NCBI GenBank assembly: GCA_027078545.1 | Contig: JALWXN010000004.1 | Span: forward strand, 384,001-448,000 | Source: Nitrososphaeria archaeon | GTDB lineage: Archaea; Thermoproteota; Nitrososphaeria; Geothermarchaeales; JDFR-13 | Direction of reading: 5' to 3' | Length of the DNA: 64,000 nt | Shown here: positions 1 through 64,000 of the stretch, piece after piece | Layout of the letters: every line of letters begins with the position of its first letter | Position numbering within the stretch: the stretch's first letter is position 1 | The notes under the pieces: generated by a model | Seen by the model: only the letters and a program-made list of their open reading frames with translations | Database searches by the model: none | What the model was told of the DNA's origin: nothing | Position numbers and translations under genes: made by a program

Positions 1-211
1 GAGGTATGGCTCTGGCTATGTGGCCACTGGTCTTTTGAGCGGGTCATATGCACTGACTGGTGGGGCATTGGACGCTGCTATGCTCGCCGGGTCGTTACTA
101 GTGAAAATGATGGGTAAACTACGTGAAAACGGATGTTTTCACGTATCTGTGGAGCGGCTTGTGGAGCTCGCCTCGGAGGTTGTGAGGGAGGTCTCACTGG
201 GATCCGATTAG
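1..211 (+). CDS. C-terminal fragment of a ribokinase-fold protein (NnrD/YjeF-C or ThiM-like), 5'-truncated by window edge
   Basis: Open frame from base 2: RYGSGYVATGLLSG...DAAMLAG resembles the G(T/S)GD-x-LAG anion-hole region, with Y in place of D. Confidence 0.35.
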   Translation, partial: RYGSGYVATGLLSGSYALTGGALDAAMLAGSLLVKMMGKLRENGCFHVSVERLVELASEVVREVSLGSD

Positions 212-913
212 CCTCCTCAGCTCGGTGGCGTTCCTATACATCTGGATGTTGTTGAACATGATGTATATAGTCTTCTCCCTGTAGGGAGCCAGCTTGGCTA
301 GGAGCCTCTCCATGTCTCCATGGGTGTATACGTATCCGAGCCCCCCTATGCCGTGGAGCCTCAGGTATAGGACCTCGGGATGGGTATCGATCACTCCGTC
401 CTTGAAGGGGTCTGTCGTGAATATGTATCCAAGCCTGGAGAGCGTCTTCACTACGTGGGGCTGGAACCAGGACTCGTGCCTAGGCTCTATAGCTAGTAGG
501 CGGCTAGACATCTCTCTCAGCCTTGTGAGGGTCTCCTTCATATAGCCCTCCCAGGCCAGGCTGGGCGGTAGCTGTATCAGGAGTAGCTTGGCATCCAGGG
601 CCTCCCCAAGCTCCTCACTTATCCTGAAGGCGTTGTAGACCTCCTCTGTGGGCTGTAGGGCGCCATACTTCTTGGGGTCTCCCTCTAGCCTACCCTTGAA
701 CCTCCTCCACGTGGGGCTCGTGGTCTTATGGCTGACCCCCTGCCAGACCTTGAGGGTATACTCAACGGTTGGCGGGGTCTCCTCCCTCAGCCTCCTATAC
801 TTCTCGACGGTCTCGGGCTGGTAGAACGTCCTCTGCACCTCGATAGCATCAACGTTTAGGAATAGCTCCTGCCTCCGCACCGGGAAGCCGCAGACACCGA
901 CCTTGAAGGGCAT
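194..913 (-). CDS. DUF72 (UPF0759) family protein
   Basis: VGVCGF, EVQRTFY, QLPPS, IEPRHESW, YLRLHG and MFNN motifs. Confidence 0.88.
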   Translation of the reverse strand: MPFKVGVCGFPVRRQELFLNVDAIEVQRTFYQPETVEKYRRLREETPPTVEYTLKVWQGVSHKTTSPTWRRFKGRLEGDPKKYGALQPTEEVYNAFRISEELGEALDAKLLLIQLPPSLAWEGYMKETLTRLREMSSRLLAIEPRHESWFQPHVVKTLSRLGYIFTTDPFKDGVIDTHPEVLYLRLHGIGGLGYVYTHGDMERLLAKLAPYREKTIYIMFNNIQMYRNATELRRLIGSQ

Positions 914-994
914 CTCAAGAAACTTAGATTTGTGGAGACGTATTTTTAACCCGGGCTTTATATTTAGGATATCATCTCCTAGATATAATCAAGG

Positions 995-1537
995 ATGCCT
1001 AGGAAGTCACTGGTAATTGGATATGTATCGGTCTTCACGGCCCTTGCCGTGGTGGGTAGGCTCGGCTTCACTGTGCTGCCCAACGTGGCTCCAGTTGCGC
1101 CTCTCAGCATGGTGGCCGGCTATCTAGGTGGCCCCCTGGCCGGGTTTGCTGTTGGGGCTATGTCTATGATTGTCAGCGACGTCTTCATCGGTATGGGGCC
1201 ATGGACGCTCTTCACCTCTTTCTTCATGGGTGTTGTCGGGGTCTTTGGCTGGCTTATCAGGAGGCTCCGTTGCGATGGCTATCTAAGCTTCTTCATTGCA
1301 TACCTGGCTGTGCTTCTCTATGATGTGGGTACCAGCGTGGGTACGGTGATACTCTTCGGCGTCGACCCGCTGATCAGTATACTCAACCTCTTCATACCCA
1401 TATTCTTCCTAGGCATCCCCTACCCGATGGGGCCTGTCCACGAGTTCTCCTCTAGCCTCATGTTCGTCCTCTTGATGGAGAGTCTTAGGAGGTTCGGCTT
1501 TGTGGAGGTGTATAGCTATGGATGGGAAGGTCTTTAA
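995..1537 (+). CDS. ECF transporter S component (possibly cobalamin-specific, CbrT-like)
   Basis: 180 aa, multi-TM; ALAVVGR..LPNV.P and SDVFIGMGPWT signature; overlaps a DUF4430 gene. Confidence 0.75.
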   Translation: MPRKSLVIGYVSVFTALAVVGRLGFTVLPNVAPVAPLSMVAGYLGGPLAGFAVGAMSMIVSDVFIGMGPWTLFTSFFMGVVGVFGWLIRRLRCDGYLSFFIAYLAVLLYDVGTSVGTVILFGVDPLISILNLFIPIFFLGIPYPMGPVHEFSSSLMFVLLMESLRRFGFVEVYSYGWEGL

Positions 1538-2114
1538 GGCTGTGATAGCTGTCTTCTTCATCTGGTCGATACTGGCCTCCGTGGCTGCAGGCTACTTCTA
1601 CAACCTGGCTGTCCAGCTTGAGGAGGAGAATGCCAGGATCTCTGAGGAGCTATCGGCTGCCCAGGATAGTCTTAGCCAGCTCCAGGAGGCTGTGAATAGT
1701 CTGAGGGAGTCGATAGGGAGTCTCAACAGTACTTACCAGGAGCTTCTCCAGAACTATTCAGAGGTTATTGATAGGCTGGCTAGGGATCTTAACAGTGGCT
1801 ACGTCAGCCTCATCATAGACTTTGGTAATGGTACCGTGAAGTATTATAAGCTCCTCGTCGTCTATGGCGAGAACGACACTGTCTTCGACCTCTTGATGGC
1901 TACTGGCCTGGAGATCGACTATACAGAGTATCCCGAGTTCAACGACGTCTTCATCAACTGTATAGCTGGTGTCTGTGGTATGCAGACGAGTGAGAATAGT
2001 GGTATGTACTGGCTCTTCTACGTCAATGCAGAGATGAGTCAGAGGGGTGCTAAGCAGACCACTGTTACCGAGGGGGACGTGGTTGAGTGGGTCTATAAGG
2101 AGGTCTCCTGGTAG
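1518..2114 (+). CDS. Membrane-anchored DUF4430 (transcobalamin C-terminal-like) protein with coiled-coil stalk
   Basis: N-terminal TM, heptad stalk, TVFDLL...FINCIAG...YWLFYVN...GDVVEW; ATG 1518 follows GGAGGTG. Confidence 0.75.
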   Translation: MDGKVFKAVIAVFFIWSILASVAAGYFYNLAVQLEEENARISEELSAAQDSLSQLQEAVNSLRESIGSLNSTYQELLQNYSEVIDRLARDLNSGYVSLIIDFGNGTVKYYKLLVVYGENDTVFDLLMATGLEIDYTEYPEFNDVFINCIAGVCGMQTSENSGMYWLFYVNAEMSQRGAKQTTVTEGDVVEWVYKEVSW

Positions 2115-2173
2115 CCCTCCCAAACCCCTATTTTTTATAGTATCTCAGCCATATTTAGAGTGGTGCTCCTAGG

Positions 2174-2464
2174 ATGCCTGTTAAGCGTAAGAATCGAGGT
2201 AGGAGGAAGGGTAAGGGTAGGAAGGGTAGGGAGGAGTATGTATACTGCTCCAACTGTGGTAAGCGTATACCTAGGGATAAGGCGATCAAGGTTGAGAGGC
2301 GCCTAACACCTGTCGATCCGCAGCTGGCGAAGGAGCTTAGGAAGCAGGGCGCGGTGATAATGTCGACACCCATACTGAAGTACTACTGTGTCTCCTGTGC
2401 CGTCCACTATGGCATTGTCAGGATAGGTGGCTATAGCGAGAGGATGGCTAGGGAGGAGTATTAG
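2174..2464 (+). CDS. rps26e: 30S ribosomal protein S26e
   Basis: PVKRKNRGR, CSNCGKRIPRDKAIK, YCVSCAVH. Confidence 0.97.
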   Translation: MPVKRKNRGRRKGKGRKGREEYVYCSNCGKRIPRDKAIKVERRLTPVDPQLAKELRKQGAVIMSTPILKYYCVSCAVHYGIVRIGGYSERMAREEY

Positions 2465-2537
2465 TCCTCGACTATAGGCAATAAGCTAACCCTTTTTTAA
2501 GCACCTCCAACCTCCTAATACTTATTAGTGATCGGGG

Positions 2538-3266
2538 ATGTCTGAGGAGTCGATCATAGAGATTAGGAAGAGGATATTCGGGGATATCCTCTCTGCCGAC
2601 GATATCGGCGGGGCGATGAGGAGGTGGAGGATGTTCTTCAAGATCTCCCAGGTGGATCTGGCGAGGTTCATGAACATATCCTCCTCGGTACTGTCGGAGT
2701 ATGAGAATGATCCTAAGAAGTCTCCGGGCGCCAGGTTCATCAAGAGGTATGTCGATGCCCTCCTGGAGATCGATATGAATAGGGGTGGGAAGATCATCAG
2801 TGTACTGGCCAATAGCGACGTCTCTCTACAGGTTGGTAAGGAGATCCTTAAGATGCGTGACTATAAGAAGCCCTTCCCGGCTGAGAAGCTTGTGGAGCTC
2901 CTCGACATCGAGATCCTCTATGGCGAGGAGGCTGTTAGGGATACCCAGCTCTATGGCTATACCGTGCTGGACAGTGTAGCCGCTATACTCTCGATGAGTG
3001 GCCACGTCTACTACAGGATCTTCGGGAGGTCTACTGAGAGGGCGTTGATATTCACCAATGTCTCGACGGGGCGTTCACCCATGGTTGCTGTGAGGGTCTA
3101 TCCATTGAAGCCTAGGATGGTCGTCCTCCACGGGCCTAAGAAGGTGGATAGCCTGGCTGTGAAGATCGCTGAGAAGGAGTCGATCATACTGGGTAGGAGT
3201 AGGCTTAGGTTCCAGCCAGACCTCCTCCAGACCCTTGATGAGATTGACCAGTTGGTAGAGGCTTAA
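2538..3266 (+). CDS. XRE-family HTH regulator with C-terminal DRTGG-like domain (COG1709-like)
   Basis: ISQVDLA...VLSEYE..KSPG HTH; RALIFTNVSTGRSPMVAVR. Confidence 0.85.
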   Translation: MSEESIIEIRKRIFGDILSADDIGGAMRRWRMFFKISQVDLARFMNISSSVLSEYENDPKKSPGARFIKRYVDALLEIDMNRGGKIISVLANSDVSLQVGKEILKMRDYKKPFPAEKLVELLDIEILYGEEAVRDTQLYGYTVLDSVAAILSMSGHVYYRIFGRSTERALIFTNVSTGRSPMVAVRVYPLKPRMVVLHGPKKVDSLAVKIAEKESIILGRSRLRFQPDLLQTLDEIDQLVEA

Positions 3267-3294
3267 TTTACCTCCCCACACTTTATATAGTAAA

Positions 3295-4083
3295 ATGAGT
3301 ATTTCGGGTGACCCGGCCGTAGATACGGCGCTTAAGCTCGTCGTGCTGGCCGTGGTCTCCATCATATCCTATAGGCTACGCTTCCTCGATGGGAGGGGCT
3401 TTATAGCCTCCCTGGCCATTGGCTCGGCCGTCCTCTTCATTGGTGGGTGGCGCCTCTTCGCCCTCCTCCTACTATTCCTCCTGGTGGGTAGTCTGCTGAC
3501 CAAGGTTTTGAATGGGGGTGGGGGTATCAGGGGTTGGCGCAACGTCTTGGCGAATGGTGCGTGGGCCGCGGCCTCTGCATCTGCCTATGGATTGTCTGGT
3601 AGCCAGGCGGCCCTCCTATTCTTCCTGGGCACCTTGAACGCTATGTTTAGCGATACCGTCTCCACGGAGGTTGGTATGTATCTGGGTGGGAGGCCTAGGC
3701 TTATAACCAAGCCTTGGCTGGAGACTAGGAGGGGCCTCTCCGGAGGAGTTACTGTCCCCGGCCTGCTTGGAGGCTTCTCGGGTGCTATACTCTTCTCATA
3801 CCTATCCCTCTACATGTTTAATGGTGAGCTGGATAGCCCTGCAATGGTCTCAGTCGCCTGTGCAGGTATACTGGCCAATGTCCTCGACAGCTTCCTAGGC
3901 GCTACTCTACAGGCTAAGTATAGATGCGCCTCCTGTGGGGAGGTGGTTGAGGAGGATGTGCACTGTGGCGTGAGGGCGGTCTTGATCTCTGGCTATAGGG
4001 GTGTGGATAACCATATGGTGAATATGGTCTCCAGCCTTGCCGGGGGTCTCCTGGCTATTGGGCTGTACTACCTAGTCTTCTAG
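3295..4083 (+). CDS. DUF92/TMEM19 family membrane protein
   Basis: RNVLANG, SDTVSTEVG, SGGVT, DSFLGATLQ and NHMVN motifs. Confidence 0.9.
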   Translation: MSISGDPAVDTALKLVVLAVVSIISYRLRFLDGRGFIASLAIGSAVLFIGGWRLFALLLLFLLVGSLLTKVLNGGGGIRGWRNVLANGAWAAASASAYGLSGSQAALLFFLGTLNAMFSDTVSTEVGMYLGGRPRLITKPWLETRRGLSGGVTVPGLLGGFSGAILFSYLSLYMFNGELDSPAMVSVACAGILANVLDSFLGATLQAKYRCASCGEVVEEDVHCGVRAVLISGYRGVDNHMVNMVSSLAGGLLAIGLYYLVF

Positions 4084-4706
4084 CCTTTAACGGTTCTTAG
4101 ATGCTCCATAACCGTGTTGTACTCCTCCTCCGTTATCGCCTCGACCCTCCAGAGAGCCTCTATCACCTCTGATATGGTGACTACCCTGTAGACGTTCAGC
4201 CCCTTCTCCACAAGCTTCTCGTAGCCGCCCTCCTCCCTATCCAGTATTACGAGGACGTTCTCCACCTCCACGCCATACTTATCCCTCAGTGCGTCGACCA
4301 CCTTTAGGATCGTCTCGCCGGTGCTTATCATGTCGTCTATGAGTAGAGGGGTCTCGAAGGTGTTTAGCACCCCTATCCTTACCTCGACCTCGTCTGGATC
4401 CACTAGTGAGAAGGGTGTCTTCCGCGCTAGGGCTAGGGGTATGGTTATCACGGCGCCCTTATCCATTATACCGATGAACTTGTCTATCTTCTCCAGCTCG
4501 GGGCTGACTAGGATCTTCCTGTTTATATGGTCTATCAGGGTGTTTAGGAGGTCTATCCTCGAGGATAGGAGGGTGAAGTCGAGGAAGTATGGGGTCTCTA
4601 TGCCGTTTGAGAGCTTGAACCTGCCGAACCTGAGTAGCTTACCCTTCGTTACGAGCTTGGCTATTAGGTGGGTCTCCGGGTCTATCATCCCTATTCTCCC
4701 AGTCAT
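4080..4706 (-). CDS. pyrE: Orotate phosphoribosyltransferase (divergent)
   Basis: FGRFKLSNG..PYFLD, PRPP loop LIDDMISTGET, ILDREEGG. Confidence 0.8.
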   Translation of the reverse strand: MTGRIGMIDPETHLIAKLVTKGKLLRFGRFKLSNGIETPYFLDFTLLSSRIDLLNTLIDHINRKILVSPELEKIDKFIGIMDKGAVITIPLALARKTPFSLVDPDEVEVRIGVLNTFETPLLIDDMISTGETILKVVDALRDKYGVEVENVLVILDREEGGYEKLVEKGLNVYRVVTISEVIEALWRVEAITEEEYNTVMEHLRTVKG

Positions 4707-4747
4707 AATATTATGTGGCTATAGGCATTAATGATGTGGTGGTCTAT

Positions 4748-5737
4748 GTGGTCAGGGTCGGTATAAACGGCTTCGGTAGGATAGGTAGGATGGTATTCCG
4801 ACACTCCCTCGGTATCGATGGGGTTGAGGTGGTGGCTGTCAACGACCTATCCGACGTGAAGATGCTGGCCCATCTCCTGAAGTATGACAGTATCCATGGT
4901 AGGCTGGAGGCGGATATAGGGTATGGAGATGGATATATTACGGTCGACGGCTTAGAGGTTAGGGTCTTCAATAGTAAGAGCCCCTCCGAGATACCCTGGG
5001 ACTCCGTGGATGTAGATATCGTCGTCGAGTCTACAGGCCTCTTCAGGGAGAGGGATGCAGCGGCCCTACACCTTGAGAGGGGGGTGGATACCGTGGTTAT
5101 CTCGGCGCCTGGTAAGGGTGTCGACCTCACCGTGATACCCTATATCAATGAGCATCTCTATAGGAGGGGTGAGCATAGGGTCATATCTATGGCCTCATGT
5201 ACGACCAATGCCTTGGCCCCACTGATCAAGGTTCTCCACGACAACCTTGGTATTGTGAAGGGTGGGATGACCACTGTTCATGCCTATACCAATGACCAGA
5301 GGATCCTCGACGGTATTCATAGGGATCCTAGGAGGGCCCGTGCAGCTGCGGTCAACCTTATACCGACGTCTACAGGTGCTGCCAAGGCTATCTTCGAGAT
5401 CTATCCTGAGCTTAGGGGTAGGCTCGACGCCTATGCGATCAGGGCGCCTGTGGCTGATGGCTCGTTGATAGATCTTAAGGTCGTGGTCTCTAGGGAGACT
5501 AGTGTGGAGGAGGTTAATAGGCTGTTTAGGGAGGCCTCTGAGGGTGAGCTCTCCAAGATCCTACAGTATGTGGAGGAGCCTATAGTCTCCTCGGACATAA
5601 TCAACAATACGTATCTATCGATATTCGACAGCCTCTTGACCGAGGTTGTTGACGGGGACTTTGTAAGGGTTGTCAGCTGGTACGACAATGAGTATGGATA
5701 TTCCTACCACCTGGCGAGCCTCCTGGCTAGGCTGTAG
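4748..5737 (+). CDS. gap: Class I glyceraldehyde-3-phosphate dehydrogenase
   Basis: VGINGFGRIGR, ESTG, ASCTTNALAP, PTSTGAAKA, WYDNEYGYS; likely GTG start at 4748. Confidence 0.95.
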   Translation: MVRVGINGFGRIGRMVFRHSLGIDGVEVVAVNDLSDVKMLAHLLKYDSIHGRLEADIGYGDGYITVDGLEVRVFNSKSPSEIPWDSVDVDIVVESTGLFRERDAAALHLERGVDTVVISAPGKGVDLTVIPYINEHLYRRGEHRVISMASCTTNALAPLIKVLHDNLGIVKGGMTTVHAYTNDQRILDGIHRDPRRARAAAVNLIPTSTGAAKAIFEIYPELRGRLDAYAIRAPVADGSLIDLKVVVSRETSVEEVNRLFREASEGELSKILQYVEEPIVSSDIINNTYLSIFDSLLTEVVDGDFVRVVSWYDNEYGYSYHLASLLARL

Positions 5738-5739
5738 AG

Positions 5740-6414
5740 ATGGATAGGTTTATCGAGCTCCTCTGGGAGAGGGGGGAGGAGCTGGCCCGGCTGATAGGGC
5801 CTCCCAGGCCTGGCCAGCCTATGGAGATGTATATCGAGGATGTGGAGTGGCACTTCTCGGGGGATTCCCCCATCTCCCCCCTCGACGTGTATGAGTATAT
5901 GCTTAGGGGTGTAAAGTCTATATCGGCTGGTAGGAGGCCCTATATAGGCCTGGCTGTGGAGGAGGGTGTCGAGATTCTTAGGCCACTCAAGATGTATGCC
6001 TCTCTCCTTGGTATGGAGGCCCTGGTCATGGGGCGTCTGGAGCGTGGGAGGGCCGGGGTATTGATGCCGAGGGCGTCTGAGATACCTGTATACATCGTCT
6101 CGGAGAGGATTATAAGGGGGTATGACTGGGAGCCGGTGGTTAGGGATGGGCTTATACTGGTGGATAGAGAGCACTCACTCCAGCTCCTCATGCATTTTAT
6201 AAGGCCCTATCTCCACCTGGGGCTGGGCACGCCTATGCCTATCCTCACCCCTATTAAGCGTGTAGTCGGTCTTCCACGGGGCTCGATGCTCCTCAATAGG
6301 CTCTTGGAGCCGGTGGATAGTCTTGGGGAGGCCTACTACGTCGCCCTCTCCGATGGTAGGGAGGGGTTTGCGGAGCCCTTAAGGTTTGTAGCTGTCCCTA
6401 GGTATGAGGCCTAG
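5740..6414 (+). CDS. Hypothetical protein
   Basis: 224-aa ORF with host-like codon usage, 2 nt after gap. Confidence 0.6.
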   Translation: MDRFIELLWERGEELARLIGPPRPGQPMEMYIEDVEWHFSGDSPISPLDVYEYMLRGVKSISAGRRPYIGLAVEEGVEILRPLKMYASLLGMEALVMGRLERGRAGVLMPRASEIPVYIVSERIIRGYDWEPVVRDGLILVDREHSLQLLMHFIRPYLHLGLGTPMPILTPIKRVVGLPRGSMLLNRLLEPVDSLGEAYYVALSDGREGFAEPLRFVAVPRYEA

Positions 6415-6672
6415 CTGTCTAAGCATGAAGACGGTCTCTCTAAGCTTCTCCCTGGTCTCTATACCCTTCTCGGTGAGTTTGTATAGCTTCCTCCCCTGCT
6501 TCTCATCGACCTCCTCCACGATTAGCCCGTTCTCAATCATTATCTCTAGCTTCTCCCTTAGGCGTGGGATAGGCATGTTTGCGTAGGAGGCTATCCTACT
6601 TATTATCGCCCCATCCTCCCCAATCGCCTCTAGTATGTCCAGTATTATGACGACGTCGGGGCGATACTTCAC
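6379..6672 (-). CDS. Winged-helix transcriptional regulator
   Basis: IILDILEAI...ISRIASYANM...NGLI...YKLTEKG. Confidence 0.85.
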   Translation of the reverse strand: MKYRPDVVIILDILEAIGEDGAIISRIASYANMPIPRLREKLEIMIENGLIVEEVDEKQGRKLYKLTEKGIETREKLRETVFMLRQLGLIPRDSYKP

Positions 6673-7347
6673 CTATCCCTTCACCCTTATCTCGGCCTCC
6701 TTCTTCATGAGGTATAGGAGTAGGAAGGCGACCGTGTCGGTGAGGAATATTAATAGTTCTGAGAAGGGCTTCTCAGGGAGTATGTCGACTCCCCTGGAGA
6801 AGATGATTAGTACTAGGCCTAGGGTCCATAGCTTACCGGTTATCACGCCCTTCTCGGAGTAGAGTATGTACTGTGAGAGGAGGAATGTTCCCTGTAGTAG
6901 GATCACTATGTTAGTGATCAGTATCCCGGTGTCTAGTAGGTCCCTTGAGAGGACTCCCAGGCCTGTCTGTAGTATGGGTATTAGGAGCATCTCTGCTTGG
7001 AGGGTCTCGAGCCTCTCCTCCACGAGCCTCTCACTCGTGGAGAGTAGGAGTATGAAGAGGCCTAGTGAGAATAGGCTGTTGTAGACCAGTACGGAGAGCC
7101 TCCTGTAGTAGTCCAGCTCCTGTATCGGTATGTCGGGGTTGATTATGGATACCCATATGTTGATACTGAGCATCGAGATCGTGGCTGTGATGAATAGTAG
7201 GAATGACAGTGTTATCAGCCTGAGCTGTTTAGACCTTGTTATCTCGTATCCAGTCCTGAAGAGTTGGAAGACGCTGTACTGGACGATCAGTAGGATGGCC
7301 CCCGTGACTAGGTATGTGGAGGCCATCCATAGGTTGATGTTTATCAA
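6673..7347 (-). CDS. Multi-pass (6-7 TM) membrane protein, possibly the sensor partner of the adjacent wHTH
   Basis: Hydrophobic helices throughout; stop codon abuts the wHTH start. Confidence 0.65.
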   Translation of the reverse strand: MININLWMASTYLVTGAILLIVQYSVFQLFRTGYEITRSKQLRLITLSFLLFITATISMLSINIWVSIINPDIPIQELDYYRRLSVLVYNSLFSLGLFILLLSTSERLVEERLETLQAEMLLIPILQTGLGVLSRDLLDTGILITNIVILLQGTFLLSQYILYSEKGVITGKLWTLGLVLIIFSRGVDILPEKPFSELLIFLTDTVAFLLLYLMKKEAEIRVKG

Positions 7348-7444
7348 TATTTATCACCCTTTGGGAGGGTTTCGAGACCCACATTAATATAGTCTATTAA
7401 GATATCTTATAATGAACCTCTGGACCCCCCTTGGTGGACGCGGC

Positions 7445-8368
7445 ATGGATGACTCCCTCGAGTCCCTAGAGACTATGCTTATGAATGGCTATGTCTCCCC
7501 CGATCTACGGGAGGAGATCCTCCGTATAGGCTACCGTGTGAAGGAGGAGTTCCTCAGGTATCTGTATGAGGTCCCAATATCCTCCTCCCGGCTTAGGAAG
7601 GCTGTTCTACACCTGGCTGGGAGGGGTAAGTTCGTCAGGGGGATATTTACATATGTCTTTGCTAGGGCCCTTGGTGTTGATGAGGATAGGGCTATTATCC
7701 TGGCCGTCTCTACTGAGCTATACCACCTCGCCAGCCTGATCCACGACGACATTATAGATGGGGCTGGGTATAGGAGGGGGGTGGAGACTGTACATAGGAG
7801 GTTTGGCCTGGAGTATGCCATAATCGCGGGGGATCTCCTCATAGTCTATAGCAACCTCCTCCTATCACGGCTTGGGTGTAGGGTGATAAGTATCTATGCC
7901 TATGAGGGGGTCCGTCTAGCTGATGGCGAGGCCCTGGAGCTGGATATGGGGGCTATAAGGGATCTCGAGTCTTACTACCGTGTGATCGACCTGAAGACCT
8001 CCAGTGTCTTCGTGGCTATGCTGGAGTCCTCAGCAGTGTTGGCGGGTATGGATGATATGCTTGACCGGGTGAGGGACCTGGCTAGGGAGGTGGGCTACGC
8101 CTTCCAGATTGGTGATGACATCCTCGATGTGGTGGGTAACTCGTCGGTTACGGGTAAGGATACTGGTATGGATGTGGATGGGATCAATATCGTCAACATA
8201 TTCTTGAGGCAGGGCCTCAGTCCTGAGGAGGCTGTGGCGAGGGCTAGGGAGCTTCTCAGGAGGCATGTTGAGAGTGCCCTCTCGATGCTCAGGCTTTTTA
8301 GGCTTGAGGAGGGTTATACCCGTATATTGACCGCCCTTATCAGGAGCCTGGAGGTCAGGAGGCTATGA
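7445..8368 (+). CDS. Polyprenyl diphosphate synthase (GGPP synthase family)
   Basis: GKFVR, FARM LIHDDIID..RRG, SARM FQIGDDILD, GKD. Confidence 0.93.
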   Translation: MDDSLESLETMLMNGYVSPDLREEILRIGYRVKEEFLRYLYEVPISSSRLRKAVLHLAGRGKFVRGIFTYVFARALGVDEDRAIILAVSTELYHLASLIHDDIIDGAGYRRGVETVHRRFGLEYAIIAGDLLIVYSNLLLSRLGCRVISIYAYEGVRLADGEALELDMGAIRDLESYYRVIDLKTSSVFVAMLESSAVLAGMDDMLDRVRDLAREVGYAFQIGDDILDVVGNSSVTGKDTGMDVDGINIVNIFLRQGLSPEEAVARARELLRRHVESALSMLRLFRLEEGYTRILTALIRSLEVRRL

Positions 8369-10194
8369 TTCCCCGGGCAGATATAGAGTCTATCCCATAT
8401 GTAGTGGGTCTCGCCGTCCTTATGCTCTACATCTATCTTCTACAGGTCTATGACGTTAGGAAGCGGTTTATAGAGTATCTTGGCCTAGTCCTCCTGGTTC
8501 TCGGCTCATTGGTTCCTGTGGGCTTCACCCTGTATAACCTGTGGAGCTTCAACCTGGAGTATAGCTATGTATTTAGCTATACCTACTCGGGTATGGAGCC
8601 GTTTGATAGGGCTGTTACCTCCCTATTCTCCATGCCTTGGGACGTGGCTATGCTGGCTGGGGTTTCGCTCTACATCGTGCTGAGGATACTCCTGTCGGGC
8701 TCCATGTATAGATCTGCCGTGAGGTCCGCATTATCGGCGTACCTCTTCTCACTCATGCCTCTCCTACTCGTCCCCATATTCTACCCCCCATTCGAGATCT
8801 ATGAGGATCTCGTGGCCCTGGATGGTATGGGGCTCCACCCCGTGGGTATAGATGGGGTGTTCCTCCTCGAGGCTGTATTGACGTATGTGGTTGTGGCTCT
8901 ACTCCTGGGGGCTGGGGGTCTAGGCCTGTATCTATGGAGGAACCCTGTGGATAGGGTCTACAGGGTCTCGAACACCCTTCTATACCTCGGGATATTCCTC
9001 GTTGCCCTCCTATACTTCCTGAGGATCTGGTTCAACCTCGTCTTTGGGGGTAGGGACAACTTCCTCAACTACACGAGTGTTGATGTGGCTATACTAACCC
9101 TCCTGGCCTCCTCCCTACTAGCCTATCAGGTTAGGCGGATAGCTGGTACGCGTGTCATTGGGGCTTCTGCCGTGGCTTCCTACCTGGTGGTGCTCTCTGC
9201 TATACTGCTTGTAGCGACCATCCATCCCGACGCCTTCTTCCCGTATAACAGTGTCTTGAACACGGGTGTCTACCTGGCTGTTCTCCTCTCCACCCTCTTC
9301 GTGGCGTCGTTCCCCGTTGGTAGGGAGATCTTTAGGAGGAGCTTCCTCCCATGGTTTAGTGAGAAGATGGAGGTCATGGTTAGGAGTGGCTCCGCCCTCC
9401 TCCTACTAGTCATCTCGGGGGCCTTCCTGATAGTCCTATTCAACCTCAGTATCTACTCCACCTTTGGTGAGGGCCTAGTAAGGATCTCAGAGGACTTCCT
9501 GGTCTCATCGGTCTTCCTACTCTCGATCTACCCGATGATCTCGATGATCGGTGAGTTGATAGCGCGTAGGTTCAACTCTATCAACGGCGTCATATTCGGG
9601 GTCTTCGGGATATACGCTGTCTTCGCCGGGGGCTTCAACAATAATATCTGGATTATCAGGGACTATGCCCCATACTTCTTCGTAGCCTCGATCCCGATAG
9701 GGATATTCCTGGGGTGGAGGTATAGGCACTACCCTGTGGCTAGGATCCTATTCTCACTCCTCTTCGGCCTACTACTCATTACCCAGGCCTTCTTCGTCAA
9801 GGGCCCGGCAACCGATGTTACTCAGGAGGAGCCGCTCGCCCTGGATGGGTTTACACTTAGGAATCCCAGCTTCAACGTAACCATTGTTAACGAGACTGTC
9901 TATCTAGAGCCGGGGTCCAACGAGTCTGTTGAGATGCTTAGTATTGAGGAGGCCCGTTTCGATGGTGGTGTTGTCCTGAGGAGATACTCCTTCAACGCTA
10001 GGGAGATAAGGTTTAGCCAAAATCTCCTCGTCGACTCCCCTCCATACATGTATGTCGTGGGGATGATAACGGGGAGTGAGGATAGGGTCTCGGTATATGC
10101 CTCGGAGGCTCTCTGGACTAGGGTCCTCTACCTCTTGATGCCCCTACTCCTCGTGGCCTATCTATACCTCGCCAGGAGGTTTGAGAGGTACTAG
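8365..10194 (+). CDS. Degenerate CcmF/NrfE-like polytopic membrane protein
   Basis: Many TMs; YSYVFSYT and PPF...DGMGLHP segments resemble CcmF, but the WGG.W.WDP.EN motif is eroded. Confidence 0.5.
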   Translation: MIPRADIESIPYVVGLAVLMLYIYLLQVYDVRKRFIEYLGLVLLVLGSLVPVGFTLYNLWSFNLEYSYVFSYTYSGMEPFDRAVTSLFSMPWDVAMLAGVSLYIVLRILLSGSMYRSAVRSALSAYLFSLMPLLLVPIFYPPFEIYEDLVALDGMGLHPVGIDGVFLLEAVLTYVVVALLLGAGGLGLYLWRNPVDRVYRVSNTLLYLGIFLVALLYFLRIWFNLVFGGRDNFLNYTSVDVAILTLLASSLLAYQVRRIAGTRVIGASAVASYLVVLSAILLVATIHPDAFFPYNSVLNTGVYLAVLLSTLFVASFPVGREIFRRSFLPWFSEKMEVMVRSGSALLLLVISGAFLIVLFNLSIYSTFGEGLVRISEDFLVSSVFLLSIYPMISMIGELIARRFNSINGVIFGVFGIYAVFAGGFNNNIWIIRDYAPYFFVASIPIGIFLGWRYRHYPVARILFSLLFGLLLITQAFFVKGPATDVTQEEPLALDGFTLRNPSFNVTIVNETVYLEPGSNESVEMLSIEEARFDGGVVLRRYSFNAREIRFSQNLLVDSPPYMYVVGMITGSEDRVSVYASEALWTRVLYLLMPLLLVAYLYLARRFERY

Positions 10195-11291
10195 GTTATG
10201 CTGCATATTGGTATCGCCATGTATTCGTGGTAGCCCACCACGACCCTGACTATCCGTGGAAACCTGGTGATCAGTCCTGGGTCGTCCAGGTCTATGTAGA
10301 GGCATCTCACACCTCTCAGTTTGGTTCTGGCCGATACTACTAGCATGTCTACCAGGGGGTCTATCTTGGTTAATACCCTCCCTGTTATGACCTGGTTGCC
10401 CCGGCCCAGGAGGAACCCGGTTCCGCCTACTGGTGATATGACTATCTTGACCCTGCCTTTTTCGGCGTGTCTCAGTATGGTCTCCTCATCTACGTCTCTG
10501 GCGGCTAGCCTGTTATCCCTGATTATGTCGAAGCCTAGGGGTGTATATGGGATCTCGAGTATCTCATGTATCTTCTTGACGGTTCTCCCGGGGCCGGTCA
10601 CGTAGTATGTGCTGGGCTCCATCTCCTCAACCACTGTCTGGGCAATACCCAGTAGCTCCTCCTCAGGCGCCTCTGTGAAGGCCTTCCCACCCTGTATATA
10701 CCCCTCTATCCTGGGGCACCTCACCTCGCAGTATCTACGTATCTCTAGTATGCCTCTCCGGTATAGATCCTCGTCCAGGTCTAGTACCTCGCATATGCCT
10801 ATCTCCGCCTCTCCCCTAGCCATGTATGCAGCTATAGCTGCGGCTGCCTCTGGGGATACGGCGAAGCATGGGCTATACATCTTCACCCCTGAGGGTACAC
10901 CTAGTACCGGTGTATCCCTCTCGAGGCCTCTACACACGTCCCTGGCTGTGCCGTCCCCACCCACGAAGACTATCAAGTCCACTAGGCCTGACAGTATCCT
11001 GGCCGTCTCCACTGTGTCCCTGGGGCTGGTGGGTTCGCCGGGGCTATACACTATCCTGTGGGGCATCCCTGTATCCCTGAGGTAGTCCCCACCCATTACG
11101 CCACTCGCCGTGTATATCTCGGCATCTATCCCGAGCCTGGCCAGCCTATCTATGAATCTCCTGGCCCTAAGGGGTGATACGGGCTTGGCCCCCCTCCTCA
11201 ACGCCTCGTGGTATAGGTTGTCGGTACCCTTTAGACCTACCCGTCCACCCATGCCTGCTATGGGGTTTACTATGAAGCCTATCCTCATCAC
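10191..11291 (-). CDS. ATP-NAD/AcoX kinase family protein (COG3199-like)
   Basis: IVNPIAGMGG..GLKGTD, GGDGTARD, GVKMYS, GRGNQ. Confidence 0.88.
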   Translation of the reverse strand: MMRIGFIVNPIAGMGGRVGLKGTDNLYHEALRRGAKPVSPLRARRFIDRLARLGIDAEIYTASGVMGGDYLRDTGMPHRIVYSPGEPTSPRDTVETARILSGLVDLIVFVGGDGTARDVCRGLERDTPVLGVPSGVKMYSPCFAVSPEAAAAIAAYMARGEAEIGICEVLDLDEDLYRRGILEIRRYCEVRCPRIEGYIQGGKAFTEAPEEELLGIAQTVVEEMEPSTYYVTGPGRTVKKIHEILEIPYTPLGFDIIRDNRLAARDVDEETILRHAEKGRVKIVISPVGGTGFLLGRGNQVITGRVLTKIDPLVDMLVVSARTKLRGVRCLYIDLDDPGLITRFPRIVRVVVGYHEYMAIPICSIT

Positions 11292-11340
11292 TACCTAACC
11301 GTCTATGTATCCCCTCTTACCGCTACGTGGCTGGGCCAAA

Positions 11341-11349
11341 TATTTAAAT
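11341..11349 (+). promoter_or_regulatory. TATA box of tRNA-Gln (divergent promoter region)
   Basis: TATTTAAAT about 30 nt upstream of the tRNA 5' end. Confidence 0.55.
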
Positions 11350-11378
11350 TCGGGGCTCCGCCGTAAATTATGATTGGT

Positions 11379-11492
11379 AGCCCCGTGGTGTAGCGGCCAA
11401 GCATGCCGACCCCCTATATGGGGGGTGTAGGGCTCTGGATCCCGGGGAGGAGATCCCCGGTGACCCCGGTTCGAATCCGGGCGGGGCTACCA
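11379..11492 (+). tRNA. tRNA-Gln(CTG) with two introns: 11409-11430 at position 29/30 and 11439-11454 at position 37/38; CCA encoded
   Basis: Acceptor AGCCCCG/CGGGGCT-ACCA, T arm CCCGG-TTCGAAT-CCGGG; removing both BHB-bounded introns gives anticodon arm CCGGG-CTCTGGC-CCCGG. Confidence 0.92.
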
Positions 11493-11497
11493 GACAC

Positions 11498-12367
11498 CTA
11501 TCTCCTCCTTAGTAGGTGTGAGGCGTCGCAGTACACGTCCTTGTCGTCTAGGTGTTCCAGCCCCTCTCTACAGGTTATGAAGGTCATTTCATATCTATGG
11601 GCTAGGCTCCTCGCCATCCTGAGTATCCCCTCCCTATAGGCGGTGGATGCGTATCTATATCCGTTTATCCTCGGGCCTCTATAGAGATCTCTATACACCT
11701 CTTGGAACCTCGGTATCGACTTAATCATCCTCCCTAGGTTGTCTGGCTTGGCCTTATAGACCGAGGAGACTATGTGTCTAGCGCCCTTCTCAGAGGCGCT
11801 TCTGATCAGCTCCTCCAGGTCTTCTGCCCTGTCGGTGACCCCTGGTATTATAGGGTCTATCCTCACCGCTATTGGTATACCCGCATCTGATAGTCTTGAT
11901 ACTGTCTCTAGCCTCTCCCTGGGGCTTGGGGCTCCTGGCTCCACCGCCCTGGCAATTTCCTCCCTATGGGTCGTGATGGTTATGGATACCGCTGTATCCA
12001 TCTCTGTGAGTATGTCGATATCCCTCTCTACGAGGTTGGACTTCGTCGTTATGAGTACTGGTACGCCATACTCCCTGAGTATCTTGAGTGTCTGCCTGGT
12101 GTAGCCATATATCTTCTCGAGTGGCTGGTATGGATCTGTGCTGAAGGATATTGCTATCGGGAGGCTATCCTCTAGGATCGCGACCTCCTTCTCAAGCCTC
12201 TTTAGGAAGTCTTTCTTGGGCCTTGGGTTGAAGCCCCTCGGTATATAGCTCGTTATGTAGCAGTATCTACACCCGTATTGGCAACCGGTGTATGGGTTTA
12301 GGCTGTACTTGGGTGGGCATGTGCATAGGCTGCTCCTCCACGGATCGAAGGGCTGTATAAGCCTCAT
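11498..12367 (-). CDS. Radical SAM protein, spore photoproduct lyase-like family (COG1533)
   Basis: LNPYTGCQYGCRYCY, STDPYQP, TTKS, RIDPIIPG. Confidence 0.88.
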   Translation of the reverse strand: MRLIQPFDPWRSSLCTCPPKYSLNPYTGCQYGCRYCYITSYIPRGFNPRPKKDFLKRLEKEVAILEDSLPIAISFSTDPYQPLEKIYGYTRQTLKILREYGVPVLITTKSNLVERDIDILTEMDTAVSITITTHREEIARAVEPGAPSPRERLETVSRLSDAGIPIAVRIDPIIPGVTDRAEDLEELIRSASEKGARHIVSSVYKAKPDNLGRMIKSIPRFQEVYRDLYRGPRINGYRYASTAYREGILRMARSLAHRYEMTFITCREGLEHLDDKDVYCDASHLLRRR

Positions 12368-13329
12368 ATGTATTCCTCCCTCCTCACGATGTTCCTAGGC
12401 TGCTCACCCATCAGGAATCTCCTCAGGTTCTCCAGTGCGTGTCTCAGGAGCTTCTCCCTGTAGCCGGGCCATGTACCCGCTACGTGGGGGGTCATAACCA
12501 TGTTCTCGAGTAGGTGGAAGGGGAGGTCCTGGAAGGTCTCCTCCCCCCTCCTCTGGGGGTATACCCACCAGACGTCTAGGGCTGCCCATAGCCTACCCCT
12601 ACTCAGCTCGTCGAAGAGGGCCTCCTCCTCAATCACCGGTCCACGCCCAACATTCACCACCACGGCTCCATGCCTAAGCCTCCTGAGGACCTCCCTGTCT
12701 ATGGCTCCCCTCGTCTCCCTGGTCAGGGGTAGTGCTATTACGAGGAAGTCTGTCTCGTGGAGTATCTCGAGGGCCTCATCAGGCTTAAGTATAGCGTCTA
12801 CATATTCGTCGCTCCCACCGCTCCTCCTGACCCCGTATATCCTCGGCTTGAAGGGCTTTAGACGCCTGGCTATCTCCCTCCCTATGGAGCCGTAGCCCCA
12901 TATCACTACTGTGGAGTCTCTGATTAGCCGGGGGTACTCCACCCTCCAGATGCCCTGCCTCATCTCCCTGTCTAGGAGGACTATCCTTTTCGCGGCTGCT
13001 AGTAGGAGGGCTACTGCGTACTCGGCCACCTCCTCGGCGTTGGCTCCCGAGTTTGAGGCTACCACGGCCTTCTCCGGGAGGTCTTGGAAGGGTATGTTGT
13101 CTACGCCAGCGGCAAGTGTCTGTATGAATCTTAGGTTTCTGGCCCGCCTCAAAATCTCCCTTACCAGTGGGTTCCGGGCCGTTGCTACGAGGGCTGCCAC
13201 TGCCTCCTCGGCCTCATCGCCTATACCGTCGTCTATGTAGAGTGGCTCCGCCAGGCCTCCTATATACTCCTCGACCAGCCTCCTCTCATCCTGGCCGAGT
13301 CTCCTAACGAGTATCAGTACCCTGGGCAT
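12364..13329 (-). CDS. D-isomer-specific 2-hydroxyacid dehydrogenase
   Basis: GYGSIG, LPLT.ETRG, VNVGRG, ALDVWW, TPHVAG. Confidence 0.92.
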   Translation of the reverse strand: MPRVLILVRRLGQDERRLVEEYIGGLAEPLYIDDGIGDEAEEAVAALVATARNPLVREILRRARNLRFIQTLAAGVDNIPFQDLPEKAVVASNSGANAEEVAEYAVALLLAAAKRIVLLDREMRQGIWRVEYPRLIRDSTVVIWGYGSIGREIARRLKPFKPRIYGVRRSGGSDEYVDAILKPDEALEILHETDFLVIALPLTRETRGAIDREVLRRLRHGAVVVNVGRGPVIEEEALFDELSRGRLWAALDVWWVYPQRRGEETFQDLPFHLLENMVMTPHVAGTWPGYREKLLRHALENLRRFLMGEQPRNIVRREEYI

Positions 13330-13404
13330 CTCGCCACATATTCCTGATTCCCCTGGGGAGATATATCATGTAGGCTTTATCCCCTGTCCCGGGGTATTCC
13401 TCCT

Positions 13405-14283
13405 ATGATGAGGATAAGTTTCTACTCGGGTGAGAGCCTAGGCACCCGTGGAATGGCCACCCTCGTGGAGACCCGTGGACTGAGGATATTCATCGATCCA
13501 GGTGTGGCCCTGGGGCCTAGGAGGTATGGCCTCCCACCCCATAGGCTGGAGCTTGAGGCTAAGGAGGAGCAGTGGAGACGGATAGTGGAGGCCGCCTCGA
13601 GGGCCGATGTGGTTGTGGTTACACATTATCATTACGACCATCACAACCCGTGGAGCTCTGTGGCGGAGGTATATGGGGATAAGGATGTCTATATCAAGGA
13701 TTATCAGAACAATATTAATCCCAGCCAGATCAGGAGGAGTAGGTTCTTCCTCCATAGGCTTGAGGAGGAGGGTGTGGATATCTCCCGTGTAAGGGTGGCG
13801 GACAATAGTAGTGTGGAGTATGGAGGGGTTAGGATAGTCTTCAGCCCACCCTTCTACCACGGCGACTCACCCAAGCTAGGCTATGTGGTGATGGTCCTGG
13901 TGGATGATGGTGATAGGAGGCTCCTCTACACCAGTGATGTGGAGGGCCCCATGTATAGTGAGCCCCTGAGATACATCCTCTCCACCGAGGCGGATATAGT
14001 GGTGCTTGACGGGCCCCCTACATATCTGGCGAGCTATGACGAGTCGGTGATTGGGGAGGCCCTACGGAATGTCTCGCTCATCCTTAGGCAGGAGTGGCTA
14101 GAGACGCTTATCCTTGAGCACCACTTCCTGAGGGATAAGAGGTATGGGGAGTATCTATCGATGATCGAGGGGTATGGAGAGTATGGATACAAGGTTATGT
14201 GCTTCGCCGAGTATATGGGGTGGGAGCCCAGGTTTTTAGAGATGTATCGTGACGAGTTATATAGTGGGGAGGGTGGAGAGTAA
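13405..14283 (+). CDS. MBL-fold metallo-hydrolase, UPF0282 family
   Basis: ESLGTRGMAT, IDPGVALGPRRYGLPPH, THYHYDHH, SDVEGP, LEHHFLRD. Confidence 0.9.
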   Translation: MMRISFYSGESLGTRGMATLVETRGLRIFIDPGVALGPRRYGLPPHRLELEAKEEQWRRIVEAASRADVVVVTHYHYDHHNPWSSVAEVYGDKDVYIKDYQNNINPSQIRRSRFFLHRLEEEGVDISRVRVADNSSVEYGGVRIVFSPPFYHGDSPKLGYVVMVLVDDGDRRLLYTSDVEGPMYSEPLRYILSTEADIVVLDGPPTYLASYDESVIGEALRNVSLILRQEWLETLILEHHFLRDKRYGEYLSMIEGYGEYGYKVMCFAEYMGWEPRFLEMYRDELYSGEGGE

Positions 14284-14285
14284 CT

Positions 14286-16019
14286 GTGACCTATGTCAAG
14301 GAGGTCATCCTAGAGAACTTCATGTCCTATGAATATGCCCGTATACCCCTCTCCAGGGGCCTAAACATAATAACTGGGCCCAACGGGGCGGGTAAGTCTA
14401 CCATACTCCTAGGCATATCTATAGCCATGGGTCAGAGCCATACGGAGAGGGGTAGGAGGCTCTCAGACCTTATAAGGATAGGTAGGGATGTGGCCAGGGT
14501 CTCGATAGTTCTCGACAATAGGGAGGTGGATGGGCGCCGACCATTCCCGGGGATCAGGTCTGACGAGGTTGTCTTCACCAGGATTATCAGGAGTGATGGG
14601 AACTATCTTTATGAGGTTAACTATAGGGCCTCCTCCAAGGCCGAGGTTAGGTATCTCCTCGGCTCGGTGGGCATCAATCCTGACAATATACTCATCATAA
14701 TGCATCAGAACATGATCGAGAGCTTCAACTTCATCGATAGTAGGGAGAAGGTTAAGCTGTTTGAGGAGGCCCTGGGGATCTCGGGCCTGAGGAGTAGGAT
14801 TGTGGAGGCTAGGGAACGGCTGGCCAGGATAGCTAGTGAGGAGGAGGCTGTTAGGAGGCGTTTCCGGGACGTGGAGAGCCTTATGGAGAAGTGGAGGGAG
14901 ATGTATAGGAGGTGGGAGGAGAAGAGGGGCCTGATCAATGAGCTGAGCCGTCTAGAGGCTATGTATGCATGGGGCAGGGTCAGGAATATGGAGGCCGAGC
15001 TGAACAGCCTGAGGGATCTCGAGAGTAGGCTGAGGGACGAGAAGGCAGGTCTCGAGGAGGAGGTCTCGAGGCTTAGGCTCAGCCTCAGGGAGCTGGAGGA
15101 GGATCTTAAGCATCTCTACGCCGTGGTTAGGGACTCCTTCAGGGAGCCCGGTGGGAATCCAGGCCTTATAGACGAGTTGATAGGTAGGATTGATGGGCTG
15201 AGGCTTAGGTATGGCGATCTCAGGGCTTCTGAGGCGGTGAAGACCTATAGGATCGAGGTGTTGGAGAGGGAGCTCCATGAGCTTGGGGAGAGGATTAGGA
15301 GGGCTGAGGGGGAGGCGAGGCTACTGAGGATGGAGGCCTCACGATACCCGGAGATATATCCTGAGAAGCCCCTCTCAGAGATCCTCGGGGAGATAAGGGC
15401 GGTGAAGAAGATGTTGGAGAAGTACGGCGATGTAGATGAGACTGCCGCTGCCTCCTACGAGTATTACAGGAGGCTCTATGAGGAGTATAGGGAGAGGCTT
15501 GAGGAGATTGTTGAGAATAGGGATCGGCTGTATAAGGAGCTGGAGAGGCGTGTCAAGAGGTGGAGGGAGGAGCTTGAGAAGTACGTCTCACGGGTCTCCG
15601 ACGAGTTTAACAGGATCCTAGCCAGGTTCGGGGCAACCGGCTATGCCAGGCTGGAGGATCCGGAGGATATTGAGACGGCCCGTCTAGAGATATATGTAGG
15701 CTATGGAGGGGCCACGCCTACGCTACTCGACGCCTATAGGCAGAGTGGTGGTGAGCGTACAGTTGCTGCGATGGCCTTCCTCCTAGCTATGCAGAGGCTC
15801 GTCAAGTCTCCCTTCAGGGCTGTCGACGAGTTCGATGTCCATATGGATCCTAGGAATAGGGCTAGGGTGATGGAGCTCCTCATGGAGTATATGTCGAGTG
15901 TGGGTGGGCAGTACCTAGTCATCACCCCCGGCTATATAGGGGACTATGTCCGTGACGCCCACGTCATAGTTGTCCAGAAGGTTGAGGGTAGGTCTGGGGT
16001 GGCGCTCTACAGTGAGTAG
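14286..16019 (+). CDS. Short SMC-family ATPase, Smc5/6-related (ClsN/Sph-like), no recognisable hinge
   Basis: Walker A GPNGAGKS, Q-loop, long coiled coil, signature QSGGE, Walker B/D-loop SPFRAVDEFDVHMD. Confidence 0.88.
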   Translation: MTYVKEVILENFMSYEYARIPLSRGLNIITGPNGAGKSTILLGISIAMGQSHTERGRRLSDLIRIGRDVARVSIVLDNREVDGRRPFPGIRSDEVVFTRIIRSDGNYLYEVNYRASSKAEVRYLLGSVGINPDNILIIMHQNMIESFNFIDSREKVKLFEEALGISGLRSRIVEARERLARIASEEEAVRRRFRDVESLMEKWREMYRRWEEKRGLINELSRLEAMYAWGRVRNMEAELNSLRDLESRLRDEKAGLEEEVSRLRLSLRELEEDLKHLYAVVRDSFREPGGNPGLIDELIGRIDGLRLRYGDLRASEAVKTYRIEVLERELHELGERIRRAEGEARLLRMEASRYPEIYPEKPLSEILGEIRAVKKMLEKYGDVDETAAASYEYYRRLYEEYRERLEEIVENRDRLYKELERRVKRWREELEKYVSRVSDEFNRILARFGATGYARLEDPEDIETARLEIYVGYGGATPTLLDAYRQSGGERTVAAMAFLLAMQRLVKSPFRAVDEFDVHMDPRNRARVMELLMEYMSSVGGQYLVITPGYIGDYVRDAHVIVVQKVEGRSGVALYSE

Positions 16020-16713
16020 GGAGGAGATATATGGCAGGATAGTGGATCTAGCGGCTAGGGTGGCGCGTGGGGAGCTCGACCCGCTGGAGGTTGAGATATC
16101 CACCCTCCTGGCGAGGATTGAGGAGGTGGATATTGAGAGGCTCCCAGTAGAGGTTTTTAGGCAGGATGTGGAGGCTATACATGGCCTCGCCCTTATCCTA
16201 GCTATGCAGAAGGATAGGATAAAGGCGTCGCTGGAGGGTCTGAGCCTCGACGCTCTGCTGGTTAAGACTATCATCCTCTCCCTGGGGGTGGAGGAGCTGG
16301 CGGACCTGTTGAGGGCTATACATAGGCCTGTCGCCGAGGTCTCGGTGATGACTGAGGAGTATCTTGCGGAGGCCCTGGCCTACTTCAGATCCGTGGTGAG
16401 GCCTGGCGGTCTGGTTGGTGGGGAGCCTGTGGAGGTTGAGCCGGAGGTCTTCCCCGAGGAGGATATTAGGCGTGACATGGAGGAGATGTGGAGGCGCCTC
16501 CTGGAGGAGTATGGTGAGGAGTGGATATCCTATGACGAGGTGGTTGGGGGCGATGTCTATAGGGCCTACCTGGTGAGCCACCTGGTTACCGAGGGTTATA
16601 TGGATATGAGGATGGACCGTGTGGCTGGAGAGGCATATTTACGTCCCCTTAGGAGGCGTCGGGAGCTCCGTAACCCGGCCTCTCTACCGGTGGTGGTTAG
16701 GCGTGGAGGGTGA
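16012..16713 (+). CDS. ScpA/kleisin-like protein
   Basis: N-terminal GELDPLEVEISTLL resembles ScpA DPWDIDI; C-terminal WH (AYLVSHLVTEGYMDM); overlaps the SMC stop. Confidence 0.6.
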   Translation: MSREEIYGRIVDLAARVARGELDPLEVEISTLLARIEEVDIERLPVEVFRQDVEAIHGLALILAMQKDRIKASLEGLSLDALLVKTIILSLGVEELADLLRAIHRPVAEVSVMTEEYLAEALAYFRSVVRPGGLVGGEPVEVEPEVFPEEDIRRDMEEMWRRLLEEYGEEWISYDEVVGGDVYRAYLVSHLVTEGYMDMRMDRVAGEAYLRPLRRRRELRNPASLPVVVRRGG

Positions 16714-17269
16714 TAGGAAGCTTCTTAGGGCTGCATATCTACTCCTCGTGAGGCGTAGGAGGTATCCGGGGGTTAGGGAGTGGGAGCTTGAGAAGTATCT
16801 GGGTAGGAATTATAGGGAGGTCCTGGATAGGCTTGGGGAGGAGCTGTCTAGGTTTGGCCTCGAGGTTAGGGAGGTCGTCCTGAAGGAGGGTGGTAGGGAG
16901 GTTAGACACTTCGTCGTAGTACCCGCTAGGACGGCTGTCCATATGGAGCTTGGTGTACCACCCTTCAGGGTTGACGAGGCGGCTGTACTTGCACTGGCTA
17001 TATCCATGATACTTGCGAGTAGTGGTGGCCGGGTCAAGAGGTCCGAGGTCGTGGAGCTGGCTAAGACGAAGCTCCCCGAGTATAGGGTTGAGCGTGCCCT
17101 GAACAAGTTTGTCAGGCTTGGGTATCTGAAGGAGGAGGATGACGACCTGCTGCTAGGCCTGAGGACGTATCTCGAGATGGATCTCGATAGGTTGGCGGCT
17201 ATCCTCGCCGGGAGGGCCGAAGCCTCTCGGCTAGGCGGCGACGCTTCAGCTCGAGAAGGATCTGGGTGA
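16703..17269 (+). CDS. Kite-like tandem winged-helix protein (ScpB/Nse1/Nse3-MAGE-like)
   Basis: EVLDRLGEELSRFGLEVREV..HFVVV (WH-A) and ALNKFVRLGYL..LLLGLRTYLE (WH-B); overlaps the kleisin-like gene. Confidence 0.55.
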   Translation: MEGDRKLLRAAYLLLVRRRRYPGVREWELEKYLGRNYREVLDRLGEELSRFGLEVREVVLKEGGREVRHFVVVPARTAVHMELGVPPFRVDEAAVLALAISMILASSGGRVKRSEVVELAKTKLPEYRVERALNKFVRLGYLKEEDDDLLLGLRTYLEMDLDRLAAILAGRAEASRLGGDASAREGSG

Positions 17270-20012
17270 GCCTATCCCCTATCCTAGGCTCCTTCCTCAG
17301 GGCCTCCTCGATGTCGCTCAGTGTTAGTCCCCCCACTACATAGGCGTATATGCCTGGCTTGCCATACCTCCTGTATAGCCTGGAGGTCCTCCTGAGCTCC
17401 CTAAGTATCCTCCCACCCGTCCTCCCCATCCTAGCCATCTCGAGCTCCCTCATCGTCTCGGAGGGTCTCTCCCTGGTTATGCCTACCTCGTCTGAGCCGC
17501 AGACTGGGCAGTGGGGCTGCTCGGGGAGCTCCAACACCCTGGTCTCAACTATGTATTCGCCGCAGGTGAGGCATGCAATCGTTACATATGTCGCTAGGGC
17601 CCTGGCCCTGGTGGCTATCACCTCTAGTAGCTGGTACCTCGGCTTTCTAGGCCCCTCCATGGGGATGTCGCTATACCTGACATACTCCGTCGTCATCCTG
17701 GAGAGGTGTCCGGGGTAGGCTACTAGCCTAATCCCTCCACTGGCTATACCGCGGAGTATCTTCCCAGCCCCTCCCAGGTCGTGGTCCCTCTTCAGGCTCT
17801 CCCTCAGGGCCTCTAGGTATGGTGGCCTACCCCTGTTGTGCTCGATCATGGTGTCGATGAGTTTCTGGGTTATCTCGGCCTCACGTGTTATGAGGCCCAT
17901 CCTCTTCGCGACGTTTAGGAATCTCCACCTGAATATACTGGTTCTGGGGGCGGCCTCCCTCAGAGCCCTCTCTATGTCCCCCGGGTTCCTGAGTATGTCT
18001 ATCACGTGCTCCGGCTCTATGAAGGGGCTCTCAAGTATTATCCTATACTGGTCTGATGAGTGTCTAGCCTGTATAGAGTATCTCTCCTCAAGCTCGTGTA
18101 CCATGTAGGTCTCCAGCGTCCTGTTAGTGTTTGTCCCTCCCAGTATGTTGACGACCAGCCTCGGCCCGTCGGACTCGATGGTTATAACGTCGTCGCTGGG
18201 TATCTCGTAGCCGCTGCCCAGCTCCTCGGCGAATATCTCCAGTGCATGGCTCACCGTCTCAGGGTCTATTGAGTATTCCCTGGATATCGTATCAACAGCC
18301 TCCCTATAGCCAGCCTCTCTATACACTTCTCTGAAGAGCCTTAGTAGCCTCCCCACCTCCTGGGCTATCTCGTAGGGTACTGGTATCTCCTCCCCTATCC
18401 AGTCTGGCACTGCCCCTATAGGGTCGTCCTCGGGCTTGACGAAGACCTTCTCCCCATATATCTGTAGGATCCGCCACGGCCTCCCAGCCAGGATTATCTT
18501 TGTACCCTCCTCCCCAGCCACGGCTAGGAACTCGTCGTCTAGGACGCCTACTATCTTTCCCGATGTGTCGTCGACGACGGGGTACTGCTTGATATCGGGT
18601 ATCATGGATAGGTTCTCGAAGTAGTATCGGTAGAGCCTCTTATGATCCCCTATCTTCAGGGCGTCTCCATCGACCCTCCATATCCTCGTCGCCTCGGCTA
18701 TATACTCCAGGGTCTCCACCAGCTCCTCTATTGATAGGTCTCTATAGTAGACTATGTTTCTCAGGAGCTGGTGTAGCATGGCTATGCTCAGCCTCTTCTC
18801 ACTTATGAGGATCCCCGCCACCTCGTGGACTAGGACGTCTAGGGGCTTGTCTAGGAAGTATATGTCCTCCACCCTCCTGGCGTAGGCGTGGCTCCTGATG
18901 GAGAATGATTCTAGGGCGTCGTAGGGGTCTATAGCCACTATCTCGCCTCTACTCACCTCCTCTATCCAGTGTCCAGCCCTGCCTATCCTCTGTATGAGCT
19001 TCGATACCTGTCGGGGTGAGCCGTACTGGATCACGTATTTTATGTCGCCTATGTCTATCCCCAGCTCCAGGGAGGATGTCGCTACTATCGCCTCTAGCAC
19101 CCCTTTCTTGTAGAGCTCCTCCACCCTTATCCTATACTCCGTACCTATGGAGCTGTGGTGCACAGCTGTCTTCATCTCTTGGGAGTATAGGAGTAGCCTG
19201 TTCCCCAGTATCTCGGCCATGGGCCTGGTGTTGGTGAATATGAGGGTCTTACCCACCTCCCTGATCCTCCCGACTATGTGTCTAACCCTTGCCGCCACTG
19301 CTGGGTATGTATAGAGCTTCTCGGCCAGCTCTACATCCCTCCTGGTGGGCTGTGGATATGATATCCCGACCTCGATCCTCTTCTCCAGGTCGGCCCTGAC
19401 ATAGATACCCTCGCCGTCCAGGCCTGTTATGTACTTCAGGGCCTCCTCGGGATTACCTATGGTTGCTGATAGGCCTATTACCTGTAGATCCCCCTTCCTG
19501 AGCCTCCTAAGCCTCTCGAGGGCTATGGAGAGCTGTACCCCACGCTTGCTGGGTATGAGCTCGTGTAGCTCGTCGACGACTACCCATCTCGCCCTGGCTA
19601 GGTATTGGGAGAAGGTCTTCGTGTTTAGGAGGTATGTGAAGGTCTCGGGCGTGGTGACGAGTATGTCGGGCGGGTTTAGGCCCTGCCTCCTCCTCTCCCT
19701 CTGGGGGGTGTCGCTATGCCTGACGGATATTGAGAGGTCTAGGCGTGAGGCCCACCATATAAGCCTATCAATTATGTCTCTGTTGAGGCTCTTCAGCGGG
19801 GTTATGTAGACTACCTGTATAGGCTCTCCAGGCTCCCTAACCAGCCTGTCGAGTATCGGTATGAATGCGGCCTCGGTCTTCCCACTCCCGGTTGGGGCTA
19901 GTATTAACGTGTCCCTACCGCCTAGGATATGTGGGAGCGCCAGTCTCTGGGGCTCGGTAAGCCTCTCGAAACCCCTCTCCCTTATCAGCCTCTCTATCCT
20001 AGGGTCTAGCAT
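17199..20012 (-). CDS. lhr: Lhr-family SF2 helicase
   Basis: APTGSGKT, TTPE, DELH, SAT, SSLELGIDIG, QRIGRAGH; C-terminal Zn finger. Confidence 0.93.
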   Translation of the reverse strand: MLDPRIERLIRERGFERLTEPQRLALPHILGGRDTLILAPTGSGKTEAAFIPILDRLVREPGEPIQVVYITPLKSLNRDIIDRLIWWASRLDLSISVRHSDTPQRERRRQGLNPPDILVTTPETFTYLLNTKTFSQYLARARWVVVDELHELIPSKRGVQLSIALERLRRLRKGDLQVIGLSATIGNPEEALKYITGLDGEGIYVRADLEKRIEVGISYPQPTRRDVELAEKLYTYPAVAARVRHIVGRIREVGKTLIFTNTRPMAEILGNRLLLYSQEMKTAVHHSSIGTEYRIRVEELYKKGVLEAIVATSSLELGIDIGDIKYVIQYGSPRQVSKLIQRIGRAGHWIEEVSRGEIVAIDPYDALESFSIRSHAYARRVEDIYFLDKPLDVLVHEVAGILISEKRLSIAMLHQLLRNIVYYRDLSIEELVETLEYIAEATRIWRVDGDALKIGDHKRLYRYYFENLSMIPDIKQYPVVDDTSGKIVGVLDDEFLAVAGEEGTKIILAGRPWRILQIYGEKVFVKPEDDPIGAVPDWIGEEIPVPYEIAQEVGRLLRLFREVYREAGYREAVDTISREYSIDPETVSHALEIFAEELGSGYEIPSDDVITIESDGPRLVVNILGGTNTNRTLETYMVHELEERYSIQARHSSDQYRIILESPFIEPEHVIDILRNPGDIERALREAAPRTSIFRWRFLNVAKRMGLITREAEITQKLIDTMIEHNRGRPPYLEALRESLKRDHDLGGAGKILRGIASGGIRLVAYPGHLSRMTTEYVRYSDIPMEGPRKPRYQLLEVIATRARALATYVTIACLTCGEYIVETRVLELPEQPHCPVCGSDEVGITRERPSETMRELEMARMGRTGGRILRELRRTSRLYRRYGKPGIYAYVVGGLTLSDIEEALRKEPRIGDRLTQILLELKRRRLAERLRPSRRG

Positions 20013-20292
20013 TCCCCCTCTCTACCTTGACGACGTCGACGCTGTGTATCGTCGCTCCATACTCCCTGAGGACCTTCTTTATAACTGCTAGGTCGAGGTC
20101 GTTTCCATACACCTCTACCTTGACGCTCTCTGTGTCCTGGTCTATCTCGACGATCTCGGTCTGTACAGCCTCTATACCATCTACATTCTCGGCCAGGTAT
20201 CTACTCAGCTCCACTATGCTGGGTGTGTGGGGCTTCAGGACGTCTAGGACGAGGTATCTTATCTTTACGCGTTGGTCGGGTGATTCCGCCAC
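19999..20292 (-). CDS. DUF211 family protein
   Basis: LVLDVLKPH.P...GATIHSVD. Confidence 0.88.
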   Translation of the reverse strand: MAESPDQRVKIRYLVLDVLKPHTPSIVELSRYLAENVDGIEAVQTEIVEIDQDTESVKVEVYGNDLDLAVIKKVLREYGATIHSVDVVKVERGNARP

Positions 20293-20345
20293 CCTGTAGT
20301 CTCACCTAATATCTCAATAGTTGTCGGCATAGGTTAAAAGGCTTG

Positions 20346-20942
20346 CTACGTGGGGACTAGGAAGACTGAGACTACTAGGGTGGTCAGTATGCCTATACCC
20401 ACTAGTTTGAGGGATTCTATGAAGATGTTCTTCTTGGCATAGCTCCCTAAGAATAGCCCTAGTATCCCGAGGTAGGCTAGGCAGACAGCTATGGATGTGA
20501 AGAGCGCGGTTGTAAGTTCTAGGAGGCCCATCGTGGATAGGAAGACGGGTATGAGGGCTATCAATACTGAGAGGAAGCTGGATAGCCCGTCCACAAGGCC
20601 TACGTAGAAGATTGCGAATCTCTGGGCCTTCTCATAGATCGTGTTCTTCATATCGGTCAGCATAGAGGCCTCCAGTTCCTGTATAATCCTCTCCCTCTCC
20701 GCCTCCTCCGCTATGCTCGTACCTGTTATCCCCGATATCAATAGGGCTAGGCCGGTGGCTATCCCTACGTCGATCACCTGGGACGCCAGTTTGATATCGG
20801 CTAGTAGGGCGCCCATGACTATGCCTAGGGCGGTCACCGTGCCGTCGAAGCTGTTTATAACGAAGTAGCGTCTAGCCACCTCGTTGGCGTTTGATATCCT
20901 TATGTACTCCAGGTATCTCCTGATCAGTTTGACGAGGGGCAA
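20346..20942 (-). CDS. VIT1/CCC1-like membrane protein (TIGR00267-like)
   Basis: ARRYFVINSFDG, AEEAER, LEASML; start codon uncertain. Confidence 0.8.
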   Translation of the reverse strand: MPLVKLIRRYLEYIRISNANEVARRYFVINSFDGTVTALGIVMGALLADIKLASQVIDVGIATGLALLISGITGTSIAEEAERERIIQELEASMLTDMKNTIYEKAQRFAIFYVGLVDGLSSFLSVLIALIPVFLSTMGLLELTTALFTSIAVCLAYLGILGLFLGSYAKKNIFIESLKLVGIGILTTLVVSVFLVPT

Positions 20943-21094
20943 ACCCCCATCCACACCTCCTACGACTCCATAATAATGGCTGGGCCTCCTTTGATAAACC
21001 CCCTCGGCCCTCGGGGTGAATAATATATGTTGTTCCCTATAATTCATCATTAACTAATCAAGCATATACAGTTGGATTGCGAGGTGGTCACTGC

Positions 21095-22354
21095 TTGGCG
21101 GGTATAGACCCATTTGAGGTGGCTGTGGCCCAGCTTGAGAGGGCCGCGGAGTATATGGAGATATCGGATGAGGCGCTGGAGTTCCTCAAGAGGCCGATGA
21201 GGATCCTAGAGGTCTCCGTGCCGGTCAAGATGGATGACGGGAGTGTCAAGGTCTTCCCAGGCTTCAGGGTACAGTATAACTGGGCCCTCGGCCCCACCAA
21301 GGGTGGTATCAGGTTCCACCCGGAGGAGACCCTCAGCACGGTTAAGGCCCTGGCTGCCTGGATGACGTGGAAGACCTCTGTGATGGGCCTCCCATACGGC
21401 GGTGGTAAGGGAGGGGTAGTGGTCAATCCTAAGGAGCTTAGTAGGAGGGAGCTTGAGAGCCTGAGTAGGAGCTATATAAGGGCTATCTACGAGGTTATCA
21501 GCCCCTACACCGATATACCTGCTCCGGACGTCTATACCAATCCACAGATAATGGCGTGGATGCTGGATGAGTATGAATGGATCTCGCGCCGGAGGGATCC
21601 CAGCTTCGGCGTGATCACTGGTAAGCCGCTCTCCATAGGGGGTAGTGTGGGTAGGATCGACGCTACGAGTAGGGGTGCTGTATACACGATTAGGGAGGCT
21701 GCCAAGAGGCTTGGGATGGAGCTAAGGGGCGCCTCGATAGCTATACAGGGCTATGGAAACGCTGGCTACTACCTGGCTAAGCTTGCTCCGGAGATACTGG
21801 GTATGAAGGTCGTGGCGGTGAGCGACTCTAAGGGTGGGATATACATGCCCGATGGGATCGATGCTGATAAGGTATTGGAGTGGAAGCGGGAGACGGGTAG
21901 TGTCAAGGACTTCCCAGGGGCCACCAACATAACGAATGAGGAGCTCCTGGAGCTGGAGGTCGATGTACTAGCCCCTGCAGCGATTGAGAACGTGATAACA
22001 GGTGAGAACGCTGACAAGGTGAAGGCGAAGCTGGTTGCAGAGGTTGCGAATGGCCCAGTCACCCCGGAGGCGGATAAGATCCTCTTCGAGAAGGGTGTGT
22101 TCCAGATACCGGACTTCCTCTGCAACGCTGGTGGCGTGACGGTCTCCTACTTCGAATGGGTCCAGAACATCAATGGGTTCTACTGGGATGAGGAGATGGT
22201 GTATAGCAGGCTGGACATGATGATGACGAGGGCCTTCAACAAGGTATATGAGAAGCACCAGGAGAAGAAGATCCATATGAGGGACGCTGCATACGTGGTT
22301 GCTGTGGAGCGGGTCTACAGGGCTATGCTGGATAGGGGCTGGGTAAGTAAGTAG
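21095..22354 (+). CDS. gdhA: Glutamate dehydrogenase
   Basis: [42 protein letters not shown]; TTG start after GAGGTGG. Confidence 0.97.
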
Positions 22355-22407
22355 TGTCTCAGCCCCATAATCTTTAAATTATTCACCTTTTTAATACTAT
22401 TAATGGT

Positions 22408-23175
22408 ATGAATGTCAAGCTACCTAAGGAGCTGGTGGAGAAGTTTAGGAGCCTTGGGCTAAGCCCCAACGAGATAAAGGTGTATCTACTCCTGATTAGC
22501 CAGGGCCCCCTCACTGCTAAGGAGATCTCGGACTATGCGATGGTCCCCTTCAGCAAGATCTATATGATCCTTAATAGCCTGGAGAAGAAGGGGTGGATAA
22601 CCTCCTCGGTGGGGAGGCCGATAAAGTATAGTGCCCGTGCGCCGCAGGAGGCTGTGGAGATTGTCAGGAAGAATCTTGAGAGGAGTATGAATGAGGCTGC
22701 TGAGTACATAGCTAAGGAGCTCCAGCCGATATATGAGAGGATGAGCGTCTCTGTCCAGCCCAACATCCTACTCTTCTACGGCGAGCCGAACATCTCGATG
22801 AAGATGGTGGATGTGATACTCAATAGTAGGAAGGAGTTGATGCTGGCTATCCATCATAGGCTGGATACATTGTTCGAATACTCTTCACGCCTATCGAGCA
22901 TGGCGAATGTCCTTAAGAATAGGCCTAGGATCAGGGTCCTAGTCTCGAAGAACCTCGTCGATGAGGTTATGCCCCTCATTACTATTGGGGCCGAGGTGAG
23001 GTATAGGGAGGAGATGTATGGAGGCGGTGCGATCGCTGATGATAGGGAGGCGATCATCATCCTGGACAAGGGTGATGTATACTCCACGGCTATATGGTCG
23101 ACCCACCACAGCCTGATAGAGCTGGCTAAGGCGTATTTCGATAAGCTCTGGGAGAAGTCTAAGGTCGTCTCGTGA
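22408..23175 (+). CDS. TrmB-family transcriptional regulator
   Basis: LGLSPNEIKVY...VPFSKIY..L..LEKKGW..GRP.KY. Confidence 0.9.
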   Translation: MNVKLPKELVEKFRSLGLSPNEIKVYLLLISQGPLTAKEISDYAMVPFSKIYMILNSLEKKGWITSSVGRPIKYSARAPQEAVEIVRKNLERSMNEAAEYIAKELQPIYERMSVSVQPNILLFYGEPNISMKMVDVILNSRKELMLAIHHRLDTLFEYSSRLSSMANVLKNRPRIRVLVSKNLVDEVMPLITIGAEVRYREEMYGGGAIADDREAIIILDKGDVYSTAIWSTHHSLIELAKAYFDKLWEKSKVVS

Positions 23176-23852
23176 TCCTTATGGCGTTATCGGCCAAGGT
23201 TTTTAGACTGGCGGAGCCCCTCCCCCAGGATGTTATATATGATAAGCTTGTCCACCACAGGGTTGTTGAGGAGGTTGAGGGGGTTAGGCTGGAGAGGTTC
23301 TTCAGGAACGTGGCTAGGGTTGGGGATAGCCTGAGGGCTGAGTATGTCTTTGACGAGCCTGTGGAGATGGATGTGGCTGGGGAGGCTAGGCTCCTCCCAC
23401 GTAGGAGGTATGCCCCCATAGCCTTCGTCGAGTATCAGGGTGTTATGTACCTCATAGTCCTGGAGAAGAGGTTCCGTGCCAATAGGATCGCCCTCGAGAT
23501 TAGTGAGATACTCTTCATATCCCGGGATAGGGTCTTGGAGGCCTATACCACCCATGAGATCCTTAAGAGCCTCCATGAGTCGAGCCCTGAGAGTACCCGT
23601 GTAATTTACTTTGACAACGTGGATATCCCCAATGTTAAGAAGCTTGCCCTGTATGGCGAGGCCTTGGCGGATACTGATCTCTATAGCCAGTATCTTAGGC
23701 ATGGCCTGATATGGTATGTGGTCTTCCAGCATAGGGAGACTGGCTATATAGTGGGTATAACTAGGAACATGATCGTGGTTATGTTTACTAAGGCGACGTC
23801 GGACGAGTTTATAGACTTTATAGTTGACCATGTAATCCCGCTGGTTAGGTAG
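23172..23852 (+). CDS. Hypothetical protein, translationally coupled to TrmB
   Basis: 226-aa ORF with host codon usage. Confidence 0.7.
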   Translation: MILMALSAKVFRLAEPLPQDVIYDKLVHHRVVEEVEGVRLERFFRNVARVGDSLRAEYVFDEPVEMDVAGEARLLPRRRYAPIAFVEYQGVMYLIVLEKRFRANRIALEISEILFISRDRVLEAYTTHEILKSLHESSPESTRVIYFDNVDIPNVKKLALYGEALADTDLYSQYLRHGLIWYVVFQHRETGYIVGITRNMIVVMFTKATSDEFIDFIVDHVIPLVR

Positions 23853-23923
23853 GCGGCTTATATAGGTACATATTGGTATATCCATAGTGTTTTCCCCACT
23901 CCCCGCCGTGAAGGGTGTAGTAG

Positions 23924-25144
23924 ATGGTCATCCCACCCTCCTCTAGATATAGGTCTTATAGGGATGTGCTGGATGACCTCCCGGGCAGGAAGGTTCTATG
24001 TAGGATTGATATCAACCTGCCCGTCGGTAGGGATGGGAGGGTAGAGAGTTTCTATAAGGCTAGAAGGCATCTAGAGACGACTATCGAGGTCTTGGGTGAC
24101 TCGGCCCTCGTCCTCATGTCCCACCAGGGGAGGGTGGGTGACGACAACTTCATATCTATGGAGCAGCATGCGGAGTGGTTCTCGGAGAGGCTTGGGGATA
24201 GGTTTAAATATGTGGCCGATGTTATCGGGGAGAAGGCTTTGGAGATGATAAGGGGGCTGAGGCCTGGCGAGGTCCTCCTCCTCGATAATGTGAGGCTGTT
24301 GGCCGAGGAGACTTTGAAGGCTGATGTGGATAAGCTTGGGGAGACGATCTTCGTATCCCGCCTCGCACCGCTCTTCGACTACTTCATCAACGATGCTTTT
24401 GGTGCTCTGCATAGGGCGCATACATCACTGGTGGGCTTCGTGCCTAGGCTCCCCTCCTATATGGGCCCATTAGTGGAGGAGGAGCTTGGGGTCCTGGAGA
24501 CCGTACTCTCTGGGGAGGAGAGCTGCGCCTTCATCCTTGGCGGGGCTAAGCCGGAGACTAAGATCAGGGTTATGAGGAATATCCTAGCCTCCAACCCCAA
24601 CTCCGTCTTCCTTCTCGGCGGTGCCATCGCGAACCTTTTCCTCACGGTGTATGGGAGTATACCCAAGAGTGTGGCTAACGAGATGATGAGGGGTGTTAAT
24701 AGGGGGATCATTAGGGAGTGTATGGAGATTGTGGAGGCCTATGGCGATAGGATCTACCTCCCGAGGGACTTCAGGATGGTTGTCGATGGGGAGGTTGTTG
24801 AGAAGCCTGTCTCTAGGATGAGGCCTGGTGATAGGCCCGAGGATATTGGTTCGGAGACTGTTGAGAGGTATATAGAGGTGTTGAGGGGGTTTGACAAGGT
24901 CATGGTTAATGGGCCGCTAGGCATTATTGAGAATCCTCTCACGAGGTGGGGGACTGAGCAGATACTCCTATTCCTCGCCGGGGAGTCTGGCATGTATAGG
25001 GTGGCTGGAGGGGGGCATATAGTCCTCGCCCTTGAGAGGCTTGGGGTGATTGATAGCTTCAACTATGTCAGTACCGGTGGGGGTAGCCTCCTGACCCTAT
25101 TGTCTGGTGAGGAGCCCCTCGCCCTCAAGCTACTCTCTAGATAG
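23924..25144 (+). CDS. pgk: Phosphoglycerate kinase (archaeal type)
   Basis: RIDINLP, SHQGR, LLDNVR, NDAFGALHRAH, LGGAK, VSTGGGS. Confidence 0.95.
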   Translation: MVIPPSSRYRSYRDVLDDLPGRKVLCRIDINLPVGRDGRVESFYKARRHLETTIEVLGDSALVLMSHQGRVGDDNFISMEQHAEWFSERLGDRFKYVADVIGEKALEMIRGLRPGEVLLLDNVRLLAEETLKADVDKLGETIFVSRLAPLFDYFINDAFGALHRAHTSLVGFVPRLPSYMGPLVEEELGVLETVLSGEESCAFILGGAKPETKIRVMRNILASNPNSVFLLGGAIANLFLTVYGSIPKSVANEMMRGVNRGIIRECMEIVEAYGDRIYLPRDFRMVVDGEVVEKPVSRMRPGDRPEDIGSETVERYIEVLRGFDKVMVNGPLGIIENPLTRWGTEQILLFLAGESGMYRVAGGGHIVLALERLGVIDSFNYVSTGGGSLLTLLSGEEPLALKLLSR

Positions 25145-25504
25145 CTCCCTAGCCACTATCTCCTCTGGGAGCCTATCCCTATACTTCTCGATGAACCTCT
25201 TGATAACCTTCTTAGGCCTGTATCTCCCCCGGTGCATGATGGCTATCATGTCTATTATTGGGTACCACTCTCCACACTCTGGGCATGTGTAGTACCCGTC
25301 GATGATCTCTATCTTCATACACTCGTCGCATGGCGGGTCTACTATCTCGCCATTCCTCTTGTCTAGGTAGGCGCAGTATGAGTCGCATGGCTCTACCTTG
25401 ATATCCCTGTCTGGGTATACCCTCTTCTCGAGGATGGTTAGTCTTAGTGGGTGTGCCTTACAGGCGGGGCATATCAGGTAGTTGCTCAGCCTGTGCTTCA
25501 CCAA
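25130..25504 (-). CDS. Trm112-family methyltransferase activator
   Basis: LICPACK..PL.L...CPECGEWYPIID. Confidence 0.85.
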   Translation of the reverse strand: MVKHRLSNYLICPACKAHPLRLTILEKRVYPDRDIKVEPCDSYCAYLDKRNGEIVDPPCDECMKIEIIDGYYTCPECGEWYPIIDMIAIMHRGRYRPKKVIKRFIEKYRDRLPEEIVARELSRE

Positions 25505-26381
25505 TCCTATTCACCACCGTCTTATATGCTAGGTAGATGAGGTATATCCCGCCTATCGCGAGGGTGGCTATGAAGATTAGGAGTGTATAGAGCGTGACGA
25601 CCGGGTTTACGTTTATCCCCGGCTCTGTGGCGAATCCTATCGATAGGAGGTAGACGTTGAAGAAGGCGTGTCCAAGCACGGCGCTGGAGAATCCATACCT
25701 GATGTATAGGTGGCCGAGGTAGATGCCTGCGAGTGTGGCTGTGGATATCTTCCCCACGTCCCATCCGCTCCCGGCTAGTGGGTGGGCTAGGCCGAATAGG
25801 AATGCCTGGATAGCCACAACCATGTAGAGGATCCTTATCTTGCTGGGGTCTCCATGGGCGGTGTATGGGTGTAGGAGGGCCCTCACGAGGTTCTGCCCGC
25901 CTCCCTGCTCGAGGAGTAGGGCTGATATGACACCTATCACCATCACCCTGAAGCCTATCTCCTCGGCTATCGTGGCCTGCATGGCTGAGAGCATGAATGT
26001 ATAGTTGCTCTCTATCTCGAGCATCCCCGTCTCTATCCCTACGCTTGACTGGAGCCACTCTATGAGGAGCACCGCTACCAAGGTGGCTGAGCCTAGTAGA
26101 AAGACCTTTGTTATGGGCCTGTCCCCGTCCACCTCCCTTACCGTGTCGTATATCGTCATAGCGGCGAATATGCCTATGAGTATTAATGCTAGGCTCGTCC
26201 CGCTCATCGGTATGGGTATGACTATTGGTAGGATGCCTATGTAGACTGGGAAGCCCCTTATGAAGATGTCGGTCATCCCCTCGCTTATCCTGAGGAGGCT
26301 TAGTATGTAGGGTGGGAGTATAGCCACGCCTAAAAAGTATATAGCCCCGAATACGTAGGCGAGTATATCCCTATCCCTCAT
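25458..26381 (-). CDS. CPBP/Abi (Rce1-like) intramembrane glutamic endopeptidase
   Basis: EEIGFR, FGLAH and HAFFN motifs. Confidence 0.88.
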   Translation of the reverse strand: MRDRDILAYVFGAIYFLGVAILPPYILSLLRISEGMTDIFIRGFPVYIGILPIVIPIPMSGTSLALILIGIFAAMTIYDTVREVDGDRPITKVFLLGSATLVAVLLIEWLQSSVGIETGMLEIESNYTFMLSAMQATIAEEIGFRVMVIGVISALLLEQGGGQNLVRALLHPYTAHGDPSKIRILYMVVAIQAFLFGLAHPLAGSGWDVGKISTATLAGIYLGHLYIRYGFSSAVLGHAFFNVYLLSIGFATEPGINVNPVVTLYTLLIFIATLAIGGIYLIYLAYKTVVNRIGEAQAEQLPDMPRL

Positions 26382-26544
26382 CCCTCAGCTCCTCCTCATC
26401 TATCTGTAGCTCCATATAGACTGGGCCCTGGTATCCACAGTCCTCGCAGAAATAGTTCTCTGGGAGTAGCCATCCATCGAAGCTGGAGGATCTCCTGATG
26501 TTTGTGGATCCACATATTGGGCAGGCCTTGACCCTGATGACCAT
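26371..26544 (-). CDS. 57-aa CPxCG-type zinc-ribbon protein (below ORF-track cutoff)
   Basis: MVIRVKACPICGSTNIRRSSSFDGWLLPENYFCEDCGYQGPVYMELQIDEEELRDEG; TAATG overlap with SUI1 and overlap with the CPBP start. Confidence 0.85.
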   Translation of the reverse strand: MVIRVKACPICGSTNIRRSSSFDGWLLPENYFCEDCGYQGPVYMELQIDEEELRDEG

Positions 26545-26849
26545 TAGAGCACCTCGATCTGATCCTTTGAGAATCCTAGCTTGACGAGTATGTCTGGGAC
26601 GGTGTCCCTATGATCCCCAAGGAGGATTATCTTGCCATCCTTTACCGAGCCTCCACAGGCCAGGGTCTTCTTCAGCTTCTTAGCTATCTCGTTGAGGTTG
26701 TGGTGCTTCCCATCTATACCCTCGATTATCGTGGCTGGCTTGTTGTAGCGCCTCCTCTCCACCCTGATCTTGATCTTCTCTAGCTCGGTGTCTAGCGTGG
26801 TACATACGCAGAGATCCTTGGGGAGTCCGCATACCGGGCAGTTCTCCAT
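26544..26849 (-). CDS. sui1: Translation initiation factor SUI1/aIF1
   Basis: CPVCGLPKDLCVC, LKKTLACGGSVK, GDHR. Confidence 0.95.
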   Translation of the reverse strand: MENCPVCGLPKDLCVCTTLDTELEKIKIRVERRRYNKPATIIEGIDGKHHNLNEIAKKLKKTLACGGSVKDGKIILLGDHRDTVPDILVKLGFSKDQIEVL

Positions 26850-26906
26850 AGTCCCCCTTATCACCTTTTGTCAATTATAAATTCGGGATACAGATGATAT
26901 AAATAC

Positions 26907-27755
26907 TTAGCCCGGCCTAGATACACGTATATCCACCACTACCTGGGCCGTCCTGGGGGCTACCTCCCTCACCTCCCTTGCACTCGCCTCTAGGATCCTG
27001 TAGCCATTCTCCTCGGCCCTAGTCCTCACCTTCTCAACAGCCTTGTCTAGGGCCTCCTCCTCATCGCTGGTATAGGCTATGTGGAGGTATACATGTATCC
27101 ACCCGCCCTCCCTAGTCATCTCGAGGGCTGTGGGTAGGTAGTCGAGGGCGAGCTCTGGAAGTGGCATGACCACCCTGTCGATATCCCTGAAGCCATGCTC
27201 CCGACATATCTCTCCAGCGTCGCCTAGATAGGTGTAGACCCTATCACCCACCTTGTTGAGCAGATTGTTTATTACGTGGAGGTCCACGGCATAGGGGTTG
27301 ATATCTATACTGTGTACCTTGGCACCAGCCCTAGCCATCTGTATAGTGAATGTCCCGACCCCTGCGAACATGTTTACAGCGGTCTCCCCGGGCCTGACAA
27401 GCCCGGCTATCCTCCTCCTCTCATAGGAGAGGCGGGGGCTGAAGTATACCCTCGCAACATCTACGAGGAATCTGTATCCATACTCCTTGTAGAGGGTTAG
27501 TGTCCTCTCCTCCCCGGCTAGGTGTTCCAGCCTCCGGACGCGGAAGAGTCCCCCCACCGGGCTGGCCTGCCTATACACGGCCTTGATGTAGCTATGCCTC
27601 CTAATCATCTCCTCCCCGAGGATATACCTCCTATCGTCGAGGAGGTCCTCGGGGATCTTTATGATGGCTATATCCCCTATCAGGTCGTAGCTCCTGACTA
27701 TCCTCTGGTAGTCCTCCCCGTAGATCTCCCGGGCTATCTCCTCTAGGCCGGGCAC
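26907..27755 (-). CDS. Trm5/TYW2-family SAM-dependent tRNA modification enzyme
   Basis: YDLIGDIAI, YFSPRL..ER, MFAGVG, DINP, DRVVMPLP. Confidence 0.88.
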   Translation of the reverse strand: MPGLEEIAREIYGEDYQRIVRSYDLIGDIAIIKIPEDLLDDRRYILGEEMIRRHSYIKAVYRQASPVGGLFRVRRLEHLAGEERTLTLYKEYGYRFLVDVARVYFSPRLSYERRRIAGLVRPGETAVNMFAGVGTFTIQMARAGAKVHSIDINPYAVDLHVINNLLNKVGDRVYTYLGDAGEICREHGFRDIDRVVMPLPELALDYLPTALEMTREGGWIHVYLHIAYTSDEEEALDKAVEKVRTRAEENGYRILEASAREVREVAPRTAQVVVDIRVSRPG

Positions 27756-28421
27756 CTATCCAAGGGCCTCCTTTATCCTCCTGAGGAGATAGTCTGGGGG
27801 TACCGCCCCCTCCCACTCGACCTTCTCGTTGACCACCACCTTTGGCACGGCGTATACGCCGTACTCGGAGGCTATGTCTGGGAAGCCGGATACCTCCCAG
27901 CCCTCCGCCTCGATATTCCTGTTTATCATTGCGAACATGTATGAGGTGTGTAGCATCTTGGGGCAGTATGGGCAGGAGGTTGTTACGAAGACCTTTATAT
28001 TGACCTTGTCCTCTATCGCCTCCACCTCCTCAGCCACGTTGCTCGGTAGGTGTACGTCCCCTGTGGAGACGTGTAGGATCGTCTCTAGGAAGGTAGGGAA
28101 CTCTGTCCCCGCTGGTACACCATAGTACTTTATCAGGCCCTTGTTCACCCCCTGTATAATCACTGCCGGGGCCTTTATCACACCAAGCCTCTTCCTGAGC
28201 TCTAGGTCGTTGTCGAAGTCGTACTCCACCACCTCGATCTTGTCGGTGAGCTCTGGGTCGCTTATCTCCATCAGTATCTGCTTGACGAGGTCGCAGTACT
28301 GGCACGAGGGGTCCTTACTGTTGAAGAATACCAGCTTAACAGGGTTCTCCAACTTACTCCAATACTCCTCCTTGAGTATCCTCCTATTCTCGTCGTCTAG
28401 TAGCCTATGCTGGTGCGACAT
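27756..28421 (-). CDS. Protein disulfide oxidoreductase (two thioredoxin folds)
   Basis: CQYC and CPYC active sites; G.PAG.EF; VPKVVVN. Confidence 0.92.
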   Translation of the reverse strand: MSHQHRLLDDENRRILKEEYWSKLENPVKLVFFNSKDPSCQYCDLVKQILMEISDPELTDKIEVVEYDFDNDLELRKRLGVIKAPAVIIQGVNKGLIKYYGVPAGTEFPTFLETILHVSTGDVHLPSNVAEEVEAIEDKVNIKVFVTTSCPYCPKMLHTSYMFAMINRNIEAEGWEVSGFPDIASEYGVYAVPKVVVNEKVEWEGAVPPDYLLRRIKEALG

Positions 28422-28529
28422 CTATATACACCCTCGGTCCAAACCTGTTTGAGCCATAAAATAAGGGGGTCGGCCCCCTTATATAGGGATGTTTATCCAG
28501 CCGGGTCGTAATAATATTGTTGTGGGGGG

Positions 28530-30836
28530 ATGAGCAGGGCCTCTATATGGATATTCGACGTTACGACGGAGCGTCTAGGCGGGCATGACGCAATAGTCCT
28601 ATGGGGCTTGAGGAGCGACGGTGCTGTGACCCCCCTGGTCGACACCTCCTTCGAGGACCATATCTACGTGGCTGGGCTTGATGTTGGGGAGGTTAGGGAG
28701 AGGGTCTCGGTGGCGGCTGCGGGGAGGGGTAGGATAAGGGTTGAGCCTGTGAGGCGTAGGTATAGGGGTGTCGAGCTCGAGGTAGCCAGGGTCTCCGGTG
28801 AGCAGGAGGCTGTCAAGGCTGTTGCCAAGGCCCTGGATAACGTGGCTGACGTGTTCGAGGCGGATGTCAGGCTCTCCCAGAAGTATATCCTCTACAGGGG
28901 GGTGAAGCCCTCCAGGTGGTACGAGGCGGTATATGAGGAGTTGGATAGGCCCTTCTACCCCGGGGCTGCTAGGCTGGTCGAGCTGGGGGAGGGTGAGGAC
29001 GCCCCTCCACCCAGCCTAAAAACGTTGGCGCTTGAGTTCATAACGCTCTCACGCCTAGGCTCTCCCGACCCGGATAGGGATCCCCTAGTGGCTATCGCAC
29101 TCTACTGGGGCGGGGAGGTTGAGTGGATATCTGGCGGCGATGAGAGGAGCCTTTTTAAGAGGCTCTCGGAGACAGTCTCGAGGCTTGATCCCGACGTGAT
29201 ACTAAGCTTCGGTGGTAATAGGGTCTTCTATCCATACCTGGTTGAGAGGGCTGGTAATCTAGGGGTCTCCCTCAGGCTGGGTAGGTATCCAGGGGAGATA
29301 TACCAGAGCGTCCTCGGACACTTCAGCATTGGGGGTAGGATAAACATCGATCTCTATGAATATGTGGATGACTCGCCCATATTCCAGATGAAGACTCTTG
29401 AGGAGCTTACTGCCTATCTCGGCCTCTCCCAGCCCCGTGTGAGGCTAGACCCTAACCTATATGCCCATTACTGGGAGTCCGACCGTGAGGCGTTGAGGGA
29501 GTATGTGGGGTGGAGGGTAGTATCTATATACAACTCCTTCGAGGTGGTTAGGGAGGAGGTGGTCTCACTATCCGCCATCACGGGTATCCCTATGGACTAT
29601 GTCCTGACTAGCAGCTCTGGGAGGAGGATAGAGTTCTACGTGATGGGTGAGGCGGTTAGGAGGGGTGAGCTCATCCCCCCACAGGTGGAGAGGAGGGTTA
29701 GGAGCTATCAGGGCGGCCTCGTTCTACAGCCTAGGCCTGGGCTCCACAGGGATATAGCGGTTATAGACTTCAAGTCCATGTATCCAAGCATAATGATGAG
29801 GTTCAACATAAGCCCTGAGACGGTGGTGGAGGGGAGGGTTGAGAATGGGGAGTATTTCGAGGAGCTCGGCCTCAGCGTACGTAGGGATATTGAGGGACTC
29901 TTCCCAAGCGTCCTCGGCCTCCTACTCAGTATGAGGGATGAGACGAGGAGATTGATGGAGGGCCTCAGTAGGGATGACCCTATGTACCGTGTCCTCGACG
30001 CTAGGCAGAAGACCCTGAAGATACTGGCCAACACGGTCTATGGATATATGGGGTGGGGAGCCGCTAGGTGGTATAGCGCCGAGGCTGCCTCCCTAGTGAC
30101 CTTCATAGGTAGGAGGATGATTAGTAGGAGTATGGATAAGGCCAGGGAGATGGGTCTCGAGGTTATATATGGGGATACGGATAGCCTCTTCATCCGGCAT
30201 GACCCCGCCAAGGTTGACGAGCTCCTGGGATGGATCTCTGAGTATCTGGGTATGGAGGCGAAGGTGGAGAAGGTTTATAGACGCCTCCTATTCACCTCGG
30301 CTAAGAAGAGGTATGCCGGTATCTATGACGGGGTTATAGATATTGTCGGCCTCGAGTATAACCGCAGGGACTGGTGTGGCTATGCCAGGGAGCTCCAGGG
30401 AGAGGTCGTTGCAGAGGTCCTTAGGGTTGGTGGTGTAGGTAGGAGTCTCGAGATACTTAGGGAGTATGTCTCTAGGCTTAGGAGGGGTGAGGTTCCCCTT
30501 GAGAAGCTTGTTATATGGGAGCAGATCACGAGGCCCCTCGACGAGTATCGTGTAAACGCTCCCCATGTGGAGGTGGCTAGGGAGCTGGCTAGGAGGGGCT
30601 GGAGGATAGGTAGGGGGGTCTTCATAGGCTATGTAGTCACTAGGGGGGAGGGGCCTATCTATAAGAGGGCTGTCCACTACCTCGAGGCGGATCCCAGCAT
30701 GGTTGATGTGAACTACTATATAGAGCATCAGCTCATACCTGTGGTGCATAGGGTGTTGGAGCCTCTGGGCGTGCCTAGGAAGAGGGTTGAGGCCGCGGCT
30801 AGGCATACTGGTCGTGGCCTCGACGCCTTCATGTGA
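28530..30836 (+). CDS. polB: Family B DNA polymerase (PolB3-like) with inactivated 3'-5' exonuclease motifs
   Basis: DFKSMYPS, KILANTVYGY, YGDTDS and KKRY intact; Exo I-III acidic residues replaced. Confidence 0.92.
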   Translation: MSRASIWIFDVTTERLGGHDAIVLWGLRSDGAVTPLVDTSFEDHIYVAGLDVGEVRERVSVAAAGRGRIRVEPVRRRYRGVELEVARVSGEQEAVKAVAKALDNVADVFEADVRLSQKYILYRGVKPSRWYEAVYEELDRPFYPGAARLVELGEGEDAPPPSLKTLALEFITLSRLGSPDPDRDPLVAIALYWGGEVEWISGGDERSLFKRLSETVSRLDPDVILSFGGNRVFYPYLVERAGNLGVSLRLGRYPGEIYQSVLGHFSIGGRINIDLYEYVDDSPIFQMKTLEELTAYLGLSQPRVRLDPNLYAHYWESDREALREYVGWRVVSIYNSFEVVREEVVSLSAITGIPMDYVLTSSSGRRIEFYVMGEAVRRGELIPPQVERRVRSYQGGLVLQPRPGLHRDIAVIDFKSMYPSIMMRFNISPETVVEGRVENGEYFEELGLSVRRDIEGLFPSVLGLLLSMRDETRRLMEGLSRDDPMYRVLDARQKTLKILANTVYGYMGWGAARWYSAEAASLVTFIGRRMISRSMDKAREMGLEVIYGDTDSLFIRHDPAKVDELLGWISEYLGMEAKVEKVYRRLLFTSAKKRYAGIYDGVIDIVGLEYNRRDWCGYARELQGEVVAEVLRVGGVGRSLEILREYVSRLRRGEVPLEKLVIWEQITRPLDEYRVNAPHVEVARELARRGWRIGRGVFIGYVVTRGEGPIYKRAVHYLEADPSMVDVNYYIEHQLIPVVHRVLEPLGVPRKRVEAAARHTGRGLDAFM

Positions 30837-30839
30837 GGT

Positions 30840-32027
30840 GTGGGGATGTCGGACAGGGTTAGGAGGTTCGTCGGCCTGGCTAGGGAGCTGGGTGGACATG
30901 TGCTCGGCCTTGAGGAGCCTGTAGCGATAGTCTCGAGCGATGATGCCGACGGCTTATCCGCGGCCTTCCTCATGACCCTCCTACTTGAGGAGGGGGGTAG
31001 GGAGTATGGCGTGGTGATAGTGGATAAGGCTTATCCCGAGCTGGTCAGGGGTATTGGGAAGCTATACTCATCAGCCGTCTTCCTAGACCTGGGTGGCCCC
31101 TTCTACAAGTACTGGGGTGAGGAGGAGCTGGGTAGGTATGTAGTGGTGGACGACCATATGGAGGCTATAAAGCCGCCGGAGGGCCTGGCCTATCTAAATC
31201 CTCATCGGGAGGGTGTTGAGGAGCCCACCCCGAGCAGCGTCATGGCATACCTCATGGCTATGGATCATGTTAAGAATATCGGGAGGTATGCATGGGCAGC
31301 CCTTCTCGGGCTGGGGGAGTCAGGCGCTATACCCACTGGCTACCTTGGCTTAGTCCTGACCCATGCAGTCTCATCGGGGGTGGTGGAGAAGAGGGGGAAG
31401 AGCCTCCGCCTCAGGATACACGACGTGGCTAGGGAGTATAAGTCTCTCTATAAGGATCTGACCCTGGTCTCTACTATGGGCTACTTCGACGAGGCTGGCC
31501 TCGACATAATAGCCTCGATGAAGTTTGGGGGTATGAGGGATGTGCTGGAGAGGGTTGAGGGCTATAGGGAGAGGCGTAAGGAGCTCTTCGACGAGATGTT
31601 CCGCCTAATGGATACTGGTGAGATGGTCTTCCACGGGAGGAGTGTCCAGTGGGTGGAGGATTATAAGGGGCTCTTCTACAACTATAGCCCGAGGGTCTTC
31701 GACACCTATATGTCGACCCTCTCCATGTATGCCCGCTACTTCGACCCTAGGAAGTATATCCTAGGCATAACGAATAGGAACCCCTACATCCCGGGCTATG
31801 GGATGCTGAGTAGTGACTGGGCCTCCATACCGATAAGGACGTCTAGGAAGCTGGCTTTCCGCATCAGGGTTGGCTCTGCCCAGCCGGTATTCGCCCTGGC
31901 GGAGGCCTCGGCCTTCCCACTGGGCGGCCTTGGCTATGGCTACGACGTGATAGGCTCCGTGGTTGTAGAGTCTGGTAGGGTTAGGGAGTTTATAAGGCTC
32001 TTCGACGACCTGGCGGGTGCTAGGTGA
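30840..32027 (+). CDS. DHH-superfamily (RecJ/Cdc45-like) protein with altered motifs
   Basis: SDDADG, FLDLG, VVVDDH (DHH changed to DDH), LNPH. Confidence 0.7.
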   Translation: MGMSDRVRRFVGLARELGGHVLGLEEPVAIVSSDDADGLSAAFLMTLLLEEGGREYGVVIVDKAYPELVRGIGKLYSSAVFLDLGGPFYKYWGEEELGRYVVVDDHMEAIKPPEGLAYLNPHREGVEEPTPSSVMAYLMAMDHVKNIGRYAWAALLGLGESGAIPTGYLGLVLTHAVSSGVVEKRGKSLRLRIHDVAREYKSLYKDLTLVSTMGYFDEAGLDIIASMKFGGMRDVLERVEGYRERRKELFDEMFRLMDTGEMVFHGRSVQWVEDYKGLFYNYSPRVFDTYMSTLSMYARYFDPRKYILGITNRNPYIPGYGMLSSDWASIPIRTSRKLAFRIRVGSAQPVFALAEASAFPLGGLGYGYDVIGSVVVESGRVREFIRLFDDLAGAR

Positions 32028-33601
32028 TGCTCTTCAGGGAGTTTGTCGAGGTGTGTAAGAGGATTAGGGCTGCTAAGGGTATAAACGAGAAGATCGGGCT
32101 TATAGCCAGCTATCTCAAGAGGCTGGATAGGGAGGAGTGGATACCCTACATCCTCTTCCTCACGGGCAACCCTGTCCCCGACACTTTGGAGGGGGGCCTG
32201 GGGGTGGGGCATAGGACCCTTGTAAAGGCTATGAAGAACCCGGTTAGGCCCCTGATAGGCGGTGGGCCACCCAGCCTCCTCGAGGTCTATGGGACGCTCC
32301 TCGAGATAGCTGGTATGAGGGGTAGGGATAGCCAGGCCAGGAGGGAGGGCCTCCTGAGGAGCCTGATGGGTAGGCTTAGCAAGGAGGAGAGGGAGTGGCT
32401 GGCCAGTATAATCATGGGGGAGCCTAGGATAGGGGTGATGACTGGGCATGTGCTGAGGGCCCTGGCCCATGCGCTACACATCTCTGAGGATAAGGTGCGT
32501 AGGCTCTACATGCTGAGGGGGAGTATCCATGAGGTGGCGGAGCTACTGGCAAGGGGTGTGGATCCAGCTAGTGTGGGGCCGCGTCTATATAAGCCGCTTA
32601 GGCCGATGCTAGGCACCCCAGCCACGACAGTCACCGAGGCCTTCAACATACTGGGCGTCTCCAGGGCCGCTGCGGAGGAGAAGTATGACGGCTTCAGGAT
32701 ACAGATCCATATCGGGGATAGAGGGGTAAGGATCTTCAGTAGGAACCTCCTAGACGTGACGCAGAGCTTCCCGGAGCTGGTGGAGTACTCCTCCAGGATC
32801 GAGGCTAGGGAGGCGATACTGGATGGTGAGGCTGTGGCCCTGGGTAGGGATGGTAGGCCCCTACCCTTCCAGTACCTCATGAGGCGCTTCAAGAGGGTGG
32901 AGGATGTTGAGGACTATATGGACTCGATACCCGTTACTATGCGGCTCTTCGACGTGATCTACCTTGATGGTGAGCTCCTCATCGATAGGCCATACATATA
33001 TAGGAGGGAGAGGCTGGAGAGGATCGTCCCCGAGGAGTATCTAGCCAGGGTGGTGCTGGACGCATCGTTGTCCGAGGCGGAGGCGATGTATAGGGAGGCT
33101 ATCGAGGCTGGTCATGAGGGGATCATGCTGAAGAGGATGGACTCTCCCTACGTCCTTGGGAGTAGGGGGAGGTACTGGGCCAAGGTGAAGGAGAAGGAGA
33201 CCCTAGACCTGGTGATAGTTGGTGCAGAGTGGGGGCATGGTAGGCGTAGGGGGTGGCTCAGCGACTACTACCTCGCGGCCTATAACCCCAGGACTGGTGG
33301 CTACGAGATAGTGGGTAAGACGTTCAAGGGGCTCACCGATGAGGAGTTCCAATACATGACTAGGAGGCTTAAGGAGCTCGTGGTTAGGGATGAGGGGTAC
33401 AGGGTCTTCGTCAAGCCTGAGATAGTTGTCGAGGTCGACTTCAACGAGGTTCAGGAGAGCCCAAAGTATAGGAGCGGCTATGCGTTGAGGCTGGCCAGGA
33501 TAAGGAGGATCAGGGAGGATAAGAGCCCCGAGGAGGCCGCCACGATAGACGATATAAGGAGGATTTATGAGGAGCAGTTCCGGAGGAAGGCCCGCCTGTG
33601 A
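32024..33601 (+). CDS. lig: ATP-dependent DNA ligase
   Basis: EKYDGFR, LDGE, FDVIY, EGIMLK, WAKVK, LDLVIVGAEWGHGRR, RIREDK. Confidence 0.96.
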   Translation: MMLFREFVEVCKRIRAAKGINEKIGLIASYLKRLDREEWIPYILFLTGNPVPDTLEGGLGVGHRTLVKAMKNPVRPLIGGGPPSLLEVYGTLLEIAGMRGRDSQARREGLLRSLMGRLSKEEREWLASIIMGEPRIGVMTGHVLRALAHALHISEDKVRRLYMLRGSIHEVAELLARGVDPASVGPRLYKPLRPMLGTPATTVTEAFNILGVSRAAAEEKYDGFRIQIHIGDRGVRIFSRNLLDVTQSFPELVEYSSRIEAREAILDGEAVALGRDGRPLPFQYLMRRFKRVEDVEDYMDSIPVTMRLFDVIYLDGELLIDRPYIYRRERLERIVPEEYLARVVLDASLSEAEAMYREAIEAGHEGIMLKRMDSPYVLGSRGRYWAKVKEKETLDLVIVGAEWGHGRRRGWLSDYYLAAYNPRTGGYEIVGKTFKGLTDEEFQYMTRRLKELVVRDEGYRVFVKPEIVVEVDFNEVQESPKYRSGYALRLARIRRIREDKSPEEAATIDDIRRIYEEQFRRKARL

Positions 33602-33645
33602 CTATATAGGTGTGACCACCGTCCCATCCAAGATAATCACAGCAT

Positions 33646-33653
33646 CTATAAAG
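33646..33653 (+). promoter_or_regulatory. Putative TATA box for the structured RNA
   Basis: CTATAAAG about 25 nt upstream of the 5' end of the terminal helix, in otherwise GC-rich DNA. Confidence 0.5.
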
Positions 33654-33677
33654 GGTTTAGACACTCCCAGTAGAGTG

Positions 33678-34168
33678 GCATCGGCCAGCCCGAGGGGCTG
33701 GCCCGGGAGGCCTAGGATGGGCCCCTGGATGAAGGGGTCCAGCCTATAAGGAGGTCTCCAAGGGGGTTCCCCATAGCCCCCTGGAGAACCCTCCGACCCA
33801 CCCCGTTCCATAGGGGATTTGGACCCCAAAGGGGGAGGGGGAGCACCCTGATTCCCCCTGAGGGGTATCACGCATTGGGCCGACCCCTATGGAGCGGGGT
33901 CATGGGCCACTCCGGGTTGGAGGGTTCTCCAAGGAGGGTTATGGGGAGTCCTCTAAGGAGGCCTCCGAAGTGGTTGGACCCTCTCATCCAAGGGCTCGTA
34001 TATAGGCTTGGTGTGCCTCCTAGGCCTCCAAGCCTCTGGGAACCCCCCTGGGGATGGGCAGGGGGGTGGCTGGCCACCACTTACCCCGGCAAGCCCTGAA
34101 CCAGGAGGGTTCCCGACGGGCCCGAGAGGCTTGGGGGTCGTGGGCCGGCCCCTCGGGCTGGCCGATGC
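33678..34168 (+). ncRNA. Unknown large highly structured RNA (~490 nt), or an RNA-structured non-autonomous element
   Basis: 27-bp terminal helix 33678-33704/34142-34168 plus nested long helices; nearly all non-Watson-Crick oppositions are G-U on the + strand; no credible ORF. Confidence 0.7.
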
Positions 34169-34193
34169 ACCCCCGCTAGAGTCCTATCGATTC

Positions 34194-35273
34194 CTACTCC
34201 TTGACAGCCCTGCTTATCCTCTGTATAGCTAGGTGTATGACGATCTCCGTCTCCCTCTGGTATGGATTCCTCCTCCTCAAGGTCTTCCCATCTGTATAGA
34301 TCTCTATATACCCTGTCCTACCCGCTATGCTGGAGAGTATGGTCAGGGCCTCGTTATACATCCTTGTCTTGGCTAGGCTGTATGCGAGTAGGGATGCCTG
34401 TAGCGGGTCGTATATAGGGTGGTTCTCCCTGCCGGATGGGCTCTGGCATAGTGTCCTATCCTCTATATGTAGAGCCCTATACATATGTCCCATGTGGCTC
34501 CTGAGCCTCTCGTCCCCCCTATAGGCTAGGGGAAGCACTATCGCCCAGCCGTCTATATGTGTGGCTAGACTCCTGGCCGAGGTTGTGAGTATATGGGTTA
34601 TGAATCTCCTCCCGTCCCAGAAGCTGTCCTCTATCCTGCTTATCAGGTTGGTAAGGATCTTCTCATACTTCTCGGAGTCCCCACCCTCCAGCGCCGCGTT
34701 GTAGGCCTTCTCCAGGGCGGCTAGGTAGGCGAGGTTTGTGGATAGGAGATTCCCACCCCTACCCATGCCTAGCCAGTCCTCGTCGGCCTCCTGCTCGACG
34801 AGCCAGTTCCTATTGATGTCCCTCCTCCTTAGGTATTCAAGCCCCTCTATGGCTGTGGGTAGGAGGTCTTCGAGGCCCCCTGTGAAGAGTATGTATTCGA
34901 GTAGGGATGCCGTGGCTAGGGCTGTGGCTAGGGGTGATGGATACCTGGAGTAGGTGGTCTTCCTCCCCTGGGAGATTGTGTCTGGGAAGCTTCCCGCCGT
35001 GTAGTCATCGACCACCTCTACGCCCCGGGGGGATCTATACTCATCGCCCCTTCTGAGCTGGGCCTTCTCGAGCCTGGGTATCGCCTCGGAGGCTAGTGTG
35101 TAGTAGGCAACCTCATCCTCCTCCCTAAGTAGGAGTAGGACTAGGCTGTGTATCCTCGTGTCTAGCGCCTTGTCTAGGCTCCTCTCAAGGCTGGTTATGT
35201 TGTGTTTATACCTCTTGGATATCTCGGCTGTTGCGTCTAGTCCCCTCCTGTATAGGTCGACCCTGATCTCCAT
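34194..35273 (-). CDS. Divergent six-hairpin (alpha/alpha)6 glycosidase-like protein
   Basis: EGLEYLRRRDINRNWLVEQ...DW, STNLAY..AL, IEDSFWDG pattern. Confidence 0.5.
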   Translation of the reverse strand: MEIRVDLYRRGLDATAEISKRYKHNITSLERSLDKALDTRIHSLVLLLLREEDEVAYYTLASEAIPRLEKAQLRRGDEYRSPRGVEVVDDYTAGSFPDTISQGRKTTYSRYPSPLATALATASLLEYILFTGGLEDLLPTAIEGLEYLRRRDINRNWLVEQEADEDWLGMGRGGNLLSTNLAYLAALEKAYNAALEGGDSEKYEKILTNLISRIEDSFWDGRRFITHILTTSARSLATHIDGWAIVLPLAYRGDERLRSHMGHMYRALHIEDRTLCQSPSGRENHPIYDPLQASLLAYSLAKTRMYNEALTILSSIAGRTGYIEIYTDGKTLRRRNPYQRETEIVIHLAIQRISRAVKE

Positions 35274-35350
35274 GGCTACGCTCCTCCCAGGGCTTGAATA
35301 TATTTTCTACGTGTCCCCCAATATCTATATGCCACTCGGAGGGTGGGGCT

Positions 35351-36490
35351 ATGGATACGGAGAGGGTTGTGGAGCTCTTTATGAGGCCCCCTACGGCGGA
35401 GCTCTTGACGCCGGGTAGGCTGAGGGAGTATCTCGAGACTGGTGTAAGGCTTAGACACTATATTGGCTATGAGATCTCCGGCTATATGCATCTAGGCACT
35501 GGTGTAGTGCCTATACATAAGGTTGTGGATCTCCAGATGGCTGGTGTTGAGACCACGATATTCCTGGCCGACTATCATAGCTGGGTGAATAGGAAGCTGG
35601 GGGGCGACCTAGACGTTATTAAGAGGGTGGCAGCCGGCTACTACATGGACGTCTTTAAGAAGATGATCAAGGCCCTGGGGGGTGATCCTGGGAAGACCAG
35701 GTTTATACTCGCCTCTGACTTCTACGAGGAGCTTGGGAGGGACTATTTCGAGAACTTCTTGAAGGTCAGTCTAAACGTCACTCTCTCACGTGTCAGGAGG
35801 AGCATATCTATACTCGGTAGGAGGATGGGTGAGTCCGTAACCTTTGGACAGCTGGTCTATGTGCCTATGCAGGTGGCGGATATATTCAGCCTGGGCGTGA
35901 ACGTGGCCCATGGGGGTATGGATCAGAGGAAGGCCCACGTCATAGCTATAGACCTGGGGGATGAGTTTGGTTATAAGCCGCTAGCACTACACCACAGCCT
36001 CGTCCTGGGCGTGGGTATAGGTGAGAAGGAGGCTGAGGCCCTTAGGAGGGCTAGGATGAGTGGGGATCGTGACGCCTTCGTGGATACAGTGCTCGGCATG
36101 AAGATGTCCAAGTCCCTCCCTGAGACGGCTATCTTCCTCCATGATGATGAGGAGACGGTTATTAGGAAGGTTAGGAGGGCCTACTGCCCAAGGGATGACG
36201 TGGATATAAACCCTGTCTTCTCGATGCTGGAGGGGGTTGTGTATCCATACCTCCTCCGGGTGGGTGAGGAGGTTAGGATTGTGAATGAGAAGACTGGGGA
36301 GGAGCTTGTCTATAGCGATGTGGAGAGTGTTAAGAGGGACTATCTAGGCGGTAGGATACACCCACTCGACCTAAAAATGGCTGTGGCTAGGTATATATGG
36401 AGGATGATCTCACCCGTCTCCAAGTATCTCAATGAGGGGCCGGGTAGGAGGTATATGGAGGAGATGGCTGGCCTGGGGATAACGAGGTAG
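35351..36490 (+). CDS. tyrS: Tyrosine--tRNA ligase
   Basis: YIGYEISG.MHLG, YVPMQVAD, GGMDQRKAH, KMSKS, HPLDLK. Confidence 0.96.
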   Translation: MDTERVVELFMRPPTAELLTPGRLREYLETGVRLRHYIGYEISGYMHLGTGVVPIHKVVDLQMAGVETTIFLADYHSWVNRKLGGDLDVIKRVAAGYYMDVFKKMIKALGGDPGKTRFILASDFYEELGRDYFENFLKVSLNVTLSRVRRSISILGRRMGESVTFGQLVYVPMQVADIFSLGVNVAHGGMDQRKAHVIAIDLGDEFGYKPLALHHSLVLGVGIGEKEAEALRRARMSGDRDAFVDTVLGMKMSKSLPETAIFLHDDEETVIRKVRRAYCPRDDVDINPVFSMLEGVVYPYLLRVGEEVRIVNEKTGEELVYSDVESVKRDYLGGRIHPLDLKMAVARYIWRMISPVSKYLNEGPGRRYMEEMAGLGITR

Positions 36491-36496
36491 GTCTAG

Positions 36497-37318
36497 ATGG
36501 CCAGGGTACTACTAACCAATGACGATGGATACTTCTCACCCGGGATAAGGAGGATGATCGACGTCCTCTCCCAGTTCACCGACCTCGTGGTTGTATGCCC
36601 TGAGCAGCAGAGGAGTGCTGCTGGGCTCAGCGTGACCCTCCACAAGCCGCTCAGGATCAGGGTCGCCAACTATAGGAACCAGACCTGCTACCTCGTCAAC
36701 GGGACTACCGGTGACTGTGTGAGCCTAGGCCTGTTCCACATCCTTGAGAAGCCACCCGACATGGTTGTATCGGGGATAAACATAGGCGAGAATATAAGCC
36801 TGGTCGAGTTCTTCATGAGCGGTACCGTGGCGGGTGCACTCCTAGCCGCTATCCACAATATCCCCAGCATATCCTTCTCGAAGAGTGTGGAGAGCGCCGA
36901 CGTTATCGGTGGGCGTGTAAGGAGCGGGGGTTTCGAGGAGGCCGCCAGGATAGCTGGTGAGATAGTGAGGTACGTCCTTGACGAGGGCCTCCCAGAGGGA
37001 GTCGACATGTTCAACGTTAACTTCCCCAAGAAGATTACCCGTGAGACTAGGATAGTGGTAACCCGCCTAGCCAGGCTGAGCCTAGTAACCAAGGTCTATG
37101 TGAGGCACGACCCCAGAGGGAGGGAGTACTACTGGATATGGGGGGAGAAGTTCAAGAACTTCCCCAGGGGGACCGATGGATACGAGGTATTCATAAATGG
37201 GAACATATCCCTAACACCCGTCTCACTATCCAGCCTATCAACAACCCCAGACCTGAAGAAGGTGCAGAGAGTAGCAGACGCCGTTAACGAGATATTGGAA
37301 AGCTATTTCAGAAGCTAA
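36497..37318 (+). CDS. surE: 5'/3'-nucleotidase SurE
   Basis: LLTNDDG, VSGINIGEN, SGTVAGA, NVNFP. Confidence 0.96.
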   Translation: MARVLLTNDDGYFSPGIRRMIDVLSQFTDLVVVCPEQQRSAAGLSVTLHKPLRIRVANYRNQTCYLVNGTTGDCVSLGLFHILEKPPDMVVSGINIGENISLVEFFMSGTVAGALLAAIHNIPSISFSKSVESADVIGGRVRSGGFEEAARIAGEIVRYVLDEGLPEGVDMFNVNFPKKITRETRIVVTRLARLSLVTKVYVRHDPRGREYYWIWGEKFKNFPRGTDGYEVFINGNISLTPVSLSSLSTTPDLKKVQRVADAVNEILESYFRS

Positions 37319-37522
37319 TGTTACTTAAAGCAATCATAATTATTTAGGATTTTATCCTCCGCGATTTAATATTAAACGATAACCTGAAACTAATTATAAT
37401 TAGTTGAGTACTATTTTGAGATACCCCTGTCAAAATACAGCTTCTCAATATATACATCTCTGACTAAAGTAAATGTCACATATTATGTTGGTCAAAGATA
37501 GTGATTTTAAGTGGTGATTACC

Positions 37523-37642
37523 ATGAAGTATAATCCACCCGAAATAACATCAATGGACTTACTGTTAGCGCCATTATGCCTCTGTAATTGCAACTGTGGA
37601 CTGCTGTCAGGTTCGGGAGCTGGAGGAGGGAGTGCTAAGTAG
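37523..37642 (+). CDS. RiPP precursor peptide, 39 aa, Cys/Gly-rich core (absent from ORF track)
   Basis: MKYNPPEITSMDLLLAPLCLCNCNCGLLSGSGAGGGSAK; GGTGA SD at 37513-37517; YxxPxI leader; first gene of the operon. Confidence 0.88.
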   Translation: MKYNPPEITSMDLLLAPLCLCNCNCGLLSGSGAGGGSAK

Positions 37643-37658
37643 CCGCTGGTGGCTAAGC

Positions 37659-38567
37659 GTGCACATAAGAGTCATCAGCATCACAAAGACATACGGTGCT
37701 AGTGTCAGAGCCGTAGAATCCCTATCCTTTTTTATAAACTCAGGAGAATCTGTAGCGCTAATAGGACCCAATGGGGCAGGAAAAACGACAACTATACATA
37801 TCATTCTTGGGCTATTGAAGCCTGATGAAGGAGAAGTTTATATAGACGGAGTCAACATGATGGATGAAAAGGAATCATCGGAAATACGTTCTAGAATAGG
37901 TTTTGCACCACAGAACATCGCGTTGGATTTTTTCCTTACTGTTGAGGATAACATCGAACTGTACCTGAAGTTAAATGGACTATCAAGAGCGAATAGGCGA
38001 GAAAGAACAAAAAGGATACTTGAGTTAATGGGTTTATATGAATATAGGAATAGGAGGGTGGAGACGCTTTCAGGAGGATTAGCCAGACGTGTTCACATAG
38101 CGAGGGCACTGGCTCTCGACCCTGAATTGATTATTTTGGATGAGCCTACTGTTGGATTGGACCCTGTTTCAAGGAGACTTTTCTGGGAAGCTCTCAAGGG
38201 ATACATTAAGGAGTCGGGTGCAACACTCCTGTGGAGTAGCCATTATTTGGAGGAGATCGAAAGAAATGCCGATCGAGTGATTCTACTAAATAGAGGCAGA
38301 AAGTTGATGGACGCTCCTCCTGGAGAGATTGTATCCAAGTTTTCGAGACCTGTACTCGAGCTAGAAATACCTAATGAAGAGGTTTTAAAGTCACTTACAT
38401 CGAGATTCGGCGGTAACTATGTAAATGGAAGGCTCATCATTGACGATGTCGACTGGGATGATCTGCCCAAGGTTATAGCAAGCCTGAGTAAGCTTGGTGC
38501 TGAGGTACGGCTGTTGAGGTGGGGTAGTAAGTCACTTGAGGAGGTGTATCTCGAGGTGATGTCATGA
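37659..38567 (+). CDS. ABC exporter ATP-binding subunit (DrrA/CcmA-like)
   Basis: GPNGAGKT, LSGG, LDEPT, SSHY; probable GTG start 37659 after GGTGG. Confidence 0.93.
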   Translation: MHIRVISITKTYGASVRAVESLSFFINSGESVALIGPNGAGKTTTIHIILGLLKPDEGEVYIDGVNMMDEKESSEIRSRIGFAPQNIALDFFLTVEDNIELYLKLNGLSRANRRERTKRILELMGLYEYRNRRVETLSGGLARRVHIARALALDPELIILDEPTVGLDPVSRRLFWEALKGYIKESGATLLWSSHYLEEIERNADRVILLNRGRKLMDAPPGEIVSKFSRPVLELEIPNEEVLKSLTSRFGGNYVNGRLIIDDVDWDDLPKVIASLSKLGAEVRLLRWGSKSLEEVYLEVMS

Positions 38568-39316
38568 GTATTGTTATAACCCTTATCGAGAGGGAGTTCA
38601 AAATACTGTTTAGGAGTAAGTTGCTTATGCTTCTCATGATAGCTCAGCCAGTAATTTTGATATTCTTGTTCGTCCTGTCTATGGGTAATGTAGTCGGTGA
38701 GATAACTTATCGGGGTATCACTGTTAGCTATGTGGAGTTCATGGTTCCAAGCGTGGTTATTCTTACCCTTATGTTTGTTACTATGATGGTGAGCCAATCC
38801 GTTTTCAACGAGAAGTTTTCCAACATGCTGATAATCCTGTTATCTACGAGGATGACAGCTAGGGACTACATCGTAAGTAAATTGATAACCAACACTTTTA
38901 TATCATTAACACAGGCGATGCTTATGCTAACAGCTTATCTATTGATTATAGGAGGAACCAACATAATATCAATTATATATGCTCTTCCACCAATAATAAT
39001 TGCATCACTGACACTTTCGGGGATATATCTCTCTCTTCTAGGGTATCTCAAAACAATTTCAGCTTTCTCGAGTGCCGTAAACATACTTACATTGATAATG
39101 ATATATTCTGCACCTCTTTTCTACCCTTTGGAGGCGATGCCTTTCCCTCTAAATTTTGCTAGTAATGTTAATCCTTTAACATATATTGTTGAATCAACAA
39201 GGATAGGTTATTTATTAAAGAGTTTTGATGTATCAATATGGATATCCTCGATAATTTGTATAATCTTCATATTACTATCCATTCATACAATGAAAAATAT
39301 GCTTACGGAGGTTTAA
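38564..39316 (+). CDS. ABC-2 type exporter permease
   Basis: 6 TM; REFK, YVEFMVP, FYPLEAMP, NPLTYIVE; ATGA overlap with the ATPase. Confidence 0.92.
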   Translation: MSIVITLIEREFKILFRSKLLMLLMIAQPVILIFLFVLSMGNVVGEITYRGITVSYVEFMVPSVVILTLMFVTMMVSQSVFNEKFSNMLIILLSTRMTARDYIVSKLITNTFISLTQAMLMLTAYLLIIGGTNIISIIYALPPIIIASLTLSGIYLSLLGYLKTISAFSSAVNILTLIMIYSAPLFYPLEAMPFPLNFASNVNPLTYIVESTRIGYLLKSFDVSIWISSIICIIFILLSIHTMKNMLTEV

Positions 39317-39318
39317 AA

Positions 39319-40713
39319 ATGATAGAAAGAAGAATGATAATTCAGGATACTCCACTTGAAAAATTAAGGGAGAACTTGAAAAGATTAATATGCATCAAAT
39401 TTAAAAATCTCTATGTGCTTTTTGATCCAGAGACAGTCAGTTGGATCCCCATTAGTGACGATGATATCGCAATGCTTAGAGAATTTTATTGGGGTGGCTA
39501 TCTAAGAGAGAAAAAAGGATTTCATCTGATTGGTAGGATGATATCGTCCTTAATTGGAGTGTCTTATAGAATAATTTATAATAAATTACTTCCCTACCCA
39601 TCAGTGTATTATTTGGAAATCACAAAGGGTTGCAACCTTAGATGTGTTTACTGTTATATAGGTTCTGCGCCTGAATTGCTCAGTTATAAGGGAAAGATGA
39701 AAGTTGAGAACTGGCTTGAACTGATAAATCAAATAAATACCCTTGGGGGCAGAGAAGTAATTTTTACTGGAGGCGAACCATTACTAAAGTATGATGACAT
39801 TTTATCTATCGGAAAGTATGCAAAGGAACATGGTCTTATTACATCTCTCATTACCAATGGTGTTTTGCTGAATTCTAAGAGAGTTGAGGAGCTCTCTAGG
39901 ATTATAGATAACATCACTGTTAGCCTGGATAGTCATATAGGTTCAGTTAATGCGGTTACAAGAGGTTATAGAGAGACACATAGAATAATATATTACATTA
40001 AGAGCCTCCTCGAGAAGGGAGTAAATATTTATGTAAATTGTGTTGTAACAAGAAGTAACGTAAATAGCTTGACTAGTTTCTTGGATCATTTACAAAAGAT
40101 CGGAGTGACCCCTGATAAAATAAAATTTATTCTCATGGCACCAGCAGGAAGGGCTTTAACATTGGATCATTTCTCAGTCAACCCAATGGATTTAGTCAAA
40201 GAGTCATTTTTATATAACCTTAGGATGGGAGTCATTCCTAATCACAGTCGTACGGCTTTTAATAAATTTTCAAGAAAGTACATGTGTGGGGCTTCCGTAT
40301 CTGAATTATATATAGATTGTGATGGAAACGTTTATCCATGTAGAATGTTGGTGACAAAGTCTGGACATCTTGGAAATGTCCTTAAAAACTCATTGAAGGA
40401 CATACTTGACAGTTCCAATAGGTATAATTTTGTTGATTCGATATCCAAACCCAATTTAAAGGTATGTAAAGATTGTATTTATAGAAATGTATGTGCTGGG
40501 GGGTGCAGAGGCAATGTCATAGGTTCCCAAGGTAATTTGACGGATCCTGATCCCATTAATTGCATTATCGTTAAAAATACTTTTCCTCTGTATATGATAG
40601 TCGAATCCTACGGCTTAGAGGTTCTTAGAAATCTGAATGATAGAAATGTATTTCGACAAGTGGAGGTTGTTAGTTCATGGTTGGAAGAAGATTTAGACCT
40701 AAAGAAAGTGTGA
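39319..40713 (+). CDS. Radical SAM/SPASM peptide maturase
   Basis: CNLRCVYC, TGGEP, TNG, VSLDS; SPASM CGA..IDCDGNVYPC..GN..CKDC...CAGGC...C; ATG 39319 after GGAGG. Confidence 0.93.
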   Translation: MIERRMIIQDTPLEKLRENLKRLICIKFKNLYVLFDPETVSWIPISDDDIAMLREFYWGGYLREKKGFHLIGRMISSLIGVSYRIIYNKLLPYPSVYYLEITKGCNLRCVYCYIGSAPELLSYKGKMKVENWLELINQINTLGGREVIFTGGEPLLKYDDILSIGKYAKEHGLITSLITNGVLLNSKRVEELSRIIDNITVSLDSHIGSVNAVTRGYRETHRIIYYIKSLLEKGVNIYVNCVVTRSNVNSLTSFLDHLQKIGVTPDKIKFILMAPAGRALTLDHFSVNPMDLVKESFLYNLRMGVIPNHSRTAFNKFSRKYMCGASVSELYIDCDGNVYPCRMLVTKSGHLGNVLKNSLKDILDSSNRYNFVDSISKPNLKVCKDCIYRNVCAGGCRGNVIGSQGNLTDPDPINCIIVKNTFPLYMIVESYGLEVLRNLNDRNVFRQVEVVSSWLEEDLDLKKV

Positions 40714-40949
40714 TTATAAATAGGTCTGAGTTCGATGACAGGTTTTTAATCTATGATCCAAGAAGTGGGAAAATGTTTTTCACTAATGAAATCGGTGTCT
40801 TAATTTGGTATTTGCTCAGATGTTATGAAGTGGATAGAATTGTAGAAGCTGTTTCCATACTTACAGGAGAGAAGATGGAGACTATTAATAAAGATCTAAA
40901 TAACTTTTTAGAAAGACTTAAGAAACTAGGGTTAGTTGAAATAGAGTAA
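40677..40949 (+). CDS. PqqD-family RiPP recognition element (RRE)
   Basis: 90 aa; LIYDPRSGKMFFTNEIGVLIW.LL...DLNNFLERLKKLGLVE. Confidence 0.9.
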   Translation: MVGRRFRPKESVIINRSEFDDRFLIYDPRSGKMFFTNEIGVLIWYLLRCYEVDRIVEAVSILTGEKMETINKDLNNFLERLKKLGLVEIE

Positions 40950-41018
40950 TTGCCAGTATCTGCATTGACACACGTTATAATCTTCTTAAAGCTAAATACC
41001 ATTGTTAGTGGTGTTCCT

Positions 41019-42209
41019 ATGGAGAAGTATGACGTGATCGTGATTGGTCTGGGGCCTGGTGGTGCCTCGGCTCTCTACAAGATTGCCTCCTATGGCTACA
41101 GGGTGATTGGATTCGATAAGAGGAGGGAGATCGGCGTCCCTATCCAGTGCGGCGAGTTCATCCCGCAGTACCATGAGTATAGGGGGATCTTGCCCGAGGT
41201 TACCGACGAGTATCTCGAGATATTTAGGAAGATGCCTATGAGCCTGGTGGATAACAGGACTGATAGGGTCAGGGTTGTGACCCCTGGTGGGGATGAGTAT
41301 GAGGTTGGTTTCGACGGCTTCGTCATCGATAGGGAGAGGTTTGACAAGTGGATCGTTAAGATGGCTGTTGATAGGGGTGCCGAGGTGAGGATAAGGGCTA
41401 ATGTCTATAAGCTAGAGGAGGACGGCACCGTCCACGTCAGGATAGGGGATAAGGCTGAGAAGTATAGGGCTGACGCCGTGGTCATAGCTGCTGGGACATC
41501 CTCGACCCTCCTTGACCAGGTGGGTCTGTATAGGGAGACTGATGAGCTGAACCTTGGACACGTCATCAACTACCAGATGGCAGGCGTCGACTCTGACCCA
41601 AGGGTTGTGGAGATGTATACTGGTAAGAAGTGGTCCCCAGGGGCATATGCATGGATCATCCCTAAGGGCGGCGGCGTAGCCAATGTCGGCCTCGGGATTA
41701 GGTATGACTATATCGAGGATGATGTGAGGGATATAAACGTCTATATGGAGCGTTTCTGGCATGAGCATCCAGTGGCGTCTAAGAAGCTTGGTAGGGCCCA
41801 GCCCCTGTCATATGTGGGTGGCCTAGTCCCCGTCGGCCCACCCCCGAAGAAGACGGTCTCGGGTAGGTATGTCTCGGTGGGTGACGCGGCTAACCAGAAC
41901 ATAGCCTCCCTAGGGGCTGGGATAGTCACCTCCTCGATAGGCGGTATAGCGGCTGGTGAGGCTATACATAAGTACCTCTCAGGCGAGGCCGGCCTCGAGT
42001 ATTATGAGGAGCTCTGGAAGCGTCTACTGGGTAGGGCCTTGGAGGATGGGTATAGGCTTAGACTGGTGATAGACATCATTACGAAGGAGGACCGCTATAC
42101 GGACGAGTTTATGAGGATCGTCGGTAGGGAGAGGATTAAGGACCTTGTCTATACGAGGGCGCCGAGCAACATGGATCTCCTGAAGATTGCGATGAGCATC
42201 ATGAAGTAG
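41019..42209 (+). CDS. Geranylgeranyl reductase family (DGGGPL reductase-like)
   Basis: GLGPGG, PIQCGE, DRERFDK, PGAYAWIIPKG, VGDAA. Confidence 0.9.
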   Translation: MEKYDVIVIGLGPGGASALYKIASYGYRVIGFDKRREIGVPIQCGEFIPQYHEYRGILPEVTDEYLEIFRKMPMSLVDNRTDRVRVVTPGGDEYEVGFDGFVIDRERFDKWIVKMAVDRGAEVRIRANVYKLEEDGTVHVRIGDKAEKYRADAVVIAAGTSSTLLDQVGLYRETDELNLGHVINYQMAGVDSDPRVVEMYTGKKWSPGAYAWIIPKGGGVANVGLGIRYDYIEDDVRDINVYMERFWHEHPVASKKLGRAQPLSYVGGLVPVGPPPKKTVSGRYVSVGDAANQNIASLGAGIVTSSIGGIAAGEAIHKYLSGEAGLEYYEELWKRLLGRALEDGYRLRLVIDIITKEDRYTDEFMRIVGRERIKDLVYTRAPSNMDLLKIAMSIMK

Positions 42210-42717
42210 TGTCTACCTCCACCACCTCAGCCTCCATTTTTTCAAGGTCGAGCACTGCCACGGTCCTCTTCCCGGTTAGGTATCCACAGGCCTCCCCAGG
42301 GTTTAGGACGAGGGTGTCACCAACCCATCTCTGGTCCACCCTATGTGTATGGCCGTAGAGGACTATGTCGTATCTACCCGACTCTGCCAGGATGTTTGGG
42401 AGCTCCATATAGGTTCCATGTGTAATCGCTATCCTCCTACCCCCAAGCTCAACCTCGTTCACAAGGTCCTCTAGGGACCAGCCCCTCTCCTCATATCTCC
42501 TCCTGAGGAGCCTCGTCTCACCATCGTTGTTGCCCAGCACCCCGTACAGCATCCCTATACCGGCCTCACCCATCCACTCCACGGTGAATGGTGCTATGTG
42601 GTCACCGCAGTGTACAGCTGTGACCCCCTTTCCAAAGCCTAGCCTCTCTAGGAGGCCTGGTAGCATCTCGAAGAATGGCTTGTCGTCATGGGTGTCTGAG
42701 ATGACCAGGATCTTCAT
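42199..42717 (-). CDS. YfcE/Vps29-type metallophosphoesterase
   Basis: SDTHD, HCGD, GNND, THG, GHTH, NPGE. Confidence 0.92.
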   Translation of the reverse strand: MKILVISDTHDDKPFFEMLPGLLERLGFGKGVTAVHCGDHIAPFTVEWMGEAGIGMLYGVLGNNDGETRLLRRRYEERGWSLEDLVNEVELGGRRIAITHGTYMELPNILAESGRYDIVLYGHTHRVDQRWVGDTLVLNPGEACGYLTGKRTVAVLDLEKMEAEVVEVDTTS

Positions 42718-42748
42718 GTCGTATCCCTCCTCCAAGGGGCTTCTATGT

Positions 42749-42835
42749 TGGAGCCCCGGCCGGGATTTGAACCCGGGACCTGCGGCTATCCCTTGGCCGT
42801 ACGAGGCCGCCGCTCTACCGCTGAGCTACCGGGGC
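42749..42835 (-). tRNA. tRNA-Thr(CGT) with 12-nt intron at 37/38 (42788-42799); CCA encoded
   Basis: GCCCCGG..GCTC AGCGGTA GAGC..GCGGC CTCGTA [CGGCCAAGGGAT] A GCCGC..CCGGG TTCAAAT CCCGG CCGGGGC TCCA. Confidence 0.94.
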
Positions 42836-42866
42836 CCTATAACGATTCTATTCCGCTGCGGACTTA

Positions 42867-43187
42867 TTATAGGAGCCTCCTCGCGGCCGGTATGTTGACC
42901 TCCCTATTCTCGACTGGGTCTAGGAAGCGGATCCTGTTCTTCTCGTCTCTATAGGCTATGACGGGCTTAGCCCCGGTGTTCCTGACCATCTCGACCAGCC
43001 TCTCCCGGGACCTCTTCGTTATCCTACCCGTCTTACACTCGACTAGGTATACCTCCCCCATATACATCGCTATTAGGTCTAGTGGCTTTGACCCTGCTAG
43101 GCGGAATACTCGGTAGCCCAGCCTCTCCAGGTGCTTCTTCACCCTGATCTCGAATCTATAGCCCTTCCTATACCTCTGGTTAGGCAT
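42867..43187 (-). CDS. hjc: Holliday junction resolvase Hjc-like PD-(D/E)XK nuclease
   Basis: YRKGYRFE, RLAGS, DLIA, VECK. Confidence 0.82.
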   Translation of the reverse strand: MPNQRYRKGYRFEIRVKKHLERLGYRVFRLAGSKPLDLIAMYMGEVYLVECKTGRITKRSRERLVEMVRNTGAKPVIAYRDEKNRIRFLDPVENREVNIPAARRLL

Positions 43188-43243
43188 CCCAATTAAGGCT
43201 TAACCCGGTGGGTGGGAAATATAGTGTGTGGCGGTGCATAGCC

Positions 43244-43642
43244 TTGAGGATCGTGTTTAGGCGTGGGGATCTAGAAGGGTTTAGGAGGCTGGCTATGGAG
43301 AGTGAAATTGAGGAGGCCGGCCTCCTCGTGGGTAGATGCCTAGGTGAGGAGTGCCGGGTGGAGCGTATCTTCGTGGCTGAGAATATCGACCGGAGCCCTG
43401 TGAGGTTCACTATAGATCCATACACCATGCTACGGGCCTATGAATATGCCGATGCAGAGGGGCTCGAGGTGATAGGGGTTATACATGGCCATCCAGCCCC
43501 GCCCCAGCCGAGTAGCCTCGACCTGGAGAATATGAGGAGGTGGCCGGTGATATGGGTCATCATAGATACGAGGACTGGTGAGGTGGGGGCCTGGCTCTGG
43601 AGGGACAGCCTCATAAAGGTTGAGTATAGTATTATGGATTAG
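43244..43642 (+). CDS. JAMM/MPN+ (M67) metalloprotease
   Basis: EEAGLLVG, HGHP...PSSLD; start uncertain. Confidence 0.88.
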   Translation: MRIVFRRGDLEGFRRLAMESEIEEAGLLVGRCLGEECRVERIFVAENIDRSPVRFTIDPYTMLRAYEYADAEGLEVIGVIHGHPAPPQPSSLDLENMRRWPVIWVIIDTRTGEVGAWLWRDSLIKVEYSIMD

Positions 43643-43650
43643 TCCGGTGG

Positions 43651-45402
43651 TTGGGCGTGTCGAAGGCGGAGAAGGTCTTCAGCCTGGCTAGGAGGAGGGG
43701 ATTCTTCTGGCCCGCATACGAGATATATGGCGGTGTAGCCGGGTTCTACACCTGGGGCCCCCTTGGGGTCCTCCTGAAGAATAAGATCCGGAGCTTCTGG
43801 AGGGAGATGTTCGTATATAGACATGGCTTCGTGGAGATCGAGGGGCCGTCGATAGCCCCGGAGATAGTTTTCAAGGCCTCTGGGCATGTCGAGGGCTTCA
43901 AGGATGTGATGGTATCCTGTCTAAACTGTGGAGCTAAGTATAGAGCTGACAAGCTACTGGAGGAGCGTGGCGTGGAGGCGCCTGAAGGCCTGAGCCCAGA
44001 GGAGTATCTCGGCCTGATCAGGGAGAATAATGTTAGGTGTCCGAGCTGTGGGGGTGAGCTGGGCAACCCAGGCTACTTCATAACGATGTTCCAGACAACT
44101 ATTGGGCCATACTCCGACGCGGTTGGATATCTCAGGCCGGAGACGGCCCAGAACATGTTCACGGAGTTTAGGCGTGTGTATGAGGTTATGAGGAGGCGCT
44201 TCCCCCTAGGCGTTGCCCAGATAGGTAGGGGCTTCAGGAACGAGATCAGCCCTAGGCAGGGTGTTATAAGGCTTAGGGAGTTCGACATGATGGAGATAGA
44301 GTTCTTCTTCGACCCTGAGGATGAGGACTTCCCCTGGGCTGAGGAGGTGATGGATGAGGAGCTCAACATCCTCCATGAAGAGCTTATTAGGAGTGGGGGT
44401 AGGGACTATGAGACCATGACTGTTAGGGAGGCCCTGGAGAGGGGCATTATCCACTACAGGTCGATGGCCTACTTCATGGTACTGGCGAAGAGGTTCATCG
44501 CGGCGCTGGGCATACCCGAGGATAGGCAGAGGTTTAGGGAGAAGCTTGAGGGGGAGCGGGCCCACTATGCGAGGAAGGTCTTCGACCAGGAGGTCCTCCT
44601 GGACAGGTGGGGCTGGGTAGAGGTCTCCGGCCACGCCGATAGGACTGACTACGACCTATCCAGACACTCCAAGTATAGTGGTAGGGAGCTGGCTGTGGAG
44701 AAGAGGCTTGAGAAGCCTATAACCGTAACGGTTAGGGAGGCCTATCCAGAGCCTAGGCGTATAAGGGAGTCCTACCCCGAGAAGATCGGGGAGATCATGA
44801 GGAGCCTCTCAGGCATGGATCCCGAGGAGCTTTATAGACTGCTGGATAGCCAGGGCTATATTGAAGTCGCTGGGGTCAGGCTTGGGAAGGAGTTCTTCAG
44901 GCTGGAGGTGGGTGAGGAGAGGAGGAGTGTGAAGAAGATAATCCCCCATGTTGTGGAGCCCTCATTCGGGCTCGATAGGATTGTATACGCCACGCTTGAG
45001 TATGCCTATAGGGAGAAGGGTGACAGGGTGGTCCTCTCCCTCCCTGCCTATGTAGCTCCTATCGAGGCGGCTGTATACCCACTCCTCGATAGGGATGACC
45101 TGAGGGGGCTGGCTGAGGATATAGTCCTGGAGCTGGAGGAGAATGGGTTCAGGGTCTTCTACGACTATGGAGACAGTATCGGTAGGCTCTATGCTAGGGG
45201 TGACGAGATAGGTGTCCCTATAGCCTTCACCGTCGATATGAGGAGTCTGAGGGATGATACGGTTACGGCTAGGGATAGGGATACCTGGGTCCAGTATAGG
45301 GTTGAGCGTGGAAGGGTTGTCGAGATGGTGGAGCGCCTAGTCTCTGGGGAGCCATTCGAGGAGATAGCTAGGTCTATGGGGCTGGAGAAGGTATCTGTCT
45401 AG
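43651..45402 (+). CDS. glyS: Glycine--tRNA ligase (alpha2 type)
   Basis: RRGFFW..YEIYGG, LRPETAQ, FRNEISPRQG, EPSFGLDR. Confidence 0.97.
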   Translation: MGVSKAEKVFSLARRRGFFWPAYEIYGGVAGFYTWGPLGVLLKNKIRSFWREMFVYRHGFVEIEGPSIAPEIVFKASGHVEGFKDVMVSCLNCGAKYRADKLLEERGVEAPEGLSPEEYLGLIRENNVRCPSCGGELGNPGYFITMFQTTIGPYSDAVGYLRPETAQNMFTEFRRVYEVMRRRFPLGVAQIGRGFRNEISPRQGVIRLREFDMMEIEFFFDPEDEDFPWAEEVMDEELNILHEELIRSGGRDYETMTVREALERGIIHYRSMAYFMVLAKRFIAALGIPEDRQRFREKLEGERAHYARKVFDQEVLLDRWGWVEVSGHADRTDYDLSRHSKYSGRELAVEKRLEKPITVTVREAYPEPRRIRESYPEKIGEIMRSLSGMDPEELYRLLDSQGYIEVAGVRLGKEFFRLEVGEERRSVKKIIPHVVEPSFGLDRIVYATLEYAYREKGDRVVLSLPAYVAPIEAAVYPLLDRDDLRGLAEDIVLELEENGFRVFYDYGDSIGRLYARGDEIGVPIAFTVDMRSLRDDTVTARDRDTWVQYRVERGRVVEMVERLVSGEPFEEIARSMGLEKVSV

Positions 45403-45704
45403 AACCTCTCGCCTAGATACTTGTCGTAGTCCTCTATATCGTTTATACTTATCCTCTCAAGGCTGCTGTGCCTCCTCTTCCTCCTTATCCTCCTCTCCAC
45501 GTATACTCCACACCTGCCGTCGGGTAGGAGCTTGTTTATCGAGCATGCTGGGAACTGGCATGGCTGTGGTACGCAGTCGTCGTTGACGAGTTTACATATC
45601 CTCTTGTCCCCAGCTATTAGGAGCGACCTGTTTGTACATCTGAAGTATCGGCAGAAGGGTGTGCAGTACTCCACGTCGCCAGGCTCGATGAACTTCGCCC
45701 TCAT
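45399..45704 (-). CDS. Small Cys-rich hypothetical protein
   Basis: 8 Cys in 101 aa (CTPFC..FRC..C..C..CQFPAC..GRC). Confidence 0.7.
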   Translation of the reverse strand: MRAKFIEPGDVEYCTPFCRYFRCTNRSLLIAGDKRICKLVNDDCVPQPCQFPACSINKLLPDGRCGVYVERRIRRKRRHSSLERISINDIEDYDKYLGERF

Positions 45705-45751
45705 GGCGGAGCATCCTCTTGGCCAGTGTCCTCCATATATCTACGGGGGGT

Positions 45752-46336
45752 CTATGGATTAATAAACTCTTTGTGACAGCTCCTCAGGAGCTCGGCCGCA
45801 GCATAGGCAGCCATGGATGCGATTGATATTGGCCTGGGTATCCTACCCTCTGGCGTCAACCTCTTGAGCAGCCTTATAGCTTCTCCCTCTGTTATGCCTA
45901 GTGTCCTGACATATATCCTGTGGCCGTTGAGGTATGCCTCCCTCCTGGGGCCGAGCCTTAGGTATAGGAGTAGCCTATCCTCCCACCTAGGCATCTGCAT
46001 TATATACCTGACTATGCCCTCGGTCTCCTCATAGGTTATTGCTATTAGTGGTAGACCGGTCTCGAGGTGTATCCTCTCCAGGTCGACTATGTTGTACCAG
46101 CTTATAACGACTCCTGAGAGGAGTATAGCGTTGATATCCTCCCTGCCCATCTCCCTGATAAGGCTGAGTATGTTCTCGGTGCTGTCCAGCCCACCCACTG
46201 TGTTGAGCCTGTACCATATCCCGTCGAATCCACGGTCTAGCCTATAGACCACCCCAGCTAGGACTGCGTATCGATCCCCCTTCCTATAGCTCTCGGCTAT
46301 GCCTAGGACTCGGGAGCCCGTCTTAAAATATGTCAT
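45752..46336 (-). CDS. DUF99/UPF0215 (endonuclease V-like) protein
   Basis: VLGIAES, GGLDST, SWYNIVD, EG.IP.P. Confidence 0.85.
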   Translation of the reverse strand: MTYFKTGSRVLGIAESYRKGDRYAVLAGVVYRLDRGFDGIWYRLNTVGGLDSTENILSLIREMGREDINAILLSGVVISWYNIVDLERIHLETGLPLIAITYEETEGIVRYIMQMPRWEDRLLLYLRLGPRREAYLNGHRIYVRTLGITEGEAIRLLKRLTPEGRIPRPISIASMAAYAAAELLRSCHKEFINP

Positions 46337-46384
46337 CGGTGAAATGAATATTGTCTCCCTACACTGTATATAGGGTGTTGCGGC

Positions 46385-47356
46385 TTGGTAGAGGTCTGGC
46401 TCCCCTATAGAGAGGTCGAGATACCTGTCATGCTGCCCGACCCTATCAACCTGAAGATAATGCCTAAGACGGTCTATCCCCAGGTGATGGAGCGGGAGGC
46501 CCTCGAGAGGCTTAGGCTCCTCGTCGGTGAGAGGGCCACCCCCATCTATTCCCCCGTGGCCGATGAGGTGGAGAGGAGCTTTATCAGGCGCCTACTTAGG
46601 AGGGCCGGCGTGGAGGAGGGTGGGGATAGGAAGGTCTATATAGACATCTATAGGGAGGACCCCGTCCTCGGCTATAGGTCTAGCGTGTGGATACCCACGC
46701 TTATAGAGGGGGGTGTAGAGATCCTTAGGAGGGCCTTGGAGGGTGGGGTTGAGCCCAGCCCTCCCAGGGCGGTCTATATAGACCTTATACTAGACGGCGG
46801 CGCCCGGCTATATGACGTGGTAGGCTCTAGGGATGGTGGGCATCTAGGGGAGGCTAGGGAGAAGTATAGGTCTGGCTGGTGCCTCAGGTCGGAGCCTGGT
46901 AGGCTGATAGTGGCTAGTATGGGTGGGGAGCCCTGGGACTCGAGTCTCTACCTCTTCATGGTGGGCCTGGCAAAGCTGGCTAGGCTTATGGAGCCTGGCC
47001 AGACGACCTCCCTAGTCGTGGCCTCTACCAAGCAGATCGATCTGGACCCAACGATTCTTAGGGATGTAGTGCCTGAGGAGGCCTCTGATCCCAAGCTCTT
47101 CTACATAGCCTACTCCAAGAGGCTTATCAAGGATCTGAACATCGTCTATTACGGGGCCCTCCCCAGGACTATAACCAGTATACTGGGGATAAACAAGATT
47201 AGGAGTCCGGAGGCCTATATCCAGCGCCTCCCAGTGGCTCGGAAGAGGGATGTCCTCGTCATCGAGGATCTATACCTGATGAGTACCGAGCCCTGCCTAG
47301 ACTCCTATGGGGAGGGGGAGCATCAGGAAGCCGAGGATGAGGCTGAAGAAGTATAG
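46385..47356 (+). CDS. Degenerate LarA (lactate racemase)-like protein
   Basis: VWLPY..EIPV.LP N-terminus and GGEPWDSSLY resembling GG.P.D.NLYQ; shortened. Confidence 0.45.
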   Translation: MVEVWLPYREVEIPVMLPDPINLKIMPKTVYPQVMEREALERLRLLVGERATPIYSPVADEVERSFIRRLLRRAGVEEGGDRKVYIDIYREDPVLGYRSSVWIPTLIEGGVEILRRALEGGVEPSPPRAVYIDLILDGGARLYDVVGSRDGGHLGEAREKYRSGWCLRSEPGRLIVASMGGEPWDSSLYLFMVGLAKLARLMEPGQTTSLVVASTKQIDLDPTILRDVVPEEASDPKLFYIAYSKRLIKDLNIVYYGALPRTITSILGINKIRSPEAYIQRLPVARKRDVLVIEDLYLMSTEPCLDSYGEGEHQEAEDEAEEV

Positions 47357-48415
47357 TATCTTCCTCTTGGTGGATAGTGGCGTGATGTCGTTTAGGGGCC
47401 TGACTGTCCTCCCCCCGCTCAGCATGTAGAAGGCCAGTATCAGGATGGCGAATGCCACGAAGCCTATCAGTATCATGAATAGTATGGCTATGAAGGTTAT
47501 GGTGTTGTGCCTCTTCTCTCCGAAGAATGCCCTTGCGAGGTGGCCCCCGTCTAGCTGCCAGGCGGGTATCAGGTTTAGCCCGGTTATCAGCATGCCGAGC
47601 ACCGCTACGAAGGATATCGGGTCTAGGAGGACGACCGCGTCGGGGGGTATGTCCCTGAAGGTGTAGAGTATCTTGATGTATAGCCAGGGGACTGGGAAGG
47701 GTATCGGGTCCCTCCCCAGCCTCGCGAGGAACTCCTGATACTCCTCCTGTGTCAGGACGGGTGTATATGGTAGGGAGTAGAATAGGATGAGGAAGGTGGG
47801 TATGAGGCCCGCCAGTGGCCCGGCCAGTCCTATGTCGAAGAGGGCGTCCCTATTGTTTGGGGGCTCCCTCTGGGATATGACTGCTCCGAAGGTTGGTATG
47901 AAGCCTGGTACTGCGGGTATGCCGGGTATGAAGTAGGGCATCGAGGCGTCGACGCCGTATCTCCGGATCATTACTAGGTGGCCCAGCTCGTGTATCCCTA
48001 TGATGGATAGGAGCCCAACGGTGTAGAGGATCCCTGTCATAAGGGGTGTATAGGCTGGTATCAACTCGTATAGGAGTGGGGACTGGGTCTTGAAGTAGGC
48101 GTCTATTATGATCACTGCTAGGGTGGCTATGAAGAGTATTAGGGGCTTCCTACTTGGCTTAGACTCCATGAGGGGGTATTTACTGATGACTATCTCGACC
48201 TGGTCATCGGTATACTTCTTTGCGAAGGCTATGTAGCCCCTCTGCTTCAGCTCGTTGACATAGTCCATAAACTTCTCCTTGAAGTCCTTGTCGAGGCTGA
48301 CTAGGAATCTTGGGTGGCCGTGGAATATGTGTAGATCGACTACCACGAAGTATTTACTAGTGATCTCCTCGAGGAGGTCTATATCGAAGGGGCTATACTC
48401 GGTTCTCTCCTCCAT
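47297..48415 (-). CDS. Site-2 protease (M50) family
   Basis: HELGH, AGPLAG, NLIPAWQLDGG. Confidence 0.93.
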   Translation of the reverse strand: MEERTEYSPFDIDLLEEITSKYFVVVDLHIFHGHPRFLVSLDKDFKEKFMDYVNELKQRGYIAFAKKYTDDQVEIVISKYPLMESKPSRKPLILFIATLAVIIIDAYFKTQSPLLYELIPAYTPLMTGILYTVGLLSIIGIHELGHLVMIRRYGVDASMPYFIPGIPAVPGFIPTFGAVISQREPPNNRDALFDIGLAGPLAGLIPTFLILFYSLPYTPVLTQEEYQEFLARLGRDPIPFPVPWLYIKILYTFRDIPPDAVVLLDPISFVAVLGMLITGLNLIPAWQLDGGHLARAFFGEKRHNTITFIAILFMILIGFVAFAILILAFYMLSGGRTVRPLNDITPLSTKRKILYFFSLILGFLMLPLPIGV

Positions 48416-48496
48416 CCCCGGATCCCTACCCGTTCACCATGTATAATGGGGTCTCTGTAGGAATATAACGGTGACGAATAATCTATATTTTTCGAA

Positions 48497-48982
48497 GTGA
48501 GTAGGAGTGTCGAGTACCGTATAGAGAGGGTTAGGTATGAGGATCTAGGGGTGGTTAAGGCGCTTAACGAGATGCTCCTACCAGAGAACTACCCCTTCTA
48601 CTTCTACGAGACCCTCTATAGGGACTATGGCGACGCCTTCTACGTCGCCAAGGTGGGTGGGGAGATCGTCGGCTACGTTATGTGCAGGGTTGAGAAGGAG
48701 TTTAGGCTGGAGATACCCTTTAGGTTTGAGAAGGTTGGGCATATAGTCTCGATAGCTGTGAAGCCTGAGTACCGTGGGATGGGTATCGGTAGGAGCCTTA
48801 TGGAGGCGGCTATAAAGGCTCTTAGGGATAGGTATGGTGTGAAGTATGTCTATCTCGAGGTAAGGGTGTCGAACACTGGTGCCATAAGGTTCTATGAGAG
48901 GCTTGGCTTCAGGATCGTGAAGAGGGTGGGTGGATACTATAGGGATGGTGAGGATGCATATATTATGCGGCTAGACTTCTAA
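48497..48982 (+). CDS. Ard1/RimI-type N-terminal acetyltransferase
   Basis: LPENY, GHIVSIAV, RGMGIG, LEVRVSN, YYRDGEDAY. Confidence 0.93.
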   Translation: MSRSVEYRIERVRYEDLGVVKALNEMLLPENYPFYFYETLYRDYGDAFYVAKVGGEIVGYVMCRVEKEFRLEIPFRFEKVGHIVSIAVKPEYRGMGIGRSLMEAAIKALRDRYGVKYVYLEVRVSNTGAIRFYERLGFRIVKRVGGYYRDGEDAYIMRLDF

Positions 48983-49001
48983 GGATATTTGTTGTGAGAC
49001 C

Positions 49002-49640
49002 GTGTTAGACCCCGAGGTCTTGACGCTCCTCATCGAGATACAGGTCTTGACAGCGTCGGGAGCGCTAGCCCCGGGCCCGTTATCCATGGCTACTCTGGGG
49101 GCTGGGCTTAGGAGGGGTTGGAAGGCGGGGATATACGCGGCTCTGGGCCATATGCTGGCTGAGATACCAGTATTCTACCTAGTCGCCCTCAGCGTATTGA
49201 CGCTAAACACGATCGGGTTCTTCAGGCCTATACTGGCCCTACTAGGCGGGGGATACATACTCTACCTGGGCTATCTACATGTACGGATGGATGAGGTGGA
49301 GTTTAGGGCTAGGGAGGAGGTGGCCCACCCGATACTTATCGGGGCGATCTTCTCCCTCTTCAACCCATACTTCATAATATGGTGGGTCTTGATTGGGGGC
49401 ATCTTCATAACCCATGGGATAGAGGTGCTCGGCTTCAACATGCTTCCACTGGTGTATGCTGCTCATGTATGGATGGACTATGCCTGGCTAGGCTTCCTAG
49501 CCCTCGTGGCAAGTATGGGAGTCAAGAGGTTTGGGGGTAGGCTGCTCAGGCTGGTGAATATAGTGCTCGGCCTCATACTGATATACCTCGGGGCCACCTT
49601 CATCTACGACGCCGTCTACATACTCTTCCTGACGGGCTAG
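49002..49640 (+). CDS. LysE-family transporter
   Basis: GALAPGPL, GHML.E, NPYFIIWW. Confidence 0.88.
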   Translation: MLDPEVLTLLIEIQVLTASGALAPGPLSMATLGAGLRRGWKAGIYAALGHMLAEIPVFYLVALSVLTLNTIGFFRPILALLGGGYILYLGYLHVRMDEVEFRAREEVAHPILIGAIFSLFNPYFIIWWVLIGGIFITHGIEVLGFNMLPLVYAAHVWMDYAWLGFLALVASMGVKRFGGRLLRLVNIVLGLILIYLGATFIYDAVYILFLTG

Positions 49641-50737
49641 ACATATCCCAGCTCCTCGGGGCTCGGCAAGGTGTATCTCGCTCCTCTCCATACTATCTCT
49701 CTTCCCCGTGAGAGGAGTAGGAGGGGTAGCTGGATGAGGAGTATGATGGGTGCATATACCCATATACCTGCCACGGAGCCGTCGCCCACCACTTTGCTGG
49801 CGACTATGCATCTACTCCTGAGCCTTAACATATATAGGAGGTGGAGTAGGAGGGTCAGGACCGCCTCGGCCAGGCCGAGGATGCTCGGGAATAGTAGGTT
49901 GTATATTCCTACCATGGTAGCAAGCCAGACATAGCCGTGGTAGGCGGCTCCCCTCCTCCATAGTGACCGGCTATATACGTAGACTATCCTCTGTTGCCTG
50001 ATGATGAAGGAGATGGCGTCTCTAAGCCTCTCGATACCTATGTTCCTCACTAGGCTGTATAGGCTGAAGCCTATCTCTACACCCCTCTCCCTGGCTAGGT
50101 AGGTGTAGGCCACGTCGTCCGAGACGGCTCCCCTCCACATCTCGAGTAGCCTATCCACGTCTAGGAAGTCCCTGGTGAAGCATGCCGAGCCTCCCCAGAC
50201 TATCCTCGTATCCCTCCCCAGCATCGTGTCCAGGCTGTATATGCTCCATAGACTTAGGAGTATGGGGGCCTCCCTGGGGCTGTATACCCTGTAGCCTGTC
50301 GATACACCCTCTCTACAGCTCTGGATTAGAGCCCTTATCCACTTCTCATGGGGGACTATATCGTCGTCTATGAATACTATGTATCTATACCTGTCGAGAT
50401 CGAGGTTCCTGAGGGCTGTGGCTAGGTTCCTATTCTTCCCCTGGTAGCCCTCCAGCTCCTCCGCCTCCATCAGGGTTATGGCTAGGTTCTCCACATCTGG
50501 TATCTCCGGCCTATCCCCCTCGTATATGATGGCTAGGTGGGAGCCTGGTGAGGCCTCCCCAAGCCTCTCAACCAGCTCCCCAAGCCCCCATCCCGGGTCC
50601 TTCACGGGTAGGATGAATAGTACCTCCTCCGGCCTATGGGTTGGAGGCTCTGGCCCGGGGTCTAGATGGATCCCCCTTGCAACGAAGTATATCGCGTATA
50701 TAAGGCTGGCTATGAGGAGGAGGTTAAGAATCTCCAG
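49637..50737 (-). CDS. GT-A glycosyltransferase (GT2/GT21, ceramide glucosyltransferase-like); probable CTG start
   Basis: ILPVKD, GK..NL, FIDDD, WGGS, SDD, RQQR; the frame extends 44 codons upstream of the track start and includes an N-terminal TM. Confidence 0.78.
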   Translation of the reverse strand: MEILNLLLIASLIYAIYFVARGIHLDPGPEPPTHRPEEVLFILPVKDPGWGLGELVERLGEASPGSHLAIIYEGDRPEIPDVENLAITLMEAEELEGYQGKNRNLATALRNLDLDRYRYIVFIDDDIVPHEKWIRALIQSCREGVSTGYRVYSPREAPILLSLWSIYSLDTMLGRDTRIVWGGSACFTRDFLDVDRLLEMWRGAVSDDVAYTYLARERGVEIGFSLYSLVRNIGIERLRDAISFIIRQQRIVYVYSRSLWRRGAAYHGYVWLATMVGIYNLLFPSILGLAEAVLTLLLHLLYMLRLRSRCIVASKVVGDGSVAGIWVYAPIILLIQLPLLLLSRGREIVWRGARYTLPSPEELGYV

Positions 50738-50972
50738 CCTCCTCTACCTCCACCATCTCGGTGGCCACTGCCACTATGTTGTCTCCACGTATGAGTACTA
50801 GCCTGTCGTTGAAGCTCTCCTCGGGCCTCCCCCTGACCACCTCATAGTTCGAGAGGAGGAGGGAGCCGTTCCTACCGACCTCCTCCAACACCCCCTTGAC
50901 TATGCCGGTCCTAGTCTTGACGTATATCTCCCTCCCCACCAGCGACTCTAAATACTTAATCATGTCCAGCAT
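50724..50972 (-). CDS. Sm-like (Lsm/SmAP) protein
   Basis: LVGREIYVK...VKGVLEEV...LLLSN...VLIRGDNIV. Confidence 0.82.
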   Translation of the reverse strand: MLDMIKYLESLVGREIYVKTRTGIVKGVLEEVGRNGSLLLSNYEVVRGRPEESFNDRLVLIRGDNIVAVATEMVEVEEAGDS

Positions 50973-51050
50973 CTCTATCAGTAGAGATAAGGATGGCTGG
51001 GCGATATAAGTGGCCCCCTGGCTTTTCATACTTTTCCCATGTTGAAAAGG

Positions 51051-51064
51051 GAAAAGTTTATAAA
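51051..51064 (+). promoter_or_regulatory. BRE-TATA promoter of the thermosome gene
   Basis: GAAAAG-TTTATAAA canonical archaeal BRE/TATA. Confidence 0.7.
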
Positions 51065-51115
51065 TGGGTTTCATACCTTCTATAGGGTGAAAAATAGGAT
51101 TTGAAGGGTGAGACT

Positions 51116-52768
51116 ATGAGCGCACCTGCATATCCGGTTGCAGCTGGTCAGCCGATCATAATCCTGAAGGAGGGTACGACTAGGAGCAAGGGCCGCGAGG
51201 CCATGAGGAAGAATATCCTGGCAGCGAAGACAGTGGCCGAGATCGTTAGGAGCAGCCTCGGCCCAAAGGGTATGGACAAGATGCTTGTAGACAGCCTGGG
51301 CGACGTCGTAATCACCAATGACGGTGCTACGATGCTTAAGGAGATGGAGATCGAGCATCCAGCCGCCAAGATGATGGTCGAGGTTGCCAAGGCCCAGGAC
51401 GCCGAGGTCGGTGACGGTACCACCTCAGTCGTGGTCCTCGCCGGTGAGCTACTAAACAATGCTGAGAAGCTGATCGACAGGGATGTACATCCAACGGTGA
51501 TCATCGAGGGCTATAAGAAGGCACTTGACAAGGCTATCGAGTCCCTCAAGGAGATAGCTGTTAAGGTCGACCCTAACGATGACGAGCTCCTGAAGAAGGT
51601 GGCCAAGACCTCTATGAACAGTAAGCTCGTCGCTGCTTACAAGGACTACCTAGCCGAGATCGCTGTACAGGCTGTGAAGCACATCATCCAGAAGACTGAT
51701 GGCGAGGTCAAGATCGACCTGGACGACATCAAGATCGAGAAGAAGCCTGGCGGTAGCATCAAGGACACGGTGTTTGTGAGGGGTATCGTCCTGGACAAGG
51801 AGGTTGTCCACAGCGGTATGCCTAAGAGGGTTGAGAATGCTAAGATAGCCCTGATCAACGCCCCACTAGAGATTGAGAAGACAGAGTTCGACGCCAGGAT
51901 AAACATAACCAGCCCTGAGCAGATCAGGCTCTTCCTAGAGGAGGAGCACAAGATGCTGAAGGAGATGGTTGACAAGATCGCCTCCACCGGCGCCAACGTC
52001 GTTATATGCCAGAAGGGTATCGACGACGTGGCTCAGCACTACCTGGCTAAGGCCGGCATCCTAGCCGTTAGGAGGGTGAAGCAGAGCGACATGGAGAAGC
52101 TGGCAAAGGCCACCGGCGCCAGGATTGTGAACAACATCGACGACCTGACACCTGAGGACCTCGGCTATGCTGAGGTGGTTGAGGAGAGGAAGATCGAGGA
52201 CGACAAGTTCATCTTCATCGAGGGCTGCAAGAACCCGAGGGCCGTCACGATCCTAGTGAGGGGCGGTAGCGAGAGGGTGGTGGACGAGGCTGAGAGGAGC
52301 CTTGTCGACGCCCTGAACGTGGTTAAGGACGTCATCATCAGGCCTGAGATAGTGGCTGGCGGCGGTGCTGTAGAGGCTGAGCTGGCCAGCAGGATCAGGA
52401 AGTGGGCAAACAAGCTTAGCGGTAGGGAGCAGCTAGCGGCCAACGCCTTCGCAGATGCCCTGGAGATCATCCCGCTGACACTGGCTGAGAACGCTGGTCT
52501 GGACACGATCGATATCGAGGTCAGGCTTAGGAGCGCCCACAGCAAGGGCAAGACCTGGTACGGCGTCGACGTCTTCGAGGGCAAGGTCAGGGACATGTGG
52601 GAGAAGGAGGTCTTCGAGCCAGCCCTAGTGAAGGAGCAGATGTACAAGGCAGCCACGGAGGTCGCTTCGATGATCCTGAGGATCGACGATGTGATCGCAG
52701 CCAGCAAGCTCAAGGAGGAGAAGGAGAGCAAGGGCCCATCAGAGTCTGAGGAGTTCGGCACCGACTAA
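51116..52768 (+). CDS. ths: Thermosome (group II chaperonin) subunit
   Basis: [30 protein letters not shown]. Confidence 0.98.
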
Positions 52769-52777
52769 AACCCCAAC

Positions 52778-52799
52778 TTTTTAAATCTATAAATTTTTT
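52778..52799 (+). terminator. Oligo-T terminator tracts after the thermosome gene
   Basis: TTTTT...TTTTTT within about 30 nt of the stop. Confidence 0.55.
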
Positions 52800-52917
52800 G
52801 TATATCCCCAGCTCTTCTACCTAGCTTTCTATATTCCTTCTAAATCCTTAGTACATGTACTTTGTTAGGTGTACTTGTCTAACCTGTTACAGGTATTTTG
52901 TCGGTTGGTTGCTAGGA

Positions 52918-53109
52918 CTACTCGTTGGTCTCCTGCTTCTTCTCCTCCTCTTCCTGGGCCTTCTGGAACTCCTTCTTGGCCTGGCCTAGTGCCCTAGCCA
53001 GCTTTGGGAGCTGGTTGGGGCCCCAGATGAGGAGTATGATTATCACCGCTATGACGAAGAGGATCTCGGAGCCTCCTAGTATTGCGTATACGAGGCTGGA
53101 TAGTGGCAT
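52918..53109 (-). CDS. tatA: Twin-arginine translocase TatA/E
   Basis: GSEIL...LLIWGP.QLPKLARALGQA.KEF. Confidence 0.92.
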   Translation of the reverse strand: MPLSSLVYAILGGSEILFVIAVIIILLIWGPNQLPKLARALGQAKKEFQKAQEEEEKKQETNE

Positions 53110-53176
53110 ATTTGTTCCACACCTCCATTGAAATATAGACTGACTATACATTTAAAGTGTCTGGTAAAGAGAGTAT

Positions 53177-53776
53177 TTACTTCTCCCTCCCGAAGTCTCT
53201 CAGCCAGTACTCACTGAATACTCCCTCGACCTCCAGTATCCTCCTGATCACAGGTGATATGAGGGGCTCTCCCCCTATGATGGGGTATCTATAGGGGAGG
53301 TGGACCTCATGGTCATCACCCTTCACCGTGAGGCCATCTACATACATGATCTTATCCAGCTCCCTACCCATCTGTATCTGGCACGCGACGTATACAGCCC
53401 CGTCGATGCTGTACTGACCCTCCCCTATGCTCCTTGCCGGGAGTCCTAGCGGCTCTGTGAGGAGCTCCCTGGTCCGTCCCCTTGGTGGGTAGTCGCCGAG
53501 TATGCCTCCCACCACTAGGCTGTACCGCCTAGCCTCCATGGGTGTTAGGGCCTCCTCCGCCTTTGGGTCTAGGACTATGAGGCTGTCCCTCGGGAGTATT
53601 TCCCAGGCGTGTTGGCTGTAGACCTCGCCGTATCTAGAGAGTATCCGGGCTACCCTCCCATTCCTGATGTTTGTGTAGATGACTCTGCAGCTGGATATCT
53701 GTGCCGCGTGGATATATTCGTATAGTAGCCAGGGGCTGTAGTGCTCCTCTAGATGCTCTATGGCTATGGCCTTCAC
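53177..53776 (-). CDS. SFM1-like SPOUT methyltransferase (COG2428)
   Basis: IEHLE, LDP.A, VGGILGDYPPRGRT, QYSIDGA, LPYRYP. Confidence 0.85.
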   Translation of the reverse strand: MKAIAIEHLEEHYSPWLLYEYIHAAQISSCRVIYTNIRNGRVARILSRYGEVYSQHAWEILPRDSLIVLDPKAEEALTPMEARRYSLVVGGILGDYPPRGRTRELLTEPLGLPARSIGEGQYSIDGAVYVACQIQMGRELDKIMYVDGLTVKGDDHEVHLPYRYPIIGGEPLISPVIRRILEVEGVFSEYWLRDFGREK

Positions 53777-53861
53777 TATAATGCCCTCCGTGGGAGTATA
53801 GGAGTATATACATATACTAACCTCGACCCTATATACTCTAGGTGATCCGATACCTGTATAG

Positions 53862-55001
53862 GTGTGGATGGAGATGTCGGCCAAGCCAGGTATGTGGCCC
53901 ACACCATATGGCCCGATAACCCATAGGAAGATATTCGCCAACCTCTTGAAGGATATTATTAGGACGAATAAGTGTGTCTACTGTAGTGCCTGCGCCTCTG
54001 TCTGTCCTACCTATGCTATACAGATGCTGGATGACGTCCCCCGGCTACTAGGTGTATGTATAAAGTGTGGGTACTGCTACTACGCATGCCCCGGGACGGT
54101 TGAGGAGAAGTTCGACGGTTTTGGGGATAGGCTTAAGATTGATAGGATGGTTTTTGGGGAGGAGAGGAGTAGGGCCTTCGGCGTGTATAAGAAGGTCTTC
54201 GTCGTCAAGCCTATTGAGGATCCCGACGCCTTCCCTGAGGAGGCGGTTCTTAAGGAGATCCTGGCATATGGCATGGAGATGGGTTATTGGGACGCTGTGG
54301 CATATGGCGGTAGGGATGAGCCTGTGACGGAGGGCCTCCTCAGCTACCAGGTAGTGGGTTGGAAGTCTAGGCCTAGCTATAAGCTGAGCCCAGAGGAGGT
54401 TAGGTCTATCAAGCTCAAGGTGTTTAGCCAGCCCCCCACGATACTGGGGCTGAGGGGTGCTATAGACGAGTTGAAGGGTGGGTTCTTCCAGGGTGTTGAG
54501 AATCCACGTGTAGCTATCCTGGGCCCCCCGGAGCATATAAGGAGTATCTGGAGGGGCCGCTTCTCCTGGGCTGGCCACACCAAGCTGCTCAGGACCGTCG
54601 TCTTCATGGCGTCCTACTTCCATAGGAGGTTCTATATGCCGGGTAAGCTCACAGCTATACTGGCTAAGAAGGGTGTTAACTGGAATCAGATAGAGGATGT
54701 GGAGTATGTCGATGGTGGGCTCAGGATAAAGGCTGGTGATAAGTGGGTCGAGCTTAGTGGTGAGGAGCTCGAACCAGCTGTGAACAAGGCTATCGAGGAG
54801 GTTAACGACGTGACTGGTGAGTATGCTGATCTATCGGCTGGCAGGGTTGATGGTATCGAGGGGGTGGTCGTGATAGCTAGGACGGATAGGGCTGTCGAGG
54901 TTGTCTCCAGGGCCATAGAGGCCGGGAGGCTCGAGAAGATCGATGTTGATGAGGAGAGGGTTTTGTCTGCCTTGGAAGCCCTGTATGGAGGTGGTTCCTA
55001 G
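53862..55001 (+). CDS. FpoF/FqoF-like protein: 2[4Fe-4S] ferredoxin module plus degenerate FrhB-like domain
   Basis: CVYCSACASVCP and CIKCGYCYYACP; EYADLSAG and VVIARTDRA as in the FrhB C-terminus. Confidence 0.72.
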   Translation: MWMEMSAKPGMWPTPYGPITHRKIFANLLKDIIRTNKCVYCSACASVCPTYAIQMLDDVPRLLGVCIKCGYCYYACPGTVEEKFDGFGDRLKIDRMVFGEERSRAFGVYKKVFVVKPIEDPDAFPEEAVLKEILAYGMEMGYWDAVAYGGRDEPVTEGLLSYQVVGWKSRPSYKLSPEEVRSIKLKVFSQPPTILGLRGAIDELKGGFFQGVENPRVAILGPPEHIRSIWRGRFSWAGHTKLLRTVVFMASYFHRRFYMPGKLTAILAKKGVNWNQIEDVEYVDGGLRIKAGDKWVELSGEELEPAVNKAIEEVNDVTGEYADLSAGRVDGIEGVVVIARTDRAVEVVSRAIEAGRLEKIDVDEERVLSALEALYGGGS

Positions 55002-55373
55002 ATGACGATAGGTCCCTTCGAGGCCTTCTGGATATATGTGATACTATTCTTCCTAACATCGCTGGGGACTATCGAGGTTGCCTGGCTACTATCGAGCAAG
55101 AGGAAAGAGCCGGAGAAGTATAAGGCTTTCGAGGCTGGGCAGCCGATGGATGTCGTGCCTAACGAGGTGGGGCTCTTCGGGTCTATACGCTACTTCGCCT
55201 ATGCCATGGCCTTCTTCGTCCTAGACGCCTTTGTATGGATCCTCTTCGCCAGCCTGACCGCCCTGAGGATCCTCTCCTCCTTTGCTGCGATGGCCCTATT
55301 CATATATATATCGATACTCTTAGTCGGTCTCTGGTATTACATTATCCGTGTCTTGGAGGTGTATAGGGGATGA
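55002..55373 (+). CDS. nuoA: Complex I-like subunit A
   Basis: 3 TM; KYKAFEAG, RYFAYAMAF. Confidence 0.9.
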   Translation: MTIGPFEAFWIYVILFFLTSLGTIEVAWLLSSKRKEPEKYKAFEAGQPMDVVPNEVGLFGSIRYFAYAMAFFVLDAFVWILFASLTALRILSSFAAMALFIYISILLVGLWYYIIRVLEVYRG

Positions 55374-55879
55374 GTGGTAACGGGGAGTATAAGGCTGGGC
55401 TCCTCGAGAAGATGCCTAAGACTATTAGGAAGATGTTTAACTGGGGGAGGAGCTTCAGCCTATGGCCTGTACACCTCGTGACGGGGTGCTGCAGCCCCGA
55501 GTATATGCAGCTCTTCGGGCCTAGGTATGACCTGGAGAGGTGGGGTGTCCTCCCACTAGCCTCTTCACGCCAGAGCGATGTCATGATATTCGTGGGTAAC
55601 GTGGCTAGGAAGATGATGCTCAGGGCTAAGAGGGTGTATGAGCAGATGCCCGAGCCTAAATGGGTATATGTCATAGGGGCCTGTGCATCTAGTAAGGGGC
55701 CATTCCCCGAGAGCTACAGCCTCGTAAGGGTTAAGGACTATATGAAGGTGGACATGTTCGTGGCTGGCTGTCCACCTAAGCCGGAGGCTATCCACTACGG
55801 CTTCCTCAAGCTTAGGGAGAAGGTCTTGAACGAGGTAGGTGGCGGTGGATCCGCAGAGACTGTCAAGCCTACTCAGTGA
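55370..55879 (+). CDS. nuoB: Complex I-like subunit B
   Basis: GCCSPE, YEQMPEPKWV..GAC, GCPP. Confidence 0.95.
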   Translation: MSGNGEYKAGLLEKMPKTIRKMFNWGRSFSLWPVHLVTGCCSPEYMQLFGPRYDLERWGVLPLASSRQSDVMIFVGNVARKMMLRAKRVYEQMPEPKWVYVIGACASSKGPFPESYSLVRVKDYMKVDMFVAGCPPKPEAIHYGFLKLREKVLNEVGGGGSAETVKPTQ

Positions 55880-56327
55880 GAGGTTTGGGGATAAGCTACA
55901 GGTGGTGAGGGTAGAGCCCCGCCGCCTATACATCAAGGTGGACCACTCCATAGCCCATGATGTAGCTAGGATGTTGAAGGAGCAGGGCTTCGTCATGCCT
56001 ATAACGATGGGTGGGACGGACTTCCCGAAGAAGAATGTCATCGAGATCTTCTACGGCGTGTGGTCGCCGGATCATGACTTCGTAGTCGTGATGAAGTTTG
56101 ATATCGATAGGAATGAGCCTAGGTTCAAGACGTTTATAGATATCTGGCCAGGGGTCCATAACTATGAGAGGGAGACCTGGGAGCTCCTAGGAGTGGATAT
56201 CGAGGGGCATCCCAGGCTGAAGCTCCTCCTCCTACCGGATGACTGGAGCTTCGAGGAGGAGGGGCACCCGCTTAGGAAGGACTTCGACGCCACTAAATAT
56301 AGGAGTCCATGGGGTGACGAGAGATGA
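55839..56327 (+). CDS. nuoC: Complex I-like subunit C
   Basis: YERETWELLG..GHP, HPLRKDF. Confidence 0.93.
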   Translation: MAVDPQRLSSLLSERFGDKLQVVRVEPRRLYIKVDHSIAHDVARMLKEQGFVMPITMGGTDFPKKNVIEIFYGVWSPDHDFVVVMKFDIDRNEPRFKTFIDIWPGVHNYERETWELLGVDIEGHPRLKLLLLPDDWSFEEEGHPLRKDFDATKYRSPWGDER

Positions 56328-57472
56328 GCTATGACATGCATAGGTATTTGACAGACCCGTTCCAGGAGATCGAGGAGCTGGGTGGCGGCCTCTTCAAGCT
56401 TAATATTGGGCCGCAGCACCCGATAAGTGGCCAGGGCCGCTTCATAGTCCTCACCGACGGCGAGATCGTCTATGATATCGAGGTGGATATCGGGTATAGC
56501 CATAGGGGGATCGAGAAGATACTCGAGTATAAGAACTATATCCAGGCGGTCGTCCCCCTAGAGAGGATGGTTATGCTGGACACCTCCAACATCCTGATGG
56601 GCTTCGTCAGGGCTGTGGAGGATCTCTATGGAATCGAGCCCCCGCCCCGGGCCAAGTATATAAGGACGATCATAAACGAGCTCAACAGGATCTCTAGCCA
56701 TCTATATGCCCTGGGCCTATTCGCAGAGTCTGCCGGCTGGAACCCGGCGGTATTCATCTGGACGACTGTTGATCGTGAGCCCATACTAGACATCCTTGAG
56801 ATGATTACTGGAGCTAGGTGGAGCCACTCATTCTTCATACCAGGTGGGGTCAGGGCCGACCTACCCCGTGGGGTGAAGGAGAGGATCCTCGACACGATGG
56901 ACTATCTCGAGAGGAGGCTCGAGGTCTATGAGGATGCCTGGATATATAACGAGACCTTCAGGATGAGGACCGAGGGTGTTGGTATACTCCCCCGTGACAA
57001 GGCTCTTGAGTGGGGTGCCGCCGGCCCCAGCCTGAGGGCATCGGGCGTAAAGTATGATACACGCCTCAACGAGCCCTACTCCGCCTATCCCGAGCTGGAC
57101 TTCAGGATAGTGACCCATACCGCCGGGGACTCCTATGCCCGTGGATGGGTCAGGTTTGAGGAGATCAAGGTGAGTATAGACCTGGTTAGGCAGGCCATAG
57201 AGAATATTCCTGAGGGCCCTGTTAAGAAGGCCCTCCCACCCAGGCCTGTGAAGGAGGAGACCCTGGCCAGGGCTGAGACGGCTAGGGGTGAGATAAACTT
57301 TTATATCTATACCGAGGGGAGGGATAAGCCCTATAGGGTGAAGATAAGCCCAGCCAGCTTCCGCAACTTCTTCGTCATTGAGCAGATGCCCAAGATACAG
57401 GAGATCAAGCTAGCTGATGTGCCTCCACTCATATATAGCTTTGATCCCTGGTTCCTAGACGCCGATAGGTGA
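56324..57472 (+). CDS. nuoD: Complex I-like subunit D (no NiFe-binding cysteines)
   Basis: GPQHP, GYSHRGIEK, ELNRISSHL, ETARGE, D..DR C-terminus. Confidence 0.93.
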   Translation: MSYDMHRYLTDPFQEIEELGGGLFKLNIGPQHPISGQGRFIVLTDGEIVYDIEVDIGYSHRGIEKILEYKNYIQAVVPLERMVMLDTSNILMGFVRAVEDLYGIEPPPRAKYIRTIINELNRISSHLYALGLFAESAGWNPAVFIWTTVDREPILDILEMITGARWSHSFFIPGGVRADLPRGVKERILDTMDYLERRLEVYEDAWIYNETFRMRTEGVGILPRDKALEWGAAGPSLRASGVKYDTRLNEPYSAYPELDFRIVTHTAGDSYARGWVRFEEIKVSIDLVRQAIENIPEGPVKKALPPRPVKEETLARAETARGEINFYIYTEGRDKPYRVKISPASFRNFFVIEQMPKIQEIKLADVPPLIYSFDPWFLDADR

Positions 57473-58497
57473 TCACTATGATAGACCCGATCCTAGACTT
57501 CATATTCACGAATCTCGACCCCCTTATCAGGATCATCATCTACCCCGGGATCACCTTCATAATGCTCTTCACGATCTTCGCCGTCTGGTATCAGAGGAAG
57601 TTCCTGGCCAGGCTTATGCTTAGGATGGGCCCTGTCCATGCTGGTAAGTTCGCTGGCTGGCTACAGCTGATAGCCGACTCCCTGAAGCTCCTCACCAAGG
57701 AGATCATCTTCCCAGAGCATTCATACAAGAAGCTCTTCCTAATCTCTGCTATAACCCTCCCGGTAATACCTGCTGCAGCCATCGCACTGGTCCCCTTCGC
57801 ACCGGGCTACGCCATATTCAATGTGAGGGGCTATACCGGGATCCTCTTCCTAGCGATCATGAGTCTATACCCTATCTTCATAGTCCTTATGGGCTGGGCC
57901 TCGAACAACAAGTTCACATTGATCGGTGCGTTTAGGACTATCTACCTCGACGTGGCGGGTGAGATCCCCCTATTCCTAGCGGCTCTAGGCGTATTTGTAT
58001 GGGCCGGGACCTATGATCTCCAGGACATTGTTGCTCAGCAGGCCACTATGTGGTTCGTGATCCCCCAGTTCCTAGGGTTCCTAGTCTTCTTCATAAGCTA
58101 CTTCGCCATGATCGAGAAGGCCCCCCTAGACATACCTGAGGCGGAGACGGAGCTGGTCTTCGGCTATAGGACCGAGTATACCGGTGCGCTATTCCTAGAC
58201 ACTATGCTAGGCGACTATATCAATGTTCTGGCCTGGGGCCTCATGATGATAACCCTGTACTTCGGCGGTTATAACGGCCCAGCCATATTTGCTGATCCGG
58301 TGCTTAACGGTGCCTTCTGGATCCTGTTTAAACTTATTATACTACTGGCTATTACCTATACGGTCATAATATCCTACGCTAGGCTTAGGATCGACCAGGC
58401 TATCAGGCTGGGGTGGTACTATTTAATACCCCTGGCCCTGCTTAATCTAATCATAACCGTGATATTGAAGTATGTAGTGTTGGAGGGAGGAGTATGA
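57469..58497 (+). CDS. nuoH: Complex I-like subunit H
   Basis: R.GP, LQ.IADSLKL..KE, PLDIPEAETELV.G. Confidence 0.95.
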   Translation: MITMIDPILDFIFTNLDPLIRIIIYPGITFIMLFTIFAVWYQRKFLARLMLRMGPVHAGKFAGWLQLIADSLKLLTKEIIFPEHSYKKLFLISAITLPVIPAAAIALVPFAPGYAIFNVRGYTGILFLAIMSLYPIFIVLMGWASNNKFTLIGAFRTIYLDVAGEIPLFLAALGVFVWAGTYDLQDIVAQQATMWFVIPQFLGFLVFFISYFAMIEKAPLDIPEAETELVFGYRTEYTGALFLDTMLGDYINVLAWGLMMITLYFGGYNGPAIFADPVLNGAFWILFKLIILLAITYTVIISYARLRIDQAIRLGWYYLIPLALLNLIITVILKYVVLEGGV

Positions 58498-58970
58498 AGA
58501 AGAGGGGGTTTGTATCGAGGGTTGTGAAGCCCTTCCTAACCGTGCTTAGGCACGCGGCGTATAGCCCCGCTACCCATAAATATCCATATGAGAGGCTTGA
58601 GGGCTTCCCCCGTACACGTGGCAGGATAGTTCTGAAGATGGATGAGTGTATAGGGTGTGGCGCCTGTGGATACATATGTCCAGACCTAGCCATCATGATG
58701 AAGCCTGTCGAGGGTAGGGATCTCACCTACCCGGCTATAGACTTCCTGAAGTGTAGCTTCTGCGGCCTATGCGTAGAGATATGTCCCAGGGACGCCCTGG
58801 AGATGCAGCCGGTCGTTGAGCTGGGTAGTAGTGAGTATAGGGATCTGACCTACTACCCAGAGAGGATGACCCAGCCAGAGGACATTAAGAAGCTCCTCCC
58901 AGAGCTGAAGTATATGCTGACCCCCGTCGCCTCTAAGGATGGCCTTAAGTATATCAGGAGGAGGGTCTAG
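58494..58970 (+). CDS. nuoI: Complex I-like subunit I
   Basis: CIGCGACGYICP, CSFCGLCVEICP. Confidence 0.95.
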   Translation: MKKRGFVSRVVKPFLTVLRHAAYSPATHKYPYERLEGFPRTRGRIVLKMDECIGCGACGYICPDLAIMMKPVEGRDLTYPAIDFLKCSFCGLCVEICPRDALEMQPVVELGSSEYRDLTYYPERMTQPEDIKKLLPELKYMLTPVASKDGLKYIRRRV

Positions 58971-59237
58971 TTGCAGGACCCCTTTATACTCACCCTCCTA
59001 GCTCTCGAGGCATTGATCATACTGCTCTCACTCTATGCGGCGGAGTCTAAGAACCTAGCCTACAGTATACTGTCCCTCCTGGCTGTCAGCGTAGTGGCTG
59101 CCGTGATATTCTTCATGCTGGGCGGGATCTTCCCGGCGGTGGTCCAGATAGCAGTCTTCTCCGGTGCTGTGATAATCATGTTCATCTTCGTCTTCATAAT
59201 GACGAGGGGAGGTGTGCCGGTAGATGCAAAGGATTGA
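58971..59237 (+). CDS. nuoJ: Complex I-like subunit J, N-terminal part
   Basis: AVVQIAVFSGAVIIMF. Confidence 0.85.
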   Translation: MQDPFILTLLALEALIILLSLYAAESKNLAYSILSLLAVSVVAAVIFFMLGGIFPAVVQIAVFSGAVIIMFIFVFIMTRGGVPVDAKD

Positions 59238-59478
59238 CCCGGTTGTCAAGGCTGTCGGGATACTGGCGGGCATCATACTCGTGCTATGGTTCCTAGAGAT
59301 ACCTGTGGATGTCTTCGGCGGCTTGGTCACGATCTCTGTCGATCCTGGGGCGGCTGTCCAGGAGGCCACCCTCTACCTGTGGAGGGAGCGTCTGATAGAC
59401 ACTATTGTCCAGGGCGTCGTCATCGTGGCCGGCCTCCTAGGGGTATTGGCATATGTCCTATGGGGTGATAGGGAGTGA
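59224..59478 (+). CDS. Complex I-like subunit J C-terminal part (split J; MnhB-like WxxRxxDT)
   Basis: YLWRERLIDTIVQ; lies between nuoJ and nuoK. Confidence 0.65.
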   Translation: MQRIDPVVKAVGILAGIILVLWFLEIPVDVFGGLVTISVDPGAAVQEATLYLWRERLIDTIVQGVVIVAGLLGVLAYVLWGDRE

Positions 59479-59786
59479 TCATGGAGAGCCTACTATTCAC
59501 ATCCGCGGCGCTGGTGGCTATAGGCCTCTACATGGTCTCGACGAAGAGGAACCTCATGAAGATAGTTATTGGCCTAGAGATCCTAGCAACGGGTGTGAAC
59601 CTAAGCTTCATAGCCATGGGGTTCATCAGGACTGGTGGCCTGACGGACCCCCTTCCCCAGGCCATCGTGGTTACAGCTATCGTCCTTGACGGTGTCTTGG
59701 TTGGTGTAGCCCTAGCCCTTACCCTCGTGGTCTTCCGCCGTTTCAAGACGCTCGATGTTGATAGGCTTCGTAACCTGAGGTGGTAG
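59475..59786 (+). CDS. nuoK: Complex I-like subunit K
   Basis: IGLY...RNLMK..IGLEI. Confidence 0.9.
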   Translation: MIMESLLFTSAALVAIGLYMVSTKRNLMKIVIGLEILATGVNLSFIAMGFIRTGGLTDPLPQAIVVTAIVLDGVLVGVALALTLVVFRRFKTLDVDRLRNLRW

Positions 59787-59789
59787 GCG

Positions 59790-61838
59790 ATGGCGCTCCT
59801 GGCGCTCCTCCCATGGGTATTCCCATTTATCGTGGCGGCCACACTCCCCCTGGTCGCGAAGCTGGGTGGGAAGGCTAGGGACTGGTACGCAGTATCTGGT
59901 GGCCTGGTATCTGGGCTATCATCACTATTGATAGGTATAGACTCCTTCGACGGTAGGCTGGACTACCTCGGCGGGGCTAAGATGCCCTACGACCTTGTCC
60001 TGGCGGAGTGGATACCTGTAGATGGGTACCGCGTCACCTTCGGAGTCCTACTCGATAGTCTAAGCATATTCATGGCGAACGTCGTGGCACTGATAGGGAC
60101 GCTCATACTGATCTACTCAGTAGAGTATATGCATGGGGACGAGGGGATACTCCGTTACTGGATGCTTATGAATATCTTCATAGGCTCTATGCAGGTCCTC
60201 GTCCTAGGCGACTCCCTCCTCGCCATGTTCTTCGGCTGGGAGGGCGTGGGCTTCGCTAGCTATGGCTTGATAGGCTACTACTATAGGGATGAGAAGGAGT
60301 ATTGGATCGGCCCCTACCCCCCTACCCACGCCGGTATGAAGGCCTTCATAACCACTAGGATTGGTGATGTAGGCCTCCTAGTAGCCACTATAGTCATATT
60401 CCTAACCTCTGGGACGATGAACTTCCTAGACCTGGCTAGTGAGCCTGGATGGGCCGCTGAGCTGGCTAGGTCCGGTGTACTGGCAGCTACACTCCTCCTA
60501 GCACTTCTAGGGCCTATAGGGAAGTCTGCCCAGTTCCCCCTACACGAGTGGCTCCCCGAGGCTATGGCTGGACCCACGCCTGTAAGTGCATTGATACATG
60601 CTGCCACGATGGTTAAGGCCGGTGTATACTTCCTAGCCAGGTTCACCGGGATCCTCTACGAGGTCTACTGGGCCCTCGAGGAGGTCGGTGTGAGTATATG
60701 GGGTGAGCTCAGCCTATTCTACACAGCAGTGGCGTTTGTAGGTGCCTTCACAGCCTTCCTCGCCGCGAGCCAGGGTATGGTGTCGGACCAGATTAAGAAG
60801 GTTCTGGCATACTCCACTGTGAGCCAGCTGGGCTATATGTTCGCCGCCTTCGGGATGGCTGGGCTGCTTATAGAGCATCCGAAGGCCTTCGCCGATGTAT
60901 ATGCAACTGGTATCTACCACCTGAGTAGCCACGCCATATTCAAGGCCCTACTATTCCTCTCGGCCGGTGTGGTTGGACACGCTGTCCATAGCTACCTCTT
61001 CAGGGATATGGGTGGGCTTAGGAGGTATATGCCCTTCACATACTCGGTAATGATGGTCGGCTCCCTCGCCCTTGCAGGTGTCCCGCCCTTCAACGGCTTC
61101 TGGAGTAAGGACGCGATTCTCCACGCTGCGTATGTGGAGGGCTTTGGATATGTATACCTAGTCCTCGCGGTATCGGCTATACTCACGGGTTTCTACACTT
61201 TCAGGATGATGGGCCTGGCCTTCCATGGGGAGGAGAGTAGCCATGTTAGGCATATGGTTGAGGAGGGCCACCCACCCCATGACCCTGGCCTATTGATGAA
61301 GGCTCCCCTAGCCATACTGGCTATTGCCACCGTTGTCTCGGGCTTCCTCCTACCGATGCTTGGGAGCTACTTCAAACCGCTATTCAAGTTTATGGGTGTC
61401 CCTGAGGAGGAGCTTCTAGGTATAAAGATATTCAAGTCTCCAGACTTCTTCATAGCAACCGTCTCCAGCCCACTCTTCCTAGTGGCTATGGGTATAGTGG
61501 CTATGGGCGTAATACCCTCATACATGATCTACCTAGCCGGTAGGTATGACCCTGCCAAGCTGGTCTCTGGGCCGCTCAAGCCTATATGGAGCTTCCTCTA
61601 CAACAGGTGGTATATCAACGCCCTCTACTACAAGGTCTTCGTCGATGGTGTCTATGCCCTTTCACGTGGCCTGTTTAACTACTTCGAGGTGACGGGTGGG
61701 GGTGAGGCGTTTAAACAGCTATACGTCTCCCTCTCAGAGGCTGCGAGGAAGATCCAGACCGGTTATCTGAGGATGAACATGTCGTATATGCTGCTCGCAC
61801 TGGTGCTGATGACTATTCTCTACATGGTGGTGGTGTAG
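59790..61838 (+). CDS. nuoL: Complex I-like subunit L
   Basis: WEGVG, KSAQFPLH.WLPEAMAGPTPVSALIHAATMV. Confidence 0.96.
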   Translation: MALLALLPWVFPFIVAATLPLVAKLGGKARDWYAVSGGLVSGLSSLLIGIDSFDGRLDYLGGAKMPYDLVLAEWIPVDGYRVTFGVLLDSLSIFMANVVALIGTLILIYSVEYMHGDEGILRYWMLMNIFIGSMQVLVLGDSLLAMFFGWEGVGFASYGLIGYYYRDEKEYWIGPYPPTHAGMKAFITTRIGDVGLLVATIVIFLTSGTMNFLDLASEPGWAAELARSGVLAATLLLALLGPIGKSAQFPLHEWLPEAMAGPTPVSALIHAATMVKAGVYFLARFTGILYEVYWALEEVGVSIWGELSLFYTAVAFVGAFTAFLAASQGMVSDQIKKVLAYSTVSQLGYMFAAFGMAGLLIEHPKAFADVYATGIYHLSSHAIFKALLFLSAGVVGHAVHSYLFRDMGGLRRYMPFTYSVMMVGSLALAGVPPFNGFWSKDAILHAAYVEGFGYVYLVLAVSAILTGFYTFRMMGLAFHGEESSHVRHMVEEGHPPHDPGLLMKAPLAILAIATVVSGFLLPMLGSYFKPLFKFMGVPEEELLGIKIFKSPDFFIATVSSPLFLVAMGIVAMGVIPSYMIYLAGRYDPAKLVSGPLKPIWSFLYNRWYINALYYKVFVDGVYALSRGLFNYFEVTGGGEAFKQLYVSLSEAARKIQTGYLRMNMSYMLLALVLMTILYMVVV

Positions 61839-61839
61839 G

Positions 61840-63336
61840 ATGCTGGTCTCACTATCACTCTATATACTCGTTATCGGGGCACTGGTTGCCTATCTAGCCG
61901 CTGAGAAGATGGGTGCGAAGACTGGCTACCTAGTCTTCGCGTTTATAGCGGCTGCACAGGGGATTACGCACTACGCATATGTCTATAGCAGGCCGTACAT
62001 AGAGAGGATCTCCTGGGTCGATATACCGGGCTTCATGGAGATGACCCTATTCTTCAAGGTCGATGGCATCGGCTTCGTCTTCGTCACGATAATAATGACG
62101 GTTACGGCCCTAGCCGCGATATACAGCGTGGGCTACATGGATCACGCCGAGAATATTAGGGTCTACTACCTAGCCTACCTGGTGTACGTGGCGGGGATGT
62201 ATGGAGCCATCGTCAGCTACAACCTGATCCAGTTCTTCTTCTTCTGGGAGCTGATGCTGATACCTAGCTACTACATGATCGCTGAGTGGGGCTATGGGGA
62301 TAGGAGGAGGGTCGCCTTTAAATACTTCCTCTATACCCAGCTGGGCAGTATCCTCCTGATCATAGCTATAGCTATACTGGGTGTCCTGAGTACTGAGAAG
62401 ATAGGTGTGCTCACCTTCGACCTAGACGCTCTCTACAGTATGGTGGGGAGTATAGACCTCGCTACCCAGAGGCTCCTCCTCTTCCTCATGCTCATAGGCT
62501 TCGGTGTCAAGATGGCTCTGGTCCCGCTGCATGGCTGGCTCCCGGAGGCCCATGCAGAGGCGCCTACACCTATAAGTGTCATATTGAGTGGTGTCATGAT
62601 AGAGATAGGTCTATACGGCCTGATCAGGTATACGATACCCTTCACTCTCGACGTCTGGGGCTCCGAGTTCTTCACTAACCTCCTCTTGGGCCTGGCACTC
62701 CTAACCCTGTTCTATGGTGGGTTGAACGCGTTGGTTCAGAGGGATGTTAAGAGGCTCCTGGCCTACAGTAGTATCAGCCAGATGGGCTATATGTTCCTCG
62801 GAGTAGCAGCCCTGAACTTCGTCTCGCTGGAGGGGGGTATCTACCATGTGTTTAGCCATGGACTCTTGAAGGCCCTCCTCTTCATGGTCGCGGGTGTAAT
62901 GATCCATGTAGTGGGTGTGAGGAGTCTTGACCAGCTGGGTGGCCTGGCCGGTAAGATGCCCTTGACAGCCTCACTAGCCATTATAGGGGCTATGGGTATT
63001 GCTGGGCTACCCGGTATAGCCGCCTTCATCAGCGAGTTCATGATCTTCGGGGGTGTCTGGGAGGCGAATACACCCTATAGACTAGCCTTCCTCTTCATAG
63101 CTGTCCTAGGCTCCGCCCTCTCCGCTGCATATATGACGGTCTTCATTAGGGAGATATTCTTCAGAGAGTTGCCGGAGGAGTTGGAGGGGGTTGGTGAGGC
63201 CCCGCTCACCATGCTTATACCCATGGCCGGCCTAGCATTACTCGCCATCGTCTTCGGGGTATATCCCAAGCCTCTACTAGACATCCTGGTGGCTGGTCTC
63301 GAGGAGTTCTTCGCCGCTATAGGGGGTGTAGCATAG
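61840..63336 (+). CDS. nuoM: Complex I-like subunit M
   Basis: FFFWE, PLHGWLPEAHAEAP, KRLLAYSS. Confidence 0.95.
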   Translation: MLVSLSLYILVIGALVAYLAAEKMGAKTGYLVFAFIAAAQGITHYAYVYSRPYIERISWVDIPGFMEMTLFFKVDGIGFVFVTIIMTVTALAAIYSVGYMDHAENIRVYYLAYLVYVAGMYGAIVSYNLIQFFFFWELMLIPSYYMIAEWGYGDRRRVAFKYFLYTQLGSILLIIAIAILGVLSTEKIGVLTFDLDALYSMVGSIDLATQRLLLFLMLIGFGVKMALVPLHGWLPEAHAEAPTPISVILSGVMIEIGLYGLIRYTIPFTLDVWGSEFFTNLLLGLALLTLFYGGLNALVQRDVKRLLAYSSISQMGYMFLGVAALNFVSLEGGIYHVFSHGLLKALLFMVAGVMIHVVGVRSLDQLGGLAGKMPLTASLAIIGAMGIAGLPGIAAFISEFMIFGGVWEANTPYRLAFLFIAVLGSALSAAYMTVFIREIFFRELPEELEGVGEAPLTMLIPMAGLALLAIVFGVYPKPLLDILVAGLEEFFAAIGGVA

Positions 63337-64000
63337 ATGATAATGGTTAACCCCGTCGTGGATATACTCTTGATATCGGGCTTGGCGGCCGTGATCGTCC
63401 CCCTGCTGGGTGGGCTGGTCAGGGCTGAGAAGAGGTTCCTAGGCCTGATAGGCGTCTTGGCGTATATAGCGTTGCTCGCCTATCTCCTACAGCCAGATGT
63501 CTGGGGCTCGGTCCATAGGTATGAGCCTTTCCAGGGCCTCTTCAGCAGCTCCCTCACCCTCGACGGGTTCAGCAAGTTCTTCATCCTGGTATTCACACTC
63601 CTGGCTATCCCGGTCTATCTACACTCCATAGACTATATGGCTAGGGATAGGAACCTAGTCCTATACTACACCCTGACAGGTATAATGATGTTTGGCCTCA
63701 TAGGCCTATCGATGGCTGACGACCTCTTCACATTCTTCGTCTTCTGGGAGGCCATGGCTATAAGTAGCTATGTCCTGGTCGGCTTCAGGTATCATCTGGA
63801 CGAGCCTGTGGAGGCGGCTGTGAAGTATCTCGTGATGAGTGGTGTGGCTAGCCTCCTAATGCTCTACGGCATAAGCATTATCTATGGCTTGGTGGGGAGT
63901 CTACGTATATCCGCCGTCGTGGCCTATCTACAGGGAGGTGTGGCTGGCCAGGCTATATATCCCGTCCTCCTCGCCGCTACACTACTATTCATAGGCTTCG
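63337..64000 (+). CDS. nuoN: Complex I-like subunit N, 3'-truncated by window edge
   Basis: ATG abuts the nuoM stop; DLFTFFVFWEAMAISSYVLVG...EAAVKYLVMSGVAS. Confidence 0.88.
   Translation, partial: MIMVNPVVDILLISGLAAVIVPLLGGLVRAEKRFLGLIGVLAYIALLAYLLQPDVWGSVHRYEPFQGLFSSSLTLDGFSKFFILVFTLLAIPVYLHSIDYMARDRNLVLYYTLTGIMMFGLIGLSMADDLFTFFVFWEAMAISSYVLVGFRYHLDEPVEAAVKYLVMSGVASLLMLYGISIIYGLVGSLRISAVVAYLQGGVAGQAIYPVLLAATLLFIGF

Follow-up and report, generated by a model that had tools for sequence, protein, structure and literature searches.

Comparative sequence analysis indicates that a stretch of about 490 bases, located 3' of a DNA ligase gene in the 64,000-nucleotide segment of archaeal DNA analyzed here (the window), is a member of a genuine and hitherto undescribed family of large non-coding RNAs in archaea. 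The preliminary description had proposed a new large archaeal RNA encoded on the plus strand, and this proposal is upheld by conservation throughout the order, covariation, the presence of a dedicated promoter and the lack of a corresponding Rfam family. To our knowledge, few large RNAs beyond rRNA, SRP RNA and RNase P RNA have been described in archaea, and no description of this family was found in the open-access literature text. The sequence comparison shows a conserved RNA gene that stands on its own and has a fold under selection, and its product is very probably transcribed and folded as outlined below. The overall functional reading is more tentative and, in our estimate, falls somewhat short of an even chance: a stand-alone, regulated, trans-acting structural RNA that dimerizes and offers a partner its conserved internal loop.

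Locus, strand and spread of the RNA gene

The gene (33677–34169, plus strand, 493 nt) is framed by two stop codons, that of the DNA ligase gene at 33601 and that of a convergent gene at 34194. Its ends were placed from the promoter spacing and from the terminal bases conserved among the homologues, and the likely start is G33677, one base 5' of the start given before. The plus strand of 33678–34168 has a predicted folding energy of -371.6 kcal/mol, compared to -255.5 +/- 7.6 for shuffled sequences (z -15.3; 0 of 100 shuffles), and the energy for the minus strand is -329.3. The preliminary description deduced the strand from more than ten G-U pairs on the plus strand, in agreement with the count of 23 such pairs in the plus-strand fold versus 6 in the minus-strand fold. 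In the alignment of homologues, the ratio of G-U to A-C cells in arm 2, counted for the plus strand, is 22:10; this bias is modest across the copies and is missing in G001, G006 and G016. Promoter orientation together with the G-U versus A-C cells identifies the plus strand as the RNA strand, as far as can be judged from such comparisons. Genome-wide, the RNA locus is the strongest inverted repeat with the exception of a CRISPR array (G000:C4:548700–549995, next to cas genes), the other strong signal of this kind in the genome; in this array, two spacers are mutual reverse complements and one spacer occurs twice.

The upstream neighbor (32024–33601, plus strand; PF01068, PF04675, PF04679) encodes an ATP-dependent DNA ligase of 525 aa and is the last gene of a run that contains polB. 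Most genomes of the order encode two ATP-dependent DNA ligases that are about 39% identical, in this case the shorter, 525-aa protein and the product of G000:C1:35008–36414. The convergent gene (34194–35273, minus strand, 359 aa) has no Pfam match and likely encodes a six-hairpin glycoside hydrolase, the lead being atlas look-alikes at 0.94 that resemble glucoamylases and invertases. Farther downstream in the window (approximately 37200–40700), where an ABC transporter pair and a radical-SAM gene are located, the GC content falls to 36–45%, which suggests an acquired island.

The family is represented in 15 of the 17 Geothermarchaeales genomes, with one copy in each. The copies are 335 to 493 nt long and, one near-identical genome aside, are 33–60% identical to the copy in the window. 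All four congeners were recovered by DNA search, and reading the sequence 3' of the ligase ortholog added six more genomes of the same family and one of a second family; an arm 2 model detected the copies in G007 and G009, at another locus near a ferredoxin-oxidoreductase operon, and a pattern scan recovered the copy in G015. At least five metagenome contigs, among the 80 matches listed, carry true copies (73–86 bits), one of which is a new sequence. The copies in G007, G009 and the five metagenome contigs were found with models that had not been built on them or by an independent pattern scan. In both genomes of the order in which no copy was found, G005 and G014, the ligase gene is truncated by a contig end before the RNA site. 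The RNA is located 3' of the ligase gene in 13 genomes, the exceptions being G007, G009 and L107; three copies adjoin the ferredoxin-oxidoreductase operon instead of the ligase, and therefore the RNA gene is free-standing. Searches of 133 other Nitrososphaeria genomes with models R1 and R2 yielded no match; absence outside the order is weakly indicated because the same models miss the true G015 copy. Several further candidates were rejected, namely two 26-bit matches in a sample of 150 genomes of the phylum, which have neither the family termini nor the core; L123 (soil, high GC), a chance match without a closing helix; and two chance matches inside genes of G018. In viral contigs, none of the 18 pattern matches scored with the model. 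No open reading frame was found to be conserved across the copies.

A conserved arm, a variable arm and palindromic loops

The RNA consists of a closing helix and two arms, and all the helices previously named in both arms were recovered in place. The closing helix P1, which has 27 bp with one U-G pair as described, is formed by 33678–33704 and 34142–34168; in its first 15 pairs, 191 of the 195 cells are paired among 13 distinct sequences, with several pair types per position. The 5' strand of P1 can also fold on itself (33683–33703), and this local hairpin outperforms shuffled sequences in most copies, although not in all, so that it may be a temporary structure that guides co-transcriptional folding.

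Arm 1 (33706–34029) is a long, interrupted rod, variable in both length and sequence, and is largely responsible for the differing lengths of the copies. At its base, two folds lie within 3 kcal/mol of each other (-370.1 for the version in the preliminary description versus -373.0). The tip of this arm had been interpreted as a junction of three small hairpins; comparison of genera instead supports a nested, interrupted hairpin (33823–33866) that comprises a 5-bp helix, a short internal loop, and a 6–7-bp helix with its loop. The nested 5-bp helix shows compensatory changes across genera, with the versions ACCCC/GGGGU, GCCCU/AGGGC, ACUCC/GGAGU and GCUCC/GGAGC. The arm 1 tips of G011 and G013 (L059:1700–1809 and L062:1300–1410) score 33 bits with the arm 2 model, so that arm 1 may have arisen from arm 2 by an old duplication.

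Arm 2 (34028–34134) is the conserved domain. In the model-fitted alignment, 25 of its 31 pairs are changed on both sides and 95.5% of the cells are paired (0 of 500 shuffles); in a structure-blind MAFFT alignment, the respective values are 22 of 31 and 91.8%, kinship of the sequences being ignored in both counts. Slid controls score far lower. Thus, covariation among homologues, in the form of compensatory changes, extends over arm 2, the closing helix and the arm 1 tip helix. The near-invariant core of the arm (34057–34095) includes GGC-A on the 5' side and GGCAR-GCC on the 3' side, which together delimit a 1x5 internal loop, followed by the tip hairpin; the pairs above this loop are swapped from C-G to G-C in this genome. 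The GGAT/TGAA loop noted earlier is present (34052–34055 with 34097–34100) but not conserved, the other copies having GGA/GAA or a fully paired helix at this place. The internal loop of the core is rather likely to be the site where a partner binds.

The apical loop of arm 2 consists of 1–3 bases and a 6-base palindrome in 14 of the 15 genomes. The palindrome is UGGCCA in this genus (34071–34076 in the window), GCCGGC in six genera and UCGCGA in G015, and there is none in G016. The chance of a palindrome in a random GC-rich loop is 0.02–0.11, so that two independent switches that both keep a palindrome are unlikely to be accidental. In OLE RNA, palindrome switching has been interpreted as a sign of a kissing loop, and the contact was confirmed by cryo-EM (PMC12286853). 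The reasoning is that neighboring loop bases are unable to pair with each other in the same molecule, so that a switch from one palindrome to another would point to intermolecular pairing. Two copies of the RNA could accordingly dimerize through a symmetric kissing loop, a prediction to which we give an even chance on the strength of two independent switches set against one exception (G016). In some copies, part of this loop is predicted by energy models to be paired within the hairpin. A second palindrome, GGGCCC, occupies a basal bulge on the 3' side of arm 2 (34118–34123); it is invariant in 13 of the 13 copies from the same family and in the metagenome copies, and being invariant, it says nothing about pairing; in the second family, it is absent.

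The main alternative to a dimer, which we consider unlikely albeit worthy of attention, is a monomeric ribonucleoprotein RNA in which the arm 2 loops are read by a protein or paired intramolecularly (e.g., the GCC of the tip with GGC), the palindromes being incidental. This possibility draws on the presence of GCC in the tip of all copies but that of G015 and on G016, where the palindrome is missing and yet the tip retains a 5-base match to a downstream GGGCA. The G015 tip points in the opposite direction since it has no GCC and nevertheless keeps a palindrome; besides, the tip and the bulge are about 25 bp apart on the same arm, a distance that would make intramolecular bridging hard.

Promoter, putative operator and candidate regulon

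The TATAAA sequence reported about 25 nt upstream of the RNA is readily seen at 33647–33652 (plus strand), and an A/T-rich box is found at the same distance in every homologue. Directly 5' of the TATA box is a putative transcription factor site, a two-part operator TGTRAC-N18/19-nnnACA (33611–33641, plus strand), which recurs at -66 to -68 in 13 of the 13 distinct homologues and in G015, that is, in all 14 promoters examined. In this genome, 8 of the 60 intergenic half-sites have a partner at the operator spacing compared to 2.3 expected from other spacings (p 0.002; p 0.009 without the RNA's own site), and across 14 genomes, there are about 60 matches to the pattern versus 23 to the reversed pattern, overlaps included.

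These sites suggest a small regulon. Two of them flank ORB-like repeats between orc1/cdc6 and a divergent gene (G000:C4:151676–152083) for a 135-aa winged-helix protein, a candidate operator-binding factor, in an intergenic region (G000:C4:151356–151675, L252:2356–2675) that is found throughout the order and is likely to be a replication origin, going by its sequence. The half-site on the orc1 side recurs in six other genomes, and the orc1 operator often consists of no more than a half-site. Other sites are found 5' of a serine recombinase gene in several genera, before genes for large surface-type proteins and, in one genus, before another cdc6 paralog. Taken together, the distribution of sites makes regulation shared by the RNA and the orc1/cdc6 origin region a plausible prospect, if one that we would not quite put at even odds.

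In addition to three operator sites, the locus G000:C4:798143–803381 (L251) encompasses genes for the serine recombinase, two DUF2589 proteins and a 513-aa protein of the surface type. Between G000 and G002, which are otherwise 98–99% identical, the operator before the recombinase gene has wholly different spacers, whereas the flanks are alike. On the minus strand, within a leader of about 270 nt that connects a promoter of the same type to the surface protein gene, there is a structured stretch (G000:C4:803195–803315), possibly a small RNA or a regulatory leader. The recombinase itself is unlikely to bind the operator because the operator is kept in genomes where the recombinase was not found with this query (G004, G007, G015 and G016). 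A BirA-type operator was also considered; its half-site, as we take it to be, differs from that of the RNA operator. A literature search on the operator found nothing relevant.

These features can be combined in a provisional mechanism. Sequence comparison indicates a single chromosomal gene that has a TATA promoter of its own and would yield an RNA of 335–493 nt with the closing helix, the variable arm 1 and the conserved arm 2. Two such molecules would then join via the palindromic apical loops of arm 2 in a symmetric kissing complex, with GGGCCC possibly providing an additional contact. Beneath the tip, the near-invariant 1x5 internal loop would bind a protein or dock on another RNA, and arm 1 would serve as a stiff double-stranded spacer, the length of which hardly matters. 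A factor acting on the -66 operator would switch the RNA gene along with a few other genes, among them the orc1/cdc6 origin region. With such shared switching, the RNA would probably not be constitutive but linked to the cell cycle or the state of growth. A more specific proposal, that a self-assembling RNA co-switched with Orc1/Cdc6 plays a part in replicating the chromosome or in the cell cycle, appears improbable at present, and we are aware of no archaeal RNA with such a role. The retention of a single copy throughout the order, in small genomes, points to an important job. The high stability of the RNA and its accessibility to in vitro synthesis make the predicted dimer testable without culturing, and the shared operator offers a handle on the timing of RNA production, besides hinting at a regulon in the surroundings of the replication origin that has not been described before.

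Relationship to known RNAs

An Rfam search yields no match at the gathering score, the best hit being 27.9 bits on the wrong strand, and at E values up to 10, only sub-threshold hairpin matches appear. Neither this copy nor the parts of four homologues that were searched match any Rfam family, those of OLE, ROOL, GOLLD, 6S and Ms1 included. As had been noted, RNase P motifs are lacking: there is neither a P4 pseudoknot nor conserved regions I and V, and RF02357 reaches only 11 bits (E 8) at the locus. The true RNase P RNA is encoded elsewhere (G000:C4:111970–112231, L003; 132 bits); this molecule is short (262 nt), its P15 is closed by a 3-base loop, and there is no apparent P16/P17. Among features of guide RNAs, there are no conserved C and D boxes or K-turn, and there is no ACA tail, the 3' ends being variable among homologues. 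Ro60 (TROVE, PF05731), the partner of Y RNAs, was not found in the genome (1.24 Mb, 92% complete). Resemblances to the HDV ribozyme, the SAM-I riboswitch, a K-turn, a bulge-helix-bulge motif and a tRNA-like 3' end were dropped after comparison with the homologues by eye.

A resting-state decoy that binds RNA polymerase or, alternatively, a general transcription factor, in the manner of 6S RNA or Ms1, would account for a rod-like, stand-alone and apparently regulated RNA. We nevertheless regard this as quite improbable: no open bubble is conserved in the center, conservation falls on a terminal arm instead, neither model matches, and the copies differ in length by 150 nt.

Still less probable is a diverged second SRP-like RNA. 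The three-way layout, a closing helix with two arms, is similar to that of the SRP S domain, and CAGG facing GGCA in this genome is presumably reminiscent of SRP helix 8. This likeness, however, disappears in the homologues, where it resolves into a swapped pair and the 1x5 loop. The lack of SRP motifs noted earlier holds in that RF01857 has no match at the locus up to E 10 and neither a helix-8 symmetric loop nor a GNRA tetraloop is present, their place in the homologues being taken by the 1x5 loop and an apical loop of 7–9 bases; furthermore, the true SRP RNA lies elsewhere (G000:C4:109171–109486, 143 bits), and the genome encodes a single SRP54.

The preliminary description had also raised an integrated viroid-like or circularizable RNA; for this reading, widened to self-cleaving RNAs, the rod-like, very stable fold would speak. 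This reading is hardly tenable given that there is no match to a ribozyme family, no hammerhead core, no conserved ORF and no copy in viral contigs, that no reverse transcriptase was found in the genome, and that a single copy with a host-type promoter is inherited vertically. Least credible of all is a DNA-level element (a MITE or cruciform) or a mere terminator, notwithstanding the long inverted repeats and the location between convergent genes in most genomes, because there is one copy per genome at a chromosomal site fixed across two families, the loops are conserved, the promoter is oriented, and the form is kept at a second locus with other neighbors; the MITE variant put forward before is not supported.

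Several known systems come closest to this RNA. The retroviral dimer initiation site of the HIV-1 type combines 1–3 loop bases with a GC-rich 6-base palindrome that differs by lineage, as is the case in arm 2; the archaeal RNA differs in being the product of a cellular gene with no coding or packaging role, and the bases flanking its palindrome are not the conserved purines of that site. Archaeal SRP RNA (RF01857) shares the size class, the closing helix and the long rod but has an Alu domain, helix-8 loops and a GNRA tetraloop that are missing here. With archaeal RNase P RNA (RF00373, RF02357), the common features are the size class and the short word GCAAG, which recalls J5/15. 6S RNA and mycobacterial Ms1 are likewise rod-like, stand-alone and probably regulated, in contrast to which the present RNA is branched, with no conserved central bubble and no model match. 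OLE RNA, ROOL and GOLLD are large bacterial non-coding RNAs that form RNA-only multimers (PMC12286853). Like these, the archaeal RNA is large, stand-alone and heavily paired, and its loop switches between palindromes as does L9.3 of OLE, with three palindromes and one exception; unlike them, it comes from archaea, has a smaller size and much less branching, and is built as a rod of two arms for which a dimer is predicted from sequence.

What the first reader, a model, noticed from the sequence alone, without database searches (positions are those of the whole stretch)
37523..40949. Archaeal radical-SAM RiPP system: precursor, ABC exporter, rSAM/SPASM maturase and stand-alone RRE
Seen: five tightly packed co-oriented genes. 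A 39-aa ORF missing from the ORF track, with a GGTGA SD, precedes an ABC-2 ATPase and permease, a CxxxCxxC/SPASM enzyme and a PqqD-like protein. Established: SPASM plus RRE plus a short Cys-rich peptide plus an exporter is the standard architecture of sactipeptide/ranthipeptide clusters, and YxxPx(L/I) leaders are RRE-binding motifs (known from lasso peptide leaders). Inference: this thermophilic archaeon makes an exported thioether-crosslinked peptide, either antimicrobial or a signal. I know of very few characterised archaeal RiPPs of this class.
Basis: partly seen in the sequence, partly recalled or inferred. Interest (0 to 1): 0.93.

Follow-up and report, generated by a model that had tools for sequence, protein, structure and literature searches.

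The report
Archaeal four-ring cysteine-glycine sactipeptide cluster
A deep-sea-vent archaeon carries a horizontally acquired five-gene island that most likely makes and exports a small peptide stapled by four sulfur-to-glycine bonds; this peptide type has so far been made and studied only in bacteria, and an intact sister cluster in the cultured hyperthermophile Thermococcus prieurii makes it testable.

Summary
Observation confirmed; interpretation supported and narrowed. The five genes are intact and form a 3.7-kb low-GC island between surE and a geranylgeranyl-reductase gene. A congeneric genome is labelled Ca. Geothermarchaeota. Four relatives have the site empty, and a sister species carries intact, deleted and empty alleles. 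The precursor has the CxCxC-x4-GxGxG core of Streptomyces StsA (Precord 2023; Cys-to-Gly C-alpha hairpin), extended to four Cys and four Gly. The enzyme's best model is StsB (174 bits, far below the 625 cut-off). Its six catalytic-proximal residues (YTISRM) match StsB (YTISKL), not MftC-like enzymes (LGSSAF). Its nearest relatives lie in Thermococcus prieurii (intact; 3 Cys/3 Gly) and Thermococcus sp. 101 C5 (frameshifted; 4 Cys/4 Gly), in the same gene order; the three form one archaeal clade among StsB-like enzymes. Cys number tracks Gly-acceptor number. Both Thermococcus clusters also encode an S24/S26 peptidase, which this island lacks. Verdict: a new archaeal branch of a known bacterial sactipeptide kind. 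Chemistry is inferred, not shown; biological role is open. The scan noted this same stretch before, and other archaeal rSAM-RiPP families elsewhere, but no note on this family on other DNA was found.

The parts
37319..40990 (.). Low-GC island inserted between surE and a geranylgeranyl-reductase-family gene
   Evidence: GC 0.31-0.45 vs about 0.55 in flanks; GC3 0.31-0.43 vs 0.65-0.75; surE and GGR lie 80-235 nt apart with no insert in G001, G003, G004, G008; empty-site joint 37290->40991 in run X4
37523..37642 (+). Precursor peptide, 39 aa: YxxPxI leader; core Cys19/21/23/25, 4-residue loop, Gly30/32/34/36
   Evidence: Sequence; weak hit to StsA model NF045558, E 0.047; invariant Y, P, three Cys and four Gly across homologues
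37513..37517 (+). GGTGA Shine-Dalgarno-like site
   Evidence: Sequence; the permease gene has GGTGA at 4 nt and both Thermococcus precursors have GGAGGTGAT
37659..38567 (+). ABC-2 (DrrA-like) ATPase, 302 aa
   Evidence: PF00005; best NCBIfam TIGR01188 drrA, below cut-off; 40-45% identical to the Thermococcus cluster ATPases
38564..39316 (+). ABC-2 permease, 250 aa
   Evidence: PF01061/PF12698; 40% identical to the T. prieurii cluster permease
39319..40713 (+). StsB-like radical SAM/SPASM maturase, 464 aa, with N-terminal RRE-like domain (about 21-85), CxxxCxxC at 105-112 and a seven-Cys SPASM (323, 341, 383, 386, 392, 396, 415)
   Evidence: NF045574 best, 173.8 bits vs cut-off 625; catalytic-proximal profile Y113 T150 I178 S202 R342 M343; AF2 model pLDDT 89 aligns to CteB over 21-432, Z 29; RRE profile matches the N-terminal region, prob 97%
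40677..40949 (+). Stand-alone RRE (PqqD-like, StsC equivalent), 90 aa (alternative GTG start 40710, 79 aa)
   Evidence: PF05402 E 1e-9; 40-41% identical to Thermococcus cluster RREs
39446..40524 (.). Segment deleted (1079 nt, 4-nt microhomology) in an allele of the sister species; removes the whole catalytic core
   Evidence: L173/L174 junction and the end of G002 contig C15; joint 39445->40525 in run X4

Best explanation
This is a horizontally acquired StsA/StsB-type sactipeptide operon. (1) The 39-aa precursor is made from a short mRNA-proximal gene [gene shown by conservation; expression not shown]. (2) Its YxxPxI leader binds an RRE, most likely the stand-alone one, as StsC does for StsB; the enzyme also carries a fused RRE-like domain [inferred]. 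(3) The radical SAM enzyme abstracts a hydrogen from glycine C-alpha, with the substrate Cys activated at an auxiliary [4Fe-4S] cluster that has only three protein ligands. It forms nested thioethers C25-G30, C23-G32, C21-G34 and C19-G36, a four-rung hairpin of -8 Da, probably from the inner ring outward as in StsA [inferred from family chemistry]. (4) The ABC-2 pair exports the product [inferred]. (5) The leader is removed by a host protease or kept, since the S24/S26 peptidase of the Thermococcus clusters is missing [open]. The most likely role is a secreted competition peptide (about 0.45 within this reading), suggested by its patchy, gain-and-loss distribution.
For: The core motif CxCxCx4GxGxG is the published StsA signature, with Cys2-Gly15, Cys4-Gly13 and Cys6-Gly11 sactionines shown experimentally (PMC10288494). 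StsB is the best of 113 NCBIfam hits, 60 bits above the next. The six residues shown to be essential in StsB (Y113 T147 I174 S199 K338 L339) map to Y113 T150 I178 S202 R342 M343. The mapping is validated because two enzymes above the NF045574 cut-off give YTISKL, while MftC-like enzymes give LGSSAF. Trees put the window and two Thermococcus enzymes in one clade (SH-aLRT 100) inside the StsB-containing group, apart from MftC-like and housekeeping archaeal SPASM proteins (97). Cys count tracks Gly acceptors: 4 Cys/4 Gly here and in T. sp. 101 C5, 3/3 in T. prieurii, 2/2 in Bacillus mycoides. The inter-Cys residues vary (L/N, A/S/G, A/Q), so they are not the acceptors. Gene order is conserved with Thermococcus.
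Against: Scores are far below the curated StsB and StsA cut-offs (174/625; 13.6/42), and identity to a true StsB member is only 27%. Support for the wider StsB-containing group is moderate (SH-aLRT 84-95, quick search, no bootstrap). Similar active-site profiles (YTLSRL) occur with precursors lacking the full Gly ladder (Hungatella locus), so the profile alone does not fix the acceptor. No leader peptidase is in the island. Two of the other archaeal lineages examined carry broken copies. No biochemical or expression data exist.
Confidence: 0.8

Rival explanations
1. Same Cys-to-Gly sactipeptide chemistry, but the product is a signal or a surface/metal-related peptide rather than a weapon.
For: No dedicated immunity gene is in the island. 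In T. sp. 101 C5 the exporter decayed together with the enzyme, so it is not obviously kept for self-protection. The StsA paper reports no bioactivity. The core is neutral and small.
Against: No receptor or regulator is in the island. Rapid gain and loss within one population (intact, deleted and empty alleles) is more typical of interference systems (general knowledge). An archaeal producer of an antibacterial peptide may need no immunity gene (argued in bioRxiv 10.64898/2026.07.27.741052).
Confidence: 0.3
2. The island is an incomplete passenger: having lost the S24/S26 peptidase, it makes at most a cross-linked but unprocessed peptide and is on its way to decay.
For: The peptidase follows the RRE in both Thermococcus clusters and in several bacterial relatives but is absent here. 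A sister-species allele has lost the rSAM core and has a frameshifted RRE; G002 also has ATG->ACG in the precursor.
Against: All five ORFs are intact with every catalytic Cys, although the enzyme has diverged to 35% from its nearest relatives. An intact allele also persists in the sister species (run X3). The peptidase-less layout also occurs in bacterial relatives (L038, L165).
Confidence: 0.2
3. The enzyme makes non-alpha (ranthionine) links, for example Cys to Asn22/24 or Ser29/31, or a different cross-link.
For: The closest solved fold is the ranthisynthase CteB. The core contains Asn and Ser.
Against: Asn and Ser are not conserved in the Thermococcus precursors, whereas the Gly positions are. 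The active-site profile is unlike CteB (F F T S H Q) and matches StsB. StsB itself has no solved structure among the hits.
Confidence: 0.08
4. The enzyme is a cofactor maturase (MftC/PqqE/AhbD/NirJ type) and the small ORF is incidental.
For: Weak hits to AhbD, PqqE and MftC models; PqqD-like domains are common in this phylum (236 of 401 genomes).
Against: All those hits are weaker than StsB and far below cut-off. No pqq, mft or heme genes lie nearby. The tree and active-site profile exclude MftC-like enzymes. The precursor is conserved beside the homologues.
Confidence: 0.02

Closest known systems
StsA/StsB/StsC sactipeptide system of Streptomyces sparsogenes (Precord et al. 2023, PMC10288494; NCBIfam NF045558/NF045574)
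   Same: CxCxC-x4-GxGxG core, about 460-aa rSAM/SPASM enzyme, discrete RRE, four of six catalytic-proximal residues identical and two conservative (K->R, L->M).
   Different: Archaeal host; a fourth Cys/Gly pair; 27% identity to a true NF045574 member and scores far below cut-off; ABC-2 exporter placed between precursor and enzyme.
BlaA/BlaB two-ring Cys-Gly sactipeptide (as described in PMC10288494, citing He et al.)
   Same: Hairpin Cys-to-Gly C-alpha links with the same 4-residue loop; related enzyme group.
   Different: Two rings versus four predicted; bacterial. Sequence not compared directly here.
Uncharacterised clusters of Thermococcus prieurii (WP_460126944.1) and Thermococcus sp. 101 C5 (WP_152880027.1)
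   Same: Nearest relatives (34-35% enzyme, 40% RRE, 40-45% ATPase); identical order precursor-ATPase-permease-rSAM-RRE; low-GC island; same core register; T. sp. 101 C5 has the same YTISRM profile.
   Different: Both add an S24/S26 peptidase. T. prieurii has three Cys/three Gly acceptors. T. sp. 101 C5 is frameshifted in ATPase, permease and SPASM. No paper describing them was found.
Subtilosin A (SboA/AlbA) homologues predicted in Thermococcus celer and T. nautili (bioRxiv 10.64898/2026.07.27.741052)
   Same: Bacterial sactipeptide pathway acquired by hyperthermophilic archaea, reduced to precursor, rSAM and transporter, without the bacterial peptidases.
   Different: Different family: AlbA scores far below StsB for the Thermococcus relative; acceptors there are Phe/Tyr, not Gly.
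CteB/thermocellin (PDB 5WGG/5WHY) and CrpC/CrpA of Methanococcus voltae (PMC13692751)
   Same: RRE-rSAM-SPASM thioether formers; CteB is the closest solved fold; CrpC is an archaeal thioether-forming SPASM enzyme.
   Different: Both make ranthionine (non-alpha) links; CrpA is a large protein; the CteB active-site profile differs.

Membership tests
StsA/StsB-type sactipeptide group (Precord 2023) | Precursor core CxCxC-x4-GxGxG | tested here: met
   C21-C23-C25-x4-G30-G32-G34, plus C19/G36
StsA/StsB-type sactipeptide group (Precord 2023) | StsB-like catalytic-site-proximal residues (Y,T,I,S,K,L) | tested here: met
   Y113 T150 I178 S202 R342 M343: 4 identical, 2 conservative; reference members give YTISKL
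StsA/StsB-type sactipeptide group (Precord 2023) | rSAM/SPASM enzyme with adjacent discrete RRE | tested here: met
   PF04055 + PF13186 next to PF05402
StsA/StsB-type sactipeptide group (Precord 2023) | Enzyme falls in the StsB-containing phylogenetic group rather than with MftC | tested here: met
   separation from MftC-like SH-aLRT 97; the inner grouping with StsB is only moderately supported (84-95)
StsA/StsB-type sactipeptide group (Precord 2023) | Cys-to-Gly C-alpha thioethers formed in a hairpin | not testable with these tools
   Needs co-expression, MS and deuterium-desulfurisation
NCBIfam NF045574 (StsB, strict family) | Score at or above 625 bits | tested here: not met
   173.8 bits; it is the best model, but the enzyme is not a member of the strict family
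NCBIfam NF045558 (StsA, strict family) | Score at or above 42 bits | tested here: not met
   13.6 bits, E 0.047
Ranthipeptides (CteB/PapB/SCIFF) | CteB-like active-site profile and Asp/Glu/Thr-type conserved acceptors | tested here: not met
   Profile YTISRM vs CteB F F T S H Q; only Gly is conserved downstream of the Cys; PapB 105/340 and SCIFF 77/425 bits
Mycofactocin / PQQ / heme maturases (MftC, PqqE, AhbD, NirJ) | Curated cut-off, pathway neighbours, MftA-type C-terminal Val-Tyr substrate | tested here: not met
   All below cut-off; no pathway genes nearby; the peptide ends in SAK; tree separation

The most novel reading that the evidence does not exclude
This is the first recognised archaea-specific clade of Cys-to-Gly sactipeptides, shared by gene transfer between Geothermarchaeota and Thermococcales at hydrothermal vents. 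It has a variable-length Cys/Gly ladder (three or four rungs) and produces a heat-stable four-ring secreted archaeocin active against vent competitors. That would be the first chemically defined archaeal sactipeptide.
Probability: 0.35. Interest if true: 0.75.

Novelty: new variant of a known kind. Interest (0 to 1): 0.55.

Why it matters
Song et al. 2025 (PMC12144867) state that archaeal rSAM-RiPP clusters are predicted but that functional characterisation has been limited to lanthipeptides. Since then I found one archaeal ranthionine-forming enzyme acting on a large protein (PMC13692751) and a prediction of subtilosin homologues in Thermococcus, but no characterised archaeal sactipeptide. 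This cluster gives a precise, falsifiable structure (-8 Da; C25-G30, C23-G32, C21-G34, C19-G36). It also gives a probably thermostable sactisynthase with a simple, extendable Cys/Gly ladder, useful for peptide stapling, and an intact sister cluster in a cultured hyperthermophile where native product and role can be examined. The chemistry itself is already known from bacteria, which caps the surprise.

Tried and rejected
Complex prediction of enzyme + RRE + precursor returned no verdict (score 0.36, control 0.32); it is not used as evidence either way. The look-up of sequencing runs: no RNA holder listed. A direct protein search with the precursor found no candidates because it is too short and divergent. 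In 400 genomes of the phylum, four other motif matches had no rSAM within 6 kb and are treated as chance; no StsB-model hit passed cut-off. This means 'not found in those searched'. PqqD presence across the phylum was uninformative. Thermococcus genomes could not be surveyed because no handle was available. No terminal repeats, integrase or transposase were found at the island. The sigma-70 promoter scan is not applicable to archaea and was at chance level. A 'retained exporter = immunity' reading of the deleted allele was considered and not adopted: divergence time is short, the permease shows 8 nonsynonymous vs 10 synonymous changes, and the exporter is broken in T. sp. 101 C5. The genome's own S26-like peptidase (C4:712 kb) lies in an unrelated locus; there is no evidence that it serves this cluster. 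A weak RRE hit in G004 fell in a phosphosugar-mutase-like gene and is spurious. The first tree run with a mixture model did not finish.
Full report
Observation. The region holds five intact, co-oriented ORFs: a 39-codon gene at 37523-37642, an ABC ATPase (37659-38567), an ABC-2 permease (38564-39316), a radical SAM/SPASM enzyme (39319-40713) and a PqqD-family protein ending at 40949 (Pfam). The small gene has GGTGA five bases before its ATG, a Y-x-x-P-x-I leader, Cys at 19/21/23/25 and Gly at 30/32/34/36. The motif CxCxC-x4-GxGxG occurs once in the six frames of the 1.14-Mb contig and in 0 of 3001 shuffles of the island. An upstream GTG (37511) is possible, but homologous precursors start M-x-Y-x-x-P. 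The RRE probably starts at ATG 40677 (90 aa), matching 89-91-aa homologues.

Host and genomic setting. A same-genus genome (G002, 98% identical SurE) is labelled Candidatus Geothermarchaeota, and the DNA occurs in hydrothermal vent metagenomes. The cluster is a 3.7-kb island of 31-45% GC in a 55% GC background, with GC3 of 0.31-0.43 versus 0.65-0.75. In three congeners and one family member surE and the geranylgeranyl-reductase gene are adjacent with no insert. In a sister species, flanking genes are 91-93% identical to ours but island genes 96-99.6%, which suggests the island was exchanged more recently than the species split (inference). That species is polymorphic. Run X3 has contigs covering the whole island without the deletion. 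Run X4 has an allele lacking 1079 nt of the enzyme (39445->40525, 4-nt microhomology) and an empty-site allele (37290->40991; short side of 30 nt, so weaker evidence). The sister-species contigs also show a one-base insertion in the RRE at 40769, and G002 has ACG in place of the precursor ATG. No mobility genes or terminal repeats were seen.

What the enzyme is. The best NCBIfam model is StsB sactipeptide maturase NF045574 (173.8 bits; next best 112; cut-off 625), and the peptide's best hit is StsA NF045558 (E 0.047). Precord et al. 2023 (PMC10288494) define the StsA group by the core CxCxCx4GxGxG. They showed a -6 Da product with Cys2-Gly15, Cys4-Gly13 and Cys6-Gly11 C-alpha thioethers, more complete processing with the discrete RRE StsC, and six essential active-site residues Y113, T147, I174, S199, K338, L339. 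In a multiple alignment these columns read YTISKL in two plasmid enzymes that exceed the NF045574 cut-off (738 and 744 bits), YTISRM here (Y113 T150 I178 S202 R342 M343), and LGSSAF in MftC-like proteins. Seven SPASM cysteines are conserved (323, 341, 383, 386, 392, 396, 415; T. prieurii has exactly these seven). By analogy with CteB (own knowledge), this leaves one auxiliary cluster with an open site for the substrate thiol. The AlphaFold model (pLDDT 89) aligns to CteB from residue 21 to 432, including CteB's RRE (Z 29, rmsd 4.0, 373 aligned), and the RRE profile matches the family's N-terminal region (prob 97%). The system therefore has both a fused RRE-like domain and a discrete RRE.

Relatives. 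The best full-library hit (E 3e-63) clusters with Thermococcus sp. 101 C5 WP_152880027.1; a second search found T. prieurii WP_460126944.1. Both have the same order, precursor-ATPase-permease-rSAM-RRE, followed by an S24/S26 peptidase, in a low-GC island. The unannotated T. sp. 101 C5 precursor has Cys19/21/23/25 and seven glycines at 30-36, exactly the window's register, but its ATPase, permease and SPASM are frameshifted. The T. prieurii cluster is intact, with three Cys and five glycines, i.e. three alternating acceptors. Bacterial relatives carry YxxP...CxCxC-G-x3-GxGxG peptides (L038, L040, Brevibacillus L165); Bacillus mycoides plasmids carry several two-Cys/two-Gly copies. Among the archaeal and Bacillus precursors the number of cysteines matches the number of alternating glycines, while inter-Cys residues vary freely; this is the strongest sequence evidence for a Cys-to-Gly ladder. 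The match is not universal: one more distant four-Cys peptide has three Gly, and some three-Cys peptides have spare Gly. The three archaeal enzymes form one clade (SH-aLRT 100) among StsB-like enzymes whose named members are bacterial, apart from MftC-like and housekeeping archaeal SPASM proteins (97) (quick IQ-TREE, no bootstrap, midpoint root, so donor and direction are not established). The system was not found in 400 sampled genomes of the phylum, nor elsewhere in the order apart from G002.

Mechanism. Shown: gene content, motifs, conservation, phylogenetic position, island status. Inferred: RRE binding of the leader; H-abstraction at Gly C-alpha; nested thioethers C25-G30, C23-G32, C21-G34, C19-G36 (monoisotopic precursor 3897.83 Da, expected -8 Da); export by the ABC-2 pair. 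Open: leader removal, because the peptidase is missing here, and biological role. I put StsB-type chemistry at 0.8. Within that, a secreted competition peptide is the most likely role (about 0.45), from the patchy gain-and-loss pattern; a signal, or an incomplete passenger, are the main rivals.

Comparison and novelty. It works like StsABC/BlaAB but fails the strict NCBIfam cut-offs, so it is filed as a divergent archaeal branch of that kind and not as a member of NF045574. The StsB paper's main text never mentions archaea; its supplementary dataset could not be checked, so the Thermococcus enzymes may be listed there. Archaeal rSAM-RiPP clusters are widely predicted but, per PMC12144867, characterisation was limited to lanthipeptides. 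Later work covers a ranthionine-forming methanogen enzyme and predicted subtilosin homologues in Thermococcus. Earlier notes of this scan list several other archaeal rSAM-RiPP families (unchecked), which tempers the surprise of 'archaeal rSAM RiPP' as such. What is new here is the family assignment, the vent-archaeal clade, the four-ring prediction and a cultured test organism.

Noticed in passing
L169:1204-1323 and L443:7141-7254: The precursor genes of the Thermococcus sp. 101 C5 and T. prieurii clusters are uncalled in the public gene calls shown; both have a GGAGGTGAT site upstream.
   Followed up: yes
L163:6595-6990 and L167:1939-2035: Hungatella-type relatives (profile YTLSRL) carry tandem short peptides with a YxxP leader and a CxCxxIGxG core, plus an S24 peptidase: a probable two-Cys side family not covered by the StsA model.
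   Followed up: no
L441:2187-3000 (Bacillus mycoides plasmid NZ_CP128143): At least six tandem, unannotated two-Cys precursor copies upstream of a YTISKL-type enzyme and PqqD.
   Followed up: partly
L040:969-10445: An StsB-like enzyme and precursor are embedded with YcaO, an AMP-binding enzyme, an acyl-carrier-like protein, a second rSAM and a BtrH-like protein: possibly a lipidated hybrid RiPP.
   Followed up: no
L166:91-270: A 59-aa precursor with two Cys/Gly cores in tandem beside a YTLSHT-profile enzyme and a TolB-like protein.
   Followed up: no
window 33600-34190: GC-rich intergenic stretch between the DNA ligase gene and the next gene, with imperfect inverted repeats (seen); no Rfam match at gathering threshold.
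   Followed up: partly
window 42749-42835 (-): tRNA-Arg(TCG), 1.8 kb downstream of the island; not at its boundary.
   Followed up: yes
window 37391-37404: A perfect 14-bp palindrome (CTAATTATAATTAG) upstream of the precursor, conserved in G002; candidate TATA or regulator site.
   Followed up: no
G000 C4: 180-187 kb, 365-367 kb, 545-547 kb, 758-760 kb; C1: 84.5-86 kb: Other low-GC islands in the genome.
   Followed up: no
L016 (G187) and L022 (G094): RRE-fused rSAM/SPASM enzymes in another family of the phylum (profiles FSISHW/FSTSHW); possible separate archaeal RiPP maturases.
   Followed up: no

Follow-up and report, generated by a model that had tools for sequence, protein, structure and literature searches.

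The closest described relatives of the peptide considered here are the hairpin sactipeptides StsA and BlaA. Members of the StsA group (Streptomyces sparsogenes; NCBIfam NF045558 and NF045574) share a CxCxCx4GxGxG core (Precord et al. 2023, PMC10288494). Processing of StsA by StsB together with the RRE StsC leads to a 6-Da loss, and desulfurisation places deuterium at C2, C4, C6, G11, G13 and G15; the 2023 study showed the hairpin to be closed by Cys-S-to-Gly-C-alpha links in the pairs C2-G15, C4-G13 and C6-G11 (PMC10288494). Inner rings have to precede outer ones and do not need the outermost ring for their own formation, and StsB activity requires all six of its proximity residues (PMC10288494); a WxxP motif is needed for binding between StsA and StsC (PMC12710340). 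BlaA (He et al. 2022) is a two-ring form with an NMR structure, as described in PMC10288494. We found no report of an activity for StsA.

In archaea, subtilosin A-like clusters have been predicted in Thermococcus celer and T. nautili and read as horizontally acquired (bioRxiv 10.64898/2026.07.27.741052). Our literature search found no experimentally confirmed archaeal sactipeptide, the Thermococcus clusters being predictions too. Here we describe a locus in a 64,000-nucleotide stretch of DNA (the window) from a Nitrososphaeria archaeon, in which an earlier note had proposed a four-ring hairpin sactipeptide. Comparison with homologous systems makes it quite probable that the precursor is converted into an StsA/BlaA-type hairpin sactipeptide with Cys-S-C-alpha(Gly) bridges.

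Results

A cassette of five genes in a low-GC insert

The features of the locus are collected in Table 1. All five genes are intact in the window copy; four are preceded by archaeal-type GGTG/GGAGG ribosome-binding sites, and the start of the permease gene overlaps the stop of the ATPase gene. The gene set is shared with the true StsA-family loci L214 and L216 and with a third locus, L048, and homologues of the ABC ATPase (31-39% identity) are placed after the enzyme gene in all three. The RRE is the genome's only PqqD match above the cut-off, and its best PDB match is the lasso RRE TbiB1 (E 0.0033). No protease gene lies within the cassette. A mechanically called ORF at 37596-38567, which overlaps the precursor core in another frame, was rejected as an over-extended version of the ABC gene, which probably begins with the GTG at 37659, behind GGTGG.

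Table 1. Features of the sactipeptide-like locus (window coordinates)
Feature	Coordinates	Strand	Basis or remarks
Precursor peptide gene, 39 aa	37523..37642	+	translation; aligns with homologous precursors
Core ladder C19-G36, C21-G34, C23-G32, C25-G30 round the GLLS loop; predicted sactionine hairpin	37577..37630	+	codon 19 begins at 37577, codon 36 finishes at 37630
ABC transporter ATPase, DrrA-like	37659..38567	+	start inferred from ribosome-binding site
ABC-2 permease	38564..39316	+	PF01061; homologues in L048, L214, L216
Radical SAM/SPASM maturase, 464 aa	39319..40713	+	CxxxCxxC and seven SPASM cysteines; best NCBIfam model StsB
Stand-alone RRE, PqqD family, StsC-like role	40677..40949	+	PF05402, 38.4 bits
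Low-GC insert, boundaries approximate	37319..40990	.	between surE and the geranylgeranyl reductase gene

The genes on either side (tyrS, surE and the geranylgeranyl reductase gene) have a GC3 of 0.65-0.70, the five cassette genes one of 0.29-0.44. Three further genomes of the genus lack the cassette and have the reductase gene directly behind surE, and contigs from two vent runs carry the empty site, with a joint from 37290 to 40991. The GC3 contrast, the surE-reductase adjacency and the empty-site contigs thus establish the cassette as a genuine insert of 3.7 kb and speak against a binning error. This accessory element was acquired laterally; the present strain has an intact copy, its neighbours a damaged one or none. 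Its DNA is present in hydrothermal-vent metagenomes of two studies, with no RNA dataset among the sources listed. No terminal repeats were seen at the insert, and a sigma-70 promoter scan, which is unsuited to archaea, gave nothing above chance. Elsewhere in the window, a 359-aa ORF divergent from tyrS (34194-35273, minus strand) is without an NCBIfam match.

Mirror register of the precursor

The translated precursor carries Cys at positions 19, 21, 23 and 25 and Gly at 26, 30, 32, 34, 35 and 36. This core follows a leader with YNPP at residues 3-6, a YxxP form of the RRE-recognition motif, and the peptide ends in SAK. The ATG lies 6 nt downstream of a GGTGA ribosome-binding site, and in-frame GTGs at 37511/37514 are possible alternative starts. 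The earlier note had paired Cys19/21/23/25 with Gly36/34/32/30 as mirror images, and this register was confirmed, spanning exactly codons 19-36. The axis with a residue sum of 55 is the sole one on which all four Cys face Gly; sums of 51, 53 and 57 give three of four pairs.

In the six frames of the 1.24-Mb genome, the four-Cys/four-Gly pattern occurs once against 1.3e-5 expected, and the three-pair pattern once against 0.008. When the whole precursor was shuffled, four of four pairs arose in 1.7e-4 of trials. With the Cys residues fixed and the Gly-rich tail shuffled, the full set appeared at a frequency of 0.079 on any axis and 0.016 on the axis with a four-residue loop; taken by itself, the outermost pair therefore counts for much less as evidence than the complete motif does.

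Homologous precursors

Seventeen homologous precursors, which represent about seven lineages and not 17 independent cases, were gathered from the loci of the enzyme's relatives and by a profile search. Seven have two Cys and ten have three. Cys-Gly mirror pairs round a four-residue loop are kept in all of them while the spacer residues vary, the register of one (L213), with an extra Cys in its loop, being assigned by eye. The earlier note had let its reading stand or fall with the Gly spacing in homologues, and for the inner rings that spacing is retained in 17/17. The Gly positions of the window core are conserved among the homologues and its Asn positions are not. In the Bacillus two-Cys precursors the loop is GLLI, near-identical to the GLLS found here. 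Counted from the leader aromatic (of [YW]xxP), the first Cys is 16 residues away in 13 homologues and 17 in the remaining four, irrespective of how many rungs there are.

Several of these loci have features of their own. Bacillus mycoides plasmids (L215:2876-3529) carry five unannotated tandem precursors of 29-30 aa, each with two Cys, placed upstream of a radical SAM gene. The three-rung precursors at L050:5503-5610 and L213:6471-6578 end in an extra C-terminal Cys. Both clusters also encode an AMP-binding enzyme, a BtrH-like protein on the exporter side and a further radical SAM enzyme; L050 has in addition YcaO and an S26 peptidase, and L213 a carrier protein and a B12 radical SAM enzyme, so that their products are likely to be further-tailored StsA-like peptides. 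Two precursors at L212 (3318-3458 and 8372-8521) contain two tandem CxC-loop-GxG units and adjoin two radical SAM/SPASM genes with the proximity profiles YSISQS and YTISHL. A double-hairpin form is possible for these peptides, and a similar double unit is present in P0028.

Among the readable matches in overlapping samples of 401 same-phylum and 201 same-class genomes, a real CxCxCx4GxGxG precursor was found in the window genome and its sister species (G002) alone, about a dozen matches lying outside the readable set. A scan of metagenomes for the four-Cys/four-Gly DNA motif yielded no precursor at any of 120 loci; it was swamped by microsatellite-like repeats and is therefore uninformative on the frequency of four-rung forms. 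The protein scan of viral contigs gave no match, and phmmer with the precursor against 1.8 billion representatives returned two long repeat proteins and nothing else. Three clusters of 40-47 aa in the ESM Atlas, at 0.83-0.85, are leads only. The StsB model at E 1e-52 had no match in 401 genomes of another phylum, where the control was equally silent.

Active site and relatedness of the maturase

The cassette combines radical SAM and SPASM domains with an RRE (PF04055, PF13186 and PF05402), the combination expected of a sactipeptide locus, and the seven SPASM Cys of the enzyme are invariant in the alignment. StsB (NF045574) is the top NCBIfam model, with 173.5 bits against 112.1 for the next, far below its cut-off of 625, which the L214 and L216 enzymes pass with 744 and 738. 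The precursor scores 13.6 bits with NF045558 (StsA; cut-off 42), where the true member L214 reaches 77.8, and 13.8-14.4 bits with NF045559 (StsA-related; cut-off 75). In the comparison with NCBIfam precursor models that the earlier note had recommended, the matches to StsA-type models are thus weak, and precursor and enzyme alike fall far short of the cut-offs. The enzyme is very divergent, with at most 34% identity to any protein found. In the tree it sits on a long branch whose placement is without resolution, as is the donor, and a group profile scarcely separates it from other SPASM enzymes, scoring it at 277 bits and an enzyme of different residue profile at 269.

The proximity residues are more informative. 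In the window enzyme they are Y113, T150, I178, S202, R342 and M343 (YTISRM), at positions that map onto those named for CteB. StsB-family members above the cut-off have YTISKL, which makes four residues identical and two conservative. Two enzymes adjoining three-Cys precursors (P0004 and P0007) have YTLSRM and share the final RM with the window enzyme, while the profile is SSVSHA in PqqE and F, F, T, S, H, Q in CteB. A basic residue at the fifth position was found in none of about 40 other archaeal SPASM enzymes. By these residues, the best available predictor, the enzyme would work like StsB, standing outside the strict StsB or StsA families. A mycofactocin assignment (MftA/MftC) was rejected, the precursor ending in SAK and not in Val-Tyr, and the MftC profile being LGSSPF.

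The closest enzyme homologue found (31% identity) is encoded at L048:2375-6455, together with an RRE, an ABC ATPase, an ABC-2 permease and two 39-aa precursors; a LuxR/GerE regulator and flanking transposases are additional at that locus. Two archaeal SPASM enzymes of a single genus (L021 and L026, in genomes G175 and G074) have fairly high StsB-model scores and the profiles FSISHW and FSTSHW. No StsA-like precursor was found within 1.5 kb at the archaeal loci L021, L026, L008 and L004.

State of the cassette in sister populations

In G002 the precursor start codon is changed from ATG to ACG at 37524, and the RRE gene has a +1 insertion at 40769, a frameshift that recurs in two runs. Contigs of two runs carry a 1079-nt deletion (39445-40525) that removes enzyme codons about 43-403, and empty-site alleles co-occur with damaged alleles in the same vent samples. 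Between the window genome and G002, silent changes per codon amount to 0.026 in the cassette and 0.194 in the flanks; the cassette was therefore shared more recently than the host genes diverged. The cassette shows 18 replacement and 19 silent changes, the flanks 30 replacement and 208 silent ones (Fisher p 1.8e-6). The core codons are identical in the two genomes, which at such low divergence is no evidence of selection.

Discussion

The pairs C21-G34, C23-G32 and C25-G30 correspond to C2-G15, C4-G13 and C6-G11 of StsA (PMC10288494), so that the link to StsA, which the earlier note had suggested, is supported. Together with the conserved Gly spacing, this connectivity supports the nested Cys-S-C-alpha(Gly) hairpin in the register that had been proposed. 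The chemistry and connectivity themselves come from homologues alone, with two and three rings. By analogy with these homologues, the stand-alone RRE would bind the YNPP leader and present the precursor to the radical SAM/SPASM enzyme. The 5'-deoxyadenosyl radical would abstract the C-alpha hydrogen of Gly30, and Cys25, kept in place by the first auxiliary cluster at its open site, would form the S-C-alpha bond. The enzyme may then proceed outwards to C23-G32, C21-G34 and probably C19-G36, each step costing 2 Da; this order is possible because in an antiparallel hairpin every second residue points to the same face. The unmodified 39-mer has a calculated monoisotopic mass of 3897.83 Da, which four rings would bring to 3889.76 and three to 3891.78. 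The product would be exported by the ABC-2 transporter and, since the cassette is without a protease, its leader would be cut by a host enzyme or retained. Such a hairpin would be small and rigid, with a rather hydrophobic character, and would most likely be secreted to act as an antagonist or a signal.

How many rings are closed is the main point to be weighed. The earlier note had proposed four bridges; the inner three agree with the StsA register, and the fourth, C19-G36, is likely. We give four rings, C19-G36 included, a slightly better than even chance on the pattern of the precursor and its homologues. In the window precursor, the leader aromatic is 16 residues from C19 and 18 from C21, so C19 fills the first-Cys slot of the family. 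Alternate residues of a hairpin face one side, and a fourth rung therefore needs no new geometry. If the enzyme closed only C21-G34, C23-G32 and C25-G30 (-6 Da) and left Cys19 free or otherwise used, the product would be an ordinary StsA-type sactipeptide. This outcome is unlikely, though several points speak for it: the members characterised or recovered all have either two or three rungs, there is no four-ring homologue among the 17 recovered precursors in which co-conservation of C19 and G36 could be seen, the fourth alternating Cys of L213 is no rung, and G36 lies inside a GGG run, in a tail whose shuffling yields four of four pairs on some axis in 8% of cases. It would, however, put the first bridged Cys at a distance of 18, outside the 16-17 of all 17 homologues, and a Gly in the next outer place that is unaccompanied by a Cys is uncommon (3/17).

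Other chemistries fit less well. Ranthipeptide-type links, from Cys to the beta-carbon of Asn22/Asn24 or Ser as in the short rings of NxxcB- or PapB-like systems, would suit the NxxC arrangement of N22-x-x-C25, the 77-105 bits obtained with the PapB, WgkB and SCIFF models and the presence of CteB among the top PDB matches; yet the homologues keep Gly and not Asn, and the proximity profile matches StsB, unlike that of CteB, so we regard such links as quite improbable. Slightly less credible still is a shifted register with a sum of 53 or 57, giving three rings round a loop of two or six residues, or several registers side by side, as the GAGGG tail would allow. Three of four Cys-Gly pairs do form on both axes, but StsA and BlaA have been shown to have a four-residue loop (PMC10288494), and all homologues are compatible with it. 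The least credible reading is that the peptide is no thioether RiPP at all and serves in metal binding, disulfide formation or azole formation. Alternating Cys residues are able to bind metals, and YcaO occurs in some related clusters. Against this, the genome, which is 92% complete, gave no YcaO match, metal binding leaves the mirror conservation of Gly unexplained, and a YxxP leader, an RRE and an StsB-like enzyme stand together in one insert. A separate matter, compatible with the predicted chemistry, is whether the cassette is a silent passenger, modifiable in principle, from which the archaeal host makes no mature product. The lost start codon and frameshift of G002, the enzyme deletion, the co-occurring empty sites and the replacement excess all point that way. 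The five genes are intact here, though, with archaeal-type ribosome-binding sites at four of them and overlapping ATPase and permease genes, and the replacement excess may lie wholly on the damaged lineage, with low divergence inflating the ratio; on balance we think a silent cassette unlikely, if less so than the three-ring outcome.

The most far-reaching reading of the StsA/BlaA-type cassette is that it is active in the vent archaeon and yields a fully stapled four-rung hairpin through a very divergent, probably heat-tolerant StsB-like enzyme acting on a modular ladder. We hold this only tentatively, at somewhat less than even chances. If true, the four-rung hairpin would be longer than any described Cys-Gly ladder that we found, and the family would be modular, with the first Cys fixed 16-17 residues from the leader motif and rungs added beyond it. 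Heat stability, which the earlier note had thought plausible, found no specific support as an adaptation; RumC1 tolerates 70-100 C (PMC8172795), and such stability, plausibly a general property, does not by itself point to adaptation.

Work published in 2022-2023 had already described the chemistry, spacing and topology, and sactipeptide cassettes have been predicted in archaea of hot habitats (bioRxiv 10.64898/2026.07.27.741052). Neither the i+2 Cys-Gly ladder nor the presence of four S-C-alpha links is a novelty; the ladder was already shown for StsA and BlaA (PMC10288494), and thurincin H and ruminococcin C1 are precedents for four links (PMC10288494 ref 22; PMC8172795). With the chemistry known, the surprise is limited. 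New here are the probable fourth rung, the divergent enzyme and the archaeal host. A 39-aa peptide, one enzyme and one RRE form a compact, synthesizable test of ladder extension to four rungs and of the determinants of register, and an enzyme of vent origin could prove a robust tool for peptide stapling. Present, decayed or missing in populations that live side by side, the insert also illustrates on a small scale how a natural-product cassette moves through archaea.

Comparison with known systems

The window peptide resembles several known systems to different degrees. Thurincin H and ruminococcin C1 have non-Gly acceptors, the Cys spacing of thurincin H is wider, and their precursors are unrelated. 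Four sactionines and a nested hairpin topology are what they have in common with the predicted product (PMC10288494 ref 22; PMC8172795); RumC1 forms two separate hairpins. The Thermococcus clusters are alike in their minimal set of precursor, radical SAM enzyme and ABC protein without a protease, and in their hot-habitat archaeal hosts, but belong to the subtilosin family with bulky acceptors and to a different host lineage. BlaA/BlaB, compared by description, offers the same CxC-x4-GxG hairpin, and the Bacillus mycoides peptides of L215 share the YxxP leader, the 16 residues to the first Cys and a GLLI loop; both have two rungs where four are predicted for the window peptide, and the L215 cluster comprises five precursors and an S24/S26 peptidase.

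The StsA system is the closest. Residues 21-34 of the window precursor read CxCxCx4GxGxG, and an aromatic-x-x-Pro leader motif stands 16 residues before the first Cys, as from W-15 to C2 in StsA (PMC12710340). Both systems have a discrete RRE and a SPASM enzyme with Y, T, I and S at proximity positions 1-4, and the StsA-family members L214 and L216 have an ABC exporter alongside, as in the window cassette. In contrast to StsA, the window precursor has a fourth Cys/Gly pair, YxxP in place of WxxP and a short basic tail, and its enzyme has R/M in place of the K/L of StsB at positions 5-6. The archaeal host, the gene order precursor-ABC-enzyme-RRE and scores far under the family cut-offs further distinguish this locus from the StsA system.
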